From: Thermoplasmata archaeon
GTDB taxonomy: Archaea; Thermoplasmatota; Thermoplasmata; Lutacidiplasmatales; UBA184
Reading direction: 5' to 3'
NCBI GenBank assembly: GCA_022750115.1
Contig: JAKIWI010000004.1
Location: forward strand, 97,939-161,938
Length of the DNA stretch: 64,000 nucleotides
Numbering within the stretch: position 1 is the first letter of the stretch; the number at the start of each line of letters is the position of its first letter. Under the pieces are notes generated by a model that did not search any database, was not told the origin of the DNA, and saw nothing but the letters and a program-made list of their open reading frames with translations. A program made the translations under genes and the position numbers. Shown one piece after another: positions 1-64,000 of this stretch.

Positions 1-1233
1 GGCCGGGAGGGCGAGCGAGTTCGGGACCGGATCTCCGAACTTCACTTCGCGTCCCACGAGGACGCGAGGCGAGGTGCGCTTCACGGCCCAGGCGCCGAGG
101 CGCGCCGCCTCGGCGTCGGACTCGGGTACGAGGCCGATGGAGCGCAACCCGGCGCGGTGCGCCGCTCCGGCCAGCTGGGCGAGAGCCGCGTCGTCCACGG
201 ACGGTGCGACGTGGAGGTGGAACTCGCCGAGAAGGTCCGATGGTTCGAGGAGGGCCGGGAGCCGCCCCGACCGGGCCGCCTCGATCTCCCCTTGGGCCTC
301 CCGGATCTCGGGAGGGATCCAGGGAAGGTCGAGCGACCGGTAGATGTCGGCCTCGGTCGCGCTCGGGAGCCGCTCCTCGCCGCGCATCACAGCGTACTCG
401 TTGATCTTCAGACCGCGATCGCGGGCGAGTGATCGGGTGGCGACGTTGTGGTCCTTCGACCCGGTAAAATACTGGAGCGCCGCCCCGAACGACTCCGCCG
501 CGACCACACGCAGGTCGACTTGCCAACCCTCCGAGGTCCGGATCGTCTCCTTGGTGGGTCCACGGAGCGCGACCGTCGCGCCCTCGAGCGACTCGAAAAC
601 ATCGAACACTTTCTCGGGCTCGGCCGAGGTCACGAGGATGTCGAGGTCGCCGACCGTCTCGCGGCGGCGTCGGAAACTCCCGGCGACCTCGACCTGGTCG
701 ACCGGCGCCCGCTCGCGCAGCGCGGAGACGATCCGCTCGGCCACCCGCGCCGCCTCCAGGAGCGGGCGGCGCAGCCCCGCCATGGTCGCCTGGTCGAGGG
801 CCGCGTGGATCTTGGCAATCTTGACCGGCCCGAAGCCGGTCATCCCCACGAGGCGCCCCGCGTCGATGGCCGCGCGGAGCTCGGCGGGGTTCTGGACGCC
901 GAGGTCGGTCCAGAACCGCCGCGCGGTCTTCGGCCCGACGCCGGGAATGTGGACGAGCTCGAGGACGCCGGGCGGCACCTCCGCGCGCAACTTGACGAGG
1001 TAGTCGATCGACCCGGTCCGCAGGAATTCGCGGACCTTCTCCTCGATCGCCTCGCCGACGCCCGGCACGGCGCGCAGCTGGTCGCGTTTGGCGACCTCGG
1101 CGATGTCCTCCGTGAGCGACTCGATGGAGCGCGACGCCCGCTGGTACGCCGCCGGCTTGAACCGTTCCCCGAGCAGGTCGAGGAGGTCCGCGATCTCCCG
1201 CAGCGCGCGCGCGACCTCGAGGTTCTCGCTCAC
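1..1233 (-). CDS. polX: DNA polymerase X family (Pol-beta-like nucleotidyltransferase + start of PHP domain); N-terminal 411 codons, C-terminus runs off the window start
   Basis: Manual minus-strand translation from GTG at ~1233 with no stop down to position 1: 'ALREIADLLDLLGERFKPAAYQRA' 8-kDa/HhH N-term, 'VPGVGEAIEEKV' HhH, 'GSFRRRRETVGDLDIL' nucleotidyltransferase motif, 'IPPEIRE...EFHLHVAPSVDD' PHP start. Absent from ORF track because there is no stop in the window. Confidence 0.8.
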   Translation of the reverse strand, partial: MSENLEVARALREIADLLDLLGERFKPAAYQRASRSIESLTEDIAEVAKRDQLRAVPGVGEAIEEKVREFLRTGSIDYLVKLRAEVPPGVLELVHIPGVGPKTARRFWTDLGVQNPAELRAAIDAGRLVGMTGFGPVKIAKIHAALDQATMAGLRRPLLEAARVAERIVSALRERAPVDQVEVAGSFRRRRETVGDLDILVTSAEPEKVFDVFESLEGATVALRGPTKETIRTSEGWQVDLRVVAAESFGAALQYFTGSKDHNVATRSLARDRGLKINEYAVMRGEERLPSATEADIYRSLDLPWIPPEIREAQGEIEAARSGRLPALLEPSDLLGEFHLHVAPSVDDAALAQLAGAAHRAGLRSIGLVPESDAEAARLGAWAVKRTSPRVLVGREVKFGDPVPNSLALPA

Positions 1234-1280
1234 GCGAACCCCCGAGCGCCCTGGTCCCGCATAGGCGTTGGCCCGGCGGG

Positions 1281-2057
1281 TCAGGCGACCCGCGGCGCGG
1301 CCGTCTCGAACCAGATCTTGCGCCCGATCGTCCGGAAGCCGAGGTTCTCGTAGGCGCGCCGCGCGGGGGCATTCTCCTCCCGGACGAACAGCCCCGGGAC
1401 CGCGCCGGTCCCCTCGGCGTGCCGGCACAACGCCGCCGTGACCGCCTGCGCGACCCCACGACCGCGGTAGTCGGGGCGCGTGTAGACGCCCGCGATCACC
1501 CAGGCGAACGGCAACGTCACCGAGGCGCGGGCGACCCCGATGAGTCGGTCCTTGTCGAACGCGCCCCAGACGGGTTGGGCTTCCGGGTCGCGTTGGGCGT
1601 ACTCCGCGTGCATCGGGGACTCGGGGTCCACGAGGTCGACGAGCAGGCTGCGGTCGCGTCCGGTGAGCTTGCGGACCGAGTGGCGGTCGCGCGGGAACGG
1701 GCGTTCGGTGTCCCGGACCATCATCAGCGTCGGCGACCCGACGAGCCCGGGACGAGTCGCCTCGACGAGGGGGGCGGCGGCCGGGGGGACGAGGAGGACG
1801 CACGGGGGATGCGGGAGCCAAGGCAGGAGGACCGGGTCGGTCTCGCCGACCCAGTGCGCGATCACCGCCGGAGCGTTCCCGTGCCAGAGAAGGACGTAGC
1901 CGCGGGTCTCGCCGTCGCGCACGAGCGAGACGAACCGGGTCCGGTCGGGGGCCTGGACGATGTCCCACAGGGCGTAGGCGTGCTCGACCGGCTCCGAGCG
2001 GGCGGACCGCTCGAGCCAGCGGAAGTCGACGCCCGGCACCACACCGTCGGCCGTCAT
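1281..2057 (-). CDS. GNAT family N-acetyltransferase
   Basis: C-terminal acetyl-CoA binding motifs 'IGVARASV...WVIAGVYTRPDYRGRGVAQAV...RRAYENLGF'; 258 aa. Confidence 0.75.
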   Translation of the reverse strand: MTADGVVPGVDFRWLERSARSEPVEHAYALWDIVQAPDRTRFVSLVRDGETRGYVLLWHGNAPAVIAHWVGETDPVLLPWLPHPPCVLLVPPAAAPLVEATRPGLVGSPTLMMVRDTERPFPRDRHSVRKLTGRDRSLLVDLVDPESPMHAEYAQRDPEAQPVWGAFDKDRLIGVARASVTLPFAWVIAGVYTRPDYRGRGVAQAVTAALCRHAEGTGAVPGLFVREENAPARRAYENLGFRTIGRKIWFETAAPRVA

Positions 2058-2140
2058 CGGGCGGCGACCGGGCGGGTGTACTTACCCGCGCGCCGCCGTA
2101 CGGCCGTCAACCCTATCCGCTAAGAACCGGTCGAACGCCC

Positions 2141-3019
2141 GTGGCCGCGGTCCACCGGCCGTCCCCCGAGCTTCCGGAGCACCTCCGGACGCTGTACGAT
2201 TCCTTCCCGTTCGCGCGTTCCGTCCCCGAGGACCCGGTGTCGTGCGTCGCGCCGTTCCGGGCCGACCCGAAGGCGACGGAGGTCGCTGGGATCTTTGCCT
2301 CGACGCTCGCGATCGGCAACACGACCGCCATCCGGGGGTCGTTCGCCGAACTCCTGCGGCGTTCTGGGGGCGACCTCGTGGGCGGCCTCCTCGCGAGGGC
2401 TCCCCGGGAGCGAGTCCGTCTCCTCGCCGGATTCCACCATCGATGGATCCGCGGCGACCAGATGGCGCATCTCGCCGGACGGCTCGCGACGATCTACGCT
2501 TCGGGGGAGACGCTCGAGAGCTCGTTCGCCGACGGGTGGCGGTCGGGTGGGTTCGCGCACGGGCTGGACGCCCTCGCCGTCGCCTTGCGGGGGCCGGAGA
2601 ACACGAAGGCCCCGCCGGGCTACCGTGTGCTGTTCCCCAGCCCGCTCGATGCCCCTGCGAGCCCGTGCAAGCGCCTGACCCTGTTCGTCCGCTGGATGGT
2701 CCGGAATGAGCCGCCCGACCTCGGGATCTGGCACACCGTCCCGGCCTCGGACCTTCGCATCCCCCTCGACCAGCACACCTTCTGGATCGCCTACCACGTG
2801 GGGCTCACGAGCCGCCGAACCCGCAGCTGGCGGACGGTCGAGGAGGTGACGGCGGCGCTGCGAAGCGTCGACGCCGCCGACCCGATCCGCTACGACTTCG
2901 TGTTGTGCCATACCGGGATCTCGGGAGATTGTCCGAAGGAGCGGGACATGTCGGTGTGTGGCCCGTGCGTCCTGCGGCCCGACTGTCTGCTCTGGCGCCG
3001 TCGCAGGACGGCGGGATGA
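2141..3019 (+). CDS. conserved hypothetical protein (DUF2400/TIGR02757-like) with C-terminal Cys cluster
   Basis: 292-aa protein-like ORF; 'CHTGISGDCPKERDMSVCGPCVLRPDC'; ATGA overlap with the next ORF. Confidence 0.55.
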   Translation: MAAVHRPSPELPEHLRTLYDSFPFARSVPEDPVSCVAPFRADPKATEVAGIFASTLAIGNTTAIRGSFAELLRRSGGDLVGGLLARAPRERVRLLAGFHHRWIRGDQMAHLAGRLATIYASGETLESSFADGWRSGGFAHGLDALAVALRGPENTKAPPGYRVLFPSPLDAPASPCKRLTLFVRWMVRNEPPDLGIWHTVPASDLRIPLDQHTFWIAYHVGLTSRRTRSWRTVEEVTAALRSVDAADPIRYDFVLCHTGISGDCPKERDMSVCGPCVLRPDCLLWRRRRTAG

Positions 3020-3426
3020 GCGCGGCGCCGAGCCCGCTGGGCATCGACCCCGGCCTGCTCGGCCGGTTCCGGACCGCCGGCGCCGCGATCACCTGGAAAC
3101 CCGCGGACGCGCCGAAGGGGAGCCGGGCGAAGCGCCGGAGTGCTCGAGTCGCGCACCTCAACGACGAGGAGGCCCGCGTGGAAGAGCGCCGCGAAGGCAC
3201 TGCGCAGGTCCTCACCGTCGACAGCGGCCCCGTCGGCGCGCTCGTGCTGATCCTACGGTGGGCGGACGGTGGAACACCGAGCCGGCTGCTCACCCACGAG
3301 GCCGGCGAGCTCGCCGCCTTCCCGTCGGGCGCGATCGAGGCGCGATGGGAGTCGCCGGCCGCGACTCCCCAGCTCGCACTGCGGCTCGCGGACCTGGTCG
3401 CGCTGGCCCGCTACGCCCTCGCCTGA
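3016..3426 (+). CDS. hypothetical protein (136 aa)
   Basis: ATG at 3016 overlapping the stop of the upstream gene (ATGA). Its 3' part overlaps the 3' end of the convergent HAD ORF, so one of the two ends is mis-set. Confidence 0.35.
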   Translation: MSAAPSPLGIDPGLLGRFRTAGAAITWKPADAPKGSRAKRRSARVAHLNDEEARVEERREGTAQVLTVDSGPVGALVLILRWADGGTPSRLLTHEAGELAAFPSGAIEARWESPAATPQLALRLADLVALARYALA

Positions 3427-4216
3427 GCGAGCGATCCCGCGCGGCCGAGGCCCGGCTCCAGAGCTGGTCGAACTCGTCCGCGAGCTCGGTCCAGCTGCCG
3501 ACGCTCGGGTATCGGACCTTCGGGATCGGTGCGAGAGGTTCGGTGAGCCTGAGGCGCGGCCGGCCCGTGAACCGCAGGAACGCGACGCCGGCCCGATCGG
3601 CGGCGACCAAGTCGGCCGGACTGTCGCCGATGTGCAGGAGCTCCGACGGGTGGACGCCGAGGCGTTCCGCGGCCCGGCGGATCGGGCCCGGGCTCGGCTT
3701 CGCGTCGGGACCGTCCGAAGAGATCACGACCGCGTCGAAGACTCGCCGCTCCCCGAGCCGCCGGAGCAGGGCGTGGGCTGCCTCGGGAGGTTCGTAGAGG
3801 ATGTTCGAGACCACGCCCAGACGAAGCCCCCGCCGACGGAGTCGCGCGAGTGCCGGTCGCAGGCCGGGGCTCCATCGAAGGCTCGCCGAGGCCAGTGCGA
3901 AGGCGATCGCGTGCCCGACCCGGTCCGGGGCCGGCCGAACTCCGACGAGCCGCTCGAGTTCGTCCGCCTGTTCGGCGAGCGAGACGGAGTGGCCCCTCGC
4001 CTCCCGGCGGCCCGCCCACTCCTCCATCGCTCGAACGTCCGACTCGGCCGCCCGTCGCGAGAGTCCGTGGGCGACGAGCGGGTCGATCCAGGCCGAGCGC
4101 CGGGCCCGCTCGTAGTTCCGCGGCCCGGCGCGGCTGAACGCGATGAGCGTGTGCCACAGGTCGATCGTCACGGCGCGGGGGACGAGACGCCCCCGGTCGG
4201 CCCGTTCGGGCCTCAC
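3290..4216 (-). CDS. HAD-superfamily hydrolase (phosphatase-like)
   Basis: 'VTIDLWHTL' motif I close to the N-terminus, 'VVSNIL', 'HIGDSPADLVAADRAGV' motif IV. GTG start at 4214-4216 overlaps the TGA of the upstream GT4 gene (GTGA). The listed ORF start at 4327 is read-through. Confidence 0.65.
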   Translation of the reverse strand: MRPERADRGRLVPRAVTIDLWHTLIAFSRAGPRNYERARRSAWIDPLVAHGLSRRAAESDVRAMEEWAGRREARGHSVSLAEQADELERLVGVRPAPDRVGHAIAFALASASLRWSPGLRPALARLRRRGLRLGVVSNILYEPPEAAHALLRRLGERRVFDAVVISSDGPDAKPSPGPIRRAAERLGVHPSELLHIGDSPADLVAADRAGVAFLRFTGRPRLRLTEPLAPIPKVRYPSVGSWTELADEFDQLWSRASAARDRSLRRGRSGPARPGPRAAVRAGESRPATPIAPRSRPTGRRRARRPRG

Positions 4217-5460
4217 GGCCCCGGCACCCCAAATTTCCGCCGCCGGCGGACCGGCCGCCGTTCGTAGAGCTCCACGGTGCGCTGGAAGATCTCCTTGAGG
4301 CGCGGGGCCGCGCGGTCCACGTGGCACCGGCGGGCGGTGATCGCCCCGTTCGCTCCAATCCGCTCCGCCTCGGGCGCTCGATCCAGGAGACGGGTGAGTT
4401 TCTGGGCGATGTCGGCCGTGGATCCGGGGCGCGTCAAGTAGCCGTTGACCCCGTCATCGACGAGCTCGGCCGCGCCCGCGCCGCGGCTGACGACCACGGG
4501 GACGCCATGGGTCCACGCCTCGACGATGACCAGCCCAAACCCCTCCCACGGGGCGGGGTGAACGAACGCGTCGGCGAGCCCGTACGTCGCCCGGAGCTCC
4601 TCATCCGAGAGCGCGCCCGCGAACACCACGCGCGACCCGAGCCGGTGCGCCCGGACGCGCGCCTCGAGCTTCGCCCGCCACGAGCTCGCCTTCCGTCCGC
4701 CGAGGCCGGAGGAGCTCGTCGAGAAGCTCTCGCCGCCGACGAGCACCAGCTTCGCCCTCGGGAATCGCCGCGCGACGCGCGCGAACGCGTCGATGGCGAG
4801 GTCCTGGCGCTTCACCGGGTCCATCCGGCCGACCGCGAGGACGACGGGCCCCTCGCCCAGCTTGAGGCGCTCTTGCACGCGGGAGCGCGCGGCCGCCGAT
4901 GCCGCGCGCTGCTCCCTCGGGTCGAAGTACGGGTAGACCTGGAATGCGCGGCCCTGGAAGCCCGCCTGGATCAGGTCCTCCAGCCCGGCCCGCGTGCTGA
5001 CGACGATCCCGTCGAACCCCTCCATCGCCTTCAGGAAAAACCGGCGGACCGGCTCCGGGTAGCCCCGGAAGTCGAGCGGGATGTGCCACCGGAGCAACGC
5101 GGGGGCGGCTGAGCCGATCAGGCCGCCGACGAGGACCTGCTGGAAATCGTTCACGTAGAGGAGGTCGTGGTCCGCGACGTGCGGCAGGAGCGCGAGCGCC
5201 GCGCGCGAGGAGTAGTGGACGAACCCGGGGTAGTCGGCGAGCGACGGCCGGAACCCCCGCGGGCCGTGGAACGAGCGCCAGATCGCCTCCTTGAACCGGG
5301 CGTAGCGGACCCGGGTATCGTCGGGGAGCTGGAACGTCTCGAGTGTGTAGCCCTCGTTCGTCCGCACCATCGGGGGCAGCTCTCCGCCTCCGAGAGCGAC
5401 CCACGTCGTCTCGCCGGTCAACCCGGCGGCGGGGCCGGAGTGGATCAGCGCCCGCATCAT
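4213..5460 (-). CDS. GT4-family (GT-B fold) retaining glycosyltransferase, TreT / sucrose-phosphate-synthase-like
   Basis: 'DLLYVNDFQ', 'AKLVLVGG', 'EGFGLVIVEAWTHGVPVVVSRGAGAAELVDDGVNGYL' GT4 C-terminal signature. Start placed at ATG-ATG (5460); an in-frame GTG at ~5589 preceded by GAGG is an alternative. The first ~190 aa of the listed 610-aa ORF are low-complexity read-through. Confidence 0.75.
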   Translation of the reverse strand: MMRALIHSGPAAGLTGETTWVALGGGELPPMVRTNEGYTLETFQLPDDTRVRYARFKEAIWRSFHGPRGFRPSLADYPGFVHYSSRAALALLPHVADHDLLYVNDFQQVLVGGLIGSAAPALLRWHIPLDFRGYPEPVRRFFLKAMEGFDGIVVSTRAGLEDLIQAGFQGRAFQVYPYFDPREQRAASAAARSRVQERLKLGEGPVVLAVGRMDPVKRQDLAIDAFARVARRFPRAKLVLVGGESFSTSSSGLGGRKASSWRAKLEARVRAHRLGSRVVFAGALSDEELRATYGLADAFVHPAPWEGFGLVIVEAWTHGVPVVVSRGAGAAELVDDGVNGYLTRPGSTADIAQKLTRLLDRAPEAERIGANGAITARRCHVDRAAPRLKEIFQRTVELYERRPVRRRRKFGVPGP

Positions 5461-5701
5461 CGGGACCACGCCGCCGAGGTTCGGCTCGTACTCCTCGTGG
5501 AGGCGCCAGACCGCGCGGTTGCGGTCGGCCGCGTCGCCGACCGGCCGGATCGGCGGCGTCTGGGTGTTGAGACACAGGCGAATCCTCACGTTTCCTCTTC
5601 CCCCCACCGGGACGGGCGGGGCCAGCCGTCGACGAGCCCGCCGTGATTCCGACGGGCGATGCCGGCGACCAGAACCACGAACCCGTGCCAGTCGAAAACC
5701 G

Positions 5702-7669
5702 TTACGTCCGGGCGACGGACGACGCCCCGACGAGGTCGGTGATGCCGGGGAGGTACGGGGCCGACAACGCGACCTCGGCGCGGCGGGCCGGGGTGGCCAT
5801 CGCGAGCCCGAGGGCGAGCGCGGCCCGCAGCACCCCGACGTGGGTGAACGCCTGGGGGAAGTTGCCGAGCGGCCGTTGCTGCTCGGGGTCCCACTCCTCT
5901 GCGAAGAGACCGAGCGGGCTCGCGGTCCGGAGCAGCGCCTCGAACCCCTCGCGGGCCTTCCGGACGGACCCGGCCCTCGCCTGGCACTCGACGAGCCAGA
6001 GTCCGCACGGCAGAAACGACCCCTCGCGGCCCCCGACTCCGTCATGGACCTTGTACCGCCAGACGAACGGGCCCCTCGCGAGCTCGCGCTCGATGCGGGC
6101 GACCGTCGAGAGGACTCGGGGATCGTCGAACGGGAGGAAGCCGACGATCGGGATTCGGAGGTTCGCCGCGTCGATCGCCGTTTCGCCGAAGGCGCGCACG
6201 AACGAGGCGGACTTGGCGTCCCAGCCGCGCGTGACGATCGCCTCGCGGATGGTCTCCGCGGTCGTGCGCCACCGCCGGGTCCGACGGTCGCCCCCGAACC
6301 GGTCGGCGATTCGGACCGCGCGGTCGAGCGCGACCCACGCCATCAGCTTCGAGTGGACGAAGTGGCGCGCCGGCCCCCGGACCTCCCAGATCCCCTGGTC
6401 GGGGGTCATCCAGCGCCGGGCGACGTCGTCGGCCACATCGAGCAGGGCTCGGAGCGTCGGTCGCGACACGGCGGTCGGGTCAATCTCGGCGAGTAGGTTC
6501 GCCGCATCGAGCAGTTCGCCATAGATGTCGAGTTGGAACTGGTCGTTCGCGGCGTTCCCGACTCGAACGGGCCGAGAGCGGAGGAATCCGGCGAGGTGGG
6601 GGAGCGTACGCTCGGTGAGCTCGGGTTCCCCGTGCGACCCGTACAGCACCCGGAGTTCCCTTCGGCGTCCCTTGCGGGCCGGGCCGAGGCGCTCGAGGAC
6701 CCAGCCGAGGAACGCGCGCGCTTCGGCCACGTGCCCCAGCAGCAGGAGCTCCTGGGCGACGAACGCGGAGTCGCGGATCCAGACGTACCGGTAGTCCCAG
6801 TTCCGGCGCCCGCCCGGCCACTCGGGAAGCGACGTCGTTGGGGCGGCGACGAACGCCCCGGTCGTGACGTGGGAGAGGAGCTTCAGGACCAGCTCCGAGC
6901 GCTCGACCGCGGCGTGCCAACGGTTCGCCAACCGGTGCAGCGGAGCGCCCGGGCCGTGGGTCCAACCGGTCCAGAACCGTTCGGTCTCGGTGAGCAGCGC
7001 CCGGACCCCGGCGCCTCGTCGGGGAGCCGCCCCCCAGGAGAGGTCGAAGGCGATCGTGGCGTCCGCCGGAAGGGAGAGGCGGGCCGTCGCCACGCCGCCG
7101 TCGAGGGCGAACACCGCCGGGCCCCGCAGCGCGAGCGCGGTCTCGCCCGAGGCCGCGGTCACGCCACCAGGGCCGAGCGCGAGCTCGGCGGCCTGGCGGC
7201 CGTAGTCGAACCGCGGCTCGAACCAGAGGTCGAGCTCGGCCGGGCCTCCCTCGGCCGTCACGAGCCGGACGATCCGTGCGGCCTCCTCGTCGCTCGCCCC
7301 CTCCGCGATCGGCATGAAGTCGACGACCGTCACGACCGCGTCAGCGCCCGGCGGATGGAACACCGTCTCCAAAATGTTCGTCGCGGGGCGGTACCGTTGG
7401 ACGCCGTCCGGGGTTTCCATCGGCCGCAGGACGAACGTCCCGCCCCGCCGGTCGTCGAGGAGGCGCGCAAAGACGCTCGGGTCGGAGAACCTCGGGAGGC
7501 ATGCCCAGTCGATCGCGCCGCACCGGTGGACGAGCGCGGCGGTCCGGAGGTTCCCGATCACCCCGTAGTCGTGGGTGGTCGTCGGGACGGGAATGGGCGG
7601 GCGACGCGCGCGACCCCCGCCGCGCGGCCGGGGGGCGGAACCCCTCGGCGCGCGGGAGGGTCGGGCCAT
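5702..7669 (-). CDS. glycoside hydrolase family 15 (glucoamylase/trehalase-like)
   Basis: 'HDYGVIGN' N-terminal motif, 'RYVWIRDSAF', 655 aa; ATG at 7669 lies 8 nt after the nrdJ stop. Confidence 0.8.
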   Translation of the reverse strand: MARPSRAPRGSAPRPRGGGRARRPPIPVPTTTHDYGVIGNLRTAALVHRCGAIDWACLPRFSDPSVFARLLDDRRGGTFVLRPMETPDGVQRYRPATNILETVFHPPGADAVVTVVDFMPIAEGASDEEAARIVRLVTAEGGPAELDLWFEPRFDYGRQAAELALGPGGVTAASGETALALRGPAVFALDGGVATARLSLPADATIAFDLSWGAAPRRGAGVRALLTETERFWTGWTHGPGAPLHRLANRWHAAVERSELVLKLLSHVTTGAFVAAPTTSLPEWPGGRRNWDYRYVWIRDSAFVAQELLLLGHVAEARAFLGWVLERLGPARKGRRRELRVLYGSHGEPELTERTLPHLAGFLRSRPVRVGNAANDQFQLDIYGELLDAANLLAEIDPTAVSRPTLRALLDVADDVARRWMTPDQGIWEVRGPARHFVHSKLMAWVALDRAVRIADRFGGDRRTRRWRTTAETIREAIVTRGWDAKSASFVRAFGETAIDAANLRIPIVGFLPFDDPRVLSTVARIERELARGPFVWRYKVHDGVGGREGSFLPCGLWLVECQARAGSVRKAREGFEALLRTASPLGLFAEEWDPEQQRPLGNFPQAFTHVGVLRAALALGLAMATPARRAEVALSAPYLPGITDLVGASSVART

Positions 7670-7676
7670 CCGGGGA

Positions 7677-10448
7677 CTACGAGCAACCGCTCGTCGAGCC
7701 GCAGACGGTGCAGGCGTAACACGTCCCCGAGCGGACCATGATGCCGCCGCAGATGTGGCACGACGGCGCGTCGTCGCTCACGCCGCCCGGCGAAGCCGGG
7801 GCGAACATGTCGAGCGACTTGGCCGCGAACGTCTGCGACTTGGCGGGGGCGGCGCCGCTGCCATGGCCGCTGGAACCGCCGTTCCCCTCGACCGGAGCCT
7901 CGAGGCCGATGGCGCGCCGCTCGTCCTCGGTGAGGAACTCGTTCGCGAGCCAGCGCGCCACGTAGTCGGGGATCGACTTCGCGAACCGGATCTTCGGGTT
8001 GTTGGTCGCGCCCTGCGGCTCGAACCGCAGGTGGGCGAGCTTGCGGACGAGATCCTTCAGGGGCACCCCGTGCTGGAGCGCCATCGACATCGAGATCCCG
8101 AGGGAATCCATCAGGCCGTTCACCGTCGAACCCTCCTTCGTCACCCGGAAGAACACCTCGCCCGGGCGCCCGTCGGGGTAGAGGCCGACCGTGACGTAGC
8201 CGTCGTGGCCGCCGACCTGGAAGTGGTGCGTGATCGCCTTGCGCTCGTCGGGCAGGCGCTCGCGGGCGGGGCCGCGCGGACCGACGGGCGCCGTCCGTCC
8301 CTTTCCGGTCTCGTAGGGTTGCGAGGCCTTGCAGCCGTCGCGGTAGAGGGCGACCGACTTGATCCCGAGCTTCCACGCCTCGAGGTAGATCGTCTCGATG
8401 TCCTCGACGCTCGCGTCGTTCGGGAGGTTGATCGTCTTCGACGCGCCGCCCGAGAGGAACGGCTGGACCGCGCCGAGCATCTTCAGGTGCCCCATCGGCG
8501 GGATCGTCCGGGTGCCCCCGGCGGGCGCCAGCGCGCAGTCGAACACGGTGAGGTGCTCCGGCTTCAGGTCCGCGGCGCCCTCGATCGTCCCGCTCGCCGC
8601 GATGTGGGCGGTGATCCGGCCGATCGCGTCCTTCGAGTAGCCGAGGGCGTGCAGACCCTCCGCAACGGTGCCGTTGACCATCTTCATCGCGCCGCCCCCG
8701 ACGAGGTTCTTCACCTTCACGAGCGACAGCTCGGGCTCGAGACCGAGGGTGTCGCAACCCATCAGGAGCCCGATCGTGCCGGTCGGGGCGATGACGGAGA
8801 TCTGGGCGTTTCGGTAGCCCCACATCTCGCCGGAGCGGACCGTCTCGCGCCAGGACTCGCCGCCCGCCTTCACGAGCTCGGCGAGCCGGAGGTCGGAGCT
8901 CTGGATCTTGTCCGCGGCCGCGCGGTGCTTCTCCATCACACGGAGCATCGGGCTGCGGTTGCGGTCGAACCCCGCGAACGGGCCCATTCGTCGGGAGATC
9001 TCGGCGGACATTCGGTATCCCTCGGCGGAGAGGACGGCGGAGACCGAGGCGGCGAGCGCGCGGCCCGGGTCGGAGTCGTAGGCGAGGCCGTACTGCATGA
9101 TCAGCGAGCCCAGGTTTGCGTAGCCGAGCCCGAGGGGCCGGAAGTCGTGCGAGTTCTGCGCGATCGTCGCCGTCGGGTAGCTCGACGCGTCGACGAGGAT
9201 CTCCATCGCGAGGATCATCGCCCGCACGGAGTCGCGGAACAGCGGGAGGTCGAACGACCCGTCGCTCGCGAGGAACTTCATCAGGTTGATCGACGCGAGG
9301 TTGCACGCGGTGTCGTCGAGGAACAGGTACTCCGAGCACGGGTTCGAGGCGTTGATCCGCCCGGCCATCGGTGAGGTGTGCCAATCGTTCGTGATGTCGT
9401 CGTACTGGACGCCTGGGTCGCCACACCGCCACGCAGCGTAGGCGAGCTTGCGCCACAACTCGCGCGCCTTGAGGGTCGCCGCGACGGAGTGGTCGGTCCG
9501 GTTGTAAGTCTTCCAGTCGCCGTCCTTCACGACGGCGTCGATGAACGCGTCGGGGATTCGGACCGAGTGGTTCGCGTTCTGGTAGGAGATCGAGGCGTAG
9601 GCGGAGTCGGGGTCGGTGCCGTCGAAGTTGGACGAGTAGCCCTCGCGGATCAGCGCGAGCGCCTTCTCCTCCTCCTTCACCTTGCAGTCGATGAAGTCGA
9701 CGATGTCGGGATGGTCGAGGTTGAGGATGACCATCTTCGCCGCGCGGCGCGTCGTGCCGCCCGATTTGATCACGCCGGCGAGCGCGTCGAACGCCCGCAT
9801 GAACGACACTGGGCCGCTCGCGATGCCGCCGCCGCTGAGGCGCTCGTGGCTCCCCCGCAGCGAGGAGAGGTTCGAGCCCGTGCCGCTGCCGCCCTTGAAC
9901 AGGCGTCCTTCGCTCCCGGCGAGGGCGAGGATCGAGTCCATGTCGTCGGTGACGGACTGGATGAAGCACGCCGAGCATTGCGGCGGTTGCCGAACGCCGA
10001 CGTTGAACCAGACGGGGCTGTTGAACGCCGCCATCCGGTGGACCATCAGGTAGGAGAGGCTCTCCTCGAGGCGCGTCGCCTCCTCCGCCGTGTCGAAATA
10101 GCCGAGCTCGAGGCCCCGCTGGGCGATCCAGTGGGTGACGCGCCGGATCATTCCCTCGACGGAGTCCTCGCGACGGCCCTGGATGACGCGGAAGTACTTC
10201 GACGCCGCGATGTTGATCGAGGTGTCCGACCAGCTCGTCGGGGCGCGGATGCCGCGCTGCTCGAAGATCGTTTTCCCGTCGGCGGCGCGGATCACCGCGT
10301 CGTGACTCTTCCACTCGACGGTGTCGAACGCCGTCTTCCCGCGCGGGACGAGCCGCGGGATCGCGATCGGGTCGCGTCCGGTGCGGGTCGTCGGTCGGGC
10401 GAGCGCTTCCTCGGGCATGGTGGGGGCACGTCGCTTCGGAATTGCCAT
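7677..10448 (-). CDS. nrdJ: ribonucleotide reductase, class II (adenosylcobalamin-dependent)
   Basis: 923 aa class II RNR; C-terminal Zn-ribbon 'CHICGGIMVRSGTCYACTVCGSTSGC'. Confidence 0.85.
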   Translation of the reverse strand: MAIPKRRAPTMPEEALARPTTRTGRDPIAIPRLVPRGKTAFDTVEWKSHDAVIRAADGKTIFEQRGIRAPTSWSDTSINIAASKYFRVIQGRREDSVEGMIRRVTHWIAQRGLELGYFDTAEEATRLEESLSYLMVHRMAAFNSPVWFNVGVRQPPQCSACFIQSVTDDMDSILALAGSEGRLFKGGSGTGSNLSSLRGSHERLSGGGIASGPVSFMRAFDALAGVIKSGGTTRRAAKMVILNLDHPDIVDFIDCKVKEEEKALALIREGYSSNFDGTDPDSAYASISYQNANHSVRIPDAFIDAVVKDGDWKTYNRTDHSVAATLKARELWRKLAYAAWRCGDPGVQYDDITNDWHTSPMAGRINASNPCSEYLFLDDTACNLASINLMKFLASDGSFDLPLFRDSVRAMILAMEILVDASSYPTATIAQNSHDFRPLGLGYANLGSLIMQYGLAYDSDPGRALAASVSAVLSAEGYRMSAEISRRMGPFAGFDRNRSPMLRVMEKHRAAADKIQSSDLRLAELVKAGGESWRETVRSGEMWGYRNAQISVIAPTGTIGLLMGCDTLGLEPELSLVKVKNLVGGGAMKMVNGTVAEGLHALGYSKDAIGRITAHIAASGTIEGAADLKPEHLTVFDCALAPAGGTRTIPPMGHLKMLGAVQPFLSGGASKTINLPNDASVEDIETIYLEAWKLGIKSVALYRDGCKASQPYETGKGRTAPVGPRGPARERLPDERKAITHHFQVGGHDGYVTVGLYPDGRPGEVFFRVTKEGSTVNGLMDSLGISMSMALQHGVPLKDLVRKLAHLRFEPQGATNNPKIRFAKSIPDYVARWLANEFLTEDERRAIGLEAPVEGNGGSSGHGSGAAPAKSQTFAAKSLDMFAPASPGGVSDDAPSCHICGGIMVRSGTCYACTVCGSTSGCS

Positions 10449-10637
10449 GGTGGTTTACTCCCTGGAAGGTCGGCTCCCGGCGCGAACGACGGGGACGATG
10501 GGGAAGCGCGGGGGCTCCGTAACGGTCACGACCAGACCGGGAAACGCCCTCGATGGGCGACCGTTCCACGAACCAGTCGGAGGCACGGAACCCGCGCTGC
10601 GTCGCCCCGGACGCGTGTCGCGGACCCTCCGGACCCG

Positions 10638-10652
10638 CGGTAGAGGCCCGCC
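10638..10652 (-). promoter_or_regulatory. TATA-like box upstream of nrdJ (about 190 nt before the ATG)
   Basis: Minus strand reads 'gtgTAAATAGGgcgg'; lies just inside or after the 3' end of the small Zn-ribbon gene. Confidence 0.35.
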
Positions 10653-10656
10653 CTAT

Positions 10657-10839
10657 TTACACACTCGGTCGAACCCGAGCACGAACCGACGTTTCGGCGG
10701 CGTCGATCGGCAGAACGCGCATCGTGCAGGGCATTGTCACGCCGCACTCCCCGCAGAACAGCCCGTCCTCGGCGACCCAGAGGAACTCGCCGCACCGGTC
10801 GCACTTCCGCGGGTCGTCGGAGTCGTTGCGGCAGCCCAT
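10657..10839 (-). CDS. small zinc-ribbon protein (60 aa)
   Basis: ATG start; 'CDRCGEF...x15...CGECG' C4 motif; immediately upstream of nrdJ. Confidence 0.5.
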   Translation of the reverse strand: MGCRNDSDDPRKCDRCGEFLWVAEDGLFCGECGVTMPCTMRVLPIDAAETSVRARVRPSV

Positions 10840-10957
10840 CGAGCTCCCGAGCGAGGCGAGGTACTTGATTCTCGGGATGGAGACGCAGAAAACGAGGGAC
10901 TTGGGCCGAACCCCTCCGAAGAGGGGTTCGGGAAATGGTAGACGAAGGGTCGCCGGT

Positions 10958-11173
10958 TCAGGCGTTCTTCATCCGGGCGCGGGAAACGTACCCCTTCTTG
11001 TCGAGGAAGTACATGTACCCGTCCTCCCGAGTGACCTTCTCGGTCCCAACCTTCGCCTTCTTCCCCGACTTGTTCAACTTCGTGGGGGTTTTCCAAAGGT
11101 ACCCGTCCTTGCCGAGGTAGTACAGGTAACCCTTCTCGCGCTTGATCTGCTCCTTGCCGACTTTCTCCGCCAT
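10958..11173 (-). CDS. small lysine-rich protein with internal duplication (71 aa), candidate nucleic-acid-binding protein
   Basis: Two copies of the motif G-Y-[LM]-Y-[YF]-L-x-K-x-G-Y ('KGYLYYLGKDGYLW', 'DGYMYFLDKKGYVS'); 13 Lys of 71 aa; AT-rich islet; TATA-like box ~30 bp upstream of the second ATG (11173). Confidence 0.5.
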   Translation of the reverse strand: MAEKVGKEQIKREKGYLYYLGKDGYLWKTPTKLNKSGKKAKVGTEKVTREDGYMYFLDKKGYVSRARMKNA

Positions 11174-11230
11174 GTGAGGCGACCTCGTCGGCGACATGGA
11201 AAGCGCTCCTATTTGAATGTAGGGTCCGAC

Positions 11231-12490
11231 TCACGCCGAAGAAACGTGTTTTCCTCGACGATAAACGGCCTTTGGAATCGCACCGATCCGGTACGCGATC
11301 CGGTCGGCCGAAGCGAGGTCGAACAGCGCGAAATCCGCGGCCCGTCCGACGGAGATGACGCCGGCGCCGTCGGCGGCGCCGACGGCATGGGCCGCGTTGA
11401 CCGTCGCCGCCGTCAGCGCTTCTGCCGGCGTGAGGCGCGCGGAGTGGACCGCGTGCGCGATCGCGACCGGCATCGCGTCGACGGGGGAGTTCGGGGAGCT
11501 GTCGGTGCCGATCGCGACGGGGACGCCCGCATCGACCATTTCCCGCCCTGGGCTCCGTAGCGGAGAGAGCGAGGCGAACGGTGTCACGGGAAGAAGCACC
11601 GCCGTCACGCCGGAGCGCGCGAGCGCTTCGCGGTCCTCCGCGGGCACGGTGAGCAGGTGTTCGGCCGACCGCACGCGCAGCGCGGCGGCGAGCGCGGCGC
11701 CGCCGGAGTAGACGAACTCGTCGGCGTGGATCTTTGTCCCGAGCCCCAGGGAGAGCGCCGCGCGGAGGATTCGTTCCGACTGCGGGACGGTGAAGAAGCC
11801 CGGCTCGCAGAACACGTCGGCGAACTTGGCGAGTCGTCGATGGGCGACCTCGGGTAGGGTGCGCCGGACGATCTCGTCGACGTAGACGTCGGGGTCCCGG
11901 GCGCGCTCGGGAGGGACGGCGTGCGCGCCGAGGTACGTCGGGATGAGGTCAAGCCCCGAAATTTTCGCGAGCTTCGGGATGAGTGAGAGGAGTCGCAGCT
12001 CGCCGGAGTGCGTGAGGGCGTAGCCGCTCTTCACCTCGGCCGTCGTCGTGCCGGCGCGCCGCATGCGCGCAAGCCGCGCCGATGTTTCGGCGAGGAGCGT
12101 CGGGGCCGGGGCCCGGCGGGTCAGTCGCACGGTTCGGTACAGTCCGCCTCCGCCAGCCGCGATCTCCCCGTAGGTCATCCCGCCGATCTTCTGGGTGAGC
12201 TCGTCGGCCCGGTCCCCCGCGTACAGGACGTGCGTGTGGGGGTCGACGAAGCCGGGGACAATCGTACCGCCGCCCGCGTCGATCGTGGTCCCTCCGCGCC
12301 GAAGGCGTACCTCGCGCCGTACCTTCCGCTCGGGACCGACCGCGACGAACACTCCGCCGCGGACCGCCAGCGCCGCCCCCGCGACGACCGAAAGTTCGCT
12401 CGCGGCCGCGCCGACGCGCGGGACCGGACCCGTTCGCAGCGTCGCGAGCTCGCCGATCCCGGTGACGAGCAGGTCGACGCCCGCGCTCAT
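11231..12490 (-). CDS. imidazolonepropionase-like metal-dependent amidohydrolase
   Basis: 'GFVDPHTHVLYAG', 'KIHADE' amidohydrolase motifs; 419 aa; ATGA overlap with upstream rnz. The listed 1137-aa ORF is read-through. Confidence 0.7.
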   Translation of the reverse strand: MSAGVDLLVTGIGELATLRTGPVPRVGAAASELSVVAGAALAVRGGVFVAVGPERKVRREVRLRRGGTTIDAGGGTIVPGFVDPHTHVLYAGDRADELTQKIGGMTYGEIAAGGGGLYRTVRLTRRAPAPTLLAETSARLARMRRAGTTTAEVKSGYALTHSGELRLLSLIPKLAKISGLDLIPTYLGAHAVPPERARDPDVYVDEIVRRTLPEVAHRRLAKFADVFCEPGFFTVPQSERILRAALSLGLGTKIHADEFVYSGGAALAAALRVRSAEHLLTVPAEDREALARSGVTAVLLPVTPFASLSPLRSPGREMVDAGVPVAIGTDSSPNSPVDAMPVAIAHAVHSARLTPAEALTAATVNAAHAVGAADGAGVISVGRAADFALFDLASADRIAYRIGAIPKAVYRRGKHVSSA

Positions 12491-13389
12491 GGCTGGCGAA
12501 CGAGATGGTCGAGCAGGTCGCGGGCCGCGTGTGCCTCGACGAAACGGACCTTCGCCTCCGACTCGAGTCCTTCGACCTCCTTGTAGCGGCTCGAAAAGTG
12601 CGTGAGGAACAGTTCCTGGACCTCGGCGGCCTTCGCGAGCTCCGCGGCCTGGCGAGCGGAGGAGTGCCCCCACTGGTTCGCCTCGTCCTCGAGCTCGGCG
12701 CCGACCGTCGCCTCGTGGATCAGCACGGTAGCGCGGCGAGCGAGCTTCTCGATGTCCCCGCACGGCGACGTGTCGCCCGAATAGACGATGGAGCGGCCGA
12801 GGCGCGGCGGCCCCATCACGTCCTCCGGGCGGACCTCGTGGTCGCCCACGCGGACGGTCTCCCCAGCCTCCAACCGGCCGAAGTCCGCGCCCCGGATGCC
12901 GAGGGACCGAGCCAGGGCGCCGTCGAATCGTCCGCGCTTCGGCCCTTCCTCGAGCCGATACGCCAGGCTCGGGACAGGGTGGGTGGCGGCGGCGGTGCGG
13001 ACCGAGTACCCGTCGAGCTCCACCGACGCGCCCGGGGAGAGCGCGTGGAGCGTGATCGGGAACCGGAGCGTGAAGTATCCGAGCTTGAGAACCTGGTCGA
13101 ACACCTCTTTCGCGTCGGGCGGACCGTACAGGTCGAGCGGCTCGGTCCGGTGGTTGAGGCTCATACTCTGGATCAGGCCGGGGAGGCCGAGGAAGTGGTC
13201 GCCGTGGAAGTGGGTGATGAACACCCGCCGGACGCGCATGAACGAGGCACTCGACTGGAAGAATTGCCGCTGCGTGCCTTCCCCGCAGTCGAACAGGACC
13301 ATCTCCCGCTCCGTGTCGAGCGCGATGGCGCTCGCGGAGCGCTCCTTGGTCGGCCAGGAGCCGGCCGTCCCGAGGAAAGTGAGTCGCAT
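12487..13389 (-). CDS. rnz: ribonuclease Z (tRNA 3'-processing endonuclease)
   Basis: 'MRLTFLGTAGSWPT' N-term, 'HFHGDH' metallo-beta-lactamase motif, 300 aa. Confidence 0.8.
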   Translation of the reverse strand: MRLTFLGTAGSWPTKERSASAIALDTEREMVLFDCGEGTQRQFFQSSASFMRVRRVFITHFHGDHFLGLPGLIQSMSLNHRTEPLDLYGPPDAKEVFDQVLKLGYFTLRFPITLHALSPGASVELDGYSVRTAAATHPVPSLAYRLEEGPKRGRFDGALARSLGIRGADFGRLEAGETVRVGDHEVRPEDVMGPPRLGRSIVYSGDTSPCGDIEKLARRATVLIHEATVGAELEDEANQWGHSSARQAAELAKAAEVQELFLTHFSSRYKEVEGLESEAKVRFVEAHAARDLLDHLVRQP

Positions 13390-13477
13390 CGTCGGCCGGA
13401 GGGGCCGAGCGGCATAACGGCACCTCCGCGAGGACAGGTGAAAGGAGAAGTACCCGCCCCGGCCTCGACCGCCGCTC

Positions 13478-14593
13478 ATGGTCGACTGGGACGTCGTCGA
13501 GCGACGCCGCTCCAAGGGATGGGACTGGCAGCGGATCGCCGAGGACCCGAAGGTCGACTTCCACGCCGACGACAACGCGGGGGACCCGGGCCGGGCGCTC
13601 CGGGCGCTGTACTACCAGCGCCGCTCGAAGTCGCGGCGCCGTCCGTCGTCGGGCGATTCGGACGGATCGACCGACACCGAGCCCGAGAAGCGCTGGACGC
13701 TCGAGCGCATCGCGGCCGTTCTCGTCCCGCTGTTCGCAATCTGGTTCGTGATCGCTCTGTTCGTCCCCTCGCCGGTGGGGACGTTCGTCCCCGCGATTCC
13801 GTATCTCCTCATCCTGCTCGTCATCGCGGTCGCCGTCCTCGGCTACGCGCTCCTGCGTTCCGCCGACCGCTGGAACGTCGGCATCCGCAACAGCGTGGTC
13901 ATGGGCCTCGTGCTCGGCCTCGTGGTCGCGGGCGGTTTCGGCGTTGCGGCCCTCGTGAGCGGATGCCCGACCCTCTCCTCGGGGGCAACCGCGACCGCCG
14001 AGCCGATGTCGTTCGCCAAGGCCGGAAACCCTCTGTGGGCGGACAACGGCGCCCCCGTGTTCTTCTTCTACGGCTCGACCGCCTGTCCGTTCTGCTCCGC
14101 GTCGAGCTGGGCGATGGTGGTGGCGCTCGAGGCGTTCGGGACGCTCACCGGGACGGCCTACGATCGATCGAGTCCGACCGACACGTACCCGAACACTCCC
14201 GAGGTCGTCCTCTCCGGCGCAGCGCTCCAAAGCAAGTGGGTCGGCCTCGAGGTCGCCGAGTCGACCAACGACAACCAGATCACGGCGGCCGCGACGACGG
14301 GCTGCGTCCAGTCGGCCTACGTGAGCGCCTACGACGCCGGCGGGAGCATCCCGTTCGTGGTCATCGGCGGTCAGTATTACCACGTCGGCGCGATGGTGAA
14401 CCCCGCGAGCTTGCAGGGGCTCAGCGCGGGCCAGGTGCAATCGCAGATTAACAACCAATCGGGCGCCGCGTGGGACGCGATCAGCCCGACGGCGTTCCTC
14501 CTGGAGGCGTTCCTCGTCAAGGCGAACGGCGGCCAACCGGCGAGCATCGCCTCGAATAGCACGGTCGCGAACTGGCTCGGCCAGATCCGTTAG
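13478..14593 (+). CDS. membrane-anchored thioredoxin-fold protein (CPFC), paralog A; DsbA-like partner of VKOR
   Basis: Basic cytoplasmic N-term, three hydrophobic TM segments, then 'FFFYGSTACPFCSASSW' Trx-like active site; 371 aa. Confidence 0.7.
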   Translation: MVDWDVVERRRSKGWDWQRIAEDPKVDFHADDNAGDPGRALRALYYQRRSKSRRRPSSGDSDGSTDTEPEKRWTLERIAAVLVPLFAIWFVIALFVPSPVGTFVPAIPYLLILLVIAVAVLGYALLRSADRWNVGIRNSVVMGLVLGLVVAGGFGVAALVSGCPTLSSGATATAEPMSFAKAGNPLWADNGAPVFFFYGSTACPFCSASSWAMVVALEAFGTLTGTAYDRSSPTDTYPNTPEVVLSGAALQSKWVGLEVAESTNDNQITAAATTGCVQSAYVSAYDAGGSIPFVVIGGQYYHVGAMVNPASLQGLSAGQVQSQINNQSGAAWDAISPTAFLLEAFLVKANGGQPASIASNSTVANWLGQIR

Positions 14594-14600
14594 TCCGGCG

Positions 14601-15092
14601 ATGCGAGCGGAATCGGCCCATGCGGCCCTGCTGGTCGTCATCATCGTGGGCCTCGGGCTCGCGGTCTTCTCCGCCGTGGAGTCCCTCGACCCGTGGTTCC
14701 AGGGGGCCTGCTACGTCAACAAGGTCATTTCGTGCGGAGCGGTCGATTCGAGCGGCCACACGACGACTCTCCATGTCCAGGACTACACGATCGGGATCGC
14801 AGGCTTCCTCCTCCTCCTCGTCGTCGACATCCCGCTGTACCGGACGTGGCGCCTGGACCTGCTGAGAGCGCTCGTCGGCCTTTCGGCTCTCGGACTCGCG
14901 GTCAGCGCCTACTTCGCCTACGTCGAGCTAGCGATCATCCACGCGCTCTGTCCCGTGTGCTTCTCCACCTACGTCGCCGACGCCGCGGTCCTGGTCCTCT
15001 CGTTCTACCTGCTCCGCACCAGCCGTTCCGAGGAGCCTGACCCAGATTCCAAGAATCCGTCCAGCGACTCGGAGCCGACGTCGTCATCGTAG
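14601..15092 (+). CDS. vitamin K epoxide reductase (VKOR) homolog / DsbB-like
   Basis: Polytopic membrane protein; loop cysteine pair 'CYVNKVISC' plus 'CPVC' redox motif in a TM helix; starts 8 nt after paralog A. Confidence 0.75.
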   Translation: MRAESAHAALLVVIIVGLGLAVFSAVESLDPWFQGACYVNKVISCGAVDSSGHTTTLHVQDYTIGIAGFLLLLVVDIPLYRTWRLDLLRALVGLSALGLAVSAYFAYVELAIIHALCPVCFSTYVADAAVLVLSFYLLRTSRSEEPDPDSKNPSSDSEPTSSS

Positions 15093-15142
15093 ACGAGCCG
15101 ACCGGGGCGGGGGGACGCCTCGACAGCGCCGACGATCGGTGG

Positions 15143-15157
15143 GCCGTTAAGCCTCCG
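15143..15157 (+). promoter_or_regulatory. TATA-like box for thioredoxin-fold paralog B
   Basis: 'ggccgTTAAGCCtcc' ~30 bp upstream of ATG 15184. Confidence 0.35.
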
Positions 15158-15183
15158 CCGCCCTAGGGGCCTCGTTCATCCGC

Positions 15184-16296
15184 ATGGTCGACTGGGACAC
15201 CGTCGAGCGTCGCCGTTCGAGGGGATGGGATTGGGACCGGATCGCGTCGGACCCCCGGGTCGACTTCCACGCCGAAGAGGGGGCCGGCGACCCCGGCCGG
15301 GCGCTTCGTGCCATGTACTACCAGCGTCGGTCGAAATCCCGGCGCGGCCCTTCGGCCTCCGAACGCGGGGCCGGGAGCGACCTCGCGCCGGAGAAACGCT
15401 GGAACCTCGTGCGCGTCGCGGCGCTGCTCGCGCCGATGTTCGCCGCCTGGTTCGTCCTCGCCCTCGTGTTCCCCTCCCCGGTCGGGGCGTTCCTCTCCGC
15501 GATCCCCGTGCTCGTGATCCTGATGCTCCTCTCGATCGCCCTGCTGGGTTTTGCGCTGCTGCGCACCGCCGATCGGTGGACCACGGGAGTCCGGAACAGC
15601 CTGGTCGTCGGGGCGGTCCTCGGGCTCGTGCTGGCGGGAATCTTCGGGCTCGCGGCGGTGGTCAGCGGCTGCCCGACCCTCACGGCCACGACCTCGCCGG
15701 AACCGTCCAACTTCGTCGTCGTGGCGAACCCACTCTGGGCCGACTCTGGCATCCCCGTGTTCTTCTTCTACGGGTCGATCGCGTGCCCGTACTGCGCGGC
15801 ATCGAGTTGGGCGATGGCCGTTGCGCTCGAGCAGTTCGGGACGCTCTCGGGGACCCACTTCGACCGGTCCTCGCCGACCGATGCTGCCGGCCCGAGCACG
15901 CCCGAGGTCGTCCTCGCCGGAGCGACGCTGCAGAGCCGATGGGTCAGCCTCCACGTCGCCGAGTCGACCGATAACCAGACGATCACGGCCGCCCCGACGT
16001 CGGGCTGCGTGGAGTCGGCGTACGTGAGCGCCTACGACCCCGGGGGAAGCATTCCGTTCCTCGTCATCGGCGGGCAGTATCTCCACGTCGGTGCACTCGT
16101 CGCGCCCGCGAAGCTCGCCGGGTTGACGCCGGCCCAGGTGCAGGCGCAGATCGCGAACCAGTCCGGCCCCGCCTGGGACGCCATCAGCCCGATCGCGTTT
16201 CTTCTGGAAGCGTTCTTGGTCAAGGTGAACGGCGGACAGCCCGCCAGCGTTGCGACGAACAGCTCGGTCGCCAATTGGCTGGGTCAGATCCACTGA
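15184..16296 (+). CDS. membrane-anchored thioredoxin-fold protein (CPYC), paralog B
   Basis: About 75 % identical to the 13478-14593 product, same topology, 'FFFYGSIACPYCAASSW'; own TATA-like box ~30 bp upstream. Confidence 0.7.
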   Translation: MVDWDTVERRRSRGWDWDRIASDPRVDFHAEEGAGDPGRALRAMYYQRRSKSRRGPSASERGAGSDLAPEKRWNLVRVAALLAPMFAAWFVLALVFPSPVGAFLSAIPVLVILMLLSIALLGFALLRTADRWTTGVRNSLVVGAVLGLVLAGIFGLAAVVSGCPTLTATTSPEPSNFVVVANPLWADSGIPVFFFYGSIACPYCAASSWAMAVALEQFGTLSGTHFDRSSPTDAAGPSTPEVVLAGATLQSRWVSLHVAESTDNQTITAAPTSGCVESAYVSAYDPGGSIPFLVIGGQYLHVGALVAPAKLAGLTPAQVQAQIANQSGPAWDAISPIAFLLEAFLVKVNGGQPASVATNSSVANWLGQIH

Positions 16297-16353
16297 ACGC
16301 GGACCGCCGTCGCTGGCGCGCGGAGCCGCGGGAAACGGTTCGGCCGAGCGTCG

Positions 16354-17061
16354 CTACGGAACGAACGGGTGCGCCGAGGCGTCCCGGCGGCGCTGGTCTT
16401 CGGCCCCGACCAGACGGTTCGCGTGCGCGATCTTCTGGACCGCCGCGTGGAAGGCGTCGAGGTGGTCGCCGCGGACCCCGACGAGCATCCGGTCGTCGGC
16501 CATCTGGGTGAAGACGCGCGAGCCGATGCAGCCCATCGACACCGCGACGTTCGCCCCCTGATTGAGGGTGGGAACGACCGCGCACATCGGGCGGCCGTTC
16601 ATCGGGACCGGGCCGGCGACCGTCTCCATCGCCAGCATCGCCGAGCGCGGCTTCGCGAAGAACAGCACGTTGGTCGGCGGCATCGGGAGCGACCCGAGCG
16701 GGCCGTAGGCGACGAACTTCGGCGCGGTGGCGTTGCGAGGGATCTTCCCTTCCTCGCCGGGCCTCAGATACCCCTCCTTCTGCATCATCCCGACCGTGGC
16801 CATCAGGCGCTGGCCGAGCTCGCCTTCGGGGGCGGCCCCGAGGACGAACGCGCCGATCTCGCAGGCCTCGTGGGCGGGGAGCGCTGCGTAGAAGGCGTGC
16901 TTTTGTCCCTCGGCGAAGAACGTGCAGACCGAGGGGACCCCGCCCGGGTGCTCGGGGACCCCCTTCGGCGCCGCGTCCAGGTAGGTCACTTGGACGGGCG
17001 CATGGTCGAGCTCGAGGTCCTTCGATAGGTCGCTCGCGATCTGGCGGAGGTGGTCGGTCAT
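16354..17061 (-). CDS. DUF169-family protein
   Basis: 235-aa product; ATG at 17061 preferred over the upstream GTG (17085) because a TATA-like box sits ~30 bp upstream. Confidence 0.55.
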   Translation of the reverse strand: MTDHLRQIASDLSKDLELDHAPVQVTYLDAAPKGVPEHPGGVPSVCTFFAEGQKHAFYAALPAHEACEIGAFVLGAAPEGELGQRLMATVGMMQKEGYLRPGEEGKIPRNATAPKFVAYGPLGSLPMPPTNVLFFAKPRSAMLAMETVAGPVPMNGRPMCAVVPTLNQGANVAVSMGCIGSRVFTQMADDRMLVGVRGDHLDAFHAAVQKIAHANRLVGAEDQRRRDASAHPFVP

Positions 17062-17209
17062 GGACTGCGGGTTCCCCCACTCCACGATGGGTAAATACGG
17101 TTTCCAAATGGAAAGCGTCCGAGTGCGGCCCCCGCGGTCAGGCCGTGGTCTAGGCTCCGCGCCCCGTCGAAGGTGGGGTGCCGCCGTCCATCGTCGGCGT
17201 CGTCGCAGG

Positions 17210-17224
17210 CTTCGTGTTAAATAG
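17210..17224 (+). promoter_or_regulatory. TATA box of the atpK-E-C operon
   Basis: 'gtgTTAAATAGGgg' ~35 bp upstream of the atpK ATG. Confidence 0.45.
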
Positions 17225-17255
17225 GGGTCGTTTTTGCGCGCCCCGGGACATCCAC

Positions 17256-17474
17256 ATGGTAGACCCGTACGCGACCCTCGCGGCTGGAATTGCGATTGCC
17301 GGGGGCCTCATCGGGACGGGAATGGCCCAGTCCGGGATCGGCGCCGCCGGTATGGGCATCATCGCCGAGAAGCCGGAGAAGTTCGGGAACGTGCTGTTCT
17401 TCTTCGTCATTCCTGAGACGCTCTGGATCATCGGGTTCGTGCTGGGCATCGTTCTCCTGCTGGGCGTCATCTAG
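17256..17474 (+). CDS. atpK: A-type ATP synthase subunit K (proteolipid c)
   Basis: 'GAAGMGIIAEKPEKFGNVLFFFVIPETLWIIGFVLGIVLL' two-helix proteolipid; ATG at 17256 with a TATA-like box ~35 bp upstream. Confidence 0.85.
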   Translation: MVDPYATLAAGIAIAGGLIGTGMAQSGIGAAGMGIIAEKPEKFGNVLFFFVIPETLWIIGFVLGIVLLLGVI

Positions 17475-17498
17475 ACCGCTCGGCTCGGCCCCCCTACC

Positions 17499-18053
17499 AT
17501 GACCCTGGACCGCCTCGTCGAGGAAATCCGACTCCGCGCCGAGGAGGAGCTCCGCACCCAGTCGGCCCGGCAGGCGGCCGAGGAGTCCGCGGTGGCGGCC
17601 GACCGCGACGCGCGGGTCGCCGCGGTCCGGGAGCAGACGCAGCGCGACTCCGAGCGGGAGATCGCGCAGGAGCGCGCCCACCGGCTCGCCAGCGCGAAGC
17701 TGCAGGCGCGGAAGCTCGTCTACGAGGCCGACGAAGCCCGCATGTCCGCGGCCCTCGCCGAGACCCGGGAACTTCTCTCCGATTACACGGAGTCGGACGA
17801 GTACCCGAAGGTGCTCAAGCGGATGGTCACCTACGCCACGGGCGTGCTCGGCAAGGCGACCCGCGTGATGGGCCGCACCGAAGACGCCGCCGCCCTGAAG
17901 AAGCTCGCCGGCGCCGCCTTCGACCCGACTCCGCAGGCGATCCTCGGGGGCGTCGTGGCGGAGAGCGCGGACGGGGCGCGTCGGCTGAACCTCTCCTTCG
18001 ACGAGCTGCTCCGGTTGCGCGAGGACCGGGTCCGCCAGCTGCTCAGCTCGTAG
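17499..18053 (+). CDS. atpE: A-type ATP synthase subunit E
   Basis: 184-aa coiled-coil N-term plus globular C-term; position between K and C. Confidence 0.8.
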   Translation: MTLDRLVEEIRLRAEEELRTQSARQAAEESAVAADRDARVAAVREQTQRDSEREIAQERAHRLASAKLQARKLVYEADEARMSAALAETRELLSDYTESDEYPKVLKRMVTYATGVLGKATRVMGRTEDAAALKKLAGAAFDPTPQAILGGVVAESADGARRLNLSFDELLRLREDRVRQLLSS

Positions 18054-18065
18054 GCGCGTGCGGTC

Positions 18066-19142
18066 GTGGCCGGTTCCCCCTACGCGAGCGCCCTCGGCCG
18101 GCTGAAGTCGCACCTGCCGTCGATCCTCCCGAAGGAGTCGTACGGGCCGCTCGTCGCGGCGAAGGACCTCGTCGAGGTCACGAAGCTACTCGAGACGACC
18201 CCGTACGGCCCCGAGATCGCCCAGTCGGCCGCGAGCTACCACGGGGCCCCGCTGCTCGAGCTGGCCGTCAACCGCGTGCTGGTCCTACGGAACCGGCTCG
18301 CCTACGAGTCGACCCCGTTCGCCGGACGCGCGCTGGTCGGCGCGTACCTGCGGCGGTGGGATCTCCAGAACATCGGCATCATCCTCGCGGCGAAGGCGCA
18401 GGGCCGCCCGATCGGGGAGACCGAGACGGCGCTCGTGTCGGCCCGGGACATCCCGGCCGGCCTCGTCGCCGGGACGATGACGCTCGACGACCTGCGGCTC
18501 CTCCTCCAGCAGCCGACGCTCGATGCGGTCGCACAGGGGCTCGTGAAGTTCGGCTACGGCGGGGCGCTCCTGCCGAGGATGGAGGCGTACAACCGGACGC
18601 ACGACATCTTCCCGCTCCTCGCGGCGCTCGACCGGTTCTACTACGAGGACCTGCTGAGTTCGGCCCGGTTCTACCAGGGCGACGAGTGGGTCGTCCGGCT
18701 GCTCATCCAGAGCGAGATCGACGTGCGGAACGCGCTCCTCCTGCTGAAGGGGAAGGACGCGGGCCTCGCGGTCGAGACCGTCCTCGAGCGGTTCATCGAC
18801 GGGGGGACGTTCCTTCGCGCGAGCGTTGCCGAGGCCTACGGCGGGCGCACCGTGGGCGAAGTTGTCGCGGCGCTCGAGCCGAGGTTCCCGGCGCTTCCAG
18901 AGGGCGACGAACTGTACAAAACCGGCCGCAGCCTCGCGGGCTACGAGGCGGCGCTCGTCCGCGAGCGCGCGGTTCGCGAGCTGAAGCGGCTCCGCGCTTA
19001 CCCGCTCAGCGTCGGCGTCGTGTTCGCGTTCCTGCTCCTCGCCGAGTTCGAGCGGGGCGACCTGCGGCGCCTCGTCTACGGGAAACTGTACCTCGTGGCG
19101 CCCGCGGATATCCAGCGCGAACTCGTCGTCCCGAGGCTCTGA
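18066..19142 (+). CDS. atpC: A-type ATP synthase subunit C
   Basis: 358 aa, alpha-helical; follows atpE. Confidence 0.8.
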   Translation: MAGSPYASALGRLKSHLPSILPKESYGPLVAAKDLVEVTKLLETTPYGPEIAQSAASYHGAPLLELAVNRVLVLRNRLAYESTPFAGRALVGAYLRRWDLQNIGIILAAKAQGRPIGETETALVSARDIPAGLVAGTMTLDDLRLLLQQPTLDAVAQGLVKFGYGGALLPRMEAYNRTHDIFPLLAALDRFYYEDLLSSARFYQGDEWVVRLLIQSEIDVRNALLLLKGKDAGLAVETVLERFIDGGTFLRASVAEAYGGRTVGEVVAALEPRFPALPEGDELYKTGRSLAGYEAALVRERAVRELKRLRAYPLSVGVVFAFLLLAEFERGDLRRLVYGKLYLVAPADIQRELVVPRL

Positions 19143-19154
19143 ACCGGTCTCGGA

Positions 19155-19185
19155 CCCGCCCGTCCTACGGGGACGGAGGGGCGGG
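19155..19185. terminator. GC-rich imperfect hairpin between the convergent atpC and atpI 3' ends
   Basis: 'cccgcccgtcc tacgg ggacggaggggcggg' inverted repeat; no oligo-T tract, so function is uncertain. Confidence 0.2.
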
Positions 19186-21198
19186 CCGGTAGAGCGGCGC
19201 GGTGTAGACCCGTCGGGTCTTGAGCGGGTGGAACTCCTTGCCGTTCCCCTCGTAGAACTTCGAGAAGTACTCCACGAAGATCAGCCGCGCCCCTTGGATC
19301 CCGGGCTCGAAGACGCCGAGCACGAGGTTGAACACCTGGCCGACGACGAGAATGACCAGGCCGAGGACGATGAACAGGACCGCCTTCAGGGCGACCTCCG
19401 CCGAGCCGCCCGCGATCATCCCGGCGCTTCCCCCGATGAGCCCGGAGTGGCCGTCCGGGCCGATCGTGACCGTGTTGATCACGGTCGCGAGGATGATCGA
19501 GGCGAGCAGGATGCCGATGAGCCGCGTGTAGGACAGCACGTGGCTCAGCATCTCCATCACGCCCATCAGCCCGTTCTGGGCGCCCTCGCCGAAGGCGACG
19601 AGGAGCGCCCCGACGACGATGAGCGCCACCGGCCCGAGGAACGAGATCGACGTCGGCCCGCCCTGGGTGTGGGCGAGGAGGCCGAGGCCGAAGGCGGCGA
19701 GCCCAATGGTCGCGACGATGCCCCCGACCTTGGCGAGCGCGTGGCGGATCCGGTGGTGGAAGTACTCCTTCAGCGCGCCGAGTGCGAAGCCGAAGACGAC
19801 CATCCCGATGCCGATGAAGCCGGCGACCTTCAGGTAGGGCCCGACGTGGTGGAGCGGGTCGATCGGGGAGTTGTACCCGGGGATCACTTGCGCGCCGAAG
19901 AACGAGTTGAAGGTGAGCCCGAGGCCGATGGCGATGATGCAGCCGGGGACGAGCGCGTAGGCGAGTGAGCGCATCCCGGCGGGGCTCACGATGCTTGTGA
20001 GGAACTTTTTCAGCCCTTTCGGGAGGTGCGTGCGGCCCGGGAATCCCTGGATCATCCACAGGCAGATCCCGAGGATGACGAGCCCGTAGCCCCAGTCGGC
20101 GAGCATGAGGCCGTAGAAGATCGGGAAGACGAACGCGAACACCCACGTCGGGTCGAACTCGCTGGCTTGGGGCAGCGAGTAGAACCGGACGAGGAACTCG
20201 AAGCGCCGCACCCCGTGCGGGTTCTCGATGAACGTCGGTGGCTCCTCGGTCGTCGTGACGGGATAGAGCTCGGCGCGGTGCTGCACCGAGGTCTCGAGCG
20301 CGGAGCGGAGGGCGGGGAGCTCGCGCTTCGGGACCCAACCCTGGAGGACGAAGCCCCGGTCGCTCGAGCCGAGCCGGGTGTAGACGTCGAACTTCCGATT
20401 CTCGATCTCGAGCGCCTCGGTGAGCGCGGCCACGCGGGAGTACCATTCGGCCGAGATCGCGCTGAGGCGCGTGGCGATCTCGGACTTCCGGCGGTCGATC
20501 TCGGTCTGCCGGGCCACGAGTCGGGGGAGCTCCTCGGCGGAGGTCCCGGCGACACCCGAGGGTACGCCGAACAGTTGGATGCGGTGGACGGCGGCGGTCC
20601 GGGTGACCGCCTCGGCGTCGGCCGCGGGGATCGCGAACAGGAACCGGACCCGGTCGTCCTCGATCGGCCGCATCTCGACCTGGATCGTTCGGGTCGCGGG
20701 GAGCTGCTCCTTCCACTTTGCGACGTCCTCCGAGTCGCCCTCGCCGAACAGCGCGATGCCGTTGCGGGCACGCAGTTCGTCGTAACGCCCGGTGTACTGG
20801 GAGAACTGCTGCAGGAGCATGACGGTCTGCTCGAGCCCCCGGCGCTCGGTCGTGAGCTGGTCGTCTTCCCGCTTGAGCTGCCCGACCTCCTCGTCGATGG
20901 GGATCGTTTCGGTCGCGCGGAGGATCTGGTCGAGTCCCTCGAACCGGACCGGGGCCGGCGGCGCCCCGCCGGGCTTCGGCAGAGCGGCGAGCAGGCCGCG
21001 GAAGCGGACGAGCCGGTCGGCGACCTCGCGCTGGCGCTCGTTCATTTTGCCCGGTCCAATCTGGGCCAGCGACTCCTTGTCGACGGGCTCGACTTGGAGC
21101 GTGCCGAGGTCGTGGAGGACGGAGAGGATCGTGTCCTTGTCGTCGTTCAGCCCGACGATCGCGATCTTCGAGAACGGAATGGGGCGCAGGAACGGCAC
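19165..21198 (-). CDS. atpI: A-type ATP synthase subunit I (membrane a-subunit)
   Basis: 677 aa; soluble N-terminal coiled coil plus C-terminal polytopic membrane domain. Confidence 0.85.
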   Translation of the reverse strand: MPFLRPIPFSKIAIVGLNDDKDTILSVLHDLGTLQVEPVDKESLAQIGPGKMNERQREVADRLVRFRGLLAALPKPGGAPPAPVRFEGLDQILRATETIPIDEEVGQLKREDDQLTTERRGLEQTVMLLQQFSQYTGRYDELRARNGIALFGEGDSEDVAKWKEQLPATRTIQVEMRPIEDDRVRFLFAIPAADAEAVTRTAAVHRIQLFGVPSGVAGTSAEELPRLVARQTEIDRRKSEIATRLSAISAEWYSRVAALTEALEIENRKFDVYTRLGSSDRGFVLQGWVPKRELPALRSALETSVQHRAELYPVTTTEEPPTFIENPHGVRRFEFLVRFYSLPQASEFDPTWVFAFVFPIFYGLMLADWGYGLVILGICLWMIQGFPGRTHLPKGLKKFLTSIVSPAGMRSLAYALVPGCIIAIGLGLTFNSFFGAQVIPGYNSPIDPLHHVGPYLKVAGFIGIGMVVFGFALGALKEYFHHRIRHALAKVGGIVATIGLAAFGLGLLAHTQGGPTSISFLGPVALIVVGALLVAFGEGAQNGLMGVMEMLSHVLSYTRLIGILLASIILATVINTVTIGPDGHSGLIGGSAGMIAGGSAEVALKAVLFIVLGLVILVVGQVFNLVLGVFEPGIQGARLIFVEYFSKFYEGNGKEFHPLKTRRVYTAPLYRPAPPSP

Positions 21199-21212
21199 GC
21201 GAACGCCCCCGG

Positions 21213-21575
21213 TCAGTCCGAGCGGAACTCGCCCACGACGGCGTCGACCAGCTTCGACTTGAGCGCCCCGACTGCCACCTTGGAGCCGCCGGCGACCTTC
21301 TTGGCCTCGGTCTCGCCGGCCTTGACCAGCGAGGCGACCTCGGTGTCGAGCCCGATGCGCGCGGCCTCGACGGCCATGGCCGCCGTTCGCTCCGCCTCGG
21401 CCCTCGCCTGACGGACCGTCTCCTCGGCCTCGGCGCGCGCCGCCTTCAGTCGCTCGCTTCCGGCGGTGGTCGCGACCCTCAGCTTCTCTTCGACCTCGAC
21501 CTCGGTCGCCTTCAGGCGCCGCAGGGCCTCGATCGATTCTCCACTGATGGGACCTGGGTTCGGTGCGTCGGACAT
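21213..21575 (-). CDS. atpH: A-type ATP synthase subunit H (peripheral stalk)
   Basis: 120 aa, Ala/Glu-rich coiled coil; sits between atpD and atpI. Confidence 0.65.
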   Translation of the reverse strand: MSDAPNPGPISGESIEALRRLKATEVEVEEKLRVATTAGSERLKAARAEAEETVRQARAEAERTAAMAVEAARIGLDTEVASLVKAGETEAKKVAGGSKVAVGALKSKLVDAVVGEFRSD

Positions 21576-21693
21576 CGGTTACGCTCCCTTCACGAAGTGC
21601 AGGACCAGGTAGCCGGCGAGCAGGAGGACCGCGAGCCGCAGGACGAGGGAAAGCATCTGGACGCGGCGGAACTTGACGACCGCCGGGTTCGCA

Positions 21694-22344
21694 CTACGCC
21701 AGGGCAGCATTGCCGGCCGCCTCCTCGGCTTCCATCTTCCGCTTGACCGACTTCAGCATGCTGAAGGCGTCGCGCTCGAGTTCGTCGAATCGGAACTTGA
21801 TGTAGCGCACTGTCCCCTGGAGGCGCGGGATCAGCACGTTCTCGATCGCGCTCGCGCGCCGCTTGGTCTTCTCGATCTCCCGGAGGAGGCGTCGCAGCGC
21901 GTTCTCCTTCTCGGCGATGTCGAGGACGACCTGGTAGATCCCCTGGAACTGCCCGATCGACTCCATGATCGAGGTGGGGAGGTCGAGGAGGGAGGCGGCG
22001 CCCACGACGCCGTACCCACCGGCGTCGACGCGCGGGGTCTTGACCCCCATGACGTTCTTCGTCGAGACCGTCACGGGCAGCACGTCGGGCAGGAGGACCG
22101 AGATCGACTCGAGGCGCGTCGGACCCTCCATCATGTCGGCCTGGCGGATCGAGGCGTAGCCGCGCGCGATCTTCGTCTGCAGGTCGCCCCGCAGCGCGAG
22201 CGCCTGTTTCGAGAGATTGAAGAACTCGGCGATCAGCGCCGAGCGCTTCAGCTTCAGCAGGTTGAGCCCCTTCTTCGCGAGAACGATCCGCCGCCGCGTG
22301 CGCAGCAGCTCGAGGCGGGTCGGGCGGATGTTCTCCTGAGCCAT
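21694..22344 (-). CDS. atpD: A-type ATP synthase subunit D (central stalk)
   Basis: 'MAQENIRPTRLELLRTRRRIVLAKKGLNLLKLKR' subunit D N-term. Confidence 0.85.
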   Translation of the reverse strand: MAQENIRPTRLELLRTRRRIVLAKKGLNLLKLKRSALIAEFFNLSKQALALRGDLQTKIARGYASIRQADMMEGPTRLESISVLLPDVLPVTVSTKNVMGVKTPRVDAGGYGVVGAASLLDLPTSIMESIGQFQGIYQVVLDIAEKENALRRLLREIEKTKRRASAIENVLIPRLQGTVRYIKFRFDELERDAFSMLKSVKRKMEAEEAAGNAALA

Positions 22345-22370
22345 CGCTCCGTCCTCCGCCGTCGGGTCGC

Positions 22371-23792
22371 CTAGGCCGCCGACTTGACGCGGTACTTCGC
22401 GATGAATTCGGGCTTGAGGCGCTTCAGTTCCGCGTCGGGGAGCTCGGAGAGGATGTCCCAGGCGATCGCGAGGCTCTCGTCGATCGAGCGGTCCTCGTCG
22501 GGGCGCTGGTTGACGAATTCGTTCTCGAATCGCTCGGCGATCTTCAGGTAGATCCGGTCGACGGCGCTCAGGGAGTCCTCGCCGACGATCGCCGAGAGCG
22601 CGCGCTGGTCCTTCCCGGTCGCGTAGCTCGCGTACAGCTGGTCCGCGACGCCACGGTGGTCCTCGCGCGTCCGGCCCTTGCCGATCCCCTGGTTCATCAG
22701 GCGCGAGAGTGAGGTGAGCACGTCGATGGGCGGGTAGACGCCGCGCCGCTGGAGGTCGCGGCTGGCCACGATCTGTCCCTCGGTGATGTAGCCCGTCAGG
22801 TCGGGGATCGGGTGGGTGATGTCGTCGGCCGGCATCGTCAGGATCGGAAGTTGCGTGATCGACCCCTTACGCCCGTGGATCTTCCCGGCGCGCTCGTAGA
22901 GAGTCGCGAGGTCGGTGTAGAGGTAGCCTGGATATCCGCGGCGGCCGGGCACCTCTTCCCGCGCGCTCGCGATCTCCCGGAGCGCCTCGCAGTAGTTCGT
23001 CATGTCCGTCAGCACCACGAGGATGTGCATGTCGCGCTCGTAGGCGAGGAACTCGGCGGTCGTGAGCGCCATGCGCGGCGTGATGACGCGCTCCATCGAA
23101 GGGTCGCTGGAGAGGTTCAGGAAGACGACGGTGCGCTCGAGCGCCCCCGTGGACTCGAACTCCTTGAGGAAGAAGTTCGCCTCCTCGCTCGTGATCCCCA
23201 TCGCGGCGAACACGACGGCGAAGTTTTCGGAGGAGTTGCGGAGTTTCGCCTGGCGGACGATCTGGGCCGCGATCTGATTGTGGGGAAGGCCCGCGCCGGA
23301 GAAGATCGGGAGCTTCTGTCCGCGCACGAGGGTGTTCATCACGTCGATGTTCGAGAGACCGGTCTGAATGAACTCGCTCGGCTCTTCGCGACTGTACGGG
23401 TTCATCGCGTTCCCGACGATCTCGAGCCGCTGGTCGGAGACGATCTTCGGTCCGCCGTCGCGCGGCTCGCCAAGTCCGTTGAAGACCCGACCGAGCATCG
23501 CATCCGAGACCGGGAGTCGCGCGACCTCGCCCAGGAACTTCACGCTCGTCTGGTTGACGTTCATGCCCATCGTCGGGCCGAACACCTGGACGATGGCGAG
23601 CCCCTTTCGGGAGTCGAGGACCTGCCCTTGCCGGCGCGTCCCGTCGGGGAGAGCGATCTCGACGATCTCGCCGTACGCCGCGTTCGCGACGCCCTGGACG
23701 AACAGGAGCGGCCCCGAGATCCGGTCGATCGTTCGGTAGTCGACGGGGATGTCGACGGTCGGCGCCTTGGGGGCCTGCTTCGTGCTCGCCAT
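22371..23792 (-). CDS. atpB: A-type ATP synthase subunit B
   Basis: 473 aa; non-catalytic B subunit. Confidence 0.9.
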
Positions 23793-23796
23793 TGGC

Positions 23797-25551
23797 CTAT
23801 CCTCCCGCCGCGGTGGCGGCGACCGACGTCGTCATCTCGGTGTCCATCGCATCGAACTGCGCCTTTAGCTCGGCCTCGGGGATCCACTTCATCCGGCTGA
23901 GCTTCTGTCGGACGGGGAGCTTCTGGATGTCGCCGACCAGGGCGCCCTTCGCGATCGCTTCCTGCTCGCGGTCCCCGAAGGTGAGGATCGCCCGCAGCAT
24001 CCGGTACTGCTTGCCGATCGACGTGTAGGTGTCGACGTCGTCGTACGCCGACTGTTGTAGGTAGTCCTCGCGGATCATCCGCGAGACGTCGAGGATTCCC
24101 TTTTCGCGTTCCGGCAGCGCATCGACGCCGACGAGCTGCACGATCTCCTGGAGCTCGGACTCCTTCTGGAGCGTCTCGAGCGCTTTCTGGCGGAGCTGCA
24201 CGAAGTCGCCGGCGAGCGAATCCTTGTACCACGGGGCGAGGTCGCCGACATAGAGCGAGTAGCTTTGCAGCCAGTTGATCGCCGGGAAATGTCGGCGCGA
24301 CGCGAGGCTCGCGTCGAGCGCCCAGAAAACGCGCGTGACCCGAAGGGTGTTCTGACTGACCGGTTCGGAGAAGTCGCCACCGGGCGGGCTCACGGCTCCG
24401 ACGACGGTGACGGACCCTGGGCGCGCCTCCGGCGAGACCGTGACGACCCGACCCGCGCGCTCGTAGAACTCGGCGACCCGGCGTCCGAGGTAGGCGGGGT
24501 ACCCTTCCTCCCCCGGCATCTCCTCCAGTCGGCCGGAGATCTCCCGCATCGCCTCGGCCCATCGGCTGGTCGAGTCGGCCATCAGGGCGACGTCGTAGCC
24601 CATGTCCCGATAGTACTCCGCGAGCGTGATGCCCGTGTAGACGCTCGCCTCGCGGGCGGCGACGGGCATGTTCGAGGTGTTGGCGATGAGGATCGTCCGC
24701 TCCATGAGCGGCCGCCCCGACTTCGGGTCTTGGAGGTTCGGGAACGTCGCGAGCACCTCGGTCATCTCGTTCCCGCGCTCCCCACAGCCGACGTACACGA
24801 CCACGTCCGCATCGGACCATTTCGCGAGCTGCTGCTGACAGACCGTTTTCCCGGATCCGAAGGGTCCGGGGATGCACGCGGTGCCGCCCTTGGCGATCGG
24901 GAAAAACGTATCGATGACGCGCTGGCCGGTGACCAGGGGAATGCCCGGCGCGAGCTTCTGCTGAACCGGGCGCGGAATCCGGACGACCCACTTTTGGGAG
25001 AGTCCGAGGGGCTGCCGGCCCGAGGGCGTTCGGACAGTTCCAATCGTCTCGCGGATCGTGAAGCTGCCGGCCTTCAGGTCTTCGAGGGTGCCCGAGATCC
25101 CGTGCGGGACCATGATCTTGTGAAGGATGAGCGGCGTCTCCTGGACCGTCCCGAGGATGGCTCCCGGCGTGACCTCGCTCCCGACCTTCGCGGTCGGGGT
25201 GAACTCCCATTTCTTCGTCTCGTCGAGGGGCGCGGCGACGAAGCCACGCGTGATAAAGTCGCCGAGATTCTTCTGCAGGACGTCGAGCGGGCGCTGGACC
25301 CCGTCGTAGATCGACTTGAGCAGGCCGGGGCCGAGCTCGACCGACAGTGCCTGGCCGGTGCTCTCGACCTTATCGCCGGGCCGGACGCCGGTGGTGTCCT
25401 CGTAGACCTGGACCGTCGCGGTCTCGCCGACGAGCCGGATGATCTCGCCGACCAGCCCGAGTTCGCCAACGCGGACGACGTCGAACATCTTGGCGCCGGT
25501 GAGGCCTTCGGCGACGACGACCGGACCGGAGACTCGTGCGACTGTTCCCAT
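23797..25551 (-). CDS. atpA: A-type ATP synthase catalytic subunit A
   Basis: 584 aa; 'GPFGSGKT' Walker A; A-subunit non-homologous insert. Confidence 0.9.
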
Positions 25552-25558
25552 GGATTCC

Positions 25559-25897
25559 TCACTTCGGCATCGCGAGCGTCACACCGAGGACGCGCTTCGC
25601 GAGGGCTTCGACGCTCTCGACCTCGTACTCCCCGCTCGGCCCGGGGACGAAGACCACGAGCGGCGTCAGCGACGCCTCCGCCGCGGAGCGCTGCGCGTCG
25701 GTCAGCGACTTGCGGACCGACTGGCTCGCGACCACGAGGCTGAACCGACCGGACGTCATCGCCTTCTGGAATTCGTGACCGGCAGTCTCGGGCGTGACTT
25801 CCACGACGTCTTTCATGCCGATCAGTCGGAAGCCGATCGCAAGCTCCCGCTCGCCCAGGACCACGGTTCCACCGTCGTCCGGCGACCCTCCCGGCAT
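25559..25897 (-). CDS. atpF: A-type ATP synthase subunit F
   Basis: 112 aa; first gene of the F-A-B-D-H-I operon; TATA ~28 bp upstream. Confidence 0.8.
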
Positions 25898-25918
25898 GGC
25901 GGCCCGGGCGGGGTCTCG

Positions 25919-25933
25919 GCCTATTTAACGGCT
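25919..25933 (-). promoter_or_regulatory. TATA box/BRE of the atpF-A-B-D-H-I operon
   Basis: Minus strand reads 'gccgTTAAATAGgcc' ~28 bp upstream of the atpF ATG (25897), consistent with a leaderless transcript. Confidence 0.5.
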
Positions 25934-26000
25934 CCCCCGGCGACAGCGCGCGAACGCGATTCTCCGTCGGCCGGGCGGCCGATTTGGCGCTTCGTCCGCG

Positions 26001-26279
26001 CTACTTGTACGTCGAAGTGTGGACGTGGCCCTCGTCGTCCGTGATCGTGATGCACTCGCCTTCGCACTCGAACAGGCAGGCCTCGCACACGATGCACTCG
26101 GGACCGTTCACGGCGATCGACTTCTCGCCGCGGAACTGGAACTTCGCTCCGATCGCCGCGTCGTCCACGACCTCGGGAAACTGGTCGCGGGGCTTCAGCT
26201 CAAACACGTTCACTGGGCAGACGTCACGGCAGTGCGCGCAGCCCGTACACTTCCCGAGATCGATGTCTACCTGGACCAT
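26001..26279 (-). CDS. 2x[4Fe-4S] ferredoxin
   Basis: 'CTGCAHCRDVCP' and 'CIVCEACLFEC' clusters; 92 aa. Confidence 0.8.
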   Translation of the reverse strand: MVQVDIDLGKCTGCAHCRDVCPVNVFELKPRDQFPEVVDDAAIGAKFQFRGEKSIAVNGPECIVCEACLFECEGECITITDDEGHVHTSTYK

Positions 26280-26377
26280 GCCCGATTCCGCCGGGCGGTT
26301 TCACGCGGTCCATCGTATTTGACCTTTCGGTCGGAAATTACGGGCGCGTCGGAATTGCGCCGCTCGGGGCATCCCCG

Positions 26378-26393
26378 CTCCGTGCGCACGGAG
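26378..26393. promoter_or_regulatory. 16-bp perfect palindrome CTCCGTGCGCACGGAG in the ferredoxin/DUF72 divergent intergenic region
   Basis: Self-complementary by inspection; lies ~35 bp upstream of the DUF72 TATA-like 'cctatttca' and ~100 bp upstream of the ferredoxin start. Confidence 0.35.
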
Positions 26394-26458
26394 GAGGCGG
26401 AACGCCCACGATTCACCGGGCACGTGCCTATTTCATCCCCGCTCGGCGTCGCCCGATC

Positions 26459-27223
26459 GTGGGACGGATTCTCCTCGGCACGAGCGGCTGGGATTACCCG
26501 GAGTGGACCGGTCGGTTCTACCCCCGCCACACCGTGCGCGACCGACTGCGGTACTACGCATCCCGGTTTGCGTCTGTCGAGGTCAACTCGACGTTCTACC
26601 GGCTCCCTCCGGTGTCGGTCGCCGAGTCGTGGGCGCGCCGGACCCCAAGCGAGTTTCGGTTCGCGGCGAAGTTCCCACAGTCGATCACCCACGACCGGCG
26701 ATTGGTCGGAACGGCCGAGGAGCTGCGTCGGTTCCTCACTGTCCTGCAACCATTGCGCGCTGCTGGGAAGCTCGCCGCGGCCCTCCTCCAACTCCCCCCG
26801 TCGCTGAAATTCGAGCCGGCGACCGTCCGAGCGTTCTACGAGAGCCTACCGGCGGACCTTCCGGTGGCGGTCGAGTTCCGCGAGCCGTCGTGGCTCGAGC
26901 CTGCCTCGTTCGACCTCCTGCGCGAGTTCCATCTCGCCTACACCGTGGTCGACGAGCCGATGCTCCCGATCCGGCTCGAGATCACAGCGCCGTTCGCCTA
27001 CGTCCGATGGCACGGCCACGGCCGGGAGATCTGGTACGATTACACGTACCGCGCGGACGAGATTGCGGCCTGGGTCCCGCGCGTGCGAGCCCTGGCCGAG
27101 AACGCCCGGGACGTCTACGGATTCTTCAACAACCATTTCCGCGGGGACGCCGCGACGAACGCCGAGCAGCTCCGCGACGGACTGGGCCTCGAACCACCCC
27201 CGTGGGCCCCGCGCCTCGGCTAG
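26459..27223 (+). CDS. DUF72 (YecE-like) family protein
   Basis: 'GTSGWDYPEW', 'FNNHFRGDA' signatures. Confidence 0.75.
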   Translation: MGRILLGTSGWDYPEWTGRFYPRHTVRDRLRYYASRFASVEVNSTFYRLPPVSVAESWARRTPSEFRFAAKFPQSITHDRRLVGTAEELRRFLTVLQPLRAAGKLAAALLQLPPSLKFEPATVRAFYESLPADLPVAVEFREPSWLEPASFDLLREFHLAYTVVDEPMLPIRLEITAPFAYVRWHGHGREIWYDYTYRADEIAAWVPRVRALAENARDVYGFFNNHFRGDAATNAEQLRDGLGLEPPPWAPRLG

Positions 27224-27321
27224 AATTCGTGCGATTTGTGAACCCGCGTCACGCAGACGCACAGCGTGTCGTTCGCGTGCGCCAAACCTAATACGTCCAA
27301 AGCCGGGGCGGCAATCCGCTC

Positions 27322-28920
27322 ATGAGTGAACCGGCCAGCGCCGCGCCACCGTCGTCTTCCGCGCCGAACGGCGGATCCGCCGGCGCCGTCGCCGCCGTCA
27401 AGGCGCGCGCGCCGACGCTCATCGTTCTCGGAATCCTCGCGGCGCTCTTGATGGGCGCCCTCGACAACTTCGTCGTCCTCACGGCGCTCCCGAAGATCGT
27501 CGGCGACCTCGGCCAACCCACCGGGGTGACGTTCGTCGTCAGCGCCTACCTGATCAGCTCGACCGTCGCGATCCCGATCTTCGGAAAGCTCTCTGACCTG
27601 TTCAGCCGGCGGAACGTCTTCCTGCTCGGCCTCGCGATCTTCATCGGCGGCTCGCTGCTCTCCGGACTCAGCCAGAACCTCAACGAGCTGATCGCGTTCC
27701 GCGCCATCCAGGGGTTTGGCAGCGGCGACTTCTTCCCGGTCGGCATCTCGATCGTCGCGGTCGTCTTCCCGCCCGAGACGCGCGCGCGCCTCATCGGCCT
27801 CCTCTCGGGAGTCTTCGGCATCGCGACGGTTGGGGGCCCGCTCCTCGGTGCCTACATCGTGGACAACGCGACGTGGCGATGGGTGTTTTACGTGAACATT
27901 CCCGTCGGCCTCCTCGGCGCCGCGCTCTTGCTCCTCACGCTCGGGCCGCTCTACCCCACCGAGAAGCGGACGTTCGACATTCCTGGCGCCGCGCTGCTCG
28001 CGGGATGGGTCGGGGCGCTGATGTACGCGCTCATCCAGGTCTCCGAAGCCGGCTGGGCCTGGACGGACAGCCGAATCATCGGGCTTCTGTTCGCCACCGT
28101 CGTCCTGTTCGTTGGCTTTGTAATCTGGGAGCTCCGCACCGCTGAGCCGCTGGTCCCGTTGCGGCTGTTCGCGCGACGCGTCGTCGCGGGGAGCGGCGGC
28201 ACCGCGTTCCTGATCGGCTTCTCGGTCTTCGCCCTGACGACGTTCATCTCGGTCCTGGTCGGCTTCGTGCTGATCAAGCCCGGCGCCTCCTCCGCGGATG
28301 TCGTCCGCGACGTGCTGTACGCGCTCGTGGTTCCGATCGTCTTCGGCGCCGCGCTCGGCGGCCAGTTCCTGACGAGGGTCTCCTACCGGACGCTGACGGC
28401 GGTCGGGGCGCTGATCTCGGCGGGCGGGTTCGTGTTCCTGACGACCGTCACGGCCACGACGCCCGTCTGGGTCTTCTGGCATGGCTTCCTCCCGGTCGGC
28501 GGGATCATCCTCCCGTTGATCCCGATCGGCTTCGGCGCCGGCATGACGCTCCCCGTGTTCATCCTCGCCGTGCAGAACGAGGTCCCAACGGCGGACGTCG
28601 GGGCGGCGAGCGGACTCGTCCAGTTCCTGCAGTCGCTCGGCGCCTCCATGGGGGTCTCGCTCCTCGCGGTGTTCCAACAGTCGCGGTTCAACGCGCTCGC
28701 GCCGGCCGCTCCGGCCGGGGGGTGCCCCCCCGGGGCGGTCCCTAGCCCGGCCTGCCAGGCGTACTTCATGGCGACACTGAACGCCACCGTCCACTCGTAC
28801 GACCAGTTGTTCACCCTCGGGCTCGGGTTGCTCCTGCTGACGTTCCTCGTCTCGCTGCTGCTCGTCGGTCGGATGCCCCGCGGCAAGCCCACGGAGTCCG
28901 CCCCCGCGGCGGCGCCCTAG
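27322..28920 (+). CDS. MFS transporter (14-TM DHA2/EmrB-like)
   Basis: 532 aa; about 14 hydrophobic segments; MFS motif 'GKLSDLFSRR'. Confidence 0.8.
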   Translation: MSEPASAAPPSSSAPNGGSAGAVAAVKARAPTLIVLGILAALLMGALDNFVVLTALPKIVGDLGQPTGVTFVVSAYLISSTVAIPIFGKLSDLFSRRNVFLLGLAIFIGGSLLSGLSQNLNELIAFRAIQGFGSGDFFPVGISIVAVVFPPETRARLIGLLSGVFGIATVGGPLLGAYIVDNATWRWVFYVNIPVGLLGAALLLLTLGPLYPTEKRTFDIPGAALLAGWVGALMYALIQVSEAGWAWTDSRIIGLLFATVVLFVGFVIWELRTAEPLVPLRLFARRVVAGSGGTAFLIGFSVFALTTFISVLVGFVLIKPGASSADVVRDVLYALVVPIVFGAALGGQFLTRVSYRTLTAVGALISAGGFVFLTTVTATTPVWVFWHGFLPVGGIILPLIPIGFGAGMTLPVFILAVQNEVPTADVGAASGLVQFLQSLGASMGVSLLAVFQQSRFNALAPAAPAGGCPPGAVPSPACQAYFMATLNATVHSYDQLFTLGLGLLLLTFLVSLLLVGRMPRGKPTESAPAAAP

Positions 28921-28959
28921 TCTCGGGGGGACCGGCCGCCGCTCGGCCGAGCGGTGCGA

Positions 28960-29163
28960 TCAGTACTGCAGGACCAGGGTCTTGCAGTCCCGGCACCGGA
29001 AGCCGGCGATGTAGACCATCCCGTAGGTGTTCGGCTTCGCGACTTCTTCGCCACCGAACGCGAGACGCGTGCGCTCGAGGAACCACTTCGAGCCGCCGAT
29101 GAAGCTCTCCGAGCCGAGAAACCCGGGGGCCATCGGTTTGGAGCAGTTGGGGCAGTTCGGCAT
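28960..29163 (-). CDS. small zinc-ribbon protein (67 aa)
   Basis: ATG at 29163; 'CPNCSKPM...x40...CRDCKTL'. Confidence 0.45.
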   Translation of the reverse strand: MPNCPNCSKPMAPGFLGSESFIGGSKWFLERTRLAFGGEEVAKPNTYGMVYIAGFRCRDCKTLVLQY

Positions 29164-29307
29164 GGCGAGAGTAGGAGGTACGATGCCGCGCCGACGAGAA
29201 GAGCTTTGTCGTTCGCGCGAGGGCGCGGGGACCAAGAAATCGCGTGGCACCACCGCGTTCGGTGGAGATTCCCGCCCCGAGGGCGGGGGAAAGGGTTCCG
29301 GATCGCG

Positions 29308-29742
29308 CTACTTGTGCTGGGTGAACTTGCGCAGCGACGCGGTGTCCTGCGAGAACACATGCTCGAAGTTCTTGCGGACCATCGGCTCGAGGTGCGCCTC
29401 GGGGACCGAGGGGGACTTGAAGTCGCCGACAATCGTCACGCCGGTCTTCGCACCCTTCGGGGTGTAGTAGTTGAAGAACTTCGACCCCGCGAGCGGTCCC
29501 TCGAGCTGCTCGATGGCCAGCCCGACGGGCGGCAGCATCGTGAGGCGGTTGACGACCTTGACCTTCTTCCCTTCCATATCCTGCTCCCACGAGACCTGCA
29601 CGGTCGTTTCCGTCAGCGGCTTCATCTGAGCGTTCTGGTGCTCGGGGTGGGACTCGCCGTGGTCGTCCTGGGACTGGATGAACCGCCAAACGGTTTCCAG
29701 GGGCGCGTCGAACTCTCCGCCTTCATCAACGATGTGGACCAT
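29308..29742 (-). CDS. SRPBCC (START/polyketide-cyclase-like) superfamily protein
   Basis: 144 aa from 'MVHIVDEGGEFDAPLETVWRFIQS'; the rest of the listed 526-aa ORF is read-through. Confidence 0.55.
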   Translation of the reverse strand: MVHIVDEGGEFDAPLETVWRFIQSQDDHGESHPEHQNAQMKPLTETTVQVSWEQDMEGKKVKVVNRLTMLPPVGLAIEQLEGPLAGSKFFNYYTPKGAKTGVTIVGDFKSPSVPEAHLEPMVRKNFEHVFSQDTASLRKFTQHK

Positions 29743-30036
29743 GGCGGGTCGACCCTCCAATCGTAGATGAGCCCATCGGGAGGCGACGCCTCGCCGTCCG
29801 GACCGGGCCGTTTCCAGCCGTTGCCTTCGTTTCCCGCGGAATGTCCGGAACGCCGAGACGGACTCGGCCCGACCACGGACCGCCGGCTCGTTGTGCCCCG
29901 CGCCCCCGACCGTGCGAACGGCGGCGCCGCGGAGCGCAAACCCACCGCTGCGATTTTCGCCCCGAAGTCGCACGGGAACCCGGGCCACGGGCGTGTCGCT
30001 CGTTTGCGCCCCTCCCCCTAAAGAACCGCCGAGGGA

Positions 30037-31536
30037 TTGGAGCCGCTCGTGGGAACGCGGACACGCCGTTCCAAGCTCGCGTCGGAACCCAATGTTCCGG
30101 CCGAACGCTCGCGCCTGCAGACGCGGCTCACCGAGTTGAAGTCGATCTCGGAGAACCCGGCCACGCCCGGCGCGTTCGACACCACGATCCTCGACCTCGG
30201 TGACTCCGACCCGTACATTCGGCGCGCCGCGGCCTGGACTCTCGGTGCGCTCGGAGACGTGCGGGGACGCGCGTTGCTCGAGGCCGCCCTCCAAGACCCG
30301 GACCCCGCCGTCCGGGGAACGGCGGCGGAGTCGCTCGGCGCCCTGGCCCTCCCACGGAGTCGGCTGGCCCTCGAGGAGGCCCTTGGGGACCCGGTGGAGC
30401 GCGTGCGCTCGCACGCCGCGTGGGCGCTGTGGGCGATCGCCGACCCCGCGTCGCTCGAGGCGCTGATCCCTCTTCTCACCGATCCCGACCCGTCGGTCCG
30501 ATGGAGCGCCGTTTCCGCGATCGGCCGTCTCCCCACGCCGGCGACGCTCGCACCTCTCGTCGGGGCTCTCGCAGACCCGAACGACCGGGTCCGTCGCGAA
30601 GCGATCCTGGGGCTGGGTCGGCTCGAGGATCCGAGTATCCCTCTCCTCGTCCGTCCGTTCCTCTCCGACGCCGCTCGCCGAGTCCGTGTGGCCGCAGCCG
30701 TCACGCTGGGACGACGCCGCGACCGGGGGAGTGTGCCGGCGCTGCTCGAGCGACTGCACGCCGACGAGGGTTGGGTTCTCCCCGGCGTCCTCGTCGCGCT
30801 GGGCCGGATCGGCGACCCCACGGTCGCCCCCGACGTCGTTGTCGCCGCCGGCCGCCGCGAGGCGTGGATCCGCGTCTGCGCCGTGCACGCTCTCGGACTG
30901 CTCGGCGTGCCCGAGGCGATCGAGGTCGCCCGGTCAGCGCTCACCGACCCCGCCTGGGCCGTCCGGGGGGCCGGGGCGGAGTGCCTCGCGCTCGTCGGAG
31001 GGCCGGACGACCTGAACCGCCTCCTCGAGCGGCTCGAAGATCCCCATCCATGGCCCCGGCGCGGAGCGCTCCACGCCATCGGCCGACTCAATCTCATGGC
31101 GGCCGCCCCGCGGGTGCGCGAGGAGTTGAAGCACCCGGTACCCGAGGTCCGGCTCGCCGCGATCTGGGCGCTCGGACGGTTGCGCGACGACGGCGCGAAG
31201 GAGGCGCTCGTCCAGATGCTCCGCTCCCTCGGACCGAACGCCGCCGAGAGCCGCACCCTCGCGGAGGGGGACGGCGGCGCCGTGAAGATCCTCTCCGACG
31301 CGGAGGGCCGCCTCTTCGACGCGACGGTCCAGGCGCTCTCGCGTCTGTGCGAGGGGGAGGGAGACCCGGTCGTCCTGCGCGCGGTCGCGGACGCGCGGGC
31401 GCGCGTCCGGGATGAGGAGCTCGACCGACCCGTCCGCCTGCCGACGTTCGACGACCCCGGGGTGCCCGGGCTCACCCTGCGCCAGCTGTTCGATGGCGTT
31501 CTCGCCGCCGTCGACGACGACGAGCTCGGATGCTGA
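30037..31536 (+). CDS. HEAT-repeat (PBS-lyase-type) protein
   Basis: At least 10 repeats of '(D/E)PDPxVRxxAAxALGxLG'; start is TTG/GTG (uncertain). Confidence 0.7.
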   Translation: MEPLVGTRTRRSKLASEPNVPAERSRLQTRLTELKSISENPATPGAFDTTILDLGDSDPYIRRAAAWTLGALGDVRGRALLEAALQDPDPAVRGTAAESLGALALPRSRLALEEALGDPVERVRSHAAWALWAIADPASLEALIPLLTDPDPSVRWSAVSAIGRLPTPATLAPLVGALADPNDRVRREAILGLGRLEDPSIPLLVRPFLSDAARRVRVAAAVTLGRRRDRGSVPALLERLHADEGWVLPGVLVALGRIGDPTVAPDVVVAAGRREAWIRVCAVHALGLLGVPEAIEVARSALTDPAWAVRGAGAECLALVGGPDDLNRLLERLEDPHPWPRRGALHAIGRLNLMAAAPRVREELKHPVPEVRLAAIWALGRLRDDGAKEALVQMLRSLGPNAAESRTLAEGDGGAVKILSDAEGRLFDATVQALSRLCEGEGDPVVLRAVADARARVRDEELDRPVRLPTFDDPGVPGLTLRQLFDGVLAAVDDDELGC

Positions 31537-32468
31537 GGGGGTTCCGGACGGCGGACCTCCCCGCCTACTACAACCTGATGACCGGGGAGTTCCCGGAGGA
31601 GAACCGCCTCCTCGGCTGGCGGCGCGCGGAGTTCTTCCGGATCATTCGGCGGCTCGACCGACTCGACTTCCGGATCGTCCTCGGGCTCCTCAACGCGATC
31701 GGCCGACCCCTCTTCCGCCTCTACATCATCGAGGTGGACGGGGCGATCGCCGCCTCCGCTCTCGAGTCGTTCGGCCCCGTCTCGGCGTACGTGGGCAGCG
31801 TCGTCGTCGCCCCGCGCTTTCGACGGCGCGGGCTCGCCCGGCAGGTCCTCGAAGCGTGTCACGCGATGGCCAAGCGGCGAGGGAAGCGATTCGTGATCCT
31901 CGACGTTCTCGACTCCAACGCGCCCGCGATCGCCCTCTACGACTCGTTGGGGTACCGCCTCGTCGGGCATGGCTCGCATCTCGTTCGCTCGATGTCGACC
32001 CCGCTCGCGGCCGCGGAATCCGGGAGCGTCCGATCGTTCCGGCGTTCGGACGGAGAGGCCCTCGCCGACATCGCGCGGACGATCGTCCCCCAAGCTCGCC
32101 AGGAAGTGCATCCGATCGGGGCCTCGGAGTTCCGCGTCGCCCCAGCGGTAGTTCGCGCGCTCGACTCGAAGAGCGAAGCGTGGGTCGTGGACCGAGGCTC
32201 GGGACCGGTGGCTTGGATCCGGGCGAGCGTGAGCCCCGCGATGGACGCGGGGCACCTCACCGCACCCGTGATCGGTCCTTCCGCCGACCCGGTCGATGTC
32301 CGGGCGCTCCTGACCCGCGCCCTGGAGTGGAATCGAACGGAAGGGGCGAGCCGCGTCGTCGTGGAGGTCTGGGACGAGAACCTCCGCGGCCAGGCCGCTC
32401 TCCGCGAGGCGGGGTTCGAGGTGGCGTATGGGATCCGCACCCTCGCGCTCCCGACCGGTGCGGCGTAG
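31530..32468 (+). CDS. GNAT family N-acetyltransferase (two-domain)
   Basis: 'YVGSVVVAPRFRRRGLARQVLEACHAMAKRRG' acetyl-CoA site; ATGCTGA overlap with the HEAT gene. Confidence 0.7.
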   Translation: MLRGFRTADLPAYYNLMTGEFPEENRLLGWRRAEFFRIIRRLDRLDFRIVLGLLNAIGRPLFRLYIIEVDGAIAASALESFGPVSAYVGSVVVAPRFRRRGLARQVLEACHAMAKRRGKRFVILDVLDSNAPAIALYDSLGYRLVGHGSHLVRSMSTPLAAAESGSVRSFRRSDGEALADIARTIVPQARQEVHPIGASEFRVAPAVVRALDSKSEAWVVDRGSGPVAWIRASVSPAMDAGHLTAPVIGPSADPVDVRALLTRALEWNRTEGASRVVVEVWDENLRGQAALREAGFEVAYGIRTLALPTGAA

Positions 32469-33765
32469 GGCGCCCTCCCCTCGGGGCGGGCTCGACATCT
32501 ACCTACTTCCGGCGGTCGTCGGAGGCGGCCTGGGCGACATCGCCGAGGTCCTCGATGCGGGCAGCGCGCTCGCCAACGCCGGATTCGACCCGGTCCTCTA
32601 CCGACCACCCGGCCGGCGGCTCCCCGCTTCCGTCGACGGGCCGTGGGACTTTTCCCGGGTCGAGCGGCGAACGTCGCTCGAACCGACGGCGAAGCGCGCG
32701 ATCACGATCACCCCGAGCTGGGGCGTGAGCGCGGCACGCGAACGACCGGGTCGACTGGGACGACCGGGGCCGTGGGCCCGGGAAGCGAGCGACATTGAGG
32801 AGCGGTATGGGCCGGACTCGACGCTCCACATCAGCCTCGAGGAGTTTGCGCGCACGCTCACTTCCCCAGACGAGAACGAGGAGCGTTGGCGCGAGGGCGG
32901 TGTAGCGGCGCGGGCCAAGGCCCACGATCGCCGCACCACCCGATTCCGGGACGATGCCCTCGAATTTCACCGGGCGTACCGAGAGTTCCGGGGATTCGAC
33001 CGACCGAACCTCCTTCACCTCTACCAAACGTTCCGCGCAAGCGCCCCGTTCGCCCGCGAGTACCCCGAGGCGGTCCAGATCGGTCCGATCTGGCCCCCGA
33101 CGCGCGCGGCCCGAGCCGGAGTCGCGCCGGTCGACCCCTCGACGTGGATCTGGTACGCGAGCCCGTCCTCGTCCGCTGCGCTCGTCGAGGCGATCGACGC
33201 CGGGCTCCGCGGTTCTCCGGTGACGCGGGTTCGGGTACGCTCGCCGCGCCCGTTCCCGCTTCCGTCGTACTCGCCGATCCGATGGAGCGCGGACCCCGCG
33301 TTCGTGAGTTCGGAGTGGTCTCGTGAATTCGGCTCCGCCGGAGTCCGCATCGTGACGGGAAGTCGGACGCTGCTGGAAGCGCTCCGGCTCCGGTCGCCAT
33401 TCCTGTACTTCAACGGAACAATGGGCGCCGGTCCCCGGAGGCGGCGGCACCGACCCGAGAAAATCCAGGCGCTGATTCGCGCCTGGGGGGCCCGCGGGGT
33501 TTCGGGTCCGTACCTCCGCGACCTCGACGATTTCTCGCGGGGGCGGCGCGTGGCCGAGATCGTCGGCCGAGCGGCCACCGACGGCGAATGGCGGCGCCGG
33601 TTTCCGAGGATCAGCCCGGTCTCGGGGTTCTCGATGCACCGGGAGGATGGCGGACGGTTCCTCGTCTCGCTTGCCCGGTCGTTCGCGAACGACACCGCGA
33701 CCGCCGGGGAATTCGTGCGCAGGGTTCGCGTCGGCGGTGGGCGTCGAAGCTCCCACCAACTCTAA
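32428..33765 (+). CDS. hypothetical protein, possibly a divergent GT-B-fold glycosyltransferase
   Basis: ATG at 32428 overlapping the GNAT 3' end; 'LLPAVVGGGLGD' N-term and 'IVTGSRTLLEALRLRSPFLYFNGTMGAG' C-term reminiscent of GT1/MGT. Confidence 0.4.
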   Translation: MGSAPSRSRPVRRRAPSPRGGLDIYLLPAVVGGGLGDIAEVLDAGSALANAGFDPVLYRPPGRRLPASVDGPWDFSRVERRTSLEPTAKRAITITPSWGVSAARERPGRLGRPGPWAREASDIEERYGPDSTLHISLEEFARTLTSPDENEERWREGGVAARAKAHDRRTTRFRDDALEFHRAYREFRGFDRPNLLHLYQTFRASAPFAREYPEAVQIGPIWPPTRAARAGVAPVDPSTWIWYASPSSSAALVEAIDAGLRGSPVTRVRVRSPRPFPLPSYSPIRWSADPAFVSSEWSREFGSAGVRIVTGSRTLLEALRLRSPFLYFNGTMGAGPRRRRHRPEKIQALIRAWGARGVSGPYLRDLDDFSRGRRVAEIVGRAATDGEWRRRFPRISPVSGFSMHREDGGRFLVSLARSFANDTATAGEFVRRVRVGGGRRSSHQL

Positions 33766-33793
33766 ACCCGAGGAGTCGCATCGTCCCAGTGCG

Positions 33794-34903
33794 ATGGCGA
33801 CGGACGGAGCCGCCGCATCGTCTCTGGCCCGCTCCCTCATCGGCGGCGCCCTCCACGTCCGCCCGGGCGAGAACGTCGTCATCGAGACGTGGAACCACAC
33901 GCTCGACTACGCCCGCGCGTGCGTGGTCGAGGCCCGCCGGATCGGGGCACACCCGCTCCTCTGGCTCGAGGACGAGACGGCGTACTGGCGGAGCGTCGAG
34001 GAGACGCCGACGGTGAAGGCGTGGTCGAAGCCGGGCGAGCACGAGTGGTCGGCGCTCGCGAAGTCCCACGCCTACGTCTTCTTCCCCGGACCGGCGGACC
34101 GTCCGAGGCTCACGCAACTTCCTCCGAAGCGGATGGAGGAGCTCGTCGCGTACAACGGCGAGTGGTACCGTCGCGCGAAGAAGGCGCGGCTGCGCGGCGT
34201 TCGCTCGGTCCTGGGCTACGCGTCCGATGCGCAGGCGGAGCGATGGGGCGTTTCGGGCGTCGCCTGGCGCGACCAGCTCATCCGCGCGGCCACCGAGGTC
34301 GACCTCGCGGTCGTGCACGATGACGCGAAGCGGGCGGCGCAGAAGCTCAAGACCGGACGCGAGCTCCGCGTCACGGCCCCGAACGGCACCGACATCTCGA
34401 TGAAGCTCCGCCAGCGGACGCCGTACGTCGACGACGGTTCGGTGACGAGCGAGGACCTCGCGATCGGCGCGAACATGACGGTCTCGCCCCCCGGGACCGT
34501 GCTCGTCGCGGTCGACGAGAAGAGCGCGAACGGGCTCGCGATCGCGAACCGACCGAGCTTCCTGAGGGCCGGCCGCGTCGAGGGCGGCCAGTGGGAAGCG
34601 AAGGCCGGCAAGGTGTCGAACATCTGGTACACCGAGGGCCAGGCGGAGTTCGACGCGGCGTTCCAGGCGGCTCCGAAGGGGAGCGATGTGCTCTCGATCT
34701 TCTCCATCGGCCTGAATCCCTCGCTCGACCCCGGCGTGCCGCAGGTCGAGGACCAGGAGGCCGGCGCGGTGACGCTCGGCATCGGCGGGAACACCGGCTA
34801 CGGCGGGTCGAACAAGTGCCCGTTCCTCTCGTGGATCGTCATTGGCGAGGCGACCGTCGCCGTGGACGGGAAGCCGCTGTGCGACCGGGGCAAGCTGCTC
34901 TAG
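33794..34903 (+). CDS. M29-family aminopeptidase (AmpS/PepS-like)
   Basis: 369 aa from 'MATDGAAASSLARSLIGGALHVRPGENVVIETW'; M29 thermophilic-metalloprotease architecture. Confidence 0.7.
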   Translation: MATDGAAASSLARSLIGGALHVRPGENVVIETWNHTLDYARACVVEARRIGAHPLLWLEDETAYWRSVEETPTVKAWSKPGEHEWSALAKSHAYVFFPGPADRPRLTQLPPKRMEELVAYNGEWYRRAKKARLRGVRSVLGYASDAQAERWGVSGVAWRDQLIRAATEVDLAVVHDDAKRAAQKLKTGRELRVTAPNGTDISMKLRQRTPYVDDGSVTSEDLAIGANMTVSPPGTVLVAVDEKSANGLAIANRPSFLRAGRVEGGQWEAKAGKVSNIWYTEGQAEFDAAFQAAPKGSDVLSIFSIGLNPSLDPGVPQVEDQEAGAVTLGIGGNTGYGGSNKCPFLSWIVIGEATVAVDGKPLCDRGKLL

Positions 34904-35478
34904 CCGCCGCGCGGCTCCGCTCGCGGTTCGCCGCACCGCTCCCGGCGGAGTTCTACGGCCGAGCGACGCCCCGGGTGGCGCGCGAGCTCCTCGGGGCGTG
35001 GATCGTCGTGCGAACCGGGCGCGCCCTACACGGCGGACGAATCGTCGAGACCGAAGCGTACGTTGCGGAGGACGCCGCGAACCACGCGCGCCGCGGGCCG
35101 ACGCCCCGCAATCGGACCATGTTTGGCCCTCCTGGCTCGCTCTACGTCTACCGGATCCATCAGGTGCATTGCGCCAACGCGGTCACGCGGCCCGGAGAGG
35201 CCGTACTCCTCCGCGCCGCCGAGCCCCTGAGTTCGGGCCTTCCGAGTCTGAGCGGCCCGGGCCGATTGTGCCGCGGCCTCGGCGTGACCCGCGACGACGA
35301 CGGAACCTCTCTCGTCGACGGGCGCGTGCGGATCGTCTCGGGGGACTCGGCCCCGGAGTTGATCGTGCGGGCGCCTCGCGTTGGGATCTCGCGTTCGGTC
35401 GAACTCCCGTTACGTTTCCTCTGGGAGGGCCACGCTTCGGTGTCCCGGCCGCGTCCGTGGGGGCGCACGACCGCCTAG
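34879..35478 (+). CDS. mpg: DNA-3-methyladenine glycosylase (Mpg/AAG family)
   Basis: 'YGRATPRVARELLGAWIVV...IVETEAYVAEDAANHARRGPTPRNRTMFGPPGSLYVYRIHQVHCANAV' family signature. Earliest in-frame start is GTG at 34879, overlapping the aminopeptidase 3' end. Confidence 0.8.
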   Translation: MRPGQAALAAARLRSRFAAPLPAEFYGRATPRVARELLGAWIVVRTGRALHGGRIVETEAYVAEDAANHARRGPTPRNRTMFGPPGSLYVYRIHQVHCANAVTRPGEAVLLRAAEPLSSGLPSLSGPGRLCRGLGVTRDDDGTSLVDGRVRIVSGDSAPELIVRAPRVGISRSVELPLRFLWEGHASVSRPRPWGRTTA

Positions 35479-35636
35479 TGGATCTTCGCCCAGTCGTACC
35501 CGCGCCATCGCGCGGTCGACCCGAAGCCGCACGAGGAACAGACGTTCTTCTGGCGGTGGTAGGAGTGCGATCCGCAGCGCCGGCAGCGGATGTGCACGAT
35601 CTTGCCGCCGCGCCGAGAGGGGGTTCCCTTTCCCAT
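35475..35636 (-). CDS. rpl37e: 50S ribosomal protein L37e
   Basis: Manual translation 'MGKGTPSRRGGKIVHIRCRRCGSHSYHRQKNVCSSCGFGSTARWRGYDWAKIH*' (53 aa, C4 zinc finger). Below the ORF-track length cutoff. Stop shares a CTAG palindrome with mpg. Confidence 0.85.
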   Translation of the reverse strand: MGKGTPSRRGGKIVHIRCRRCGSHSYHRQKNVCSSCGFGSTARWRGYDWAKIH

Positions 35637-35707
35637 GTTCTACTCCGGAAGGATGCGGGCGTACCGAGATGGTGCGAGCATCACGACTGTGGTGCGGTCA
35701 AACGGCG

Positions 35708-36454
35708 TCATCGTCGGGGAGGCCGGCGAGACGAGGTTCCCTTCTTAACGGTTCCGTTTCGGGGCGAATCGAGCCCCTTCGCGAGAGCTCGGAGCGCCCT
35801 CAGCACGGTGTCGCGGCGCAGCGGGGGCGACGGGCGGGCCAGCGCCCGGAGCACTCGTTTCGTGACCGCGGAGGCGGAGTCCCCCGCGCGAACGAATTGG
35901 ACCGAGCCCGCGGAGCCACGCGAGAGAGCGGCCCAGAACTCGCGCTCGACCCGGCCTACGGCCCGATGTCGGGCCGCGAGGAGCGCGGGGTGGGTGGCGC
36001 GCGAACGCCGGGATCGCGAGCGCCTCACCGCCTCCGGGGCATCGAGGTAGACGACCCGCTCCGGGATCACGACCCGCCGTTCCTCCAGGTCCGCGATCAC
36101 TCGGTCGGCGACGGCCTTCGAGACCCTGCGGTAGCGGGAGTCCAGCTGCGCCACCCCCGCGCAGTACGTCGCGGGGCCAAACGGCGCCGTATCGAGTAGA
36201 ATGCCCCCCCGGGACGGCGCGAGGAGTCGCACTTCCTGACTCCTCCGTCGCTCGGCCCGCAGGAGTCGTCGTTCAATCGCGAGCAGCGCCGTCGGGGAAT
36301 CGAATCGAAGGGGCGGACGCGGGCGGAGTCCGACGAACGCCTCGGGGACCACCGTCCACTCTCCCGCACGGGCGAGCCGCTCGGCGATCGTCGACTTCCC
36401 GGCGGCGGAAGGCCCCTCGAGGGCGACCAGCCGAGCCGCCGGCACGGACGCCAC
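35708..36454 (-). CDS. P-loop NTPase (nucleotide/nucleoside kinase-like)
   Basis: 'LEGPSAAGKST' Walker A; 248 aa. Confidence 0.55.
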   Translation of the reverse strand: MASVPAARLVALEGPSAAGKSTIAERLARAGEWTVVPEAFVGLRPRPPLRFDSPTALLAIERRLLRAERRRSQEVRLLAPSRGGILLDTAPFGPATYCAGVAQLDSRYRRVSKAVADRVIADLEERRVVIPERVVYLDAPEAVRRSRSRRSRATHPALLAARHRAVGRVEREFWAALSRGSAGSVQFVRAGDSASAVTKRVLRALARPSPPLRRDTVLRALRALAKGLDSPRNGTVKKGTSSRRPPRR

Positions 36455-36466
36455 GCGTCCCGGACC

Positions 36467-37798
36467 GTGGTGGGGAAGATGACCTCGGTGGGGGGCGACG
36501 TTTTCCTCGCCGACAGGGTCGAGTTCCCCGTGGACGAGGCCGAGGCGAAGGCCGCCGTCGCGTTCCTAGCGAAACACCGGGTTCGTGTTCTTCCGGCGGA
36601 ATCACTCGCGGAGGTCGCGCGCGAGCTCGCGAAGACCGGCTCCGAACCGGAAGGGGTCGCCCTGATCGCCCGCAAGGGCATCGTCTGGCTGGTCCGCATC
36701 GACGACGTTTCGCTCAAGGCGGCGCCGCTGCTGAAGCAAGAGCTCCTCGCGGTCGGGGGCGACGCGGCCCAGGCGCGGGGCATCGCCGACCATTCGGTCG
36801 ACCGCTCCGTCGTCGTGCTGGCGGCAACGGCGGGGGAGTACCAACGCGTCGTCGCCAAGTTGGACCGCCAGCCGTTCCATCTCGGCGACCTCGGACGGGC
36901 CGTCGAGCTCGCGATCCGGAACTACACGCACGCGGCGCCCCGGATCATCGGCGGGGCGCACCGCCGCCTGACCGTCGGAGACCGACCCAAGGTGATGGGG
37001 GTCGTCAACGTCACTCCGGATTCCTTCTCGGATGGCGGAGATTTCCTCTCGCCGGGCGACGCGATCGCCCGCGCCGAGGGGCTCGTGCGAGAGGGCGCGG
37101 ACGTCGTCGACATCGGTGCGGAGTCGACCCGGCCCGGCGCGTCGCCGACCTCTCCCGAGGTCGAGTGGTCCCGCCTCGCTCCGGTGCTCACCGCGCTCCA
37201 TGCTCGGCTGGACCGACCGATTTCGGTCGATACCCGCCACGCGGAGGTCGCCCGCCAGGCCGTCGATGCGGGCGCGGACTGGGTGAACGACGTCTCGGGA
37301 CTCCGCGACCCGGCGATGCGACGGGTCGTGGCGGACACGGGGGCGGCGGCCGTGGTGATGCACCTGCGCGGCGACCCGACGACGATGCAGTCGGACACCC
37401 ACTACGGCGAGCTCCGCGACGAGGTGTTCGGCTGGCTCGCGGACGCCACCGCGACGGCGATGGCGGACGGGATGGCGGCGGACCGCCTGCTGGTCGACCC
37501 GGGCCTCGGCTTCGGAAAGACGGCGGAGCAGAACTTCGAGCTGCTCGGGCACGTGGGCGAGCTCCGCTCGCTCGGATTCCCGGTCGTGGTCGGAGCATCC
37601 CGCAAATCGTTCCTCGGCGCGGTGTCCGGCACCGAGTCAGCGAAGGACCGGAAGGACGCGAGCGTCGCCGCGGCGGTCCTCGCGGCGATGCGCGGCGCCG
37701 AGATCGTGCGCGTCCACGACGTCCGCGAGACGGTGCGCGCGCTCAGCGTGGTCGACGCCGTCCGGAAGTCCGGACGGTCGGAATCCGTCCCGGACTAG
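36467..37798 (+). CDS. folP: dihydropteroate synthase with ~160-aa N-terminal extension domain
   Basis: 'MGVVNVTPDSFSDGG', 'DIGAESTRPG', 'SVDT', 'NDVSG', 'GLGFGK' pterin-binding motifs in residues ~170-443; N-terminal domain unassigned. Confidence 0.8.
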   Translation: MVGKMTSVGGDVFLADRVEFPVDEAEAKAAVAFLAKHRVRVLPAESLAEVARELAKTGSEPEGVALIARKGIVWLVRIDDVSLKAAPLLKQELLAVGGDAAQARGIADHSVDRSVVVLAATAGEYQRVVAKLDRQPFHLGDLGRAVELAIRNYTHAAPRIIGGAHRRLTVGDRPKVMGVVNVTPDSFSDGGDFLSPGDAIARAEGLVREGADVVDIGAESTRPGASPTSPEVEWSRLAPVLTALHARLDRPISVDTRHAEVARQAVDAGADWVNDVSGLRDPAMRRVVADTGAAAVVMHLRGDPTTMQSDTHYGELRDEVFGWLADATATAMADGMAADRLLVDPGLGFGKTAEQNFELLGHVGELRSLGFPVVVGASRKSFLGAVSGTESAKDRKDASVAAAVLAAMRGAEIVRVHDVRETVRALSVVDAVRKSGRSESVPD

Positions 37799-38010
37799 GC
37801 GTCCTTGCGCGCATCCGGGCCGGGCGCGTCGACCTCGAGGACCAACGAGCCGACGTAGTCGCAGTTCAGGCAGTGGTAGACCTGCCCGGTGATCAGCCCG
37901 GCCTCGAAGACCAGCCGGTCCGACTGGCACTGCGGGCAGAGCTTGACCTGCTTACGGAGGGGCCGGCGCTTCGTCGTCGTCCTCCTCGTCCGATTCCGCC
38001 GACGGCACCG
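37798..38010 (-). other. start-less zinc-ribbon ORF, out of frame behind gyrA (possible frameshifted C-terminal extension or recoded mini-gene)
   Basis: Stop-to-stop frame encodes '[58 protein letters not shown]' with no ATG/GTG/TTG before the CPQC motif; begins inside the (GAC/GAA)n acidic tail of gyrA. Confidence 0.35.
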
Positions 38011-40573
38011 TCACTTCGTCCGGCCCGTCGTCGTCCCCCTCGTGGGGGGGCGGGGATGCGTCCGCTCCGCCCGTCGGCGCTTCGCCCTTCTCCGCGCCGT
38101 TCCCGTCGAGGCCGGCCGGCAGGACCAGGGCGTCCTTCACCGTGTCGCCCTCATCCAGGCGCATCACCCGGACGCCCATCGTGTTGCGGCCCTGGGCGCG
38201 GATCCCGTGGACGGCCATCCGGATCGTGATCCCCCGCTGGGTCGTGACGAGGATCTCGTCGTCCTCGCCGACCGGGAGGACGGCGATGACGCCGCCGTTG
38301 CGCCCACCCGTGCGGATGGTCCGGACGCCCTTCGCCCCCCGGCGCGTCTCGCGGTAGTCCGTGGTCAGCGATCGCTTGCCGAACCCGGTCGAGGTGATCG
38401 TGAGGAGGAACGGCCGCTCGCCGCGGACGGGCGCCATCGTGACGACGTGGTCGCTCCCGTCCGTCTCGAGCCGGGCACCGATGACCCCGTAGGCGGCGCG
38501 TCCCATCTCGCGCACCTCGGTGATCGGGAACCGCACCAGCTGGCCCGCGTGCGTCGCGAGGATCATCTCCTTGTCCTCCGGGTCGACGAGCGCAACGTCG
38601 ACCAGCTCGTCGCCGTCGTCGAGGAGCACCGCCTGGATGCCGTTCGTCCGGATGTTCTGGAACATCTCGAGGCTGGTGCGCTTGACGATCCCCTTGCGGC
38701 TTCCGAACAGGATCCCGCCGGCTTGCTCCATGTCGCGGAGCGGCAGCAGCGTCTCGACTTTCTCCCCGTCCTTCAGCTTCGGCAGGAGGTTGATCACCGC
38801 CTTCCCTTTCGAGTGGCGGCTCCCTTCCGGGAGCTCGTAGGCCTTCAATCGGTAGACCCGGCCGAGGGTCGTGAAGAACAGCACGTTGTCGTGCGTCCGG
38901 GTGACGAACGTCTGGATGACGTAGTCCTCCTCCTTCGTCTCCATCTGGACGAGGCCGCGGCCACCGCGGCGTTGCCGCCGGTACTGCTCGAGCGGCAGGC
39001 GCTTGATGTAGCCGTCCCGGGTGACGAGCACGACGACGTCGGTGTCGGGGATCAGGTCCTCGAGCGTCCGCTCGGTGAACTCCGGGACGATCACCGTCCG
39101 GCGCGCGTCGCCGAACTTCTGCTTGAGCTCCTTCAGCTCGGCGTCGATGAGGAGGTCGAGCTCCTTCGGCGAGGCGAGCACCTCCTTGAGGCGCTTGATG
39201 AGCGCCTCCTTTTCCGCCGCCTCCTTCTGGACGGATTCCCGCTCGAGCGCCGTGAGGCGCGCGAGGCGCATGTCGAGGATCGCCTTCGCCTGCTCGACCG
39301 AGAGCAGGAACTTCCCCATCAGCGACTGCTCGGCCGCGGGCACGTCCTTCGAGCGCCGGATGATCCGGATCACCTCGTCGATGTGGTCGATCGCGGTGAG
39401 GAATCCTTCGAGGAGGTGGAGCCGTTCCGTCGCCTTGCGCAGATCGAACTCCGAGCGGCGCGTGAGGATGTGGCGGCGGTGGGCGAGGTGCGCTTCGAGG
39501 AGCGCCTTGAGCGAGAGCACCCTCGGCTGGCCGTCGACGATGCAGAGATTGATCACGCCGAAGCTGGTCTCGAGCGGCGTGTGCTCGTAGACCCGGTTGA
39601 GCACGATCTCGGCCGGGGCGTCGCGGCGCAGCTCGAGGACGACCGAGGTGCCGTGTCGGTCGGACTCGTCGCGGAGGTCGGTGATGCCATCGATCCGCTT
39701 GGTCTTGACGAGGTCGGCGATCAGCTGGAGCAGCGTCGCCTTGTTGACCTCGTAGGGGATCTCGGTGATCACGATCTCCGTGCGGCCATCGCGCTCGCGC
39801 GGCTCGGCCTTGCCGCGGAGGCGCAGCGTGCCACGGCCGGTCTCGTAGGCCTCGCGGATCCCGGTGGACGCGGCGAGGTAGCCTCCCGTCGGGAAGTCGG
39901 GGCCTGGGAGGACGGCCATCAGTTCGTCGAGGGTCGCCTGGGGGTTCCACAGGACGAGCGTGAGCGCGTCGACGACCTCGGAAAGGTTGTGCGGCGGCAT
40001 GTTCGTCGCCATGCCGACGGCGATCCCGGACGAGCCGTTGATCAGAAGGTTCGGGACCTTCGAGGGGAGGAGGAGCGGTTCCTTGAGCGAGCCATCGAAG
40101 TTGTCGCCCCAGCTGACGGTCTCCTTCTCGATGTCCTGGAGCATCTCTTCCGCGAGGAGCGAGAGGCGCGCCTCCGTGTACCGCATCGCGGCGGCGGTGT
40201 CGCCATCGATCGAGCCGAAGTTCCCCTGGCCGTCGATGAGCGGGTAGCGGAGCGAGAACGTCTGCGCCATCCGGACCAGCGCGTCGTAGACGGAGAGGTC
40301 GCCGTGCGGGTGGTACTTCCCGAGGACATCTCCGACCGTCCTCGCGGACTTTCGGAACGGCTTGTCGTGGGTCGCCCCCGACTCCCACATCGACCACAGG
40401 ATGCGGCGGTGGACCGGCTTCAGCCCGTCCTGGATGAACGGGAGCGCCCGGCCGATGATCACGCTCATCGCGTAATCGATGTACGATCGGTGCATCTCGC
40501 GCTCCACCGAGTGGTCGCGGACGCGTTCCACCGGGGGCGCGACGGGCGGCGCGCTTTCGGCGGGGCTCGTCAT
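37952..40573 (-). CDS. gyrA: DNA gyrase subunit A
   Basis: '[30 protein letters not shown]' catalytic-Tyr region; C-terminal beta-pinwheel; acidic tail '[11 protein letters not shown]'. ATG at 40573 overlaps the stop of the upstream DHH gene (ATGA). Confidence 0.9.
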
Positions 40574-41964
40574 GCGGCGACCTCGGTTCGGGGGAGCTGC
40601 TCGGCGACGATCCGGTTCGTCTCCTCGAGGAATTTCGGTCGGCCCTCGGTCGGGATCGTGGCGCCGCTCGCGACCTTGTGGCCGCCGCCCTCCCCGCCCA
40701 CGGCAGAGGCGGCCGCTCGCAGGGCGACCGCGAGGTCGAGGCCCCGCGAGACGAGCCACGTCGTCCCGCGGCCGGACACCTTCCAGACCCCCTGGCCAGC
40801 GGAGAAAACGACGAGCGGTCGGGTCGGGTCGACGAGGTAATTCATCGCGAGGCCTGCCTGGGTCCCAGCGTACGTCGTCTCGGCGCTCTCGAACCACTGG
40901 ATGGCGGAGAGGGAGTTAACCCCCCCGTCCTCGACGCGCCGCATCCCCGTGAGGATCGCGGTCCGCCACGCGTTCTCCGCGCGCCGCGCCGCGTCCCATG
41001 CGCTCGGGTCGCCGAGCGCGAGCGCGATGCCCCGGCCCGGCTCGGCCGCGCGCCCGAGCGCGTTCTGCCAGTTGGAGAGCTCCTCGCCATCGACCCCGAG
41101 GGACGGGAGTCGGTAGCGCTCGCGTCGGAGGCTCTCGAGGAACTCCGGCCGAACCCCCTGCCGGACGAGCTTCGCGAGGAGCGCTTGGTGGAGGCGGCGC
41201 TCGCCGCCGGCATCGAGGCCGCTGGTCTCGTGCTTCGGGTCGAGGTCGATGCTCTGGAGGAAGGCGGTGACCGCCTCGGGGCGGCCCGAAAGCCCCTTGA
41301 CAAACGGGTCGATCGAGCGCGTCACGGCCTCGCCCAGGGTCGGTCCGAAGAGGGCGAGCCCGGGCCGCTTCTGGATCAGCGAGCGCTGGACCGCCTCGTT
41401 GACGAGCGTCGCGTTCAGCCCGGAGAACCCGCCGACGTGCTGACGGTCGGCGATGCCGCCGGAGAGACCCCACGGCGCGTTGTCCCAGTTGACCGGGTCG
41501 ACGAACACGCTGAACAACCAGCTGAGCGTCGCGGCGCACATCTCCCGCATGCCGTCGACGCCCCAGTCGACGGGGTTGACGAACGCGACATGGGCGGGAA
41601 GCTCCGGAGGTCGCGGGGCACCCTCGTACTGGTGGTGGTCGAGGACGATGACCGGGTGCGGGTGGGGAGGATACAGGTCAAGCCAGCTCGCCCCGGTGTC
41701 GACGACGATCACGGGTCCGTGGGTCCCCTGGAGGAGCGTGTGCATCCGCTCGCGCTCCACGCCCTGGAGCGGAGTGGCGTACGGCGGGTAGCCGAGGCGC
41801 TCGAGCATCCGGACGAGCGAGCACGCGCTCGCGATCCCATCGCCGTCGTAGTGGTAGATGACCCGCCAGCGGCCCGGGTGCGCCAGCAGGACCTCGCGGG
41901 CTTTCGTGAACTCCCGGCCGTACGCCGGGTCCGAGACGAAACCGTCGGGCCCCGAGGGCATCAC
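40570..41964 (-). CDS. DHH/DHHA1 phosphoesterase, archaeal RecJ-like (GAN/aRecJ family)
   Basis: '[16 protein letters not shown]' DHH motif, C-terminal '[13 protein letters not shown]' DHHA1; ATGA overlap with the rps15 stop. Confidence 0.75.
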
Positions 41965-42416
41965 TCCACCTGGAGCACCGCGCTGGCGGACGTGTACCGC
42001 CAGTCCTCCGGGAGGACCTTGTGGCGCTTGTAGTAGAGCGCGAGACGCCGGATCCGCGCCTCCATCAGGTTGAGCCCACGGCGGTTCGCGAGGTCCTTCT
42101 TGTGGACGCCGAGATGCCGTTGGAGGTGAACGACGCGCTTGAGGAGCGCCTGGAGATCCTCGGGGAGATCCGGCTTCACGCCCTGGCCGGCCAGGAGCGG
42201 GGTCATCCGCTCCCCGGTGACGGCGCGGACCGATGGGACGCCGTGCGAATCGCGGAGAATCATGCCGACCTGCGCGGACGGGATACCGGTCTTCGCGAGG
42301 CGGACCGCCTCCTCGATGACCTCGGTCTTGTCGAGGGTGGCGAACGCCGGGGGTCGGATCGGGTAGGGCTTGTGGGAGCCCGCGCGACCCTTCCGCCCGG
42401 AGTGAATTCGGGACAC
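41961..42416 (-). CDS. rps15: 30S ribosomal protein S15P/S13e
   Basis: 'SRIHSGRKGRAGSHKPY' N-term and S15 C-terminal helices; GTG at 42416 preferred (TATA ~25 bp upstream) over the listed 42428. Confidence 0.8.
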   Translation of the reverse strand: MSRIHSGRKGRAGSHKPYPIRPPAFATLDKTEVIEEAVRLAKTGIPSAQVGMILRDSHGVPSVRAVTGERMTPLLAGQGVKPDLPEDLQALLKRVVHLQRHLGVHKKDLANRRGLNLMEARIRRLALYYKRHKVLPEDWRYTSASAVLQVE

Positions 42417-42433
42417 GGGCGCGACCACCCGGG

Positions 42434-42448
42434 TGGCCTACTTAACGG
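42434..42448 (-). promoter_or_regulatory. TATA box for rps15
   Basis: Minus strand reads 'ccgTTAAGTAGGcc' ~25 bp upstream of GTG 42416. Confidence 0.45.
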
Positions 42449-42486
42449 TTGGCGGGAATGTGAAAACGACCCGCCGGTCGACGGTC

Positions 42487-42828
42487 TCAGCGGATGCGTT
42501 CCGCCGTCTGGATCGAGTCCACGAGGAACTTCTTTCCTTCGGGCGTGATCAGATACCGTTGGGCCGCGGCCCGTTGGCGCTGCCACGAATAATCGGGCAT
42601 CCCCGCGGCGGCGACCAGGCCATTGCGGAGCAGCAGGCCGAGGGCGAGCCCGACCTTCACCGAACCGTTATCGATCGCCCAGAAGTCGGAAAGTCGCCGC
42701 TCGATCTCCGGGAGTTCGAGCGATTGGTCGGCGAGCGCCCCCTCGTGGACCGTCTCGGCCTGGTTGAGCTGCTTCAGGATGGCGATCAAGGTCGCGCGGA
42801 CGGGGTCGTTCTTCGGCGCGCCGCTCAT
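42487..42828 (-). CDS. small conserved hypothetical protein (113 aa), paralog 1
   Basis: Shares 'IL..LK.LNQAE...LEL.E.ER..S.FW....ALLLL.NGLV....Y.W.R.R....RY..T..GK.FLV....ETERI' with the next ORF. Confidence 0.55.
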   Translation of the reverse strand: MSGAPKNDPVRATLIAILKQLNQAETVHEGALADQSLELPEIERRLSDFWAIDNGSVKVGLALGLLLRNGLVAAAGMPDYSWQRQRAAAQRYLITPEGKKFLVDSIQTAERIR

Positions 42829-42914
42829 CTCGGGAATTTACGCTGGGAAGGGGTACTTACAGTCATCGATTTCGTCTCCACGAAGTCGGCCCCCGGGAAA
42901 CTCCCCGGGACGAC

Positions 42915-43262
42915 TCAGGGGATCCGTTCCGTCTCCACGAGCTGGCGGACGAGGTAGGCCTTCCCGAGCGCCGTGAGCGTGTAGCGGGTCCCGAGCGTCC
43001 TCCGACGATCCCAGGCGTACTCCGGCTCGTCGTTCTCGCGAACGAGGCCGTTCTCGAGGAGGAGGCTGAGCGCCGTCTCGGCCGAGTCGTCCTCGCCCGG
43101 ATGCTGAGTCCAGAACGACCGCATCGACCGCTCTACCTCGACGAGTTCGAGACCCTCCACGGGGGGCGGACGCTCCTGTTCGGCCTGGTTGAGGCGCTTG
43201 AGAACCTCGAGTATCGTCTCGTGGAACCGGTAGGCCGCCTCTTCCGCGCTGACGACCCCCAT
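42915..43262 (-). CDS. small conserved hypothetical protein (115 aa from internal ATG), paralog 2
   Basis: Same motif pattern as 42487-42828. Listed ORF starts at GTG 43328; ATG at M23 gives a matching length. Confidence 0.5.
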   Translation of the reverse strand: MGVVSAEEAAYRFHETILEVLKRLNQAEQERPPPVEGLELVEVERSMRSFWTQHPGEDDSAETALSLLLENGLVRENDEPEYAWDRRRTLGTRYTLTALGKAYLVRQLVETERIP

Positions 43263-43413
43263 CCACCGACGGTACGGCCTTCTTCCAGAAAGAACCGACG
43301 TTGGACCGGGGGGCCGGTCCCAGCCCACAACTGACGGTTCTCTGGGGGGGCCGCCGACCCCAAACGCGCCCCGCGCGACGCCCGACGCGATGCGACGGGG
43401 AGCCGGACGTCGG

Positions 43414-43990
43414 CTACCGGGGTCGGTTCGTCGATTTCGTCCGGGGCCGGAACTCGTTCAGGATGCGTCGGACCATCGGCCGAACCGACCGGAGGGTCCC
43501 GAACCGGTCCGCGAGCGCAACGGCCCCCCCGAGCCATTCCACGGGGGCTCCCTCGTCGAGGTCCCTCCGGATGCGGAGCTCGTACCGACGACCGTGCTCC
43601 CCGCGGACGTGGGGTCGGGTGTAGTCGACGATGGAGGGTCTGGCAACGCGACCCTGGGGCGTGTCCTGGGAACCTTCGGTCGCCACGAACTCGTAGAACG
43701 CCTCACCGCCGAAGGGTGCCGGGCTCCGAACGTCGCGGACGATGGTCCGACCGCCCGCCCGGCGGAGGTGCCCGTTGGTGAAGTGCCCGGGGTTCGAGAG
43801 TACCTCGATTCCGGCGCCGCGCAGAAACTCGACTTCACCGTATTCGGCTTCGGAGAGAACGACGTCGACGTCCTTCGTTCCGCCGAACCCGGCGGTCTCG
43901 ATGGCCAGGCCCCGATCAGGATGGGTTGCTACCCTTCGGCCCGGGGGCGCGCGAGAATCAGTTTCGCATCCTCGGGGGAGGCCCCTGCCA
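43414..43990 (-). pseudogene. protein-like ORF without canonical start; possible degenerate metallophosphoesterase-like remnant
   Basis: About 190 codons of normal composition ('...AIETAGFGGTKDVDVVLSEAEYGEVEFLRGAGIEVLSNPGHFTNGH...') with no ATG/GTG/TTG until GTG at 43686; begins directly after the stop of the 43994-44563 gene. Confidence 0.3.
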
Positions 43991-43993
43991 TGT

Positions 43994-44563
43994 CTACGAA
44001 CCTCGGGAGAATGCCCGGGAGTCCTCCACGGCGAGCGCGGCTGCGGAAAGGGGCTCGATTCCGGGGACTTTCGGAATCCCCGGAGCGAACTCGTCGAGCC
44101 GGACCCCGTAGGCTCGCCCCTCGAGGTCCTCGGCGAGGACTCGCTTCAGGAGGCGAATCGGGTCCAGGTCCCGTCGGTGACCGGAAGCGACACGGCGGGC
44201 GCCGAGCGCATCGATGGACAGCAGAGCGACGATCAGGTCCTCGAGCTTCGGGTCCCGAGCCGCCTCGATATCGGCCATCGGAAGGAGACGGTACGTCGTC
44301 TCGATCAAAGGGACAATCTGCTTCGGGGTCAGCAGCCGGGCCCGGAAGGAGAGTGGGTATCCGAGTTTCTCGATTCGTTCGGATTCGAGGAGGGAGATTG
44401 GAAGGCCGACCCGGCGAGCGGTCTCGACGTCCGTTCTCGAGCGGATCCGAACCGAGCGATACCGAGTCGGAGGTCGGTGCGAAACCCGGGATTCCGCGAT
44501 GAAGATCGACGGTGTCGCCGCTCGTGATCCCGGCTCCCGCCGGAACACTCCCTCGACGAACAT
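43994..44563 (-). CDS. hypothetical protein (189 aa)
   Basis: Genuine ATG at 44561-44563 with an AT-rich TATA-like block ~30 bp upstream (divergent promoter region 44564-44602); protein-like C-terminal two-thirds. Confidence 0.45.
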   Translation of the reverse strand: MFVEGVFRREPGSRAATPSIFIAESRVSHRPPTRYRSVRIRSRTDVETARRVGLPISLLESERIEKLGYPLSFRARLLTPKQIVPLIETTYRLLPMADIEAARDPKLEDLIVALLSIDALGARRVASGHRRDLDPIRLLKRVLAEDLEGRAYGVRLDEFAPGIPKVPGIEPLSAAALAVEDSRAFSRGS

Positions 44564-44602
44564 GCGCCCAGCGTTGCTCCCCTTTGGACCGAGAGTAACT
44601 AT
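44564..44602. promoter_or_regulatory. AT-rich divergent promoter block between the 43994-44563 gene and the 44603-45088 gene
   Basis: 'ttggaccgagagTAACTATATGAactt' is the only AT-rich stretch for hundreds of bp; both flanking genes start at its edges. Confidence 0.4.
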
Positions 44603-45088
44603 ATGAACTTAGCCGGACACTCCAAGAGGATTTCGTCCGAGTCGACGCCCGGCGTACGCCGAGTCTCCCCCGGCGATCTCGGCGGGGTCGCGTGGATGGC
44701 CACGGGCAAGGAACCTGCCGCAAACACGGAGCCGCTCCGAGACGAGACGCTTTATTCACGGCGCTTCGTCGTGGAAGGGATGGCGTGCACGTGCCGGTCG
44801 CCGGCCCGTTGCTCGGTGTGCAACACACCGGTCCGTGTCCCGCTCACCTACCTGGAGAGCGCGACCGGGGGGGCACTCATCGTCGACCGGTTCGCTCGGC
44901 GCGACTCGGCGACGAGCCGCGACGCGCTCTACCGGCTCATGCAGGGGTTCTGCCCGTGTCCCAGTTGCGGGAACACGATTCACCACAACCATAGCCGCAG
45001 TTGCGTTTCGAACGCCCTATCCGCCGCGGGCGTTCCGTCCCAGGAGCGCGAGATGATCCTCGCCAAGATCACCTTCCCGGAAGGGTGA
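44603..45088 (+). CDS. Cys-rich hypothetical protein (putative metal-binding), upstream of trpS
   Basis: 'CTCRSPARCSVCNTP' and 'CPCPSCGNTIHHNHSRSC' clusters; may start at the internal ATG (M32, ~44696); stop 11 nt before the trpS GTG. Confidence 0.45.
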   Translation: MNLAGHSKRISSESTPGVRRVSPGDLGGVAWMATGKEPAANTEPLRDETLYSRRFVVEGMACTCRSPARCSVCNTPVRVPLTYLESATGGALIVDRFARRDSATSRDALYRLMQGFCPCPSCGNTIHHNHSRSCVSNALSAAGVPSQEREMILAKITFPEG

Positions 45089-45099
45089 CGGGACCGTCC

Positions 45100-46314
45100 G
45101 TGCCGGCGAAGGACGACTTCACCGTCACTCCGTACGAGGTCAAGGGACGGATCGATTACGCACGGTTGCGCGAGCTGTTCGGCACGGAGGACCTCACTCC
45201 CGCGCTGCTCGACCGGCTCAAGGCCGCCGCCGGGCGCCCCCTCCCGCCGAGCCTGGAGCGCGGGATCTACTACTCCCATCGTGACCTCGGTCGGATCCTC
45301 GACGCCCACGCCGGGGGCCGCCCGTTCTTCCTCTACTCCGGTCGCGGCCCCTCCGGCCCGGTCCACACATCGCATCTGCTCGCGTTCGAACTCTCGAAGT
45401 GGTTCCAGGAGTCGTTCGGCGCGGAGATGTGGATCCAGATCACCGACGACGAGAAGGTCTGGGCGAAAGGTGACCTTTCGCGGGCCGAGTCGTACCGATG
45501 GGGGCTCGACAACCTCGCCGACTTGCTCGCTGTGGGCTTCGCGCCGGAAAAGACCCACGTGTTCTTCGACACCCGTTCGATCGGGGCGATGTACCCGCTC
45601 GCGGTCGATGTCGCCCGGAAGATCCCGTACTCGACCGTGAAGGCCGTCTTCGGGTTCCCGCCGTCGACGAACGTCGGCCTGGTGTTCTACACCGCGCTCC
45701 AGAGCGTCCCCTGCTTCTACCCGTCGTGGGTCGCCGGACGCGACATTCCGTGCCTCATCCCGTGCGGGATCGACCAGGACCCGCACTTCCGGGTCACCCG
45801 CGACCTCGCCGAACGCCTCGGGTTCCCGAAACCGGCGCTCCTCCACAGCCAGATGACGCCCGGCCTGCTCGGGCCCGACCGCGTGATGTCCACCACCGGC
45901 GACCAGCGCGACAACGCGCTCTTCCTCTCCGACCCGCCGAAAGAGGTCGAGCGGAAGCTGAAGAAGGCGTTCACCGGCGGCCGGGCGACGGTAGAGGAGC
46001 AGCGGCGACTGGGGGCGACGCCCGAGATCTGCTCGGTGTGGGCGCTCTGGCGGTCCCGGTACGCCCCGGAGGCGCCGGAGTTCGACACGATCACGGGGGA
46101 CTGCCGTTCGGGCAAGCTCCTGTGTGGCGATTGCAAGTCGATGCTGATCGAGCGCGTGAACGGCTCGTTCGCGGCGCACGCCGAACGAAAGGCGAAGGCG
46201 AGGGAGTGGGCCGAGTCGCGCATCGTCGAAGCTCTGCCCGACGGCTTCGACCCGCACGCGGTCGTGCCGAGTCGGGGCGGGGAAACCCCGCCGAGCCCGT
46301 CACCGGTCGGCTGA
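45100..46314 (+). CDS. trpS: tryptophanyl-tRNA synthetase (archaeal/eukaryotic type)
   Basis: 'FTVTPYEVKGRIDY', 'GRGPSGPVHTSHLLAFE' (HIGH region), 'VMSTTGD' (KMSKS-like); start set at the first in-frame GTG after the upstream stop (approximate). Confidence 0.85.
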   Translation: MPAKDDFTVTPYEVKGRIDYARLRELFGTEDLTPALLDRLKAAAGRPLPPSLERGIYYSHRDLGRILDAHAGGRPFFLYSGRGPSGPVHTSHLLAFELSKWFQESFGAEMWIQITDDEKVWAKGDLSRAESYRWGLDNLADLLAVGFAPEKTHVFFDTRSIGAMYPLAVDVARKIPYSTVKAVFGFPPSTNVGLVFYTALQSVPCFYPSWVAGRDIPCLIPCGIDQDPHFRVTRDLAERLGFPKPALLHSQMTPGLLGPDRVMSTTGDQRDNALFLSDPPKEVERKLKKAFTGGRATVEEQRRLGATPEICSVWALWRSRYAPEAPEFDTITGDCRSGKLLCGDCKSMLIERVNGSFAAHAERKAKAREWAESRIVEALPDGFDPHAVVPSRGGETPPSPSPVG

Positions 46315-46330
46315 GTACCACCGTCGGGGC

Positions 46331-46792
46331 CTAGCCCGGACCGGACCCTTGCGCGGGGCCGGGGGCGTCGCGAGGAACCTCGACGTTGTGAAAGATCAGG
46401 ATCTGCCAGGGGCCCTCGCCCGAGCGGGTGACCACCAGGGCCATGACGCCCCGTCTCGGGGGACGAAGGGCTCCCGCGTCGTCCCGCGCCCCGGTCATCG
46501 ACCACCAGACATCGACCGCGGCCACGTCCGGACGGATGGGCCGCACCTGGAGTCCGTCGATCGTGAGGACGGAGTCGCGGAGGATCCCCTCGAACACGGC
46601 GGCGTGATGGGCCCGAACCCCGACCCGACCACCAACGTGGTCGCCTCGCCAGCTCGTGAACTCGGCGTCGTCCGCAAACACGGCCGCGAGGCGGATGGCG
46701 TCGTGCGCGTTCCAGCCGGCGCGGAACTCGCCGACGAGCTTGCGGATCGCCGCGTCGGGTTTCATCGTGCCGGTATCGCTCCTCGAGTTCAT
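46331..46792 (-). CDS. SnoaL/NTF2-like fold protein (DUF4440/SgcJ-type)
   Basis: 153 aa; 'FRAGWNAHDAIRLAAVFADDAEF' NTF2-like signature; TATA-like box ~25 bp upstream of the first ATG. Confidence 0.55.
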   Translation of the reverse strand: MNSRSDTGTMKPDAAIRKLVGEFRAGWNAHDAIRLAAVFADDAEFTSWRGDHVGGRVGVRAHHAAVFEGILRDSVLTIDGLQVRPIRPDVAAVDVWWSMTGARDDAGALRPPRRGVMALVVTRSGEGPWQILIFHNVEVPRDAPGPAQGSGPG

Positions 46793-46971
46793 CTTGGGCT
46801 CCGCGGGCCATGTAAACTCACCTCCGAACGGGAACGGAACTCCGTCGGACCGCCGGAAGACCCCTCGCCATCGATCGGTCGGGGGGCAGAGCCGTCGTGG
46901 TCTCGGGGTATTTGTAGGAGCGAAATTTTCAGCGGGTTGTCCGTACCGGCCGACGCGGACCGAGGGAAGCC

Positions 46972-47601
46972 ATGAGGAAGGTTCTGGCGATGGTGTTCAT
47001 GACGCTCGACGGGGTCGCCGAATTCCCGATCTACGACAACCCCAGCGGGCCGGGCCCCGAGGAAGAGGAGGACCCGATGTGGAAGCCCCGCATCGAATCC
47101 TTCGACACGCTGGTGCTGGGGCGGGTGGCCTACGAAAAATGGTATGGATTCTGGCCCGCGAGGAGGGCGCAGCCCGACTGCAATGAATGGGAACGGGCCT
47201 TCTCTCTGTTTGCCGACCGAGCGGAGAAACTTGTTGTCTCGAGGACCTTGCAGAAGGCCGACTGGGTGAACTCGAGGGTCGTCAGCGGAGACATCGGGGA
47301 GGAGATCGCCCGAATCCGGGCGCTGCCCGGAAAGGACATCGCCCTCGGAGGAGGGCCCAGGATCCTGCAGGCGTTCCTGGACCGCGGATTGGTCGATGAG
47401 CTCCTGATCGCGATGTTTCCGAGCCTCCTCGGCCGAGGCAAGCCCCTCTTCCACGTCGTCGACGACCCGGACAATCCCGGAGATTTCGTGCCCCCGGGGG
47501 CGCCGGGCCGCAAGGACTTCACGCTCGTCGAGGCGAAACCCCTCAAGGACGGAACGGTCTTCCTCCACTACCGACGGGTTCCTGCCCGGACGTCGGGGTA
47601 G
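46972..47601 (+). CDS. dihydrofolate-reductase-like (RibD C-terminal domain) family protein
   Basis: 'MRKVLAMVFMTLDGV', 'GGGPRILQAFLDRGLVDEL' signatures. Confidence 0.7.
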   Translation: MRKVLAMVFMTLDGVAEFPIYDNPSGPGPEEEEDPMWKPRIESFDTLVLGRVAYEKWYGFWPARRAQPDCNEWERAFSLFADRAEKLVVSRTLQKADWVNSRVVSGDIGEEIARIRALPGKDIALGGGPRILQAFLDRGLVDELLIAMFPSLLGRGKPLFHVVDDPDNPGDFVPPGAPGRKDFTLVEAKPLKDGTVFLHYRRVPARTSG

Positions 47602-47641
47602 GGGTCCGACTCCGGGGCCGGCGTTGGCCGGCCGACCGGTC

Positions 47642-48412
47642 CTATCCGACTTCGGGGCGGTTCTGGGGCTTCGGGCCGTCCGGCCGTCGCGGCGTCGGCG
47701 GAAGCACCGGCCCCGCGACCGCGGGCCCGGGCATGTCCGTCAGGTCGGCTCCCTCGGACTCGGACGCGGCGGTGACAAGTTGGAGCATCGGACGGAACAG
47801 CGACTTCGCCGCTCGTTCCGGATCGAGCGTGTAGGCCCGCTCGTACGCGGCGACGGCTTCTTCTTCCTCCCCGAGGCTCAGCAGCGAGAGGGCGAGGTCG
47901 ATCCAACTGCGCGACTCGCGCAGGGTCTCCTTCTCGCCGACCTCGTTGAGGTGGGCGTCGCCGGACTCCGTCGAACGGAGGGGTTCCTCGAGCGGTCGCT
48001 CCCCGGTCTCCCGGGAGAGGACGAGGGCGCGCTCGAACGCGGCGGACGCCGAGTCCTCCTCGCCGCACTCGGCCAGCGCGACGCCCAGCCGATGCCACGC
48101 GACGAGGTCGTCCGGCACCAGGGCGACGGCGTGTCGGTAGGCGCTCGCCGCCTCCGGCCACTCCGACCGGAGCGAGCGGGCGACGCCGAGATGGAACCAC
48201 GCCTCGGCGTTCTGCGGGGCGAGGGCGATGGCGCGGGACAGGGACGATTCGGCCTCGGCCGCCCGGCCAAGGTGCGCTTGGGCCATACCGAGGTACGACC
48301 AGCCCCGGGCGTTGAGAGGTTCCTCCCGCAGGACCTCCTGGAAGGCGCGGACGGCCTTCTCGTGCTCTTTCTGGAGGAGGTAGTGCACCCCCAGATCGAA
48401 TCGTTGGCTCAC
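47642..48412 (-). CDS. TPR-repeat protein
   Basis: Several 34-aa repeats ('AWFHLGVARSL...', 'AWHRLGVALAE...'); start at GTG 48412 uncertain (listed 48625). Confidence 0.6.
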   Translation of the reverse strand: MSQRFDLGVHYLLQKEHEKAVRAFQEVLREEPLNARGWSYLGMAQAHLGRAAEAESSLSRAIALAPQNAEAWFHLGVARSLRSEWPEAASAYRHAVALVPDDLVAWHRLGVALAECGEEDSASAAFERALVLSRETGERPLEEPLRSTESGDAHLNEVGEKETLRESRSWIDLALSLLSLGEEEEAVAAYERAYTLDPERAAKSLFRPMLQLVTAASESEGADLTDMPGPAVAGPVLPPTPRRPDGPKPQNRPEVG

Positions 48413-48719
48413 GTCGGACCCGGTAGTCGCGGGACGGGGGGCGGACGGAAAAACCCTCTGTCGGGTCGGAAGGCCGCGGAACGTGAGACGGAGCTCGCTC
48501 CCCGGGTTATCCGTCCGAACGACGATCCGGGGGACCTGGGTCGGCGAGGAAAAGCGCCCCGGAATCCCCCGGGGCGAGAGCCCTCGTCGCGCTCGGCGCC
48601 GGCGTGGGCCACTGGTCCCCAACATTCATATCGCTGAACCCGCGAAAGCTACCCTTCGTCGCTCCCACGGACGGCGTCCCGGAATCCCCGGGTCCGCACG
48701 ACGGGACGCTCCGGGATCG

Positions 48720-49640
48720 ATGCTCACCGCCGTCGCCGACCAACAGGCCGTCCCCCGACGGCCGTGGCACGAACCAACCTCACCGGACCGCTCCCCGGGA
48801 GGCCGTCCCGCCCCGTCGGTACTTCGCGAGGTCGTCGAAGCTCCCGAGGCCGAGGCCAGCCAGGAGGCATCCCGGACGTGGGATCAAGAGAACCGGCTCG
48901 TCCTCTCCGAACTGGATTTCCTTTCCGAGGCACTCGGCCGGGCGTGGCGAACCTCCCCTTCGCCCCTCGAGGAGATCGCCGCTCTCACGGAGGTCGAACC
49001 CGAGGCGCGGATCGAGGTCGGTCCACCGCTGGACCTCGACGAACCCGTCGAGTCTCTCGACGGTTCACCGAGCCCGTACCTCGAGGAACGGCTCCACACC
49101 GCCCAGGAAGTCGCCGTCGAGCTTTCCGGAGAGTTCGAGCGGATGGAGCGGCGCAGCACCCAGCTTCGCCGGGCCGTTCGGGTGCTCGAAACTGAGCTGC
49201 GTCGAGCGACCGAGGAGGTCGCCTTTCTGCGGTCGGAGGACGCGCGACCGGTCGAACCGGACCCGGCACCGGCCCGTCCGATGGTCAAACCGACCCCTGC
49301 CCCCGCCGGGCGCGCTCGCCCCTACGAAGGCCCCGAACGGCCTGCGAGGGCCGCATCGCCCCCCTACGACCGATTCACCGTCGACCGGTACAATGGGACC
49401 ATCGCCGCCCTTGTCGCCCGTCGAAGGAAGCTCGCGGTGACCTCGGTCGCGTTGTCCATTGGGATCAGCGCGGCCCTCCTGACGCTCACGGTCCTCGCTC
49501 GCGAGCCGATCCCGACCCCGTGGGTCCTTGCAGGGCTGCCCGCGGTCTGGCTGATCCCGGTTCCGTTCTTCCTCGCGTCGTTCCGCGGCACCCACCGCGT
49601 GCTCTCCCGGGAGCCCCTTTCGCTCCCCGAGGCGCCGTGA
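48720..49640 (+). CDS. hypothetical membrane protein with coiled-coil region
   Basis: From internal ATG (M80); Glu/Arg-rich coiled coil then two C-terminal TM helices; GTGA overlap with the next gene. Confidence 0.4.
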   Translation: MLTAVADQQAVPRRPWHEPTSPDRSPGGRPAPSVLREVVEAPEAEASQEASRTWDQENRLVLSELDFLSEALGRAWRTSPSPLEEIAALTEVEPEARIEVGPPLDLDEPVESLDGSPSPYLEERLHTAQEVAVELSGEFERMERRSTQLRRAVRVLETELRRATEEVAFLRSEDARPVEPDPAPARPMVKPTPAPAGRARPYEGPERPARAASPPYDRFTVDRYNGTIAALVARRRKLAVTSVALSIGISAALLTLTVLAREPIPTPWVLAGLPAVWLIPVPFFLASFRGTHRVLSREPLSLPEAP

Positions 49641-50815
49641 GGGCGCCCACGGTGATCTTCCAGGTCACGGCGATCGGGAAGAACCCGCGCGCGCTCGAAG
49701 CGACGGTCCGCTCCGTCCTCTACTGGGTCCGCCACACGCCCCGCCAGACGTTCCGCCATCTGGTCTGGCTCGTCATCGAGCCCGACGGCTACGCAACGGC
49801 CCCGAGGCTCTACGATTCGCTCCGGACGGCAGGCGTCCAGCTCCTGATCGTCCCCGCCGACTACCGAACCCCGCTCGGCACCACGGGGAAGGGGCGAGCA
49901 CTTCAGTTTGCGAGCGAGGAGCGCCGCCGCCTCGGGCTCTCCGAGCCGATGGTCTGGGTATACCACCAGGACGAGGAGACCTGCGTCGGCCAGGACACCC
50001 TCCTCGGCATCGCCGAGTTCGTCCGGCGCACCGACGTCTACCTCGGAACGGGCGTGATCCTCTACCCGATCGACTGGAAGGGGAGCGCGAGCCACATCCA
50101 GGAGCTGACGCGCTCCTACGACGACTGGCGTGTGCTCGACTCGATGATCCATCCGGGGAACCACACCGCGGGCTTCCACGGCTCCCACTTTCTCGTCCGG
50201 GCGGACGTCGAGGACTCGATCGGGTGGGACGCGGACGGCTACGCTCCGGCCGAGGACCTCCTGTTCGAGATCCGCCTGCGCCGCGAGTTCGGGAACGTCT
50301 GCGGCCTCCTCAAGGGGTTCGCCTACGAGAAGGGGGCGTTCACCATCTCCGATCAGCTCCACCAGCGACGTCGCTGGGTCCACGGGGTCCTCCACGCGAT
50401 CGGGCGCGCTCCGGGGGTGCCCCGGCGCCGCCGCCTCACGCTCGCCTACTCGGCGATATCGTGGTTCTCCGCCCTTCCCTCGGTCGCCATCCTGGTCGCC
50501 AGCATCGCGCTGCGCTACGGCCCAATGCTCCTCGTGACCGGGGTCTTCACCGGATTCGTCTGGACGTCGATGGTCCTCGCCTATGTGGAGGGCTACCGGC
50601 TCCACGCCCGCTATGTCGACGGCCGCCCCTCGATCCTCCGAATGACGTTCGCCGGCATCCTGGGCGCCCTGGTCGACGTCACGGCCCCCTGGTACGCCCT
50701 CCTGACCCGACCGTCGCTCGGCGACTTCATCCCGAAGGATCTCCCGGCCCCCCGGAAGGCCTCGGCACCGGCCCGCCGGCCGTCGGCGGGGCGGACATCG
50801 CCCGGAGCGTCGTAA
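49637..50815 (+). CDS. GT2-family-like glycosyltransferase (GT-A fold), C-terminal TM helices
   Basis: 'VTAIGKNPRALEATVRSV', 'YAPAEDLLFE' (DxD-like), 'QRRRWVHG'; GTG start overlapping the upstream stop. Confidence 0.6.
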   Translation: MRAPTVIFQVTAIGKNPRALEATVRSVLYWVRHTPRQTFRHLVWLVIEPDGYATAPRLYDSLRTAGVQLLIVPADYRTPLGTTGKGRALQFASEERRRLGLSEPMVWVYHQDEETCVGQDTLLGIAEFVRRTDVYLGTGVILYPIDWKGSASHIQELTRSYDDWRVLDSMIHPGNHTAGFHGSHFLVRADVEDSIGWDADGYAPAEDLLFEIRLRREFGNVCGLLKGFAYEKGAFTISDQLHQRRRWVHGVLHAIGRAPGVPRRRRLTLAYSAISWFSALPSVAILVASIALRYGPMLLVTGVFTGFVWTSMVLAYVEGYRLHARYVDGRPSILRMTFAGILGALVDVTAPWYALLTRPSLGDFIPKDLPAPRKASAPARRPSAGRTSPGAS

Positions 50816-50859
50816 GGCCCCGATTTCCCGACGAAAGGGCGCCCCATGCGCCGACTTCG

Positions 50860-50875
50860 CTCGCCTTCGCCGTCA
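50860..50875 (+). promoter_or_regulatory. TATA-like box upstream of ssb (about 150 nt before the ATG)
   Basis: 'cgtcaTTAAATAGGgg'; implies a ~125-nt 5' leader or a separate small transcript. Confidence 0.35.
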
Positions 50876-51027
50876 TTAAATAGGGGGCCCGAATCGAGAA
50901 CCTTCGTAGGAACCCGTAGCCCCGACTCCGTTGAGCTCGCCCGTCTGATTCTTCTGACGCGTGTGGACTTGATTGGGCCGACGGCTCTGGATTCCCACAA
51001 ACGCAGAACGCGAAAGAGAGGAACGCC

Positions 51028-51573
51028 ATGGAGAAGACCCTGACCAAAGTGAGAGACCTGACCCCGAGCTCGAAGCAAGTGAACGTCCACGCGAAGGTCG
51101 TGAATGTCGGCGACGCCAAGGAGGTCATGGGCAAGTACGGTGACCCCCGAAAGGTGGCGGAAGCCGTCATCGGCGACGACAGCGCGACGATCACGCTCTC
51201 GCTCTGGAACGAGCAGATCGGCTCGATCGCCAAGGACGACATCATCCTGATCGACAACGGCTACGTGTCCCTCGTGCGCGGCCACATGCGCCTGAACGTC
51301 GGGCGCTACGGGAACCTGACGAAGTCGACCGACCCGATCGGGGAGGTCAACAGCGCGCTCGACATGAGCCAGCAGGAGTTCGAGTCGGAGCGGCGGTCCT
51401 ACGGTGGCGGCGGATACCGCGACCGGCAGGGCGGCGGCTACGGCAGCGGTGGCGGCGGCGGCGGCAGCTCCCGGTACGGGGGCGGCGGCGGCGGCAGCGG
51501 TGGCGGCGGCGGTGGGGGCGGCGGCGGTGGCGGCGGTGGCCGCGAGCGCTCCGAGACCTACAAGCGCTACTAG
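51028..51573 (+). CDS. ssb: single-stranded DNA-binding protein (single-OB, crenarchaeal-type) with Gly-rich tail
   Basis: 'VNVHAKVVNV...AVIGDDSATITLSLWNEQIGSI...IDNGYVSLVRGHMRLNVG' OB fold, then 'GGGYRDRQGGGYGSGGGGGG...' flexible tail. Confidence 0.75.
   Translation: MEKTLTKVRDLTPSSKQVNVHAKVVNVGDAKEVMGKYGDPRKVAEAVIGDDSATITLSLWNEQIGSIAKDDIILIDNGYVSLVRGHMRLNVGRYGNLTKSTDPIGEVNSALDMSQQEFESERRSYGGGGYRDRQGGGYGSGGGGGGSSRYGGGGGGSGGGGGGGGGGGGGGRERSETYKRY
51400..51545 (+). repeat. (GGC/GGT)n trinucleotide microsatellite encoding the poly-Gly tail of SSB
   Basis: 'ggcggcggcggcagcggtggcggcggcggtgggggcggcggcggtggcggcggtggc' runs directly visible in the sequence. Confidence 0.8.
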
Positions 51574-51661
51574 ACCCGACCCGCGACCGGACCCGACCTA
51601 ACCCAGGCGGGGGCGAGAGCCCCCGCCGATTTCGGCCCCCGACGGGGGCGCTCTTCGGATT

Positions 51662-51676
51662 TCCGTTAAATAGAGA
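51662..51676 (+). promoter_or_regulatory. TATA box for the 51700 gene
   Basis: 'tccgTTAAATAGag' ~28 bp upstream of the ATG, leaderless. Confidence 0.5.
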
Positions 51677-51699
51677 GCCCTCCCTCGCCGTCGACGGAC

Positions 51700-52389
51700 A
51701 TGGCCGACGAGAAGTCCCGCGAGCTCAGCCTCTACGTCCAGAGCAAGAAGGTCGTCACGAGCTTCTACCGCCCCCCGTCGCACTCCGGCGATGTCCGCTA
51801 CGGCCCGGAGAGCGGGATCACGGTCACGATGGGCCGGCCCCCCCACCTCGAATCCGACGCGTCGCCCGCGGCGGACGAGGCGTTCTTCCTCTCCGATGAC
51901 CAGGCGCGGTGCGTCGCGATGGTCGAGGAGGTCGCGACGAAGCGCGGCTACGCGGTCAAGGTCACGGACGTCGCGAAGGTCGGTCGCCTCGAGCGGCTCG
52001 TCACCGAGCGACTGCGCGGGGTCCAGAACTTCCCGGTCCTGATCGGTCCGGGCGACCAGCGGCTCGAGGGGTGCGAGGCGTTCACCGACGAGCGGATCGC
52101 CGAGATGATGCCCGCCGAGATGACGAGCCTGCGCGCGTTCACCTACCTGAAGGTCCGCGGCGGCGACCTCGTCCGGATCCGCGAGATCCTGCTCGCCTTC
52201 CGGGAGGTCCGCGAGCTCCACCTGCTCACGGGGGACTGGGATGTGTTCGTCGTCCTCGAGTTCGACGGGGCGCGGAACAAGAAGCGCCAGGTCCTCGACT
52301 TCGTCACCGAGCGGATCCGCGGGATCCCCGAGGTGCTCGACACGAGCACGCTCGTTCCCGAGTACTCGGTCTCGAAGTTCCCGTTCTAG
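51700..52389 (+). CDS. hypothetical protein with C-terminal Lrp/AsnC-type ligand-binding (RAM) domain
   Basis: C-terminal 'FTYLKVRGGDLVRIREILLAFREVRELHLLTGDWDVFVVLEFDG' RAM-domain pattern; N-terminal ~140 aa unassigned, no HTH apparent. Confidence 0.55.
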   Translation: MADEKSRELSLYVQSKKVVTSFYRPPSHSGDVRYGPESGITVTMGRPPHLESDASPAADEAFFLSDDQARCVAMVEEVATKRGYAVKVTDVAKVGRLERLVTERLRGVQNFPVLIGPGDQRLEGCEAFTDERIAEMMPAEMTSLRAFTYLKVRGGDLVRIREILLAFREVRELHLLTGDWDVFVVLEFDGARNKKRQVLDFVTERIRGIPEVLDTSTLVPEYSVSKFPF

Positions 52390-52445
52390 AGTTGCGGGAT
52401 TCCCGGTCCGGCATCGTCGAGCTGGGAGAGGGCCCCGCCCCCGCG

Positions 52446-52895
52446 TCAGCCGATTCGAGCCCCGACCTGGCCGGCGAACGCGCCGACTCCGATCAAAACG
52501 AGCGGATCGCCGGCCCCGGAGAACGGCAGCCCGCCCGGGGGAATCGGCGCCAATTCGAACACGTCGCCTTCCTGGATCGGCGCGGTGGACCCGTTCAGGT
52601 CGTGACACTCGCTCGGCGAGACCGAAGGTCCCCAGATGTTGTTCGCCCCTTCGTACTGAGCCAATCCGCAGCCGGCGCCGAGGAGGTCCACCCCCGTGAC
52701 CGTGAAGGGAAAGTTCAGGATGGAGCCGTTCGAGTTGATGATCTCGACATTCAGGTTCCATGGCCTTAGCGGCGTCCCCGCCGAGTTCCGCGGCGGCTCC
52801 GTGACGAGAAAGACGCACGTGCAGCTCCGGTTCGAGGCGTTGGCGCCTCCCGGGCAACGTCTCACTTCGTCATCGAGCGAAAGAACACAACTCAC
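52446..52895 (-). CDS. hypothetical Asn/Cys-rich protein with N-x-S/T sequons (possibly extracellular or a gene fragment)
   Basis: 149 aa; 'NASNRSCTC', 'NSNGSILNF', 'NGS'; hydrophobic C-terminus; no obvious signal peptide. Confidence 0.3.
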   Translation of the reverse strand: MSCVLSLDDEVRRCPGGANASNRSCTCVFLVTEPPRNSAGTPLRPWNLNVEIINSNGSILNFPFTVTGVDLLGAGCGLAQYEGANNIWGPSVSPSECHDLNGSTAPIQEGDVFELAPIPPGGLPFSGAGDPLVLIGVGAFAGQVGARIG

Positions 52896-53081
52896 CGGCG
52901 TGTTGCCCGAACCTGCACCGCAGACTGGGGGCAGTGGGAACGCCCCGACGAGAAACGCCGCGACCAGACGGCCATCACGACGACACCGGCCAGCCCGAGA
53001 CCAACCAGCAGTTCTCGAAGCCTCGACGGCGACCGCGGAGATGGGGGACGGCGGTGCATCCCGATCTCCCTCAGTGGAAAC

Positions 53082-54329
53082 CTACTTGCGAGGTCCCCGG
53101 CGGTAGACCCACACACCAGCCACCGCCAAAGCGACGGCCGCGAGAATCCCGACCGGGGCGACCGTGAACCAGAGGGGAATGGGCGACGCGTTGGTACGCG
53201 TGGCAGGGGGACCGGCGATGGCGGCGAAGTGGAGGCCGACGCCGACCGCCCCACCGGCCACGGTAACGTTCCCGGAGGTCGGCGATACGTTGAACCCCGA
53301 CGGCGCTTCCACCACGTACCGGTAGGTTGCGTTCGGGACGAGGAAGGTCAGCGACGCGTCCGAGGTCGGGCTCACCGAGCCGTTCCACTCGAGCGACCAC
53401 ACCGTCCGCGGCGGTAGTCCCGTGGCGTTGAAGTCGACCCAGAATCGGGGGGGGAGCACCGCCGCTACGGGGATCTTCGTGAAGTCCACGAACTCAGAAA
53501 GATTGCGGCCGGAGACCTGGATTCCGTACGGCCGGTCGGAGTTGTATCCGGCCACGTCGCCTACCGTGTAGAAATAGGTCCCGTTCGGGACTCGGAATCC
53601 GATCGTCCGAGTGCTCGACCCGTGCTGGGTTCCGTTGAACGTCACCGTCCAGGGAGTCCCCATGGGTAGCGCGTCCTCGGAGAAGTTGACGGTGAACAAC
53701 TCCGGAGGAGGGGGAGGCGGCGTCGAGGCGAAGATGATGAAGACCAGCCAGGTCGTCCCGTTCACGACGACCGAACCGTTGGTGGGGTAGGCGGTGAACC
53801 CCCTCACGGCACCGACTTCGTACAGATAGGTCCCGTTGGGGACCTCGAACGACGTGGTGTTGTTGGCCGTGCTAACGTTCGTGCCGTTGAAGGTCAGCCG
53901 CCAGAGCGTGAAGCTCGAGAGTCCGACTTGGTCGAAGGTCACGTTGAAAAGTTCCACCGAGGGGAGGCTCGGGAGCCGGTCTCCCCGAGGTTGGCCGACC
54001 GCCGGCTCGCGGGACCGGGCCCCTCCCGGTGGTACGCCGGCCCCGTTGGCCGGGCTCGGAACGGACGACGAGCTCGAACCCGCGGGGACATTTCCCCTGG
54101 AGAGAGGAGGGACCGAATGGTGGGGGAGCGCCACGGCCGGTGAATGGGAAAAGTTCGGCGGCGGAATCCTAGGGTTCGGTGCCGGCGGGGATTCGGCGCG
54201 GCCCGGCGTCGGGAGCGCGGCGAGTGTGGTGAGCACGATGAGGGCAACGGCGAGGATCGCGCAACGGTTCGCGGTCGATCGTTCGGACCGCCCGGGACCC
54301 GCCCGAGGCGGCCATCGTACGCCTGCCAT
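53082..54329 (-). CDS. cell-surface glycoprotein: signal peptide, 3 tandem ~90-aa Ig-like repeats, C-terminal TM anchor
   Basis: 'RCAILAVALIVLTTLAALP' signal; repeats beginning 'ELFNVTFDQ', 'ELFTVNFSE', 'PRFWVDFNAT'; about 25 N-x-S/T sequons; 'PPPPPPELF' linker; C-terminal 'ILAAVALAVAGVWVYRRGPRK'. Confidence 0.65.
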   Translation of the reverse strand: MAGVRWPPRAGPGRSERSTANRCAILAVALIVLTTLAALPTPGRAESPPAPNPRIPPPNFSHSPAVALPHHSVPPLSRGNVPAGSSSSSVPSPANGAGVPPGGARSREPAVGQPRGDRLPSLPSVELFNVTFDQVGLSSFTLWRLTFNGTNVSTANNTTSFEVPNGTYLYEVGAVRGFTAYPTNGSVVVNGTTWLVFIIFASTPPPPPPELFTVNFSEDALPMGTPWTVTFNGTQHGSSTRTIGFRVPNGTYFYTVGDVAGYNSDRPYGIQVSGRNLSEFVDFTKIPVAAVLPPRFWVDFNATGLPPRTVWSLEWNGSVSPTSDASLTFLVPNATYRYVVEAPSGFNVSPTSGNVTVAGGAVGVGLHFAAIAGPPATRTNASPIPLWFTVAPVGILAAVALAVAGVWVYRRGPRK

Positions 54330-54430
54330 CCTCGGGAACCGGCCGATGCCGCACGGGTCGATGCAGGATAACTCTCCCCGGAGGGCACGCCCCCGGGGAA
54401 TCGCCTCCACGGGAAGCGGGGACTCGTTGA

Positions 54431-57400
54431 CTACGATTCTTTGGTTTCCGGGGTCGGGAGCGCCTTCGGTGCGCGCGGTCGTCGGACGCGCGGCTGGATG
54501 AGCGGTACTCCGCGGGGCATCGGGATGCTCCCGTCGGTGCGGCCGGGCTCCGGCGCGCCGTAGAGCGAATCGACGGTCGCGGGATGGTCCTTCAGCCAGG
54601 CGAGGCCCTCGACGTAGGCGGCGAACCCTTCGAGGCTCGTGAACAGGGGGATCCCTAGTTCCACCGACCGACGGCGAAGAATGTACTCGTCCTCGAGCAT
54701 GCGCTCGAGCTTGGCCTGCGTGAGCGAGGAGGGGACGTTCAGCATCAGGTCGATCTTGCCGGAGTCGAGCGCGTCCACGACGTTCGGCTTGCGGTCGGGC
54801 TCGCTGACCTTGTGCAGGACCTGGACCGGGCGAAGTCCCCGCTCCGAGAGGAACGCCGCGGTGTCCTCCGTCGCGGCGAGCTTGTAGCCGAGCGTCCGGA
54901 GGAGCTCCGCGATCGGGAGGAGCTGCTCCTTGAACCGCGGCCCGCCGACAGACAGGAACGCGGTCCCGCCCGATGGAACCAGCTTGACGCCGGTCGCGAC
55001 GAGCGCCTTCACGAGCGCGTCGGCGAACGTCGGCCCGAAGCAGGCGACCTCGCCGGTCGATTGCATCTCGACGCCGAGGAGCGGGTCGGACCCCGACAGT
55101 TGGAGGAACGAGAACTGGGGGACTTTGACGCCCCAGCGGTTCGGGGGGAGCGGCGCGATTCCGACCGTGGTGAGGGGTCGGCCGAGGAGGGCGCGGGCGG
55201 CTTCCCGAAGGAGCGGGACGCCGGTCGCCTTCGTGAGGAACGGGAGCGATCGGCTCGCGCGCAGGTTGAGTTCGATGATCTGGAACTCCTCATCCTTGAC
55301 GAGGAACTGGACGTTGAACGGCCCGCGGATCGCGAGCGCGTGCGCCATCTTCTCGGCCGCGGCGACGAGCCGCGCTTGCATCGCCGCCGAGGTGTGGCGC
55401 GGCGGAAGGCAGAAGATCGCGTCGCCGGAGTGGACACCGGCCTGCTCAACGTGTTCGAGGATGCCTCCGACCAGGATGCTGGTCCCATCGGAGATCGCAT
55501 CGAGTTCGACTTCGTCGGCCCCTTCGACGAACTTCGTGATCACGACCGGGTGCTCCGGCGAGAGTCGGACCGCCTCGGCGAGGAATCGGTCGAGGTCGTG
55601 GCGGCCGTGGATGACCCGCATCGCCTGGCCGGAGAGCACGTACGAGGGCCGGACCAGGACGGGGTAGCCGACCTCGTCGGCGAACGTCGCCGCCGCCTCG
55701 ACCGTCGTGAACGCCCTCCACGCGGGCTGGGGGATCTCGAGTCGTTCGAGCAGTCGCGCAAAGTTCGCACGGTCCTCGGCGGTATCGATGGATTCGGGAG
55801 CGGTCCCGAGGATCGGCACGCCGCAGGCGTGGAGGAGCGGGGTGAGGTTCTGCGCGAGTTGGCTCCCGACGCAGGTCACGACGCCCGCGAACCCCTCGAA
55901 CTCGAACAGGTCGCGGACCCGCTCGAGCGTGATCTCCTCGAAGTAGAGGCGATCGGAGCGGTCGTAGTCGGTCGAGACGGTCTCGGGATTGCTGTTGAGA
56001 AGCGCGACCGCGGGGATCCCCTCCGCCCGCAGACCGTCGACCAGGTTCATCGTCGACCAATCGAACTCGACGCTGGAGCCGATCCGGTACGGCCCGGCAC
56101 CGAGGACGAGGACGCTGCCCTTCGGAGCCGGGGCCACGTCGGAGGCGTCGGCGCGGTAGGTGCAGTACAGGTAGTTCGTCACCGACGGCCATTCCCCGGC
56201 GAGCGTGTCGACCATCCGGATCCGTGGGGTGAGGCCCAGCGAGATCCGGCGCATCCGCACTCGCTCCTCGTCGTCGTTCGTGGCGCGCGCGATCGCCCGG
56301 TCGGAGAAGCCCAGCTCTTTCGCGGTTCGGAGCAGCGGCTCCGGGACGCCCGCTGTCCCTCGGACCTTCCGGAGCAGCGCATCCGTCCGTTCGACCTCGG
56401 CGAGTTGGTCGACGAACCACCGGTCGATCCACGAGGTCGACGCGATGGTGGCGGAATCGAGTCCGGCCCGCAGCCCTTCGAGCACCCGGTCGAGCACATC
56501 GGGACGCGGCTCCGCGAGGTCCCGCAGGATCTCCTTCTTCGGGCGCACCGTTTCGGACGGGACGAGGTCCGCCCGCGGGTCGCTCATGCGGACCGCCTTG
56601 AGGAGTGCCTCGGGGAACGACGCGCCGATGCCCATCACCTCGCCGACGCTCTTCATCGACGGGCCGAGGCGGCGCTCCGCGCGGGGGAACTTGTCGAGGT
56701 CCCAGCGCGGGAGCTTGACGACGACGTAGTCGAGCGCCGGCTCGAAGCAGGCGGTCGTGACCCCGGTGACCCGGTTCTTGAGCTCGGGGAGCGAGTAGCC
56801 GAGCGCGAGCTTCGTTGCGACGTAGGCGAGCGGGTAGCCGGTCGCCTTGCTGGCGAGCGCGCTCGAGCGGCTCAGCCGCGCGTTGATCTCGATCGCGTAG
56901 TACTCGTCGCTCGTCGGGTCGAGGCAGAATTGGATGTTGCACTCCCCGATGATCCCGCACTCCTCGACGGCGCGCAGCGCTGCCTGGCGGAGCATTTGGT
57001 ACTCGTGGTCGTCGAGCGTCTGCGACGGAGCGATGACGATGTTGTCGCCGGTGTGGACCCGCATGGAGAGGACATTCTCCATGTTGCACACCGTGAGGGC
57101 GTTCCCGAGTCGGTCGCGCACGACCTCGTACTCGAGCTGCTTGAACGAGCCGACGTACCGTTCGAGGAGGATCTGGCCGACCGGGCTCGCCCGAAGTCCG
57201 CGGCCCGCGACGTCGCGCAACTCCTCGGCGCTCCGGGCGACCCCGCCGCCCTTCCCGCCGAGGGTGAAGGCGACGCGGACCATCACCGGGTAGCCGAACT
57301 CCGACGCCGCGCCGACCGCCTCGTCGACGGAGTACACCGCCTTGCTCGGAAGCGTCGGGACGTGCGAGCGCTCCATCGCGCGGACGAACTTCGCCCGGTC

Positions 57401-57775
57401 CTCGGTCGCGCGGATGCCGGCGAGGGGCGTCCCGAGCACCTCGATCTTCTGGCGGCGAAGCGCGCCGCGGTCGGCGAGCGCGATGCCGCAGTTGAGGGCG
57501 GTCTGGCCGCCGAATCCGAGGAGGATCGCGTCGGGCTTCTCCGCCTCCAGGATCGGCTCGACGAACTCCGGCTGCAGCGGCTGGAAGTAGACGCGCCCGT
57601 GCTTCGGGGGGTCGGTCTGGAGCGTCGCGATGTTCGGGTTGACGACGATGGCGTAGACGCCTTCCTCTTCGAGCGCCTTGAGGCACTGGCTCCCGGAATA
57701 GTCGAACTCGCCGGCCTCGCCGATCTTGAGCGCCCCCGAGCCGAGGACGACAACCTTCTCGAAGACCGGCCTCAT
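54431..57775 (-). CDS. carB: carbamoyl-phosphate synthase large subunit
   Basis: From 'MRPVFEKVVVLGSGALKIGEAGEFDYSGSQC'; duplicated ATP-grasp halves; ATGA overlap with the carA stop. First 152 codons of the listed ORF are read-through. Confidence 0.9.
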   Translation of the reverse strand: MRPVFEKVVVLGSGALKIGEAGEFDYSGSQCLKALEEEGVYAIVVNPNIATLQTDPPKHGRVYFQPLQPEFVEPILEAEKPDAILLGFGGQTALNCGIALADRGALRRQKIEVLGTPLAGIRATEDRAKFVRAMERSHVPTLPSKAVYSVDEAVGAASEFGYPVMVRVAFTLGGKGGGVARSAEELRDVAGRGLRASPVGQILLERYVGSFKQLEYEVVRDRLGNALTVCNMENVLSMRVHTGDNIVIAPSQTLDDHEYQMLRQAALRAVEECGIIGECNIQFCLDPTSDEYYAIEINARLSRSSALASKATGYPLAYVATKLALGYSLPELKNRVTGVTTACFEPALDYVVVKLPRWDLDKFPRAERRLGPSMKSVGEVMGIGASFPEALLKAVRMSDPRADLVPSETVRPKKEILRDLAEPRPDVLDRVLEGLRAGLDSATIASTSWIDRWFVDQLAEVERTDALLRKVRGTAGVPEPLLRTAKELGFSDRAIARATNDDEERVRMRRISLGLTPRIRMVDTLAGEWPSVTNYLYCTYRADASDVAPAPKGSVLVLGAGPYRIGSSVEFDWSTMNLVDGLRAEGIPAVALLNSNPETVSTDYDRSDRLYFEEITLERVRDLFEFEGFAGVVTCVGSQLAQNLTPLLHACGVPILGTAPESIDTAEDRANFARLLERLEIPQPAWRAFTTVEAAATFADEVGYPVLVRPSYVLSGQAMRVIHGRHDLDRFLAEAVRLSPEHPVVITKFVEGADEVELDAISDGTSILVGGILEHVEQAGVHSGDAIFCLPPRHTSAAMQARLVAAAEKMAHALAIRGPFNVQFLVKDEEFQIIELNLRASRSLPFLTKATGVPLLREAARALLGRPLTTVGIAPLPPNRWGVKVPQFSFLQLSGSDPLLGVEMQSTGEVACFGPTFADALVKALVATGVKLVPSGGTAFLSVGGPRFKEQLLPIAELLRTLGYKLAATEDTAAFLSERGLRPVQVLHKVSEPDRKPNVVDALDSGKIDLMLNVPSSLTQAKLERMLEDEYILRRRSVELGIPLFTSLEGFAAYVEGLAWLKDHPATVDSLYGAPEPGRTDGSIPMPRGVPLIQPRVRRPRAPKALPTPETKES

Positions 57776-58962
57776 GCCGCCTCCCGGCGGACCAGTTCGG
57801 CGAACCGGTCGAAGACGAATCCGGCCTCCTGCGGTCCGGGGTGACCTTCGGGGTGGCCCTGCAGGGCGAGGACCCGACCGCGGCGGTCGCGCAGCCCCTC
57901 GAGCGTCCCGTCGTCCGGGTTCGTCGCCCAGGCCTCGAGTCCGGTTCCCTTCAGCGACTCCGCGTCGACCGCATAGCCGTGGTTCTCGCTGACGATGTAC
58001 GACCGTCCGTCGGGGAAGCAGACGGTCTTGTTCTGCCCGCGGTGGCCGAATTTGAGTTTGTACGTCCGCGCCCCGCGCGCAAGCGCCACGAGCTGGTGGC
58101 CGAGGCAGATCCCCAGCGTCGGCCGACCGTCGAGCGCGGACGGCCGGAGCGCCTCGATCGTCGGCTCGAGCTGGTCGGGGTCGCCCGGGCCGTTCCCGAC
58201 GAGGACGCCACGAACCCTCCGGCCCTCCCACCTGGCCGGGACCTCATGGTCGAACGGAAGCCGGAGGACCGACAGCCGGCGGTCGAGGAGGTTGCGGACG
58301 ATGCTCGCCTTCACGCCGCAGTCGAGGACGGCGACGAGCGGAGCGTCGGAGGCCCCGTACACGACGGGCGACCGGACCGCCACCTCGGGGACGAACGCCT
58401 CTTCCTCGTAGGACGGCGCGCGCGCAATTGACTGGCGCAACTCGTCGTCGGAGGGAGGCGAGCTCGCTCGGGAGACGTCGACGACGCCCCGGAGCACGCC
58501 GTGCGAGCGGAGGTGTTCGGTGAGCCGACGGGTGTCCAGGCCGACGAGACCCGGAACCCCCTCCTCCCGCAGCCAGTCATCGAGTCCGCGGTTGCTCCGC
58601 CAGTGGTGCCCCAGTGTGAGTCCTCGCACGAGGATCGCTCGGACCTGGATGTGGTCGGACTCGAGGAACCTCGGGAGTCCGTGCTCGTCGCGCGCCGTCG
58701 GGTCCGGCACGCCGTAGTTGCCCAGCAGCGGGTAGGTGAACGTGAGGATCTGCCCGCGGAACGACGGGTCGGTGAGCGACTCGGGGTAGCCGACCATGCC
58801 GGTCGTGAAGACAACCTCGCCGACACGGCGGCCAACCGCGCCGAAGCCGCGTGCGTCGAACCGGGTGCCGTCCTCGAGAAGTAGGGTCCCCGAGAGCGCG
58901 GAACTTTCCGCTTCCCCCACGAGTTCGATGACCCAAAGTTTGCGAGGAGGGCGGTCGCGCAT
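57772..58962 (-). CDS. carA: carbamoyl-phosphate synthase small (glutaminase) subunit
   Basis: 'LGICLGHQLVALA' class-I GATase catalytic Cys; start at ATG M51 (58962). Confidence 0.85.
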   Translation of the reverse strand: MRDRPPRKLWVIELVGEAESSALSGTLLLEDGTRFDARGFGAVGRRVGEVVFTTGMVGYPESLTDPSFRGQILTFTYPLLGNYGVPDPTARDEHGLPRFLESDHIQVRAILVRGLTLGHHWRSNRGLDDWLREEGVPGLVGLDTRRLTEHLRSHGVLRGVVDVSRASSPPSDDELRQSIARAPSYEEEAFVPEVAVRSPVVYGASDAPLVAVLDCGVKASIVRNLLDRRLSVLRLPFDHEVPARWEGRRVRGVLVGNGPGDPDQLEPTIEALRPSALDGRPTLGICLGHQLVALARGARTYKLKFGHRGQNKTVCFPDGRSYIVSENHGYAVDAESLKGTGLEAWATNPDDGTLEGLRDRRGRVLALQGHPEGHPGPQEAGFVFDRFAELVRREAA

Positions 58963-59052
58963 AAGCGTTGCGTTTCCGGGAAAACGAGTGACGCGAAATC
59001 CGTCGGCTCCGGGCCCCGTGGTCGTCAAATTCGCGGTCGAGTACCGACGGCC

Positions 59053-60045
59053 GTGCCCGGACTTCCGCGCCTGAAGGAGTCGTACGACATCCTCGTGGTG
59101 GGGGGCGGCCACGCCGGTCTCCAGGCGGGGCTAAAATCCGCCCTCCTCCGACAGACGGCGGCGGTGTTCGACCGCGGCCCAAAGTACGCGCGCACGTACT
59201 ACGCCCCCCGAATGGAGAACATCCCGGGGTTTCCGGGCAGCGTCTCGGGGCACGCGCTTCTCGACAAGCAGGTCGCTCAGGTCCGGGAGGCCGAGGAATG
59301 GGTCGGCTACTTCTCCCCCTCCCAGGTGCATGAGGTCCGACGCACGGAGACCGGATTTGACGTCGGCTTCGATTGGCTCCGGCAGCGGCTCACCGCGCGC
59401 GGCCGCGCCGTGATCCTCGCGATGGGCGTCGTCGACCGGATGCTCCAGCTCGGGGGCGACATCAAGCCGATCTTTCCCTGGGCGAACTTCGGGATCGTCG
59501 ACTTCTGCATCTTGTGCGACGGGCACGAGATGGGCGGGAAGGCGGTCGGCGTGCTCGGCCACGACCGGTTCGCCGCCCTCACCGCGCTCGACCTCCTCCA
59601 TTTCGGCCCGACGTCCGTCGAGATCCTGACCCACGGGGAGCCGTTCCTCGGCCACGAGCCGGAGCCGGCTCGCACCGAACTTCTCGCCGCGCTCGAGGGA
59701 CACCACGTGACGATCGTCGAGAGCGCGATCACCGAGTTCGACGGCATCCGCGAGAAGCGGTTCGGGGTCAAGCTCGCGGACGGCACGACGCGCTCCTACG
59801 ACAAGGGGTTCTCCGCGCTCGGCTGGTGGGACCTCCACCAGGAGATCCCGAAGTCGCTCGGGGCGACGTTCGACGAGGAGGGATTCGTCCGGGTGGACGA
59901 GGACGGTCGTGTGCTCGATGCGGCGGGCCAGCCGATCCCGGGCCTCTACTGCGCCGGCGACCAGAAGACCGGCTGGAACCAGGTTCCCGAGGCGTGGGCG
60001 TCGGCAGAGCGGTCCGTGATCCACGCCTACGCGGAGTATCTGTAG
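59053..60045 (+). CDS. thioredoxin-reductase-like FAD/NAD(P)-dependent disulfide oxidoreductase
   Basis: 'YDILVVGGGHAGLQAG' FAD site, 'FCILCDGHE' redox CxxC, 'GLYCAGD' C-terminal motif. Confidence 0.7.
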   Translation: MPGLPRLKESYDILVVGGGHAGLQAGLKSALLRQTAAVFDRGPKYARTYYAPRMENIPGFPGSVSGHALLDKQVAQVREAEEWVGYFSPSQVHEVRRTETGFDVGFDWLRQRLTARGRAVILAMGVVDRMLQLGGDIKPIFPWANFGIVDFCILCDGHEMGGKAVGVLGHDRFAALTALDLLHFGPTSVEILTHGEPFLGHEPEPARTELLAALEGHHVTIVESAITEFDGIREKRFGVKLADGTTRSYDKGFSALGWWDLHQEIPKSLGATFDEEGFVRVDEDGRVLDAAGQPIPGLYCAGDQKTGWNQVPEAWASAERSVIHAYAEYL

Positions 60046-60058
60046 CTCGGCCGAGAGC

Positions 60059-60793
60059 TCAGGTCGCCGCGAGCCGCGCGACGTTCAGGAACTCCGCGAG
60101 CTCGTGGAGGTCCCGGGCGACCGCCGCCGCTCCGGCAGCGCGGAACCGGTCGGCGACGGCCGGTTCCCCGCCCGACTCGGGAAGGACCGCATAGAACCGG
60201 ACCCGGGCCCGTGTAGCACACTCCGCGTCGATGCGATGATCGCCCACGACCAGCGCGCGGTCGTACTGCACGCCCATTTCGTGGAGCAGGAGCCGCAACG
60301 CCTCCGGGTCCGGCTTCGCGGGACCTGGTGCGCTCCGGGTACGGAGGAACGGGAAGAAATCGCGAAGTCCCGTCCGCTCGAGCGCCTGGCGACAGAACTC
60401 CTCCGAACTCCGTGTCAGGACGCCGAGCCGGAAACCTCGGCTGACGAGGCTCTTCAGAAGTTCCGGGGCGCCGGGGCGGGCGGTGGTCTTCGGGAGCGCC
60501 TCGAGCTCAATCGCGTCGATGACCTTCTTCGTCTCGGCCTCGAATCGGAACCGGTTTCCCGGCGGCGCGCCGGAGCCTTCGATCTCCGCGATCGCCGCGG
60601 ATTCGATCTCGGCGATGGTCAGCTCCGGGCTCAGGTGGCCCGGGACGACGCCGTGGCGTTCGGCGATCCGGATGACCTCGCGTCGCATCCGGCCGAAGTC
60701 GTGGTTCGACTCCACGAGCGTCCCGTCGAGGTCAAAAACGATGCCGAGCAGCGGCTCGAGGAACGCCGGCGGGCTGCCTTCCGAAGCGTTCAC
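60059..60793 (-). CDS. HAD-superfamily hydrolase (beta-PGM/phosphatase subfamily IA)
   Basis: 'IVFDLDGTLVES' motif I, 'LGVLTRS', 'VVGDHRIDAECATRA'. Confidence 0.7.
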   Translation of the reverse strand: MNASEGSPPAFLEPLLGIVFDLDGTLVESNHDFGRMRREVIRIAERHGVVPGHLSPELTIAEIESAAIAEIEGSGAPPGNRFRFEAETKKVIDAIELEALPKTTARPGAPELLKSLVSRGFRLGVLTRSSEEFCRQALERTGLRDFFPFLRTRSAPGPAKPDPEALRLLLHEMGVQYDRALVVGDHRIDAECATRARVRFYAVLPESGGEPAVADRFRAAGAAAVARDLHELAEFLNVARLAAT

Positions 60794-60879
60794 ATCCCCT
60801 CCGGACTGGCGTCATCCTCGGAACCCACCGTAAGGGTATGTGTCCACCGGCACGATGCCGGGCGGGGCGTTCCGTCCGG

Positions 60880-61380
60880 TCAGCCCAGCGGAGCGCCGCA
60901 GTTCTTGCACTTAGTCGCCATTGGAGCGTTCAGGCCACCGCAGTAGTCGCATCTCGGCATCGCGGCGCGGCGCGCGGCGATGTCGGCGCCGGATCCCGCC
61001 CCTGGCCCAGCTCCGGCGGACATCCCCGGCGGAGGCGGCGGCGCTGAGGCGCGGGCATTGTTGATGGCGTCGGCCCACGCCTGCGCTTCAGGGGTCCGGA
61101 AGAACAACGATCGTTGCAGCAGATCGAGCTCCAACCGAGGCCCGCCCTGAGGTCCCGGTGACGACCTCGCGAGACGGCATCGCCAGAGCGCGATGCGGCG
61201 GACACCGGGGGCGAACTGAGGCGGCCCACCCCCGGCCGCCGGAGGTCCCACGGGGGCCGGACCTTCGTAGATGATCGCGCGGTTCGTGAGGGTGAGGGTC
61301 CCCGGCCCGACCCCCGGTCGGCCCGCCCACCCGACGGATCCGGTGCGAAGGACGGTCTCGCCCTGGATCAGTTCGACCAA
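60880..61380 (-). CDS. hypothetical protein: PH/GRAM-like N-domain, Pro/Gly linker, C-terminal zinc ribbon
   Basis: 'LIQGETVLRTGSVGW...GTLTLTNRAIIYEG'; 'CDYCGGLNAPMATKCKNCGAPL'. Confidence 0.45.
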   Translation of the reverse strand: MVELIQGETVLRTGSVGWAGRPGVGPGTLTLTNRAIIYEGPAPVGPPAAGGGPPQFAPGVRRIALWRCRLARSSPGPQGGPRLELDLLQRSLFFRTPEAQAWADAINNARASAPPPPPGMSAGAGPGAGSGADIAARRAAMPRCDYCGGLNAPMATKCKNCGAPLG

Positions 61381-61515
61381 CGATCGTCCCCTCCCGCACG
61401 CCCGAACCGCGCTACCGCCCCGGGAGCGGAAGCGAATAAAGGGGTTGAGGGGGGAAGCTCCGCGCGCTCCGAGAACGGTCGAAAGTCACAAGAACCGGCC
61501 CCCGACTGCCCGACC

Positions 61516-61998
61516 ATGGCGGTCCTCACCGAGCCAATGATGGCGCTGGTGCGCCTCCAACGGCTCGGCTACGTCGCGACAGTCTCCCCGGATGGCTCGC
61601 CGAACGTTTCACCGAAGGGCTCGCTCACCGTCTGGGACGACGGCCATCTCGTCTTCGCGGACGTCGACTCGCCCCATACCGTCCGCAACCTCAAGACGAA
61701 CCCGCGGACCGAAGTGAACGTCGTCGACCCGTTTTCCCGCAAGGGGTACCGATTCCAAGGAAAGGCGACGGTGTTCCACGCGGGCGCGCTGTATTTCCAG
61801 GCGCTCGACCGGTTCAAGGCCGAGGGTTCGGACATCCGACGGATCCGGGCCGTGGTGCTCATCGAGGTCGTGCACGCCGCGCCGCTGGTCTCCCCCGTCT
61901 ACGCGGGCGGGTTCAAGGAAGACGAGGTCCGCCGACTCTGGGAGGAGTACTACGGCAAGAAGACCGTCGTCGACCTGACTCCCCCCCGCGACTTCTAA
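61516..61998 (+). CDS. pyridoxamine-5'-phosphate-oxidase-like FMN/F420-binding split-barrel protein
   Basis: 'LGYVATVSPDGSPNVSPKGSL...WDDGHLVFADV' PNPOx-like pattern. Confidence 0.65.
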   Translation: MAVLTEPMMALVRLQRLGYVATVSPDGSPNVSPKGSLTVWDDGHLVFADVDSPHTVRNLKTNPRTEVNVVDPFSRKGYRFQGKATVFHAGALYFQALDRFKAEGSDIRRIRAVVLIEVVHAAPLVSPVYAGGFKEDEVRRLWEEYYGKKTVVDLTPPRDF

Positions 61999-62091
61999 GG
62001 CACAGCGGGGGATGGTGACGCCGCGCGCCGGAAGCTCGGGCCGGCGCCGCCCCGCTTGCCGTCACGCCGCGCCCAGGTCCGGTTAGCGCTC

Positions 62092-62544
62092 ATGGCCGAG
62101 TACGGCGCGCTCGATGCGACCACGATCGCGCAGATCGTCCTGGTGGTCGAGCTCGTGTTCGCCGGGATGCTGATCGTCGGCATGTTCCTGGCCCGGCGGG
62201 GGAACATCCGATGGCACGCGCGCATCCAGAGCATCGCGGTGCTCGGCAATGTCCCGGTCGTCGCGACGTGGATGCTCCCGCAGTACCTGACGAACGTCTG
62301 GCCGGGAATCCCCAGCGAGATCGGCGAACCGTTCTACCTGTTCCCGACCCTCATGCTCGTCGCGGGGGCGGTCGTCGAGGCGCTCGGCGTCTACGTGATT
62401 CTTGTCGCGGGGACGAACCTCATCCCGGAGCGCTTCCGATTCCGCGAGTACAAGTGGTGGATGCGGACCCTTCTCTGCCTCTGGTGGGGCGTCCTCCTAC
62501 TCGGTCTCACGACGTACTACTTTTGGTTCCTGGCGCCGAGTTGA
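62092..62544 (+). CDS. DUF420-like 4-TM membrane protein
   Basis: Four hydrophobic helices; start at ATG 62092 (the listed 62056 is also possible). Confidence 0.5.
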   Translation: MAEYGALDATTIAQIVLVVELVFAGMLIVGMFLARRGNIRWHARIQSIAVLGNVPVVATWMLPQYLTNVWPGIPSEIGEPFYLFPTLMLVAGAVVEALGVYVILVAGTNLIPERFRFREYKWWMRTLLCLWWGVLLLGLTTYYFWFLAPS

Positions 62545-62782
62545 ACGGACCGGTCGGGCGCGTTTGCCATCTGAGCCGACCGATCCGGTCTCGGCGCGCT
62601 CCGGGCGCCGGATGACATCGGGGCGGGCGGCGGCCCGAACATCGTTGCCGACGAGGGGATGGCTCCGCCTACGTCCAATGGCGGCCGTTCCTCGACGAGA
62701 TCGACCGATTGGGTCGGGGTCACGGGTTCGAGATCGGAGAGCGCCCGGTTGACGTGGGACCCGACTGGGTCCGTCGGGCCGG

Positions 62783-63196
62783 TCACTTCCGCCGGGGCTT
62801 CCCGACCTTGGGCCGTCGACGGGCTTGGTCCCGCTTCTCGTTCTCGATCACGCGTGCCTTCACGATCCGGGCCACCAATCGGTCGGGAATCGGGTGGTCG
62901 GCCGTGAATCGCAGGGTTCCCTTTCCGGCGGCGAAGGATTCGAGTTCGGCAGCGAACTTGCGGGTCGTCACGACGCTCCCGGGGAAGAAGCTCGCGTGGT
63001 CGGAGAAGGCGCCGAAGTAGACCAGCATGCCGTGGTGGCGGAAGCCGGCCATCCCGTAGCTGATGACCTCCTCCGCGTCGGGCGCCGCCGACCGGATCGA
63101 TCGACGAAGGCGCTCGAGGGTGGGGCGAAGCTCTGGCGGCGCCCGGGCAACGTACTCATCGATGGTTTTGGGGGCCGGGCCGCCACTGCTTTTCAT
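62783..63196 (-). CDS. DUF1801 (YdhG-like) domain protein
   Basis: 'KTIDEYVARAPPELRPTLERLRRSIRSAAPDAEEVISYGMAGF'. Confidence 0.6.
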   Translation of the reverse strand: MKSSGGPAPKTIDEYVARAPPELRPTLERLRRSIRSAAPDAEEVISYGMAGFRHHGMLVYFGAFSDHASFFPGSVVTTRKFAAELESFAAGKGTLRFTADHPIPDRLVARIVKARVIENEKRDQARRRPKVGKPRRK

Positions 63197-63348
63197 CTGA
63201 CGGCGCGAAACCGAACCGTTGGTATGTACCTTGCGAATGCGGGCCAGGGATGGCTCAGGCCCGAGACCGATCGGAGCCGCAACCGGTCCGCTCCGGGCGC
63301 TCGCCAGACGGAGGCGCGGCCCGCGTCGAGCCGGGTGAGGGCGCGCGG

Positions 63349-64000
63349 CTAGATGGCGAGTACGGTCTTCCCGCGAAGCTTGCCCTGGCGACTGGCCTCG
63401 AGGGCATCCGGGGCGGACTCGAGCGGGACCTTCTGCTCCACGGGGATCCGGAGCCGACCCTTCGAGTACTCTGCGGAGAGACGGTCGAGGAGCTCCACCT
63501 TCGGCTGGAGGTCGATGTTGATGCCACGAAGCTCTCGGGCCGCCATCGCCTCCGGCGTGACCGCGCCGATCGTTGAGGCAACCGTCCCGCCCTTCCGAAC
63601 CAGTTCCAGCATCGTGTCAAACGGCGGCCCGCGGTTCACGACGTCGATGATCGCGTCCACGCCGTCGGGGTACGCCGCCTTCACGTCGGCGTGGAACGAC
63701 TCGGAGGTGAGGTCGTAGAACCGCATCGCGCCGAACTTCAGCAGGTAGTCCCGGTTCGGTCCTCGGGAGGTGGCGATCACGTTGATCCCCTGGTTGGCCG
63801 CGAGCTGGACCGCGAACGAGCCAACACCGCCCGACGCCCCAACGATGAGCAGGGCCTGGCGCTTCCCCAGGCCGATCTCGTCGAGGGTTTGCAGCGCGGT
63901 CATCCCCGGCATTGGAACGGCCGCCGCCGGGTCGTTGTACATCCCTCTCGGGCGCACCGCGATGGTGTTGGATTCGGGGACCACCGCGAACTCCGCGTAG
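63349..64000 (-). CDS. MDR-superfamily NAD(P)H:quinone oxidoreductase/alcohol-dehydrogenase-like (C-terminal part; N-terminus beyond window end)
   Basis: 'LIVGASGGVGSFAVQLA' Rossmann motif; the ORF has no start within the window. Confidence 0.6.
   Translation of the reverse strand, partial: YAEFAVVPESNTIAVRPRGMYNDPAAAVPMPGMTALQTLDEIGLGKRQALLIVGASGGVGSFAVQLAANQGINVIATSRGPNRDYLLKFGAMRFYDLTSESFHADVKAAYPDGVDAIIDVVNRGPPFDTMLELVRKGGTVASTIGAVTPEAMAARELRGINIDLQPKVELLDRLSAEYSKGRLRIPVEQKVPLESAPDALEASRQGKLRGKTVLAI

Follow-up and report, generated by a model that had tools for sequence, protein, structure and literature searches.

The Sul7d (Sso7d/Sac7d) and Cren7 proteins of Crenarchaeota are monomeric, have a pI of about 10 and form a class of abundant, non-specific DNA binders that kink dsDNA. 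No chromatin protein is agreed on for Thermoplasmata other than the Thermoplasmatales, and archaeal sets of nucleoid-associated proteins (NAPs) are known to be incomplete. In the Diaforarchaea, histones and Alba were lost at the root, HTa is confined to the Thermoplasmatales and MC1 to MG-II (PMC7613761). The NAP repertoire is reported to be subject to turnover, through the loss of genes and through their horizontal transfer, and single-gene organisation served Hocher et al. (2022) as a criterion for NAPs (PMC7613761). One candidate NAP, from Methanomassiliicoccales (WP_019177984.1 / AGI86273.1), has 70-74 aa, is Lys-rich with a pI of 9.6-9.9, is encoded as a single-gene unit and was assigned a 'novel fold' without structural hits (PMC7613761). 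The proteomic data on it are an abundance of 1.34 % of the proteome and a weak enrichment in the nucleoid.

Here we describe a small gene found in a 64-kb stretch of Thermoplasmata DNA, the whole of which is called the window below. Lutacidiplasmatales have been described with about 69 % GC and 2.1 Mb, a description that the window fits (PMC9287336). The product of the small gene belongs to an uncharacterised family of small basic, putative nucleic-acid-binding proteins that has no structural relative in the PDB.

The small gene, its transcription signals and its base composition

The segment at 10935-11230 of the window contains one ORF, on the minus strand, and its 71-aa translation is exactly the sequence quoted in the preliminary description. 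Translation starts at the second ATG. A 79-aa alternative would begin at the ATG at 11197 (minus strand) and is possible in this window only. We consider the 71-aa start to be correct, because 71 aa is the product length at each of the 79 related Thermoplasmata loci, most of which lack the upstream ATG. The features of the locus are the following:

10958..11173, minus strand: coding sequence of the 71-aa two-repeat basic beta protein, stop codon included (ORF and translation, conservation in 79/79 loci, homologues, AlphaFold2 pLDDT 91.5)
11208..11217, minus strand: TATA-box-like element TTCAAATAGG, 34 nt upstream of the ATG
11182..11186, minus strand: GAGGT, a putative Shine-Dalgarno-like or 5′-leader element, 9-13 nt before the ATG
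10906..10931, minus strand: GC-rich 3′ stem-loop CCGAACCCCTC-TTCG-GAGGGGTTCGG, 27 nt past the stop codon, with an 11-bp stem in the MFE structure
10886..10894, minus strand: T-run CGTTTTCTG after the hairpin, a terminator-like site and likely transcription stop

Fifteen of the 71 residues are Lys (21 %, and not 18 % as counted before) and the net charge is +11. This charge, together with an all-beta AlphaFold2 model, agrees with the earlier characterisation as a basic, Tyr/Lys-rich beta protein. Within the 64-kb window we found neither a second copy of the gene nor, with approximate NAP query sequences, any known NAP gene. A non-coding RNA or tRNA origin of the AT-rich islet was rejected after Rfam and ARAGORN scans of the window, which gave no match. 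A defence or phage function of the small protein was rejected as well: PADLOC (defence) returned nothing, and PHROGs gave only weak matches to families of unknown function. The small gene is a real, self-contained gene.

The TATA-like CAAATAGG that had been noticed near the second ATG is indeed present on the minus strand, at 11208-11215 within the element listed above. An element of the [TC][CT]AAATAG type occurs at -44..-39 in 74 of 78 related loci, and GAGGTCGCC just 5′ of the ATG is kept among the related loci listed. On the 3′ side, 77 of 79 related loci have an equivalent hairpin (-12 kcal/mol or stronger). Its sequence takes 71 distinct forms, so that structure rather than sequence is conserved here. 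A run of at least four T lies within 30 nt of the hairpin in 59/79 loci. Despite a gap of only about 57 nt to the upstream amidohydrolase gene, the small gene thus has the marks of an independent, well-defined mRNA, as judged from these sequence elements. We take it to be a stand-alone, probably strongly expressed transcription unit. Its codon bias shows nothing obvious beyond the genome norm.

The promoter motif recurs elsewhere in the window. We counted five copies of YWAATAGG where 0.27 are expected, and all five lie upstream of, and co-oriented with, a gene: those for RNR, the small protein, the putative AtpK and AtpF, and SSB. At the class II RNR gene (7677-10448, minus strand), the promoter-like motif TAAATAGG (10652-10659, minus strand) is located 203 nt upstream of the ATG, and this distance therefore implies either a long 5′ leader or a mis-set start codon; Rfam detected no riboswitch between the motif and the RNR start. 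Two further copies, at 17218-17225 (plus strand) and 25920-25927 (minus strand), precede two small ORFs by 30 and 22 nt, respectively. By eye these ORFs resemble subunits K and F of the A-type ATPase. Distances of 30 and 22 nt suggest that the transcripts have a short leader or none, and that the element can serve as promoter consensus in this organism. The remaining copy (50877-50884) is found 143 nt before the ATG of an SSB-like gene (51028-51573, plus strand), in a region that also holds the second-lowest-GC stretch of the window. The SSB-like protein has 181 aa, with a single OB-fold (Pfam Ssb-like_OB, E 3e-14) and a long Gly-rich, RGG-like tail.

As the preliminary description had pointed out, the islet is richer in AT than its surroundings, and its GC fraction of 0.556 makes it the lowest-GC 250-nt stretch in the whole 64 kb (mean 0.695, sd 0.034). 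A horizontal origin had been offered as one explanation of this compositional break. The comparison of codon usage with the flanks, run as GC3 and expected GC, gave no foreign signal: GC3 of the small gene is 0.889 against a mean of 0.879 for the long coding ORFs of the window, and the GC of its coding sequence is 0.569 against 0.563 expected from amino-acid composition and local codon usage. Because GC3 matches that of the neighbours and the expected GC equals the observed one, we attribute the dip to amino-acid composition and not to foreign DNA. It is a direct consequence of encoding a Lys/Tyr/Glu/Thr-rich protein in a 69.5 % GC genome. If the islet marked a chance ORF or a gene acquired recently from a foreign source, its position as GC minimum would fit, as would the patchiness of the family at deep level and its copies on mobile elements (see below). 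Besides the codon data, however, the gene order around the islet is kept across related loci and hundreds of homologues are under strong purifying selection, which makes such an origin extremely improbable.

Distribution and genomic neighbourhoods of the family

An identical protein is encoded in assembly GCA_022750235.1, and the best 80 genome loci all come from soil or peat Thermoplasmata, including Candidatus Lutacidiplasma. The presence of homologues in related genomes, which had been left in question, is borne out by 80 species-level Thermoplasmata genomes. In these Lutacidiplasmatales-type genomes, whose loci were ranked by similarity to the small protein itself, identity of the small protein is 84.5-94.4 % (median 91.5 %), compared to 82 % for the RNR N-terminus, 74 % for the Zn-ribbon neighbour and 63 % for the amidohydrolase in the same loci. 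On this ranking, the small protein is more conserved than the nearby RNR.

The initial homology search returned 222 proteins, nearly all of 71 aa and with identities from 92 % down to about 60 %, from Thermoplasmata, Methanomicrobiales/Methanolinea, Micrarchaeia, Marsarchaeota and Gugararchaeum. Between Thermoplasmata, Methanomicrobiales, Micrarchaeota and Marsarchaeota, identity within the family is 60-69 %. In cluster look-ups all members were annotated as hypothetical proteins and all came from MAGs or metagenomes. A profile search of 1.84 billion representatives gave 579 matches and a profile of divergent members more than 7,186 clusters, extending the range to Woesearchaeota, Anstonellales, Asgardarchaeia, Marinimicrobia, Omnitrophica, Endomicrobium and Bdellovibrionota. 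Many of the Marinimicrobia members have 74-75 aa. Between the Marinimicrobia-type subfamily and the archaeal one, homology is clear (hhalign probability 99.8 %, E 4.8e-28). Members of the family occur in hundreds of species of uncultured archaea and in several phyla of bacteria. Its positive charge is a constant feature: the net charge of 352 small members has a median of +11 and reaches at least +5 in 97 % of them, and many DPANN and bacterial members carry extra poly-K/R tails.

No Pfam domain is recorded among the 120 close relatives listed, and the Pfam and NCBIfam copies used lack the family. A hit to PF27482.1 is recorded for two divergent relatives only (P0320 and P0349), and we found no mention of the accession PF27482 in the literature.

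Five viral contigs and one small-ORF-dense element carry a copy of the family, which suggests that it is carried by mobile elements. Divergent homologues with 40-60 % identity (L098-L100, gene at 4001-4222, and L102, gene at 5001-5228) are located in two mobile settings. In one, tiny ORFs are packed into an element that also has DUF5131 and a DNA methylase; the other consists of viral contigs from IMG/VR, among them one of 69.5 kb.

In the window and in Lutacidiplasmatales-type genomes, the gene order is amidohydrolase, small gene, a 60-aa Zn-ribbon ORF and class II RNR. In 60 of the 64 loci with a Zn-ribbon gene, this gene lies on the same strand as the small gene and no more than 600 nt downstream of it. 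In the window, this CxxC...CxxC ORF (10657-10839, minus strand) is located between the small gene and the RNR gene and has a median identity of 74 %. Its Pfam matches are generic and below the cut-off, and an own CAAATAG-like element is often present.

Outside this group the partners differ. Clustering over about 90 loci gave lineage-specific partners only, and a universal conserved neighbour was therefore rejected. In Micrarchaeia, Gugararchaeum, Marinimicrobia and others the small gene stands alone. In one group of Methanolinea it adjoins a histone gene, but this holds for 3/73 Methanolinea-type loci only, and histone adjacency was ruled out as a conserved link. In the Woesearchaeota loci L110-L113 (gene at 4001-4279), the homologue is convergent with an RNR gene at a distance of 22 nt; this echoes the RNR gene two genes off in the window and could be due to chance. 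In four loci, L187 among them, the other strand encodes an HtpX-like protein at a distance of about 630 nt from the small gene. The association of the small gene with this type of M48 peptidase may reflect a functional link or a coincidence.

Two lineages place the gene next to translation genes. In three assemblies of Marsarchaeota it lies inside a ribosomal-protein operon, with a gap of 41 nt to uL2 on its upstream side and of 9 nt to uS19 on its downstream side. In an AT-rich archaeal lineage it is found directly 5′ of eS6 (PF01092, E 1.9e-41) in eight loci (L145, L131, L135, L148, L159, L161, L173 and L191). The full order in L145 (2501-4369) is a wHTH gene on the minus strand, the small gene, eS6 and eIF2-gamma. 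As the eS6 proteins of these loci are only 49-71 % identical to each other, we consider the adjacency to be old.

Both contexts argue for an RNA- or ribosome-associated role, in which the protein would act as an accessory ribosomal protein that varies between lineages, as a factor bound to the ribosome or as a general chaperone of RNA, binding rRNA or other RNA via its basic and aromatic surface. Its size, charge and extreme conservation are typical of ribosomal proteins, and one JGI member is auto-annotated as 'predicted RNA-binding protein'. On the other hand, about two of 20 distinct contexts are translation-related, while most members stand alone with unrelated neighbours, and in the eS6 loci a T-rich stretch parts the small gene from eS6. 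Patchiness in archaea and bacteria and the viral or mobile copies would also be uncommon among ribosomal proteins. With the family profile, solved ribosomes gave no matching chain at E <= 10, which weighs little as none of the structures found comes from a gene-bearing lineage, and Pfam and NCBIfam gave no match to a ribosomal-protein family. We regard a role on the ribosome or on RNA as possible but, on balance, rather unlikely.

Internal repeat and predicted fold

Two copies of the repeat motif reported in the preliminary description are present in the 71-aa protein, GYLYYLGKDGY at residues 15-25 and GYMYFLDKKGY at residues 52-62. The family alignment was split into its N- and C-terminal halves, and hhalign matched the two profiles over 31 columns with a probability of 99.1 % and an E of 1.7e-18. 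A likeness by chance can therefore be dismissed, and the internal duplication is real. According to the models, the protein would be a compact, six-stranded all-beta protein built of two homologous repeats of about 36 residues. In each, an aromatic hairpin, GY[LM]Y[YF]L-x-K-x-GY, comes after a short strand.

AlphaFold2 with the family alignment gave a pLDDT of 91.5 and a pTM of 0.72, an ordered and confident model in answer to the earlier concern that the chain might be disordered. On a second, divergent subfamily the values were 93.3 and 0.79, with predicted strands at 3-6, 16-20, 26-30, 39-45, 55-59 and 65-69. In both models the six strands form two three-stranded repeats and helices are absent.

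The Sul7d/Cren7-like SH3 fold that had been proposed for the protein found no support. Neither Sul7d, Cren7 nor SH3 was among the matches listed in any sequence or fold search. A Pfam scan at E <= 10 returned DUF5050 alone, with Sul7d (7kD_DNA_binding) and Cren7 absent, and PDB sequence and profile searches gave no Sul7d chain. Foldseek found nothing significant in the PDB (best E 0.26, TM about 0.3) or in BFVD (best E 0.11). The family profile searched against all PDB chains gave only spurious matches (E at least 0.3); one of the PDB matches, 9erw_E, was discarded because the chain is a nanobody. No DNA-binding family was found for the small protein in Pfam or NCBIfam, and no known nucleic-acid-binding domain or fold was detected with Pfam, NCBIfam, the PDB profile search or Foldseek against the PDB.

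The weak fold matches that were obtained are to beta-propeller blades. The match to DUF5050, a domain of unknown function, has an E of 0.01 and 15.5 bits against a cut-off of 27. The designed propeller Cake6 reaches an E of 4e-4 only when repeated stretches are summed, each alone having an i-Evalue of at least 66. We would describe the predicted fold as an autonomous domain that is made of two propeller-blade-like repeats and has no solved relative. The domain behaves as monomer-sized, and we call it autonomous because it recurs as a unit in larger proteins. Tandem-domain relatives have linkers of about 10 to about 90 residues, which are sometimes Pro-rich, and then a Zn-ribbon. In P0121-P0124 this terminal Zn-ribbon is similar to the 60-aa neighbour ORF of the window. 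P0144 carries several two-repeat copies on the predicted cytoplasmic tail of a membrane protein, and in P0142, P0229 and P0241 the two-repeat domain is N-terminal to a single transmembrane helix. P0167 (411 aa) is an M48 (HtpX-like) peptidase with a C-terminal two-repeat domain. Should two propeller-blade-like repeats indeed stand on their own as a pair in this fold, that would be informative about the origin of repeat proteins.

From these observations the protein could also be read as an adaptor derived from propeller blades, which may self-associate into a ring or higher oligomer and would bind a non-nucleic-acid ligand, such as a partner protein, the head group of an acidic lipid or a polymer of the cell envelope. 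The likeness to PQQ-like and other propeller blades is weak but consistent in the Cake and DUF5050 matches, one member is auto-annotated as 'BamB' by JGI, and the module does occur in membrane proteins and in an M48 peptidase. However, the repeat has three strands and is not a four-stranded blade, and the propeller matches are individually insignificant for each repeat. The long and at times Pro-rich linkers suggest independent beads rather than a closed ring, and the universal strong positive charge with its K/R tails suits nucleic acid better. We therefore judge binding of a protein, membrane or other polyanion as the main role of the family to be distinctly improbable.

Probable nucleic-acid binding and comparison with known systems

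The tiny size, extreme conservation, obligatory positive charge and self-contained transcription unit lead us to consider the protein a housekeeping binder of a polyanion, most plausibly nucleic acid. The most economical reading of the sequence data is that it probably binds nucleic acid at high abundance. The Lys-rich linker and termini, with conserved surface Tyr/Trp, would most likely contact nucleic acid without sequence specificity, and the role would be that of an architectural or chaperone-type protein. In the Thermoplasmata lineage it may act as a nucleoid-associated protein on DNA. We favour DNA here because, according to the literature, the clade lost histones and Alba at its root and lacks HTa and MC1, so that the place of such a protein is vacant. 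An abundant, non-specific nucleic-acid-binding protein that in this lineage favours DNA and is nucleoid-associated is the reading that we prefer and a real possibility, if still somewhat short of probable. High expression, nucleic-acid binding and DNA rather than RNA as the ligand are each points that we infer. The functional guess of the preliminary description is, in this respect, reasonable but unproven.

Several observations are consistent with a role in chromatin. The gene forms a single-gene unit, marked by a conserved TATA-like element before it and by a hairpin plus T-run on its 3′ side, the family is patchy and mobile in its distribution, its domain is fused to Zn-ribbons, and in one Methanolinea group the gene is adjacent to a histone gene. 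Against such a role stand the two independent translation-gene contexts and the occurrence of the domain on cytoplasmic tails of membrane proteins and on an M48 peptidase, which fits a general binding module. The operational criteria of Hocher et al. (2022) for NAPs are small size (< 290 aa), a single-gene operon, a DNA-binding domain that is known or predicted, and high abundance with enrichment in the nucleoid. With 71 aa the protein is well within this size, and its gene is a single-gene operon except in Marsarchaeota, where it is part of the ribosomal-protein operon. Pfam and NCBIfam showed no DNA-binding domain; the conserved positive charge alone points to DNA.

Where a core component is missing, a small basic protein that is more conserved than RNR and lacks structural relatives is an obvious choice as candidate. 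The family might represent a new, widespread class of small, basic and abundant binders of nucleic acid with its own fold of two three-stranded, propeller-blade-like repeats, either as the principal chromatin protein of Thermoplasmata that lack histones, Alba, HTa and MC1, or as a new accessory ribosomal protein of archaea and some bacteria. We put this forward tentatively, as a rather doubtful prospect.

Compared to small accessory ribosomal proteins, the family is similar in size, charge and conservation and shares the genomic contexts of uL2-uS19 (Marsarchaeota) and eS6. Unlike them, it is patchy across domains, mostly stand-alone and without a match to a ribosomal family or chain. Beta-propeller repeats (PQQ-like/BamB-type, the Cake and Pizza designs, and oligomerising fragments such as RSL) differ in that the small protein has only two three-stranded repeats; all scores are sub-threshold and ring closure is not seen. 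Four-stranded blades closing into a ring of four or more do not appear in the models, and typical propellers are not highly basic, whereas the small-protein family is.

The Methanomassiliicoccales candidate NAP (WP_019177984.1 / AGI86273.1) resembles the family in every descriptor, as compared by description only, and its host order is reported to be sister to that of the window genome. Methanomassiliicoccales, Sphingomonadales and Rhodobacterales, the taxa reported for the candidate family of Hocher et al., are not named among the 360 homology matches listed, and matching of isoelectric points to this candidate gave no equal value among the proteins compared. Identity of the two families is a lead and not a finding.

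The Sul7d and Cren7 proteins are SH3-like five-stranded barrels, Sul7d with a C-terminal helix, whereas the small protein consists of two homologous three-stranded repeats without a helix, and a sequence or structural relationship is absent. The taxonomic range is also different, with the small-protein family found in Thermoplasmata, Methanomicrobiales, DPANN, Marsarchaeota and some bacteria. Sul7d and Cren7 are nevertheless likewise small (59-64 aa), Lys-rich, all- or mostly-beta proteins encoded in single-gene units, and by analogy the small protein may work like this class.

Follow-up and report, generated by a model that had tools for sequence, protein, structure and literature searches.

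The three-gene module described here quite probably encodes an extracytoplasmic disulfide-forming relay of the VKOR/DsbA type, in which proteins of the DUF929 family would take the role of DsbA. The window (the whole stretch of 64,000 nucleotides that was analysed, 64 kb) carries a VKOR homolog between two DUF929 paralogs, A and B (table 1), and chance can hardly account for the arrangement, which is found again in dozens of related genomes. The boundaries of the three ORFs, all on the plus strand, agree exactly between the ORF list and the initial sequence-only reading, and every motif quoted there is found in the three proteins. Paralogs A and B are 70% identical over their full length, and the stop codon of A is followed by the VKOR ATG after 7 nt, so that the close spacing first reported for this pair stands, while the figure of 8 nt given for it does not. 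Synonymous sites between A and B are saturated (70% amino acid identity, GC3 about 90%). The module is present, on the same contig and with identical proteins, also in the NCBI MAG GCA_022750235.1. The host is an uncultured archaeon of acid soil.

Table 1. Features of the module (window positions); topology, domain functions and the upstream element are predictions
Feature	Position	Strand	Description
Purine-rich upstream element	13437..13454	+	18 nt, GGTGAAAGGAGAAGTACC; 23 nt separate it from the start codon of paralog A
DUF929 paralog A	13478-14593	+	371 aa; N-domain inside, three TM helices, thioredoxin fold outside
Paralog A N-domain	13478..13639	+	aa 1-54, cytoplasmic (predicted)
Paralog A TM helices	13700..13957	+	aa 75-95, 106-127, 134-160; from AF2 secondary structure and hydropathy
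Paralog A ectodomain	13958..14590	+	aa 161-371, thioredoxin fold
Paralog A ectodomain sites	C163 13964-13966; CPFC 14084-14095; C276 14303-14305; SIPF 14345-14356	+	SIPF, cis-Pro loop
VKOR homolog	14601-15092	+	163 aa, four TM helices
VKOR loop Cys pair	14709-14735	+	C37/C45, CYVNKVISC, aa 37-45, TM1-TM2 loop
VKOR loop Ser/Thr	14751-14762	+	S51/T54
VKOR CPVC	14949-14960	+	aa 117-120, start of TM4
VKOR-paralog B spacer	15093..15183	+	91 nt
DUF929 paralog B	15184-16296	+	370 aa; architecture as paralog A
Paralog B sites	C163 15670-15672; CPYC 15784-15795; C275 16006-16008; SIPF 16048-16059	+	

The VKOR homolog and its DUF929 neighbours

The identity proposed for the central gene is confirmed by a match to nearly the whole Pfam VKOR model (PF07884, positions 2-133 of 134, E=1.2e-18, 68 bits against a cut-off of 27.5) and by profile matches to the solved VKOR structures 6wv9 (7e-10), 6wv3, 4nv6 and 3kp9 (the last two at about 1e-6), the Cys motifs being in register with those of 6wv9 in the profile alignment. 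Against the NCBIfam equivalog models of VKOR the protein scores 39 bits, far under their cut-offs of 120-264. Hydropathy gives four hydrophobic segments. Across 68 orthologs the residues C37, C45, S51, C117 and C120 are invariant (68/68), while position 54 is occupied by Thr in 66 of them and by Ser in the other 2.

Both flanking proteins belong to DUF929 (PF06053; E=7e-17 and 62.2 bits for A, E=4e-14 and 53.0 bits for B, Pfam cut-off 24.6). The Pfam model fits best at about residues 179-250, with a second matched stretch also reported. A search with paralog A returned 595 homologs, and the best 120 of these 595 are mostly full-length Thermoplasmata proteins that carry the PF06053 label. The AF2 model of paralog A, with a pLDDT of 91.6, contains three long helices where three TM helices had been proposed. 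The ectodomain has the thioredoxin-like core (beta-alpha-beta...beta-beta-alpha), in which the CxxC begins alpha1 and a cis-Pro loop precedes beta3, supplemented by an insertion rich in beta structure and a helical extension at the C-terminus. The family had been assigned to the thioredoxin-like clan by HHpred already in 2010 (PMC3091736). The active-site stretches read FFYGSTACPFCSASSW in A and FFYGSIACPYCAASSW in B, and CP[YF]C together with the cis-Pro is present in all of the 85 DUF929 sequences aligned.

The N-terminus of these proteins, which the sequence-only reading took for a basic tail, is indeed rich in Lys and Arg; it is, however, a conserved and confidently folded domain of unknown function rather than a mere tail. 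In the alignments W4, G14, W17 and G38 of paralog A are invariant and W15 occurs in at least 90% of the sequences, a degree of conservation equal to that of the active site, and AF2 places three helices in it (residues 4-12, 17-21 and 37-53) with a pLDDT of about 90. A Pfam search with the domain gave no match at E<=10. Proteins that seemed to consist of the N-domain only, returned by an exhaustive search, are frameshifted, truncated or chimeric sequences. The family as a whole is large (clustering at 50% identity gives about 1,800 groups, with 1,828 representatives), and the N-domain with the three-TM anchor is found in only about 30 of the 1,828, being restricted to the clade whose VKOR adjoins DUF929; the remaining members, such as those of Ktedonobacteria, have a single TM helix and no adjoining VKOR.

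The positive-inside rule, applied to the loop charges of 85 DUF929 members and of the VKOR orthologs, supports an extracytoplasmic location of the CPxC domains of DUF929 as well as of the redox sites of VKOR, in agreement with the outside placement of the CPxC domains suggested at the outset. In DUF929 the N-domain and the loop between TM2 and TM3 are basic, and this loop is therefore predicted to be inside, while the C-terminal domain is acidic and poor in Lys and Arg (net charge -8.6); in VKOR the N-terminus, loop 2 and the C-terminus are basic (K+R) and the Cys loop is net acidic. Furthermore, the experimental secretome of Picrophilus torridus includes three DUF929 proteins (PMC8345856), which is separate evidence, from experiment, for their export.

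A second Cys pair of DUF929, C163 and C276, is kept in 76 and lost in 9 of the 85 sequences, with no discordant case, C276 being always lost where C163 is replaced by Tyr or Phe (9/85). Joint retention or loss of the two residues therefore points to a structural disulfide and, with it, to an oxidizing compartment outside the cell; the pattern is consistent with a bond tying the start of the ectodomain, after TM3, to alpha2. The nine sequences lacking both residues belong mostly to one clade, and the co-variation may therefore go back to no more than one or two events in evolution; in a distant variant, P0221, the C276 equivalent appears to be retained without C163. The motif VSGC163 bears a superficial resemblance to the lipobox of a lipoprotein ([LVI][ASTVI][GAS]C) and was considered also as such. 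Position -2 is often Asn, Gln or Phe in the family, and lipidation was rejected because C163 is replaced in 9 of the 85 sequences jointly with C276, as befits a disulfide partner and not a lipidation site.

Whether these proteins are 'DsbA-like', as first described, depends on the sense of the term: it holds for the proposed function and not for family membership. No DsbA-type Pfam or NCBIfam model matches DUF929 at E<=1; a search of the PDB with the DUF929 profile gives only the DsbA of S. aureus, at E=0.6 and over 24 residues at the active site; and hhalign against E. coli DsbA yields a probability of 6% over 19 columns. The alpha-helical domain that DsbA carries inserted between the central strand and alpha2 (alpha6 in DsbA numbering) is absent from DUF929. 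Assignment to the DsbA families PF01323/PF13462 is thus ruled out by sequence and domain architecture, and DUF929 is best read as a functional analogue of DsbA.

Gene coupling across genomes and the upstream regions

The link between paralog A and VKOR, originally proposed as an operon, is strongly supported by comparison of 80 related Thermoplasmata loci, of which 75 have enough flanking DNA: in 66 of the 75, VKOR lies immediately downstream of DUF929 and in the same orientation, with gaps of a few to a few tens of nt, and the pairing is kept even around a VKOR only 39% identical. The gap of 7 nt in the window makes co-transcription and translational coupling of paralog A with VKOR probable. 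Nine Thermoplasmata copies of DUF929 have no adjoining VKOR. Conservation extends to the entire neighbourhood, with amidohydrolase, RNase Z and A-type ATPase genes, and a 'solo' DUF929 clade fills the same slot without VKOR; the pair is also intact at two loci, L088 and L089, where the surrounding genes differ. Outside the clade VKOR stands beside DUF929 in none of 3 Ktedonobacteria loci and in none of 2 loci with short single-TM forms. The literature search found no paper linking DUF929 to VKOR.

Paralog B, which keeps every catalytic residue, is 71% identical to its own neighbour A and at most 68% identical to the copy of any other genome, and is on sequence grounds a lineage-specific duplicate.

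A purine-rich element, GGTGAAAGGAGAAGTACC, is a candidate for the operon promoter (BRE/TATA-like) or for the site of a regulator. A peak of AT content at -40 to -26 precedes 76 first-copy DUF929 genes and is absent upstream of VKOR, and a PWM built from the DUF929 upstream sites has this element as its sole match in the window, where about 0.9 matches are expected by chance. The separate TATA-like box attributed to paralog B did not hold: the spacer before this gene contains only a weak AT element (GTTAAG, about 15146-15151, near -37 of B), the PWM of the A-type element scores there -8 bits at best, and a separate promoter cannot be shown. Read-through from A-VKOR into paralog B is equally possible, and the spacer has neither a terminator-like site on scanning nor a T-run on reading the sequence. 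The sigma-70 scan (0 promoter-like sites) and the terminator scan (one terminator-like site, inside paralog A, below chance expectation) rely on bacterial models and are uninformative because the host is an archaeon.

The proposed relay, its rivals and the known systems

We infer the direction of electron flow, the physical interaction of VKOR with DUF929, the nature of the quinone and the substrates from the established VKOR/DsbB-DsbA chemistry, as in Synechococcus VKOR-Trx and M. tuberculosis VKOR/DsbA. The outward CP[F/Y]C of DUF929, in its disulfide form, would oxidize Cys pairs of exported proteins; the reduced CPxC would be re-oxidized by the outward loop pair C37/C45 of VKOR, which would hand the electrons to the CPVC at the outer end of TM4, from where they would pass to a membrane naphthoquinone and to the respiratory chain. 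The source lineage has been described as aerobic or facultatively anaerobic, with complexes III and IV (PMC9287336). Paralog B is probably a second oxidant, differing in substrate range or expression pattern, with one VKOR feeding all.

That the DUF929 proteins are instead specialized reductants or isomerases of the TlpA, ResA/CcmG, Sco or DsbC-like kind, maturing metallo- or haem proteins such as CuA, with VKOR as regulator or counter-player, is unlikely. The fold class leaves the direction of the electrons open, M. tuberculosis DsbE and DsbF having the same fold and being oxidants (PMC3853704), and the module has no genes for the maturation of cytochromes or copper sites next to it. The tight and conserved pairing with VKOR, in 66 of 75 loci, argues for direct partners. 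To our knowledge, reductive pathways use CcdA/DsbD-type electron importers and not VKOR, which moves electrons from thiols to quinone. Conservation and a confident fold of the N-domain would be unnecessary in a simple anchor, and these features, along with the confinement of N-domain and three-TM anchor to the VKOR-adjacent clade and the conserved, operon-specific 18-nt element upstream, would suit a transmembrane redox sensor or transducer of the ToxR type, whose CPxC would sense the state of the envelope or of VKOR/quinone and whose N-domain would relay it, possibly onto the upstream element. We hold this to be very improbable: no family of DNA-binding or signalling proteins matches the N-domain, a loop of 15 residues keeps its helices apart, unlike a canonical helix-turn-helix, and the invariant CPxC/cis-Pro and the translational-coupling distance to VKOR fit a catalytic partner better, so that sensing would come in addition to catalysis and not replace it.

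The conserved neighbourhood, the 'solo' clade in the same slot and the Ktedonobacteria proteins free of VKOR linkage could be taken to mean that the adjacency is inherited synteny within a housekeeping block, with DUF929 and VKOR acting independently; against so remote a prospect stand the shared strand and short gaps, the promoter-like signal that precedes DUF929 only, the persistence of the pair where the flanking genes differ (L088, L089) and the complementary chemistry of a thiol oxidoreductase and a thiol:quinone oxidoreductase with matching predicted outside topology. An orientation towards the cytoplasm, with intracellular disulfides as the product, as for the inverted VKOR of Aeropyrum pernix, is hardly credible, even if archaeal VKORs occur in both orientations according to a summary of the literature (PMC13486548), since the charge bias in both families puts the redox sites outside, the ectodomain is strongly acidic with few Lys and Arg, and DUF929 proteins have been found in an experimental archaeal secretome (PMC8345856).

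Within the reading of the module as an oxidizing relay, DUF929 may be docked onto VKOR by its polytopic anchor together with the conserved cytoplasmic domain, as a split equivalent of a fused VKOR-Trx. A bolder version, possible but rather doubtful, is that DUF929 is the native, unrecognized DsbA-equivalent of VKOR-bearing archaea and, in this Thermoplasmata clade, forms with VKOR an obligate seven-helix complex, docked by the N-domain and the three-TM anchor, in which the thioredoxin domain would be kept in place above the Cys loop of VKOR by the C163-C276 disulfide, making it the split counterpart of the VKOR-Trx fusions. Through the cytoplasmic domain, oxidative folding might also be linked to some process inside the cell or, via the upstream element, to regulation of the operon.

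The proposed logic is that of E. coli DsbA/DsbB, where a membrane enzyme that has two Cys pairs and is linked to quinone recycles a CPxC oxidant, soluble or tethered, and of bacteria with several DsbA paralogs, in which a single DsbB/VKOR recycles all and to which the sharing of one VKOR by A and B may be likened. DsbB has no sequence relation to VKOR, and DUF929 differs from E. coli DsbA in having no significant sequence similarity beyond the active-site strand. The cyanobacterial and plant VKOR-Trx fusions (Synechococcus, 3KP9/4NV2; LTO1) combine VKOR with a dedicated, membrane-proximal Trx-like electron donor, as proposed here, but in the module these are two polypeptides from neighbouring genes, and the Trx-like part, of about 210 residues, is of another family and has its own three-helix anchor. 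Of the known systems, M. tuberculosis Rv2969c/Rv2968c, a membrane-tethered DsbA and VKOR encoded in one operon (PMC3853704), comes nearest to the module. This pair, like the actinobacterial MdbA/VKOR, shares with the module a VKOR and an anchored CxxC/cis-Pro thioredoxin-fold partner in one operon, an extra structural disulfide in the partner (predicted in DUF929) and extracytoplasmic placement of both sets of redox sites (predicted here) (PMC3853704). DUF929 differs from Rv2969c in several respects: a beta-rich insertion and a helical extension at the C-terminus stand in place of the helical insert, the anchor consists of three TM helices with a conserved cytoplasmic domain and not of one N-terminal helix, the gene is duplicated and the host is an archaeon; VKOR has four TM helices here and five in actinobacteria (PMC4555120). 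In the literature searched, the A. pernix VKORs are the only archaeal ones with functional data, and no native partner is named; they occur in both orientations, can drive disulfide formation and were assayed with E. coli DsbA as a surrogate partner (PMC13486548). The VKOR described here differs in being predicted to face outward and in having a conserved native neighbour gene.

Implications for archaeal disulfide formation

The presence in the window of numerous Cys-containing secreted proteins, which the sequence-only reading had offered as context, finds no support in the 23 further ORFs profiled besides the module, these being the larger genes: all those with a family match are cytoplasmic enzymes, repeat proteins or transporters and not Cys-rich secreted proteins, and three have no Pfam match.

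Extracytoplasmic disulfide formation is well understood in bacteria and not in archaea, and the module is a concrete and easily testable candidate for a native partner of an archaeal VKOR. DUF929 is here the neighbour of VKOR in almost all genomes of a widespread lineage of soil archaea. If confirmed, the relay would give a function to DUF929, a large family with a redox motif and none assigned, and would represent a third structural solution to the 'DsbA' role, with a thioredoxin fold lacking the DsbA helical domain and a polytopic anchor. It would also provide a handle on the folding of surface proteins in acidophilic archaea, which live under conditions unfavourable to spontaneous thiol chemistry. 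Finally, the repeated and independent duplication of the partner gene beside a single VKOR offers a natural system for the study of substrate specialization.

Gene layout and the VKOR homologue

The module comprises two DUF929 genes, paralog A upstream and paralog B downstream, with a VKOR gene between them, all on the plus strand at exactly the coordinates assigned in the sequence-only reading, every quoted motif of which is found in the sequence (table). The gap of 8 nt given there between A and VKOR is 7 nt when measured from the A stop codon to the VKOR ATG; VKOR and B are 91 nt apart. A and B share 70% identity from end to end. The window has a G+C content of ~70%, and identical proteins, in the same order, are encoded on a 3.7-kb contig of the NCBI MAG GCA_022750235.1 (labelled Thermoplasmata archaeon). 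Close relatives carry the label Candidatus Lutacidiplasmatales, an order of acid-soil archaea described as having ~69% GC, as aerobic or facultatively anaerobic and as endowed with respiratory complexes III and IV (PMC9287336).

Features of the module and of its surroundings (positions in the window)
Feature	Position	Strand	Basis or size
Basic ORF	10959-11197	-	79 aa
Purine-rich 18-nt element upstream of A, GGTGAAAGGAGAAGTACC	13437-13454	+
Paralog A	13478-14593	+	ORF, 371 aa
DUF929 N-domain of A, aa 1-54	13478-13639	+	alignment, fold model
VKOR	14601-15092	+	ORF, 163 aa
VKOR aa 1-8	14601-14624
Paralog B	15184-16296	+	ORF, 370 aa
DUF929 N-domain of B, aa 1-54	15184-15345	+	alignment
DUF169 (PF02596) gene	16354-17085	-
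First ORF of a size-matched pair	43390-44502	+	370 aa
Second ORF of the pair	44603-45088	+	161 aa

The middle gene matches Pfam PF07884 over model positions 2-133 of 134 (E=1.2e-18; 68 bits, cut-off 27.5). C37, C45, S51, C117 and C120 are invariant among 68 orthologs, and T54 is Thr in 66 and Ser in two of them. The family profile matches solved VKORs with both Cys motifs in register, namely the vertebrate VKOR-like protein 6wv9 (7e-10) and, at ~1e-6, human VKORC1 (6wv3) and the Synechococcus VKOR (4nv6/3kp9). The earlier identification is borne out by these data, and the predicted product is a VKOR of conventional type. Lys and Arg residues are clustered in the N-terminus, the TM2-3 loop and the C-terminal tail, and the loop carrying the Cys pair is net acidic; read by the positive-inside rule, this charge bias predicts redox sites on the outer side, as in bacterial VKORs. 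The first eight residues (MRAES-x-HA) are, within the clade, unusually conserved for a short cytoplasmic tail, which could reflect a contact site or a translational-coupling constraint with the upstream gene.

Architecture and family relations of the DUF929 proteins

A and B both score above the Pfam DUF929 threshold. In the AlphaFold2 model of A (pLDDT 91.6; 88-sequence alignment), a folded N-terminal domain (helices 4-12, 17-21 and 37-53) is followed by a disordered linker, three long helices (75-95, 106-127 and 134-160) and a C-terminal alpha/beta domain. The N-terminus had been described as basic, which it is, but it is not merely so, being a strongly conserved and confidently folded three-helix domain in which W4, G14, W17 and G38 are invariant and W15, R39 and R42 occur in at least 90% of the sequences. 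In 85 family members, Lys and Arg abound in the N-domain, the linker and the TM2-3 loop; the TM1-2 loop bears no charge and the net charge of the C-domain averages -8.6, a distribution that argues for an N-in, C-out topology. A CP[YF]C motif at the N-terminus of helix alpha1 and an invariant Ile-Pro ahead of strand beta3, at the classical cis-Pro position, are found in 85/85 sequences, and A and B each retain all the invariant residues.

A second pair of cysteines is nearly invariant in DUF929: C163, in a G-C-P motif directly behind TM3, and C276, where helix alpha2 begins (numbering of A). Both are present in 76 of the 85 sequences and neither in nine, with no discordant case, a pattern that identifies them as a predicted structural disulfide pair; the pattern also implies that folding of the domain takes place in an oxidising compartment. 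Most of the nine double losses belong to a single clade, and hence represent few independent events, and P0221, a distant single-TM representative of the family, appears to retain the C276 equivalent alone. An alternative reading of VSGC163 as a lipobox is countered by the co-variation of the two residues.

DUF929 does not belong to the DsbA family. DsbA-type and TlpA/DsbE-type proteins tie in score, only beta-strands are found at the site of the DsbA helical domain, the extra helices being C-terminal, and the sequence tests of DsbA membership failed; DUF929 is thus a thioredoxin-fold family of its own. In 2010 HHpred led to its proposed clan assignment (PMC3091736), and no functional study was found in the literature mentioning the family.

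An exhaustive profile search returned 1,828 DUF929 representatives at 50% identity (1,295 with E<=1e-10). The N-domain and three TM helices occur together in roughly the 30 best-scoring of these only; the remainder share the CP[YF]C and (I/V)PF signature but have one TM helix each. Ktedonobacteraceae form one large branch, some JGI records of which read 'thiol-disulfide isomerase/thioredoxin'. An adjoining VKOR gene was found at none of three Ktedonobacteraceae loci and beside neither of two short single-TM forms. Thus, tight coupling to VKOR appears to go with the polytopic architecture.

Genomic coupling, duplication and candidate transcription signals

A scan of species-representative genomes yielded 80 Thermoplasmata loci, 66 of which have DUF929 followed directly by VKOR on the same strand; in five the sequence ends just after DUF929, and in nine there is no adjacent VKOR, several of these being the second copy of a genome in which another is linked to VKOR. 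In the window the module faces a convergent DUF169 gene, whose product has a conserved PSVCTFF motif; the gene recurs in five named loci (L031, L037, L038, L042 and L056) and ~30 others, and also directly follows 'solo' DUF929 paralogs without VKOR. The 79-aa basic ORF, without Cys or Pfam match, contains two repeats of G-Y-[LM]-Y-[YF]-L-x-K-x-G-Y; it is flanked by the ribonucleotide reductase gene on one side and the amidohydrolase gene on the other, and is conserved across syntenic loci (at ~3470-3700 in L031, L037 and L042).

A second DUF929 gene downstream of VKOR occurs in six other loci and in L089, from a distant lineage. B is 71% identical to its own neighbour A and at most 68% to the copy of any other genome, and second copies in other clades likewise cluster with their own lineage, so the duplication has happened several times. 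A 'solo' clade, which is older, sits in the same RNase Z/DUF169/ATPase slot but has no VKOR. In L089 (4001-6611) VKOR lies between a 267-aa single-TM DUF929 protein, which lacks the N-domain and two TM helices, and one of 403 aa, followed by A-ATPase genes. Copies split across frames are seen in L041 (7754-8919, the second copy, in three or four fragments), L030 (6001-7106) and L048 (6001-7491), and result from either frameshifts in the assembly or the decay of duplicates.

A peak of AT content lies at -40 to -26 before DUF929 start codons, with none before VKOR, consistent with transcription of both genes together from a promoter preceding DUF929. The purine-rich element upstream of A has equivalents at -36 to -43 from the ATG of first-copy DUF929 genes in 76 related loci, with the approximate family consensus G-N-N-A-A-A-R-G-G-A-N-A-A-G-T-A-G. 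A PWM built from these sites gives this one match only in the 64-kb window (~0.9 expected by chance), so that the element is no motif shared by promoters of this genome in general; it may be a promoter specific to the operon or a regulator site. No such element precedes B (best PWM score -8 bits), where only GTTAAG at ~-37 is found, and the VKOR-B interval contains no terminator-like signal; B may have a promoter of its own or may equally be reached by read-through.

The abundance of Cys-containing secreted proteins once ascribed to the window finds no support among the ORFs profiled. The large Cys-rich ones are class II ribonucleotide reductase and carbamoyl-phosphate synthase, other genes with a family match encode cytoplasmic enzymes, repeat proteins, a ferredoxin, an MFS transporter and a DUF420 membrane protein, and three have no family match. 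The pair of 370-aa and 161-aa ORFs, of sizes like those of DUF929 and VKOR, has no Pfam, DUF929-HMM or VKOR-HMM match and fails the GC3 frame test; these are probably spurious ORFs in high-GC DNA.

A putative disulfide relay and its rivals

The best-supported reading of the module, by analogy, is a relay of the VKOR/DsbA type. The oxidised CPxC of DUF929 would hand its disulfide to exported proteins and, once reduced, would be re-oxidised by the VKOR loop cysteines, which would relay the electrons through the VKOR CxxC to a naphthoquinone, steps modelled on established VKOR and DsbB chemistry. The closest precedent is an operon of M. tuberculosis, which pairs a membrane-tethered DsbA having a structural disulfide (Rv2969c) with a VKOR (Rv2968c) (PMC3853704). 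In the archaeal VKOR literature searched, the only partner was a surrogate, E. coli DsbA; no paper was found pairing 'vitamin K epoxide reductase' with Thermoplasmat*, and the Lutacidiplasmatales paper makes no mention of VKOR, disulfides or thioredoxin (PMC9287336).

Four other readings fit less well than the relay. A reductant or isomerase of the TlpA/ResA type is compatible with the fold class of DUF929, but VKOR would be the wrong partner for it. The conserved cytoplasmic domain, for which there is no Pfam match, might instead make DUF929 a sensor, or the whole system might face inwards; the experimental secretome of Picrophilus torridus includes three DUF929 proteins (PMC8345856), which is independent evidence for export of family members. 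Finally, adjacency of DUF929 and VKOR could be synteny without functional coupling. The dominant neighbourhood, which is also that of the window, consists of amidohydrolase and RNase Z genes (minus strand), DUF929, VKOR, sometimes DUF169 (minus strand), and A-type ATPase genes; the pair is also kept in differing surroundings, and around a VKOR of only 39% identity.

The core of the sequence-only reading, a VKOR with thioredoxin-fold partners on the outside that would serve disulfide formation, holds, its functional part as a computational inference. The VKOR is of a conventional type, but its partner comes from an as yet uncharacterised family of the thioredoxin fold and has both a conserved domain in the cytoplasm and an unusual, polytopic anchor.

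Follow-up and report, generated by a model that had tools for sequence, protein, structure and literature searches.

The genes for the archaeal A1AO ATP synthase are canonically arranged in the order H-I-K-E-C-F-A-B-D(-G), as in the ahaHIKECFABDG operon of Methanosarcina mazei, and most orders of the Thermoplasmatota have this arrangement. A different order, KECFABDH/GI, is known for the Thermoplasmatales and for acidophilic V-type ATPases (PMC9287336; PMC6863869), and the "V-type-like" operon of acidophiles has also been described from Marsarchaeota, Nitrosotalea and other acid-tolerant Nitrososphaerota (Wang et al., 2019, ISME J 13:3067, PMC6863869). The papers defining this operon count nine subunits. 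For the order Lutacidiplasmatales, the arrangement FABDH/GICEK has been published (Sheridan et al., 2022, Nat Commun 13:4110, PMC9287336).

The window, by which we mean the whole stretch of 64,000 nucleotides that was analysed, contains a complete gene set for an archaeal rotary ATP synthase, divided between two tail-to-tail (convergent) operons. The genome was assigned to the Lutacidiplasmatales, an order of archaea from acid soils, from its best genome matches to relatives. In our assessment, with a probability of about 0.9, the locus encodes one A/V-type ATP synthase of the acidophile V-type-like kind, which would be expressed from two promoter-driven convergent operons, and whose layout is common to the order and probably originated by a single inversion.

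Gene Content of the ATP Synthase Locus

The K-E-C unit lies on the plus strand (17256-19142) and the F-A-B-D-H-I unit on the minus strand (25897-19165); the sequence-only reading had placed all nine genes in the same way. Their identities were assigned by profile matches to Pfam and NCBIfam, and for H and I also by matches to PDB entries, and each of the nine subunit genes was found exactly once at the locus:

17256..17474, plus strand: atpK, 72-aa single-hairpin proteolipid (c-ring subunit); PF00137 ATP-synt_C, E=4e-13
17499..18053, plus strand: atpE, peripheral-stalk subunit E; PF01991, E=3.9e-8; NF002629, E=3.8e-19
18066..19142, plus strand: atpC, subunit C (d / AC39), rotor-to-stalk coupling; PF01992, E=2e-45; TIGR02923 AhaC
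19165..21198, minus strand: atpI, 677-aa membrane stator subunit I (a); PF01496; NF004432, E=2e-148
21213..21575, minus strand: atpH (H/G), 120-aa coiled-coil subunit of the peripheral stalk, assigned from its position and a weak similarity
21694..22344, minus strand: atpD, central-stalk subunit D; PF01813, E=1.5e-47
22371..23792, minus strand: atpB, non-catalytic subunit B; TIGR01041, E=1.1e-234
23797..25551, minus strand: atpA, catalytic subunit A, 584 aa; TIGR01043, E=1.6e-284; PF16886
25559..25897, minus strand: atpF, central-stalk subunit F, first in a six-gene operon (seven with the micro-ORF x described below); PF01990, E=6.7e-12

The features that distinguish the A/V type are present in the head, the central stalk and the membrane sector. 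The P-loop nucleotide-binding domain is recognized in subunits A and B, and A also has its specific "bulge" (Xtn) domain; the matches of D, F and C (d) all exceed the gathering scores of PF01813, PF01990 and PF01992, respectively; and the membrane sector comprises subunit I (a) and the proteolipid K (c), the conserved carboxylate of which is the Glu in VIPETLW. In the peripheral stalk, E is clearly recognized by PF01991, and H was tentatively assigned from weak matches (TIGR02926 AhaH, E=0.0017; PDB V-ATPase subunit G1, E=0.12) and its conserved position and size, as a gene for 106-122 aa is present at this position, ahead of I, in every related operon. Subunit I also matched a V/A-ATPase subunit I in PDB (E=7.6e-21), and its product is 100% identical to MCI4321706.1, a deposited Thermoplasmata MAG protein, which, judging from the MAG names and the accession series, appears to come from the study of Sheridan et al. 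(2022).

The genes are tightly packed, with spacers within the operons of −17 to 26 nt (24 nt between atpK and atpE and 12 nt between atpE and atpC). The start of atpK is the ATG at 17256 and not the GTG at 17178, where the range given in the sequence-only reading opened, because the TATA box falls within the longer ORF and K homologues are 72-77 aa in length. The atpA gene of the window is without an intein, and a LAGLIDADG intein is present at atpA of the closest relatives. Scans of the window for tRNA and Rfam families gave no matches.

Conservation of the Layout in the Lutacidiplasmatales

The same gene order on the same strands, F>A>B>D>(H>)I> <C<E<K, was observed in all of the 80 related genomes that were compared (80/80 loci), the subunit I sequences of which are 47-85% identical to that of the window. 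It is seen in the closest named relative, Ca. Lutacidiplasma silvani (identity of 83% for I and 94% for B), as well as in a Ca. Lutacidiplasmatales MAG at the far end of the relative set. The convergent layout was also found in locus L087 and in every high-GC metagenome contig, including L108, L114, L135 and L160. It is identical to the published FABDH/GICEK locus, with F-A-B-D-H-I on one strand and C-E-K on the other, and the split is thus already known and normal for the Lutacidiplasmatales.

These results bear upon two other explanations of the locus. The sequence-only reading regarded it as a rearrangement peculiar to this genome, in which a canonical H-I-K-E-C-F-A-B-D operon was recently broken, H-I were moved behind D and the expression of the rotor ring was uncoupled. 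The order does differ, as it stated, from that typical of most archaea. However, the synteny check in close relatives that it proposed found the same split throughout, and the published description likewise makes the arrangement typical of the order (PMC9287336). Further, the placement of H-I after D is common to co-linear operons of three phyla and ancestral to the acidophile clade (KECFABDH/GI), which contradicts the claim that H and I were relocated in the same event. A change specific to this genome is, hence, very improbable. Even less credible is an assembly or binning artefact in which two partial ATPase loci were joined tail to tail. The source is a metagenome-assembled genome, and chimeric joins can yield convergent junctions with tiny spacers, but a junction with a spacer of −4 to ~60 nt recurs in independent assemblies from many studies, among them contigs of long-read size (0.3-2.3 Mb), and no subunit is duplicated or missing. 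The split layout is best regarded as a derived character that marks the Lutacidiplasmatales and can be used as a synteny marker, but it does not set this genome apart. The anatomy of strands and promoters, the convergent junction lacking a visible terminator and a candidate tenth gene of this acid-adapted ATPase, which are described below, are additions of the present work that do not appear in the text of the Sheridan paper (PMC9287336), as far as that text shows.

Promoters of the Two Operons

A TATA-like box precedes the first gene of each operon:

17217..17225, plus strand: TATA box of the atpK-E-C operon, TTAAATAGG, starting 39 nt ahead of the atpK ATG
25920..25928, minus strand: TATA box of the atpF-A-B-D-x-H-I operon, TTAAATAGG, starting 31 nt ahead of the atpF ATG

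The core motif TTAAATA occurs four times in the 64 kb where 0.02 occurrences are expected, and the TTAAATAGG boxes are therefore far beyond chance. The distance of 31 nt predicts a leaderless atpF mRNA starting at ~25897 (minus strand). For atpK, the 39 nt predict a leader of ~9 nt and a start at ~17247 (plus strand), so that the leaderless distance earlier proposed for both units applies to F and not to K.

Comparative footprinting points to the same two sites. The motif TTWWATA was present upstream of K in 49 of 51 related loci, most commonly at position −40, and upstream of F in 59 of 61, in 41 of these at −31, against a background of 0.043 occurrences per kb and strand. For E, C, A, B, D, H and I, no locus had the motif ahead of the gene (0 for each gene). 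The earlier claim of two units, each with its own promoter, is borne out to the extent that the TATA boxes are conserved ahead of K and F only, and the footprints support the presence of exactly two promoters at this locus. Along with the gene spacing, they also suggest that the operons are transcribed as two discrete mRNAs.

The consensus of the K promoter across the loci is GTTATATAccCgACCtt.cTCGG and that of the F promoter is GGGGcAG.cgTTAAATAg......aCCCCGCCG. An operator common to both was considered and rejected, as K has ACCtt.cTCGG whereas F has GGGGcAG upstream and CCCCGCCG downstream of the box. A third promoter in the 118-nt "gap" between D and H was likewise rejected, since this gap is a coding micro-ORF and TTWWATA does not precede H or I in any locus. 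A scan with a bacterial sigma-70 model, which is irrelevant for an archaeon, gave 0 sites.

A Small Gene Between atpD and atpH

The micro-ORF in this interval is a tenth ORF at the locus that was missed in the sequence-only reading:

21579..21710, minus strand: micro-ORF x, 43 aa, MLPWRSANPAVVKFRRVQMLSLVLRLAVLLLAGYLVLHFVKGA; a single transmembrane helix after a basic N-terminus

The first 17 nt of x, counted from its ATG, overlap the 3' end of atpD, and 3 nt separate its stop from the atpH ATG. The GC content by codon position (0.715/0.433/0.91) is of the coding type, and x is present in 73 of 81 sequences (80 relative loci and the window). A profile made from the Lutacidiplasmatales sequences only gave 16 matches with E<1e-3 among 23,268 six-frame ORF segments, all of them in the D-to-I interval, and hhalign comparisons of x gave probabilities of 91% and 77%. 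It is present, too, in the D-H interval of co-linear operons whose GC content ranges over 31-72%, and this position is conserved across three phyla, viz. the Thermoplasmatota, Marsarchaeota and Nitrososphaerota. The x-type proteins are 34-79 aa long, single-pass membrane proteins in which the motif N-x-x-[QV]-[RK]-[RK]-F is followed by the transmembrane helix. No Pfam family was found for x, which in the sources is annotated only as "hypothetical protein", and a literature search for NtpH or a small extra A1AO subunit yielded nothing usable.

A comparable small product is AhaG of M. mazei, a 6.3-kDa protein encoded by the gene after ahaD, for which one very hydrophobic tryptic peptide has been reported and whose role is unresolved (PMC4350412). 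Both x and AhaG are very small, partly hydrophobic and encoded right after D, which is an analogy of position and size only. AhaG orthologues have been reported missing from Thermoplasma and the acid-mine "plasmas" (PMC3750248), whereas x does occur in acid-mine contigs. We tentatively suggest, while giving this somewhat less than even odds, that x is an overlooked tenth gene of the acidophile V-type-like ATPase operon, translationally coupled to atpD and atpH, which could encode a genuine membrane subunit or an assembly factor. One possibility is that x anchors the H/E peripheral stalk at subunit I or fixes its position there, in a way comparable to the membrane helix in subunit b of F-type enzymes. 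If so, x would be specific to an enzyme type associated with a low-pH lifestyle, and as a real subunit it would bear upon how this enzyme is built and why the enzyme type travels with acid tolerance.

Relationship to Co-linear Operons and Origin of the Layout

Co-linear operons of the order KECFABD-x-H-I were identified in Marsarchaeota (L081), Nitrososphaerota (L083 and L084) and a hot-spring contig (L088), and in dozens of contigs of 31-54% GC, including the acid-mine ACXJ contigs. The window shares with this acidophile KECFABDH/GI operon the nine subunits, the placement of H-I after D, K as the first gene behind a TATA box, and x. It is not a single co-linear K-E-C-F-A-B-D-H/G-I operon, as K-E-C are on the opposite strand and converge on I; the acidophile operon is co-linear and has one promoter, whereas in the window a block is inverted at the C/F junction and F has a promoter of its own. 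With the canonical A1AO operon the window shares homologous subunits and intact K-E-C and F-A-B-D blocks, but H-I come first in the canonical operon, whereas here they follow D and K-E-C are on the other strand. The identity of the window's proteins to those of the co-linear operons is 78-83% for K (Marsarchaeota and Nitrososphaerota), 66-73% for A, 74% for B, 46-55% for D and 35-37% for I. The K sequences of relatives are 75-100% identical to that of the window, and its nearest homologues from outside the Thermoplasmata, at 79-80%, are from Marsarchaeota and Nitrososphaerota. The K identities and published trees based upon A, B and I (PMC9287336) together argue for placing the Lutacidiplasmatales in the acidophile ATPase clade.

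The ancestor would have possessed a co-linear K-E-C-F-A-B-D-x-H-I operon as in other acidophilic archaea, with K standing first behind the promoter. The effect on subunit stoichiometry that the sequence-only reading raised is conjectural; K would have had this first place before the split. The convergent layout would have arisen when a single inversion, one of whose breakpoints was in the C/F junction (0-7 nt in the co-linear operons), turned the block around; the ancestral promoter presumably stayed with K-E-C and F gained a new one, so that each operon now has a TATA-box promoter to itself. How many rearrangements took place, and in which direction, is deduced by parsimony. One inversion is favoured because it suffices from KECFABDHI, while the canonical order requires at least two events.

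The two halves might alternatively have been acquired separately (K-E-C on one occasion and F-A-B-D-H-I on another), or have arisen from H-I-K-E-C-F-A-B-D in two or more steps. ATPase operons are known to move horizontally between archaeal phyla (PMC6863869), which would allow for separate acquisitions. However, both halves resemble the co-linear operons to the degree typical of each subunit, the D-x-H-I block, micro-ORF included, is common to the window and these operons, and the trees noted above place the order within the acidophile clade. In view of this, and as one inversion is enough from KECFABDHI, we consider a multiple origin improbable. If it did arise by one inversion, the locus illustrates clearly how one natural event can divide an essential operon of nine genes, with a new promoter recruited ahead of the half that had lost its own and retained since then throughout the order.

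The Convergent Junction

The two operons meet in a very short interval, the length and limits of which are as in the sequence-only reading:

19143..19164, between the strands: spacer from the atpC stop to the atpI stop, 22 nt, with no T-run and no conserved structure

In 78 relatives, the median length of this spacer is 20.5 nt; four of them have atpC and atpI overlapping by 4 nt, and three have insertions of 545-955 nt. The GC-rich hairpin that had been placed in the gap has its stem at ~19160-19176 (−18 kcal/mol), spans the atpI stop codon and is mostly inside atpI. With a z-score of −1.3 to −1.5 relative to shuffled sequences, it does not stand out from chance, and the same is true of the 22-nt gap alone (z-scores for 19125-19195 on both strands and for the gap alone of −0.9 to −1.5 and +0.9). 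No conserved hairpin or T-run was found among the 78 junctions of the relatives, and a role for the hairpin as a terminator was rejected on the basis of the weak z-scores and this lack of conservation. A consensus terminator scan gave 3 sites where 3.6 are expected, and the nearest runs of four or more T beyond the stops are at ~245 nt (minus strand) and ~860 nt (plus strand).

The convergent layout may itself be regulatory, in that transcripts reading through into the last gene of the other operon could cause RNA polymerase collision or 3' antisense overlap, which could help to balance the membrane and head subunits. This proposal is compatible with the single-inversion origin favoured above, and the order-wide retention of a tight junction, the 4-nt overlaps, the lack of T-runs in the spacers and the distance of the first such runs are in its favour. 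However, compact archaeal genomes can be expected to have tight junctions, and we regard a regulatory role as possible but rather unlikely; the 545-955 nt insertions tolerated in three relatives speak against a short spacer being strictly required.

Gene Content and Arrangement of the ATPase Locus

The genes of this locus were identified by ORF listing together with Pfam and NCBIfam scans. The gene calls of the sequence-only reading were confirmed. Only H is weak (AhaH match, E=0.0017; PDB match to V-ATPase subunit G1, E=0.12), and each related operon has a gene of this size ahead of I. Subunit I shows 100% identity to MCI4321706.1, which belongs to a MAG labelled "Thermoplasmata archaeon". 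The window has a G+C content of ~69%, and the spacers within the two units range from -17 to 26 nt. Neither a tRNA gene (tRNA scan) nor an Rfam match at the gathering threshold was found in 1-64000. The genes are as follows:

17256-17474, plus strand, atpK (72 aa)
17499-18053, plus strand, atpE
18066-19142, plus strand, atpC
19165-21198, minus strand, atpI
21213-21575, minus strand, atpH (weak matches only)
21579-21710, minus strand, micro-ORF x (43 aa, MLPWRSANPAVVKFRRVQMLSLVLRLAVLLLAGYLVLHFVKGA)
21694-22344, minus strand, atpD
22371-23792, minus strand, atpB
23797-25551, minus strand, atpA
25559-25897, minus strand, atpF

Distribution and Origin of the Convergent Layout

A scan with one genome per species yielded 80 related loci with subunit I identities of 47-85%, including those of Candidatus Lutacidiplasma silvani and one Candidatus Lutacidiplasmatales MAG. 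When these were searched by tblastn with the nine subunits of the window, the order F>A>B>D>(H>)I>, and then <C<E<K, was observed in 80/80 loci, as far as the contigs reach. Because the same layout is present in all of them, it is the lineage-typical order, the alternative that the sequence-only reading had itself named, and not a peculiarity of this genome. It has already been published for Lutacidiplasmatales as FABDH/GICEK (Sheridan et al., PMC9287336). The sequence-only reading was right in most of what it described, but only in part in how it explained it. The split is an order-wide, already published character and ordinary as a finding; the micro-ORF is the only element of the locus that may be new.

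Outgroups were reached through the homologue list of K, which is conserved enough to span other phyla, followed by contig look-ups. The co-linear order K-E-C-F-A-B-D-(small ORF)-H-I was observed in Marsarchaeota (L081, L082), Nitrososphaerota (L083, L084) and on a 394-kb hot-spring contig (L088). A metagenome scan with an alignment of subunit D provided 80 further loci, in which every sufficiently long contig of 31-54% GC, including ACXJ contigs from acid-mine drainage and many from soil, was co-linear, and the only convergent contigs were those of 67-72% GC (L108, L114, L135, L160). The distance between C and F in the co-linear operons is 0-7 nt, and inversion of either block at this junction would convert KECFABDHI into the layout of the window in one step; at least two steps would be needed from the canonical order H-I-K-E-C-F-A-B-D. 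The layout most likely arose by one inversion of this known operon type. The position of H and I after D, which had been described as a relocation, is thus older than the split, shared by the V-type-like clade as a whole, and no part of this event.

Some further observations concern individual loci. In the MAG SMAG_U9053 the entire convergent locus occurs twice, as complete, divergent copies on different contigs (L009, L024); either the bin is mixed or the locus is genuinely duplicated. On the 7-kb metagenome contig L109 (44% GC), B>D>I> is followed by a further C-like match in the same orientation and by an I-like match on the opposite strand, and a second ATPase locus may abut the first. The flanks of the locus are syntenic in relatives (L085, L087): the K side has genes for VKOR and DUF929, whose order is reversed in the window, and the F side a 92-aa 2x[4Fe-4S] ferredoxin and a DUF72 gene:

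14601-17085, syntenic flank, K side
16354-17085, minus strand, DUF169 gene inserted before atpK in the window
26001-27223, syntenic flank, F side

Promoters of the Two Units

The main promoter features of the window are listed below:

17217-17225, plus strand, TATA box TTAAATAGG of the K unit
17226-17250, plus strand, conserved elements beside the K box
25928-25920, minus strand, TATA box TTAAATAGG of the F unit
25900-25945, minus strand, conserved elements around the F box

Four copies of the motif TTAAATA are present in the window, against an expectation of 0.02. In related loci TTWWATA, with a background of 0.043 per kb per strand, was present upstream of K in 49/51 cases, most often at -40, and upstream of F in 59/61, at -31 in 41 of these; the 100 nt preceding E, C, A, B, D, H and I never contained it. 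Because TATA boxes are conserved at K and F only, a division into two compact operons, each with a predicted promoter of its own, is well supported by this footprinting, in agreement with the sequence-only reading. The archaeal TATA box is centred ~26-27 nt before the start site. Of the leaderless spacing suggested for both boxes, that of F stands, its mRNA being predicted to be leaderless, and that of K does not, a leader of ~9 nt being predicted.

The consensus around the K box is GTTATATAccCgACCtt.cTCGG (47 loci) and that around the F box is GGGGcAG.cgTTAAATAg......aCCCCGCCG (58 loci), and no element common to both promoters was found in these consensuses. The conserved elements could be regulator sites; they comprise ACCtt.cTCGG downstream of the K box and, for the F box, GGGGcAG immediately upstream and CCCCGCCG at a distance of 15 nt downstream. 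Elsewhere in the 64 kb, TTAAATA boxes occur only at 50876-50882 (+) and 51665-51672 (+). The latter stands 34 nt ahead of the start codon (ATG) of a 229-aa protein with an Lrp/AsnC ligand-binding domain (51700-52389).

The Convergence Point

The convergent stop codons of atpC and atpI are separated by 22 nt (19143-19164), which confirms the gap originally described. The GC-rich hairpin placed within it has its stem at ~19160-19176, across the atpI stop codon. Its z-score does not exceed -1.3 to -1.5 in strength, and the gap sequence by itself folds less well than shuffles. In 78 relatives the median spacer length is 20.5 nt, with a 4-nt overlap in four loci, and neither T-runs nor conserved structure were found in these spacers. 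Three relatives carry inserts of 545-955 nt exactly at the atpI/atpC convergence:

L051 and L053, ~11950-12955, insert
L064, ~11560-12165, insert

The insert of L053 contains a 162-aa ORF in the orientation of atpC, with a thioredoxin-like CPHC motif. The first run of T4+ in the window lies ~245 nt past the atpI stop and ~860 nt past the atpC stop, and it is reasonable to suppose that the 3' ends of the two transcripts may overlap.

A Small Conserved ORF between atpD and atpH

The apparent gap of 118 nt between D and H consists of coding sequence. The ATG of x overlaps atpD by 17 nt, its stop is 3 nt before the atpH ATG, and its G+C by codon position (0.715/0.433/0.91) is the signature of the neighbouring genes. 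It is present in 73/81 sequences (80 fetched loci and the window). ORFs of this type, in which N-x-x-[QV]-[RK]-[RK]-F precedes a single hydrophobic helix, also stand between D and H where the operon is co-linear, viz. in Marsarchaeota, Nitrososphaerota, acid-mine and low-GC soil contigs. The copies are single-pass membrane micro-ORFs of 34-79 aa from operons of 31-72% GC in three phyla; outgroup copies include:

L083 (Nitrososphaerota), 17347-17451
L081 (Marsarchaeota), 16004-16243
L088 (hot-spring contig), 15973-16146

A profile built solely from Lutacidiplasmatales copies, when run on the 23,268 six-frame ORF segments from L081-L168, gave 16 matches at E<1e-3, all within the D-to-I interval, and hhalign of x with two outgroup copies gave probabilities of 91% and 77%. 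These sequence comparisons argue that x is a real, conserved gene. No Pfam family for x was found in a Pfam search, and it is labelled "hypothetical protein" wherever it has been called. It is absent from the nine-subunit count in the papers defining the V-type-like operon (nine subunits being counted by Wang et al., PMC6863869). The nearest known analogue, in position and size, is AhaG of Methanosarcina mazei, a 6.3-kDa product of the gene following ahaD (PMC4350412), which is reported to have no orthologue in Thermoplasma or the acid-mine "plasmas" (PMC3750248).

An Intein in atpA of Relatives

No intein is present in the atpA of the window. An insertion of ~1.2-1.3 kb was observed at the same place of atpA in its closest relatives (L001-L003; subunit I identity 83-85%) and in about one third of the 80 genomes (L001, 4267-7380, and ~25 other loci). 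In L001 it is an intein that carries a LAGLIDADG homing endonuclease, and the Nitrososphaerota operon L083 has an intein as well. Within the order, the insertion is polymorphic, being present in some genomes and absent from others.

What the first reader, a model, noticed from the sequence alone, without database searches (positions are those of the whole stretch)
42487..43262. Tandem pair of paralogous ~115-aa proteins of unknown function
Two adjacent minus-strand ORFs share a distinctive pattern: '...IL.[IE]LK.LNQAE......LEL.E.ER..S.FW.........AL.LLL.NGLV.......Y.W.R.R....RY..T..GK.[FY]LV....ETERI'. They are divergent (about 35-40 % identity) but clearly homologous. Two conserved Trp and a conserved C-terminal 'ETERI' suggest a folded domain, possibly a winged-helix-like regulator or toxin-antitoxin-like pair. 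I do not recognise the family.
Basis: seen in the sequence. Interest (0 to 1): 0.5.

Follow-up and report, generated by a model that had tools for sequence, protein, structure and literature searches.

The report
Paired divergent PadR-like winged-helix proteins
Two neighbouring small genes in an uncultured soil archaeon (Thermoplasmata) are old duplicates of a lineage-specific, previously unclassified branch of the PadR winged-helix regulator fold; this is a modest addition to a known kind of protein, not a new kind of system.

Summary
Gene A (42487-42828, minus strand, 113 aa) and gene B (42915-43262, minus strand, 115 aa) are paralogues: 42% identity, E 4e-22, z = 30.7 against shuffles. Both are under purifying selection.

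The family is small (about 40 clusters at 50% identity among 1.84 billion proteins) and was found only in Thermoplasmata/Euryarchaeota MAGs. In 62 of 76 informative species loci the order is [TrpRS <- Zn-ribbon] [B -> A -> S15 -> RecJ-like -> GyrA].

The duplication is old. A is always kept and is near-neutral to basic. B is always acidic, evolves faster and was lost several times. Each gene has its own TATA box about 30 nt upstream of its start, which implies leaderless mRNAs.

Most likely these are dimeric DNA-binding regulators, with B an accessory partner of A. This is inferred, not shown. A toxin-antitoxin reading is rejected.

The parts
42487..42828 (-). Gene A: 113-aa PadR-s2-like winged-helix protein. 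It is the conserved core paralogue (pI about 8).
42915..43262 (-). Gene B: 115-aa acidic paralogue of A (pI 4.8). It evolves faster and is dispensable in some species.
42838..42861 (-). Promoter of A inside the 86-nt B|A spacer. The TATA-like box TGTAAGTA is at 42854-42861. A conserved CGTAA is at 42838-42842. The ATG lies about 30 nt downstream of the box, which implies a leaderless mRNA.
   Evidence: Conserved as TtTAaGTAg..N10..CgTa in 73 loci, 28-32 nt from the start codon. It is a one-mismatch relative of the window's TATA consensus TTAAATAG.
43285..43296 (-). Weak T-rich box (GGTTCTTTCTGG) about 30 nt upstream of the B start; the likely B promoter.
   Evidence: An equivalent but non-canonical box (CTTTTGG, TTCATCT or CTCAAGA) sits at the same distance in orthologous loci. 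AT-rich window at 43287-43294.
42438..42445 (-). TATA box TTAAGTAG of the downstream rps15 gene, in the 58-nt A|S15 spacer.
   Evidence: Nearly invariant ccGTTAAGTAg in 70 loci, about 30 nt upstream of the conserved M-S-R-I-H-S-G start. It is the only TTAAGTA in the 64-kb window.
40570..42428 (-). Conserved downstream neighbours on the same strand: ribosomal protein S15 (41961-42428; the true start is probably the GTG at 42416) and a RecJ/Cdc45-like DHH protein (40570-41964). GyrA (37952-40897) follows.
   Evidence: Pfam hits. Synteny in 75 (S15), 69 (RecJ-like) and 59 (GyrA) of 80 loci. The outgroup loci L088 and L089 show the same order.
44780..46314 (+). Conserved divergent neighbours: a 102-aa Cys-rich Zn-ribbon-like protein (44780-45088) and tryptophanyl-tRNA synthetase (to 46314). 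In relatives these start only about 90-125 nt from B.
   Evidence: tblastn synteny in 76 and 75 of 80 loci. Pfam tRNA-synt_1b hit. No Pfam or PDB hit for the Zn-ribbon protein.
43263..44779 (.). Window-specific insertion of about 1.5 kb between B and the Zn-ribbon gene. It is not part of the pair but it splits the ancestral divergent promoter region.
   Evidence: The spacer is about 90-125 nt in relatives and 1517 nt here. ORFs 43414-43686 and 43994-44563 have no counterpart in 80 loci and no Pfam, PHROG or PADLOC hit.

Best explanation
A and B are two members of a lineage-specific, highly divergent branch of the PadR-like winged-helix superfamily. Their architecture is that of PadR subfamily 2: helix a1, a helix-turn-helix, a beta-wing and one C-terminal helix that in PadR-s2 proteins forms the dimer.

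The most likely function is sequence-specific DNA binding as dimers to regulate transcription. A is the core factor. It is always present, near-neutral to basic, and keeps a conserved N-terminal DPVRAT arm and basic residues K58 and R68 flanking the recognition helix. It can work alone, presumably as a homodimer.

B arose from A by an old tandem duplication. It became acidic and lost those basic residues, but it kept the wing motif Y-A-W-D-R-x-R. It most likely acts as an accessory partner, either forming A-B heterodimers that change or weaken DNA binding, or serving as a second regulator with its own targets.

Each gene is transcribed from its own TATA box as a leaderless mRNA. A has a near-consensus box and B a weak one. 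Probable targets are local: their own promoters, the divergent Zn-ribbon/trpS promoter and the rps15-recJ-gyrA promoter.

What is shown: homology, fold, selection, phylogeny, synteny and promoter-like elements. What is inferred: DNA binding, dimerisation, heterodimerisation and the targets.
For: Fold:
- Foldseek TM-scores are 0.57-0.73 to Rv3488, TA0346 and LmrR.
- The secondary-structure order matches the PadR-s2 description in PMC3506622.

Sequence:
- 27 of 49 family members give sub-threshold PF03551 hits. The best is 25.5 bits against a cutoff of 27, covering a2 through the wing.

Transcription-factor-like family behaviour:
- Several paralogue groups sit in different genomic contexts. These include an independent second tandem pair (53% identity) and a TPR fusion.

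Pair history:
- The B clade is monophyletic and co-diverges with A.
- 14 B-less species are nested inside the A clade, and one species has a frameshifted B.
- B is always acidic and A is not.
- Paralogue-specific conserved positions are listed.

Promoters:
- Conserved TATA-like boxes lie about 30 nt upstream of each start codon.
- Unrelated genes are inserted between B and A in 4 species.
Against: - The PadR-s2 residues thought to contact DNA are absent. The Tyr/Gly of YGYE and the Tyr and Arg of the recognition helix (PMC3506622) are replaced by LELPE and by G/L in A, and by LELVE and E/L in B.
- The recognition helix of A is unusually hydrophobic and Gly/Ala-rich. That of B is acidic.
- No ATGT-N8-10-ACAT operator lies near the genes.
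- No conserved element was found in the promoters beyond basal promoter elements.
- The neighbours are housekeeping genes, not the detoxification or efflux genes typical of PadR regulons.
- Heterodimerisation could not be modelled.
- A test for complementary degeneration failed: 10 of 14 B-less species also lack the W.R.R wing motif in A. A therefore does not depend on B for that element.
Confidence: 0.55

Rival explanations
1. Two independent homodimeric regulators. After duplication A and B diverged to separate operators and regulons and do not interact physically. The tandem position is only a historical trace.
For: Each gene has its own promoter-like box. Unrelated genes of 0.6-1 kb separate B and A in L035, L051, L067 and L054. 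A works without B in 14 species. The putative DNA-facing residues of A and B differ strongly.
Against: B's recognition helix and helix a1 are acidic and lack basic residues, which is unfavourable for autonomous DNA binding. No locus showed B without A where both could be seen. Core residues of a1 and of the C-terminal helix (L18, L21, N22, L102, R111) are invariant in both paralogues, so a mixed dimer is sterically plausible. A tandem pair arose and was kept a second time in an outgroup lineage.
Confidence: 0.22
2. Not DNA-binding regulators. The winged-helix fold is used as a protein- or RNA-binding adaptor tied to the information-processing cluster it sits in (fibrillarin, S15, RecJ/Cdc45-like, gyrase).
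Against: The best structural matches are consistently DNA-binding PadR and MarR regulators. Other paralogues of the family sit in unrelated contexts (nuo/GNAT/YjbQ, Mrp-like), as expected for a transcription-factor family. The family is confined to one archaeal lineage, whereas the neighbouring machinery is universal.
Confidence: 0.15
3. Toxin-antitoxin or other defence-type two-gene module.
For: No tool result supports it.
Against: The two proteins are homologous and share one fold. There are no PADLOC or PHROG hits and no phage or plasmid matches. The chromosomal synteny is fixed in about 76 species. The promoters are separate and genes are inserted between the pair. Both genes are under ordinary purifying selection.
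Confidence: 0.02
4. Architectural or replication-linked DNA-binding dimer, for example an RTP-like fork-arrest or nucleoid protein, rather than a gene-specific regulator.
For: Bacillus RTP shares the PadR-s2 architecture of a winged helix plus one dimerisation helix (PMC3506622). AspA, a PadR-like protein that spreads on centromere DNA, is among the hits. The genes neighbour recJ/Cdc45-like and gyrA. A has a near-consensus TATA box.
Confidence: 0.05

Closest known systems
PadR-like regulators, subfamily 2 (LmrR, BcPadR1/2, Rv3488, CdPadR_0991, LftR)
   Different: Lacks YGYE(I/L), EGT(L/I)YPxLxRLE and the Trp of the C-terminal helix. Has its own signatures: LxxLNxAE in a1, LELxE in a2, Y-[SA]-W-x-R-x-R in an extended wing, and a C-terminal [ST]-[DE]-R-[IV]. 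There is no ATGT..ACAT operator nearby. The neighbours are housekeeping genes, not efflux or detoxification genes. It occurs as a conserved paralogous pair.
TA0346 of Thermoplasma acidophilum (PDB 3elk, structural-genomics PadR)
   Different: No significant sequence relationship: the family profile against PDB sequences found nothing below E = 0.9. The function of TA0346 is unknown.
RosR (VNG0258) of Halobacterium salinarum (PDB 6ez1)
   Different: No detectable sequence homology. RosR is a single gene in a different archaeal class.
AspA of Sulfolobus plasmid pNOB8 (PDB 4rs8/5k5o) and viral F-93 proteins
   Same: Small archaeal PadR/MarR-like winged-helix dimers.
   Different: Those are plasmid- or virus-borne and work with ParA/ParB or in viral regulation. 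A and B are chromosomal, with no match in phage or plasmid collections.
MarR-family regulators
   Different: MarR proteins are about 140 aa with extra N- and C-terminal dimerisation helices. They rank consistently below PadR hits.

Membership tests
PadR-like subfamily 2 (PadR-s2; definition in PMC3506622) | About 110 aa: N-terminal winged helix-turn-helix followed by a single C-terminal helix | tested here: met
PadR-like subfamily 2 (PadR-s2; definition in PMC3506622) | Pfam PF03551 (PadR) at or above its gathering score of 27 bits | tested here: not met
   Window A and B give no PadR hit even at E <= 10. The best relative, P0039, scores 25.5 bits. 27 of 49 members give sub-threshold hits.
PadR-like subfamily 2 (PadR-s2; definition in PMC3506622) | Motif YGYE(I/L) at the N-terminus of helix a2 (contacts DNA backbone) | tested here: not met
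   The aligned segment is L-E-L-P-E-I in A and L-E-L-V-E-V in B; only E-(I/V) is kept. The register agrees with the Pfam match of P0039 (residue 43 = profile position 17).
PadR-like subfamily 2 (PadR-s2; definition in PMC3506622) | Motif EGT(L/I)YPxLxRLE in recognition helix a3 (Tyr and Arg contact DNA) | tested here: not met
   A has S-V-K-V-G-L-A-L-G-L-L-L-R-N-G (Tyr replaced by G/S/P, Arg replaced by L). B has S-A-E-T-A-L-S-L-L-L-E-N-G (Tyr replaced by E, Arg replaced by L). The alignment is by eye, anchored on the conserved G-L-V, so the register is inferred.
PadR-like subfamily 2 (PadR-s2; definition in PMC3506622) | Motif G(P/R)RKYYx(L/I)TxxG at wing strand b2 | tested here: inconclusive
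   Partly kept: R-Y-x-I-T-x-x-G-K, with Y92, I94, T95, G98 and K99 invariant or nearly so. The GxRK part and the first Tyr are not kept.
PadR-like subfamily 2 (PadR-s2; definition in PMC3506622) | Conserved Trp in the C-terminal helix | tested here: not met
   There is no Trp in residues 96-113 of A or 98-115 of B, nor in the family consensus.
PadR-like subfamily 2 (PadR-s2; definition in PMC3506622) | Homodimer through a4 packing on a4' and a1' | not testable with these tools
PadR-like subfamily 2 (PadR-s2; definition in PMC3506622) | Binds an ATGT-N8-10-ACAT inverted repeat in its own or a neighbouring promoter | tested here: not met
   The only ATGT-N6-12-ACAT in the 64-kb window is inside gyrA at 38652. 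Binding itself is not testable here.
Type II toxin-antitoxin pair | Two unrelated proteins (a toxin fold plus an antitoxin) in one tight operon, patchy and mobile in distribution | tested here: not met
   The two proteins are homologous with one fold. They are separated by an 86-nt spacer with its own TATA box, and other genes are inserted between them in 4 species. The synteny is fixed. No PADLOC, phage or plasmid hits.
MarR family | About 140-aa winged helix with N- and C-terminal helices forming the dimer; Pfam MarR models | tested here: not met

The most novel reading that the evidence does not exclude
B is a built-in dominant-negative partner. It would be an acidic paralogue that has lost the basic DNA-facing residues but kept the dimerisation core, so it would titrate A into heterodimers that bind DNA poorly or bind asymmetric sites. 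In this reading the level of the weakly promoted B gene would tune A-dependent control of the flanking housekeeping promoters (trpS, rps15-recJ-gyrA). From my own knowledge, such a decoy-paralogue switch resembles Id/HLH proteins in eukaryotes and has not been described for PadR-like proteins or for archaeal regulators in general. Its independent recurrence as a second tandem pair in an outgroup lineage would suggest a general design.
Probability: 0.15. Interest if true: 0.55.

Novelty: new variant of a known kind. Interest (0 to 1): 0.3.

Why it matters
If the inference holds, this adds an unclassified, lineage-restricted branch to the PadR/MarR winged-helix world. The branch has replaced the canonical DNA-contact residues and has twice been fixed as a tandem paralogue pair.

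It would be a tractable case for studying how a homodimeric archaeal regulator evolves into a two-subunit system. The material is well suited to that: core A, acidic accessory B, and natural 'knock-outs' of B in 14 species.

It also gives functional leads for genes wedged next to rps15-recJ(Cdc45-like)-gyrA in the abundant but uncultured soil Lutacidiplasmatales. The practical gain now is annotation: about 40 clusters (at 50% identity) of 'hypothetical proteins' can be labelled PadR-like winged-helix proteins. Nothing here overturns current understanding.

Tried and rejected
- Pfam, NCBIfam, PHROGs and PADLOC scans of A and B: no significant hit.
- Family profile against PDB sequences: nothing below E = 0.9.
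- Rfam and tRNA scans of the window: nothing.
- Foldseek against afdb50: library not available.
- Metagenome scan with the 10-sequence outgroup alignment: no conserved stretch. It succeeded with 5 sequences but gave only 4 loci.
- Search for the canonical PadR operator ATGT-N-ACAT, and for short inverted repeats around the genes: nothing relevant.
- Idea that TTAAGTA, shared by the A and S15 promoters, is a specific operator: rejected. It is a one-mismatch variant of the window's TATA consensus TTAAATAG, which is 8-fold... present 8 times against 1.6 expected. It sits at the TATA position about 30 nt from the start codons, and the outgroup S15 promoter has TTAAATAG.
- Idea that the conserved CGTA at about -14 in the A promoter is an operator half-site: left open, but probably a promoter-proximal element. 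GTA/GTC occurs at the same place in the Zn-ribbon and S15 promoters.
- Complementary-degeneration test (B-less species should keep the W.R.R wing in A): failed. Only 4 of 14 singles keep it, against 21 of 62 paired A proteins.
- Terminal repeats around the 1.5-kb insertion: none convincing.

Full report
**1. What is there**

The window is a 69.5% GC stretch of an uncultured Thermoplasmata archaeon. Protein B is identical to NCBI entry L3K18_04760, annotated 'Thermoplasmata archaeon'. Close relatives include Candidatus Lutacidiplasma silvani, a member of the soil order Lutacidiplasmatales described in PMC9287336.

Two minus-strand ORFs occupy the flagged interval. A is 42487-42828 (113 aa). B is 42915-43262 (115 aa from the ATG; orthologue lengths of 111-116 aa support this start over the upstream GTG at 43328). 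Both have the GC3 >> GC1 > GC2 pattern of real genes in this genome, with GC3 of 0.86 and 0.83.

**2. Is the similarity real**

- BLASTP of A against B gives 42% identity over 101 residues, E = 4e-22.
- The Smith-Waterman score is 175, against 27.2 +/- 4.8 for 2000 shuffles (z = 30.7).
- Among close orthologues dN/dS is 0.09-0.19 for A and 0.07-0.26 for B.

Both genes therefore encode proteins under purifying selection.

**3. Family and distribution**

A has 181 relatives in the 5.8-billion-protein collection. Those that carry a source name are called Thermoplasmata archaeon, and almost all are annotated 'hypothetical'. B has fewer word-sharing relatives.

A profile of both paralogues, searched against 1.84 billion cluster representatives, found only 44 clusters at E <= 0.001. 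One of these is a false positive caused by a repeat. This is a small, lineage-restricted family.

A scan of one genome per GTDB species gave 77 loci. All but one are titled Thermoplasmata (one is titled Methanobacteriota archaeon), and all come from soil, peat or sediment MAGs. There are no matches in the phage or plasmid collections.

**4. Fold**

AlphaFold2 with family alignments gave:

| Protein | pLDDT | pTM |
|---|---|---|
| A | 78 | 0.73 |
| B | 87 | 0.80 |

Both models have a long helix a1, a helix-turn-helix (a2, a3), a beta-hairpin wing with an extended loop, and one C-terminal helix.

At the sequence level, 27 of 49 family members give sub-threshold hits to Pfam PadR. The best is 25.5 bits against a gathering score of 27, covering a2 through the wing. 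The window proteins themselves give none.

**5. Membership against resemblance**

PMC3506622 defines PadR subfamily 2 by these features:
- a size of about 110 aa;
- a winged helix plus a single dimerising C-terminal helix;
- the motifs YGYE(I/L), EGT(L/I)YPxLxRLE and G(P/R)RKYYx(L/I)TxxG;
- a Trp in the last helix;
- ATGT-N8-10-ACAT operators.

A and B meet the architecture and keep part of the third motif (RYxITxxGK). They have LELPEI/LELVEV in place of YGYEI. The a3 Tyr is replaced by Gly (A) or Glu (B), and the a3 Arg by Leu in both. There is no Trp in the last helix. No ATGT..ACAT repeat lies near the genes.

I therefore describe them as a divergent PadR-s2-like family, not as PadR members. 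Their own signatures are LxxLNxAE in a1, LELxE in a2, Y-[SA]-W-x-R-x-R in the wing loop, and a C-terminal [ST]-[DE]-R-[IV].

**6. Genomic context**

The following order is kept across the 80 related loci:

[TrpRS <- 102-aa Zn-ribbon-like protein] [B -> A -> ribosomal protein S15 -> RecJ/Cdc45-like DHH protein -> GyrA]

| Gene | Loci with the gene (of 80) |
|---|---|
| Zn-ribbon protein | 76 |
| TrpRS | 75 |
| S15 | 75 |
| RecJ-like | 69 |
| GyrA | 59 |

Shortfalls are mostly due to contig ends. Of the 77 species loci, 62 show both B and A, 14 show A only with a short Zn|A spacer, and one is cut by a contig end. The B-stop to A-start spacer has a median of 60 nt.

In four species an unrelated gene lies between B and A: a metallo-beta-lactamase-fold protein or a small membrane protein. 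In this window a 1.5-kb insertion separates B from the Zn-ribbon gene.

**7. History of the pair**

In a neighbour-joining tree all B proteins form one clade whose branching mirrors the A clade. The 14 single-copy proteins are nested at several places inside the A clade. The simplest reading is one old tandem duplication followed by several losses of B. One species (L061) carries a frameshifted B.

B evolves faster: mean pairwise identity is 46%, against 56% for A. B is acidic in every species (pI 4.65-6.12, net charge -1 to -10). A averages pI 7.9, and the single-copy proteins average 8.5.

Column by column:
- A keeps a strictly conserved N-terminal D-P-V-R-A-T arm, plus K58, G64 and R68 around a3.
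- B has acidic residues in a1 and a3 but keeps the wing residues Y82, W84, R86, R88 and R93 almost invariantly.

An outgroup clade keeps both sets of features. I tested whether the two paralogues degenerated in a complementary way, which would force them to act together. The test failed. Ten of the 14 B-less species also lack the W.R.R wing motif in A. A does not need B.

**8. Wider family**

The outgroup clade (MAGs titled 'Euryarchaeota archaeon' and relatives) shows several arrangements:
- a single member directly upstream of S15-RecJ-GyrA, with fibrillarin on the other side (L089, L088);
- an independent tandem pair (53% identity), followed by a 70-aa membrane protein, next to Mrp/Nuo-type genes (L090, L081);
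- a further paralogue near GNAT, YjbQ and the nuo operon (L091, L082);
- a fusion of the domain to a long TPR protein (P0173).

Multiple paralogues in different contexts are what one expects of a transcription-factor family. They argue against a dedicated subunit of a housekeeping machine.

**9. Promoters**

The window's AT-rich intergenic boxes define a TATA consensus TTAAATAG. With at most one mismatch it occurs 8 times, against 1.6 expected; 0 of 100 shuffles reach 8.

| Gene | Box | Position and conservation |
|---|---|---|
| A | TGTAAGTA (42854-42861) | First A of AAGTA lies 28-32 nt from the ATG in 70 of 73 loci (TtTAaGTAg-N10-CgTa) |
| S15 | ccGTTAAGTAg | About 30 nt before the conserved M-S-R-I-H-S-G start; nearly invariant in 70 loci |
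| Zn-ribbon | CTTTTAG-type (GCTTTATTCAC here) | Same distance |
| B | CTTTTGG, TTCATCT or CTCAAGA (TTCTTTCT here) | Same distance; deviant box only |

From established knowledge, archaeal TATA boxes are centred about 26-27 nt upstream of the transcription start. These distances therefore imply leaderless mRNAs and separate promoters for B, A and S15, with B's promoter probably the weakest.

I found no conserved element beyond these basal features. No operator can be named.

**10. Interpretation**

Shown:
- homology of A and B, and that both are real genes;
- the PadR-s2-like fold;
- restriction to one archaeal lineage;
- an old duplication with repeated loss of B;
- the charge asymmetry between A and B;
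- fixed synteny;
- promoter-like boxes upstream of each gene.

Inferred:
- the proteins are dimeric DNA-binding regulators (probability about 0.55-0.6);
- B acts with A, most simply as a heterodimer partner that modifies or dampens DNA binding (about 0.35 within that);
- the targets are local promoters.

The loss of canonical PadR DNA contacts, and the hydrophobic or acidic 'recognition' helices, are the main reasons for caution. They keep a non-DNA adaptor role alive as a rival (about 0.15). The toxin-antitoxin idea is rejected.

**11. Verdict**

This is a genuine, conserved paralogous pair from an unclassified divergent branch of the PadR-like winged-helix fold. It is a new variant of a known kind and useful for annotation. 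It offers a neat natural experiment in regulator duplication but is not a surprising system. Interest 0.3.

Noticed in passing
window 43263-44779: A 1.5-kb insertion splits the ancestral divergent promoter region between B and the Zn-ribbon gene, which is about 90-125 nt in relatives. It holds two orphan minus-strand ORFs (43414-43686, 90 aa; 43994-44563, 189 aa, GC3 only 0.76) with no Pfam, PHROG or PADLOC hit and no counterpart in 80 related loci. The most AT-rich 18-mer of the window (AGTAACTATATGAACTTA, 44594-44611) sits just upstream of the 189-aa ORF. No terminal repeats were found. L019 has a different insertion (a methyltransferase) at the same spot.
   Followed up: partly
window 44780-45088 (+): A 102-aa Cys-rich (CxC...CxxC...CxCxxC) Zn-ribbon-like protein lies immediately upstream of, and co-oriented with, tryptophanyl-tRNA synthetase. 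It is conserved in 76 of 80 loci and has no Pfam or PDB sequence match. It is an uncharacterised conserved partner of trpS. The ORF listing over-extends it to 161 aa (start 44603).
   Followed up: partly
window 42416-42428 and 42438-42445: The mechanical start of rps15 (GTG at 42428) is probably wrong. The conserved N-terminus M-S-R-I-H-S-G and the TATA box TTAAGTAG 30 nt upstream point to the second GTG (42416) and a leaderless mRNA. The S15 stop overlaps the start of the RecJ-like gene (41961-41964), which suggests an rps15-recJ-gyrA operon.
   Followed up: partly
window 2079-2084, 42439-42444, 42854-42859: TAAGTA occurs only three times in 64 kb (0.7 expected). Each copy is about 25-30 nt upstream of a gene start: a GNAT acetyltransferase, S15 and gene A. 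The A-to-G variant of the TATA consensus (TTAAGTA instead of TTAAATA) is kept at the A and S15 promoters across about 70 species, whereas the outgroup S15 promoter has TTAAATAG. Whether the G matters is unknown.
   Followed up: partly
L090 4548-5712; L081 1-1099: An independent tandem pair of the same family (135 + 133 aa, 53% identity), followed by a 70-aa predicted membrane protein, lies next to Mrp/Nuo-type antiporter genes in an outgroup 'Euryarchaeota archaeon' lineage. That lineage also has a third copy upstream of S15.
   Followed up: partly
P0173 (L084 48-1865) and P0179: The family domain also occurs as the C-terminal 110 residues of longer proteins. One is a 605-aa protein with many TPR repeats; the other is 198 aa and shares a KK-x-LxxWLE N-terminal region.
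   Followed up: no
L061 5612-5992: B is disrupted by a frameshift in this species (two HMM fragments) while A is intact. This looks like a B loss caught in progress.
   Followed up: no
L044/L067, L070/L073, L028/L080: Three MAGs each contain two diverged copies of the whole TrpRS-B-A-S15-RecJ-GyrA locus on different contigs. This suggests that two related populations were binned together.
   Followed up: no
L035 4951-5955, L051, L067: A gene of about 330 aa for a metallo-beta-lactamase-fold protein (HxHxDH motif) is inserted between B and A in one subclade. The A promoter box is retained downstream of it.
   Followed up: no
window 40570-41964 (-): The RecJ-like protein has DHH and DHHA1 domains plus a weak DHH-CID hit, the domain typical of Cdc45/GAN-type archaeal RecJ homologues. 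It is fixed next to rps15 and gyrA in all lineages examined.
   Followed up: no
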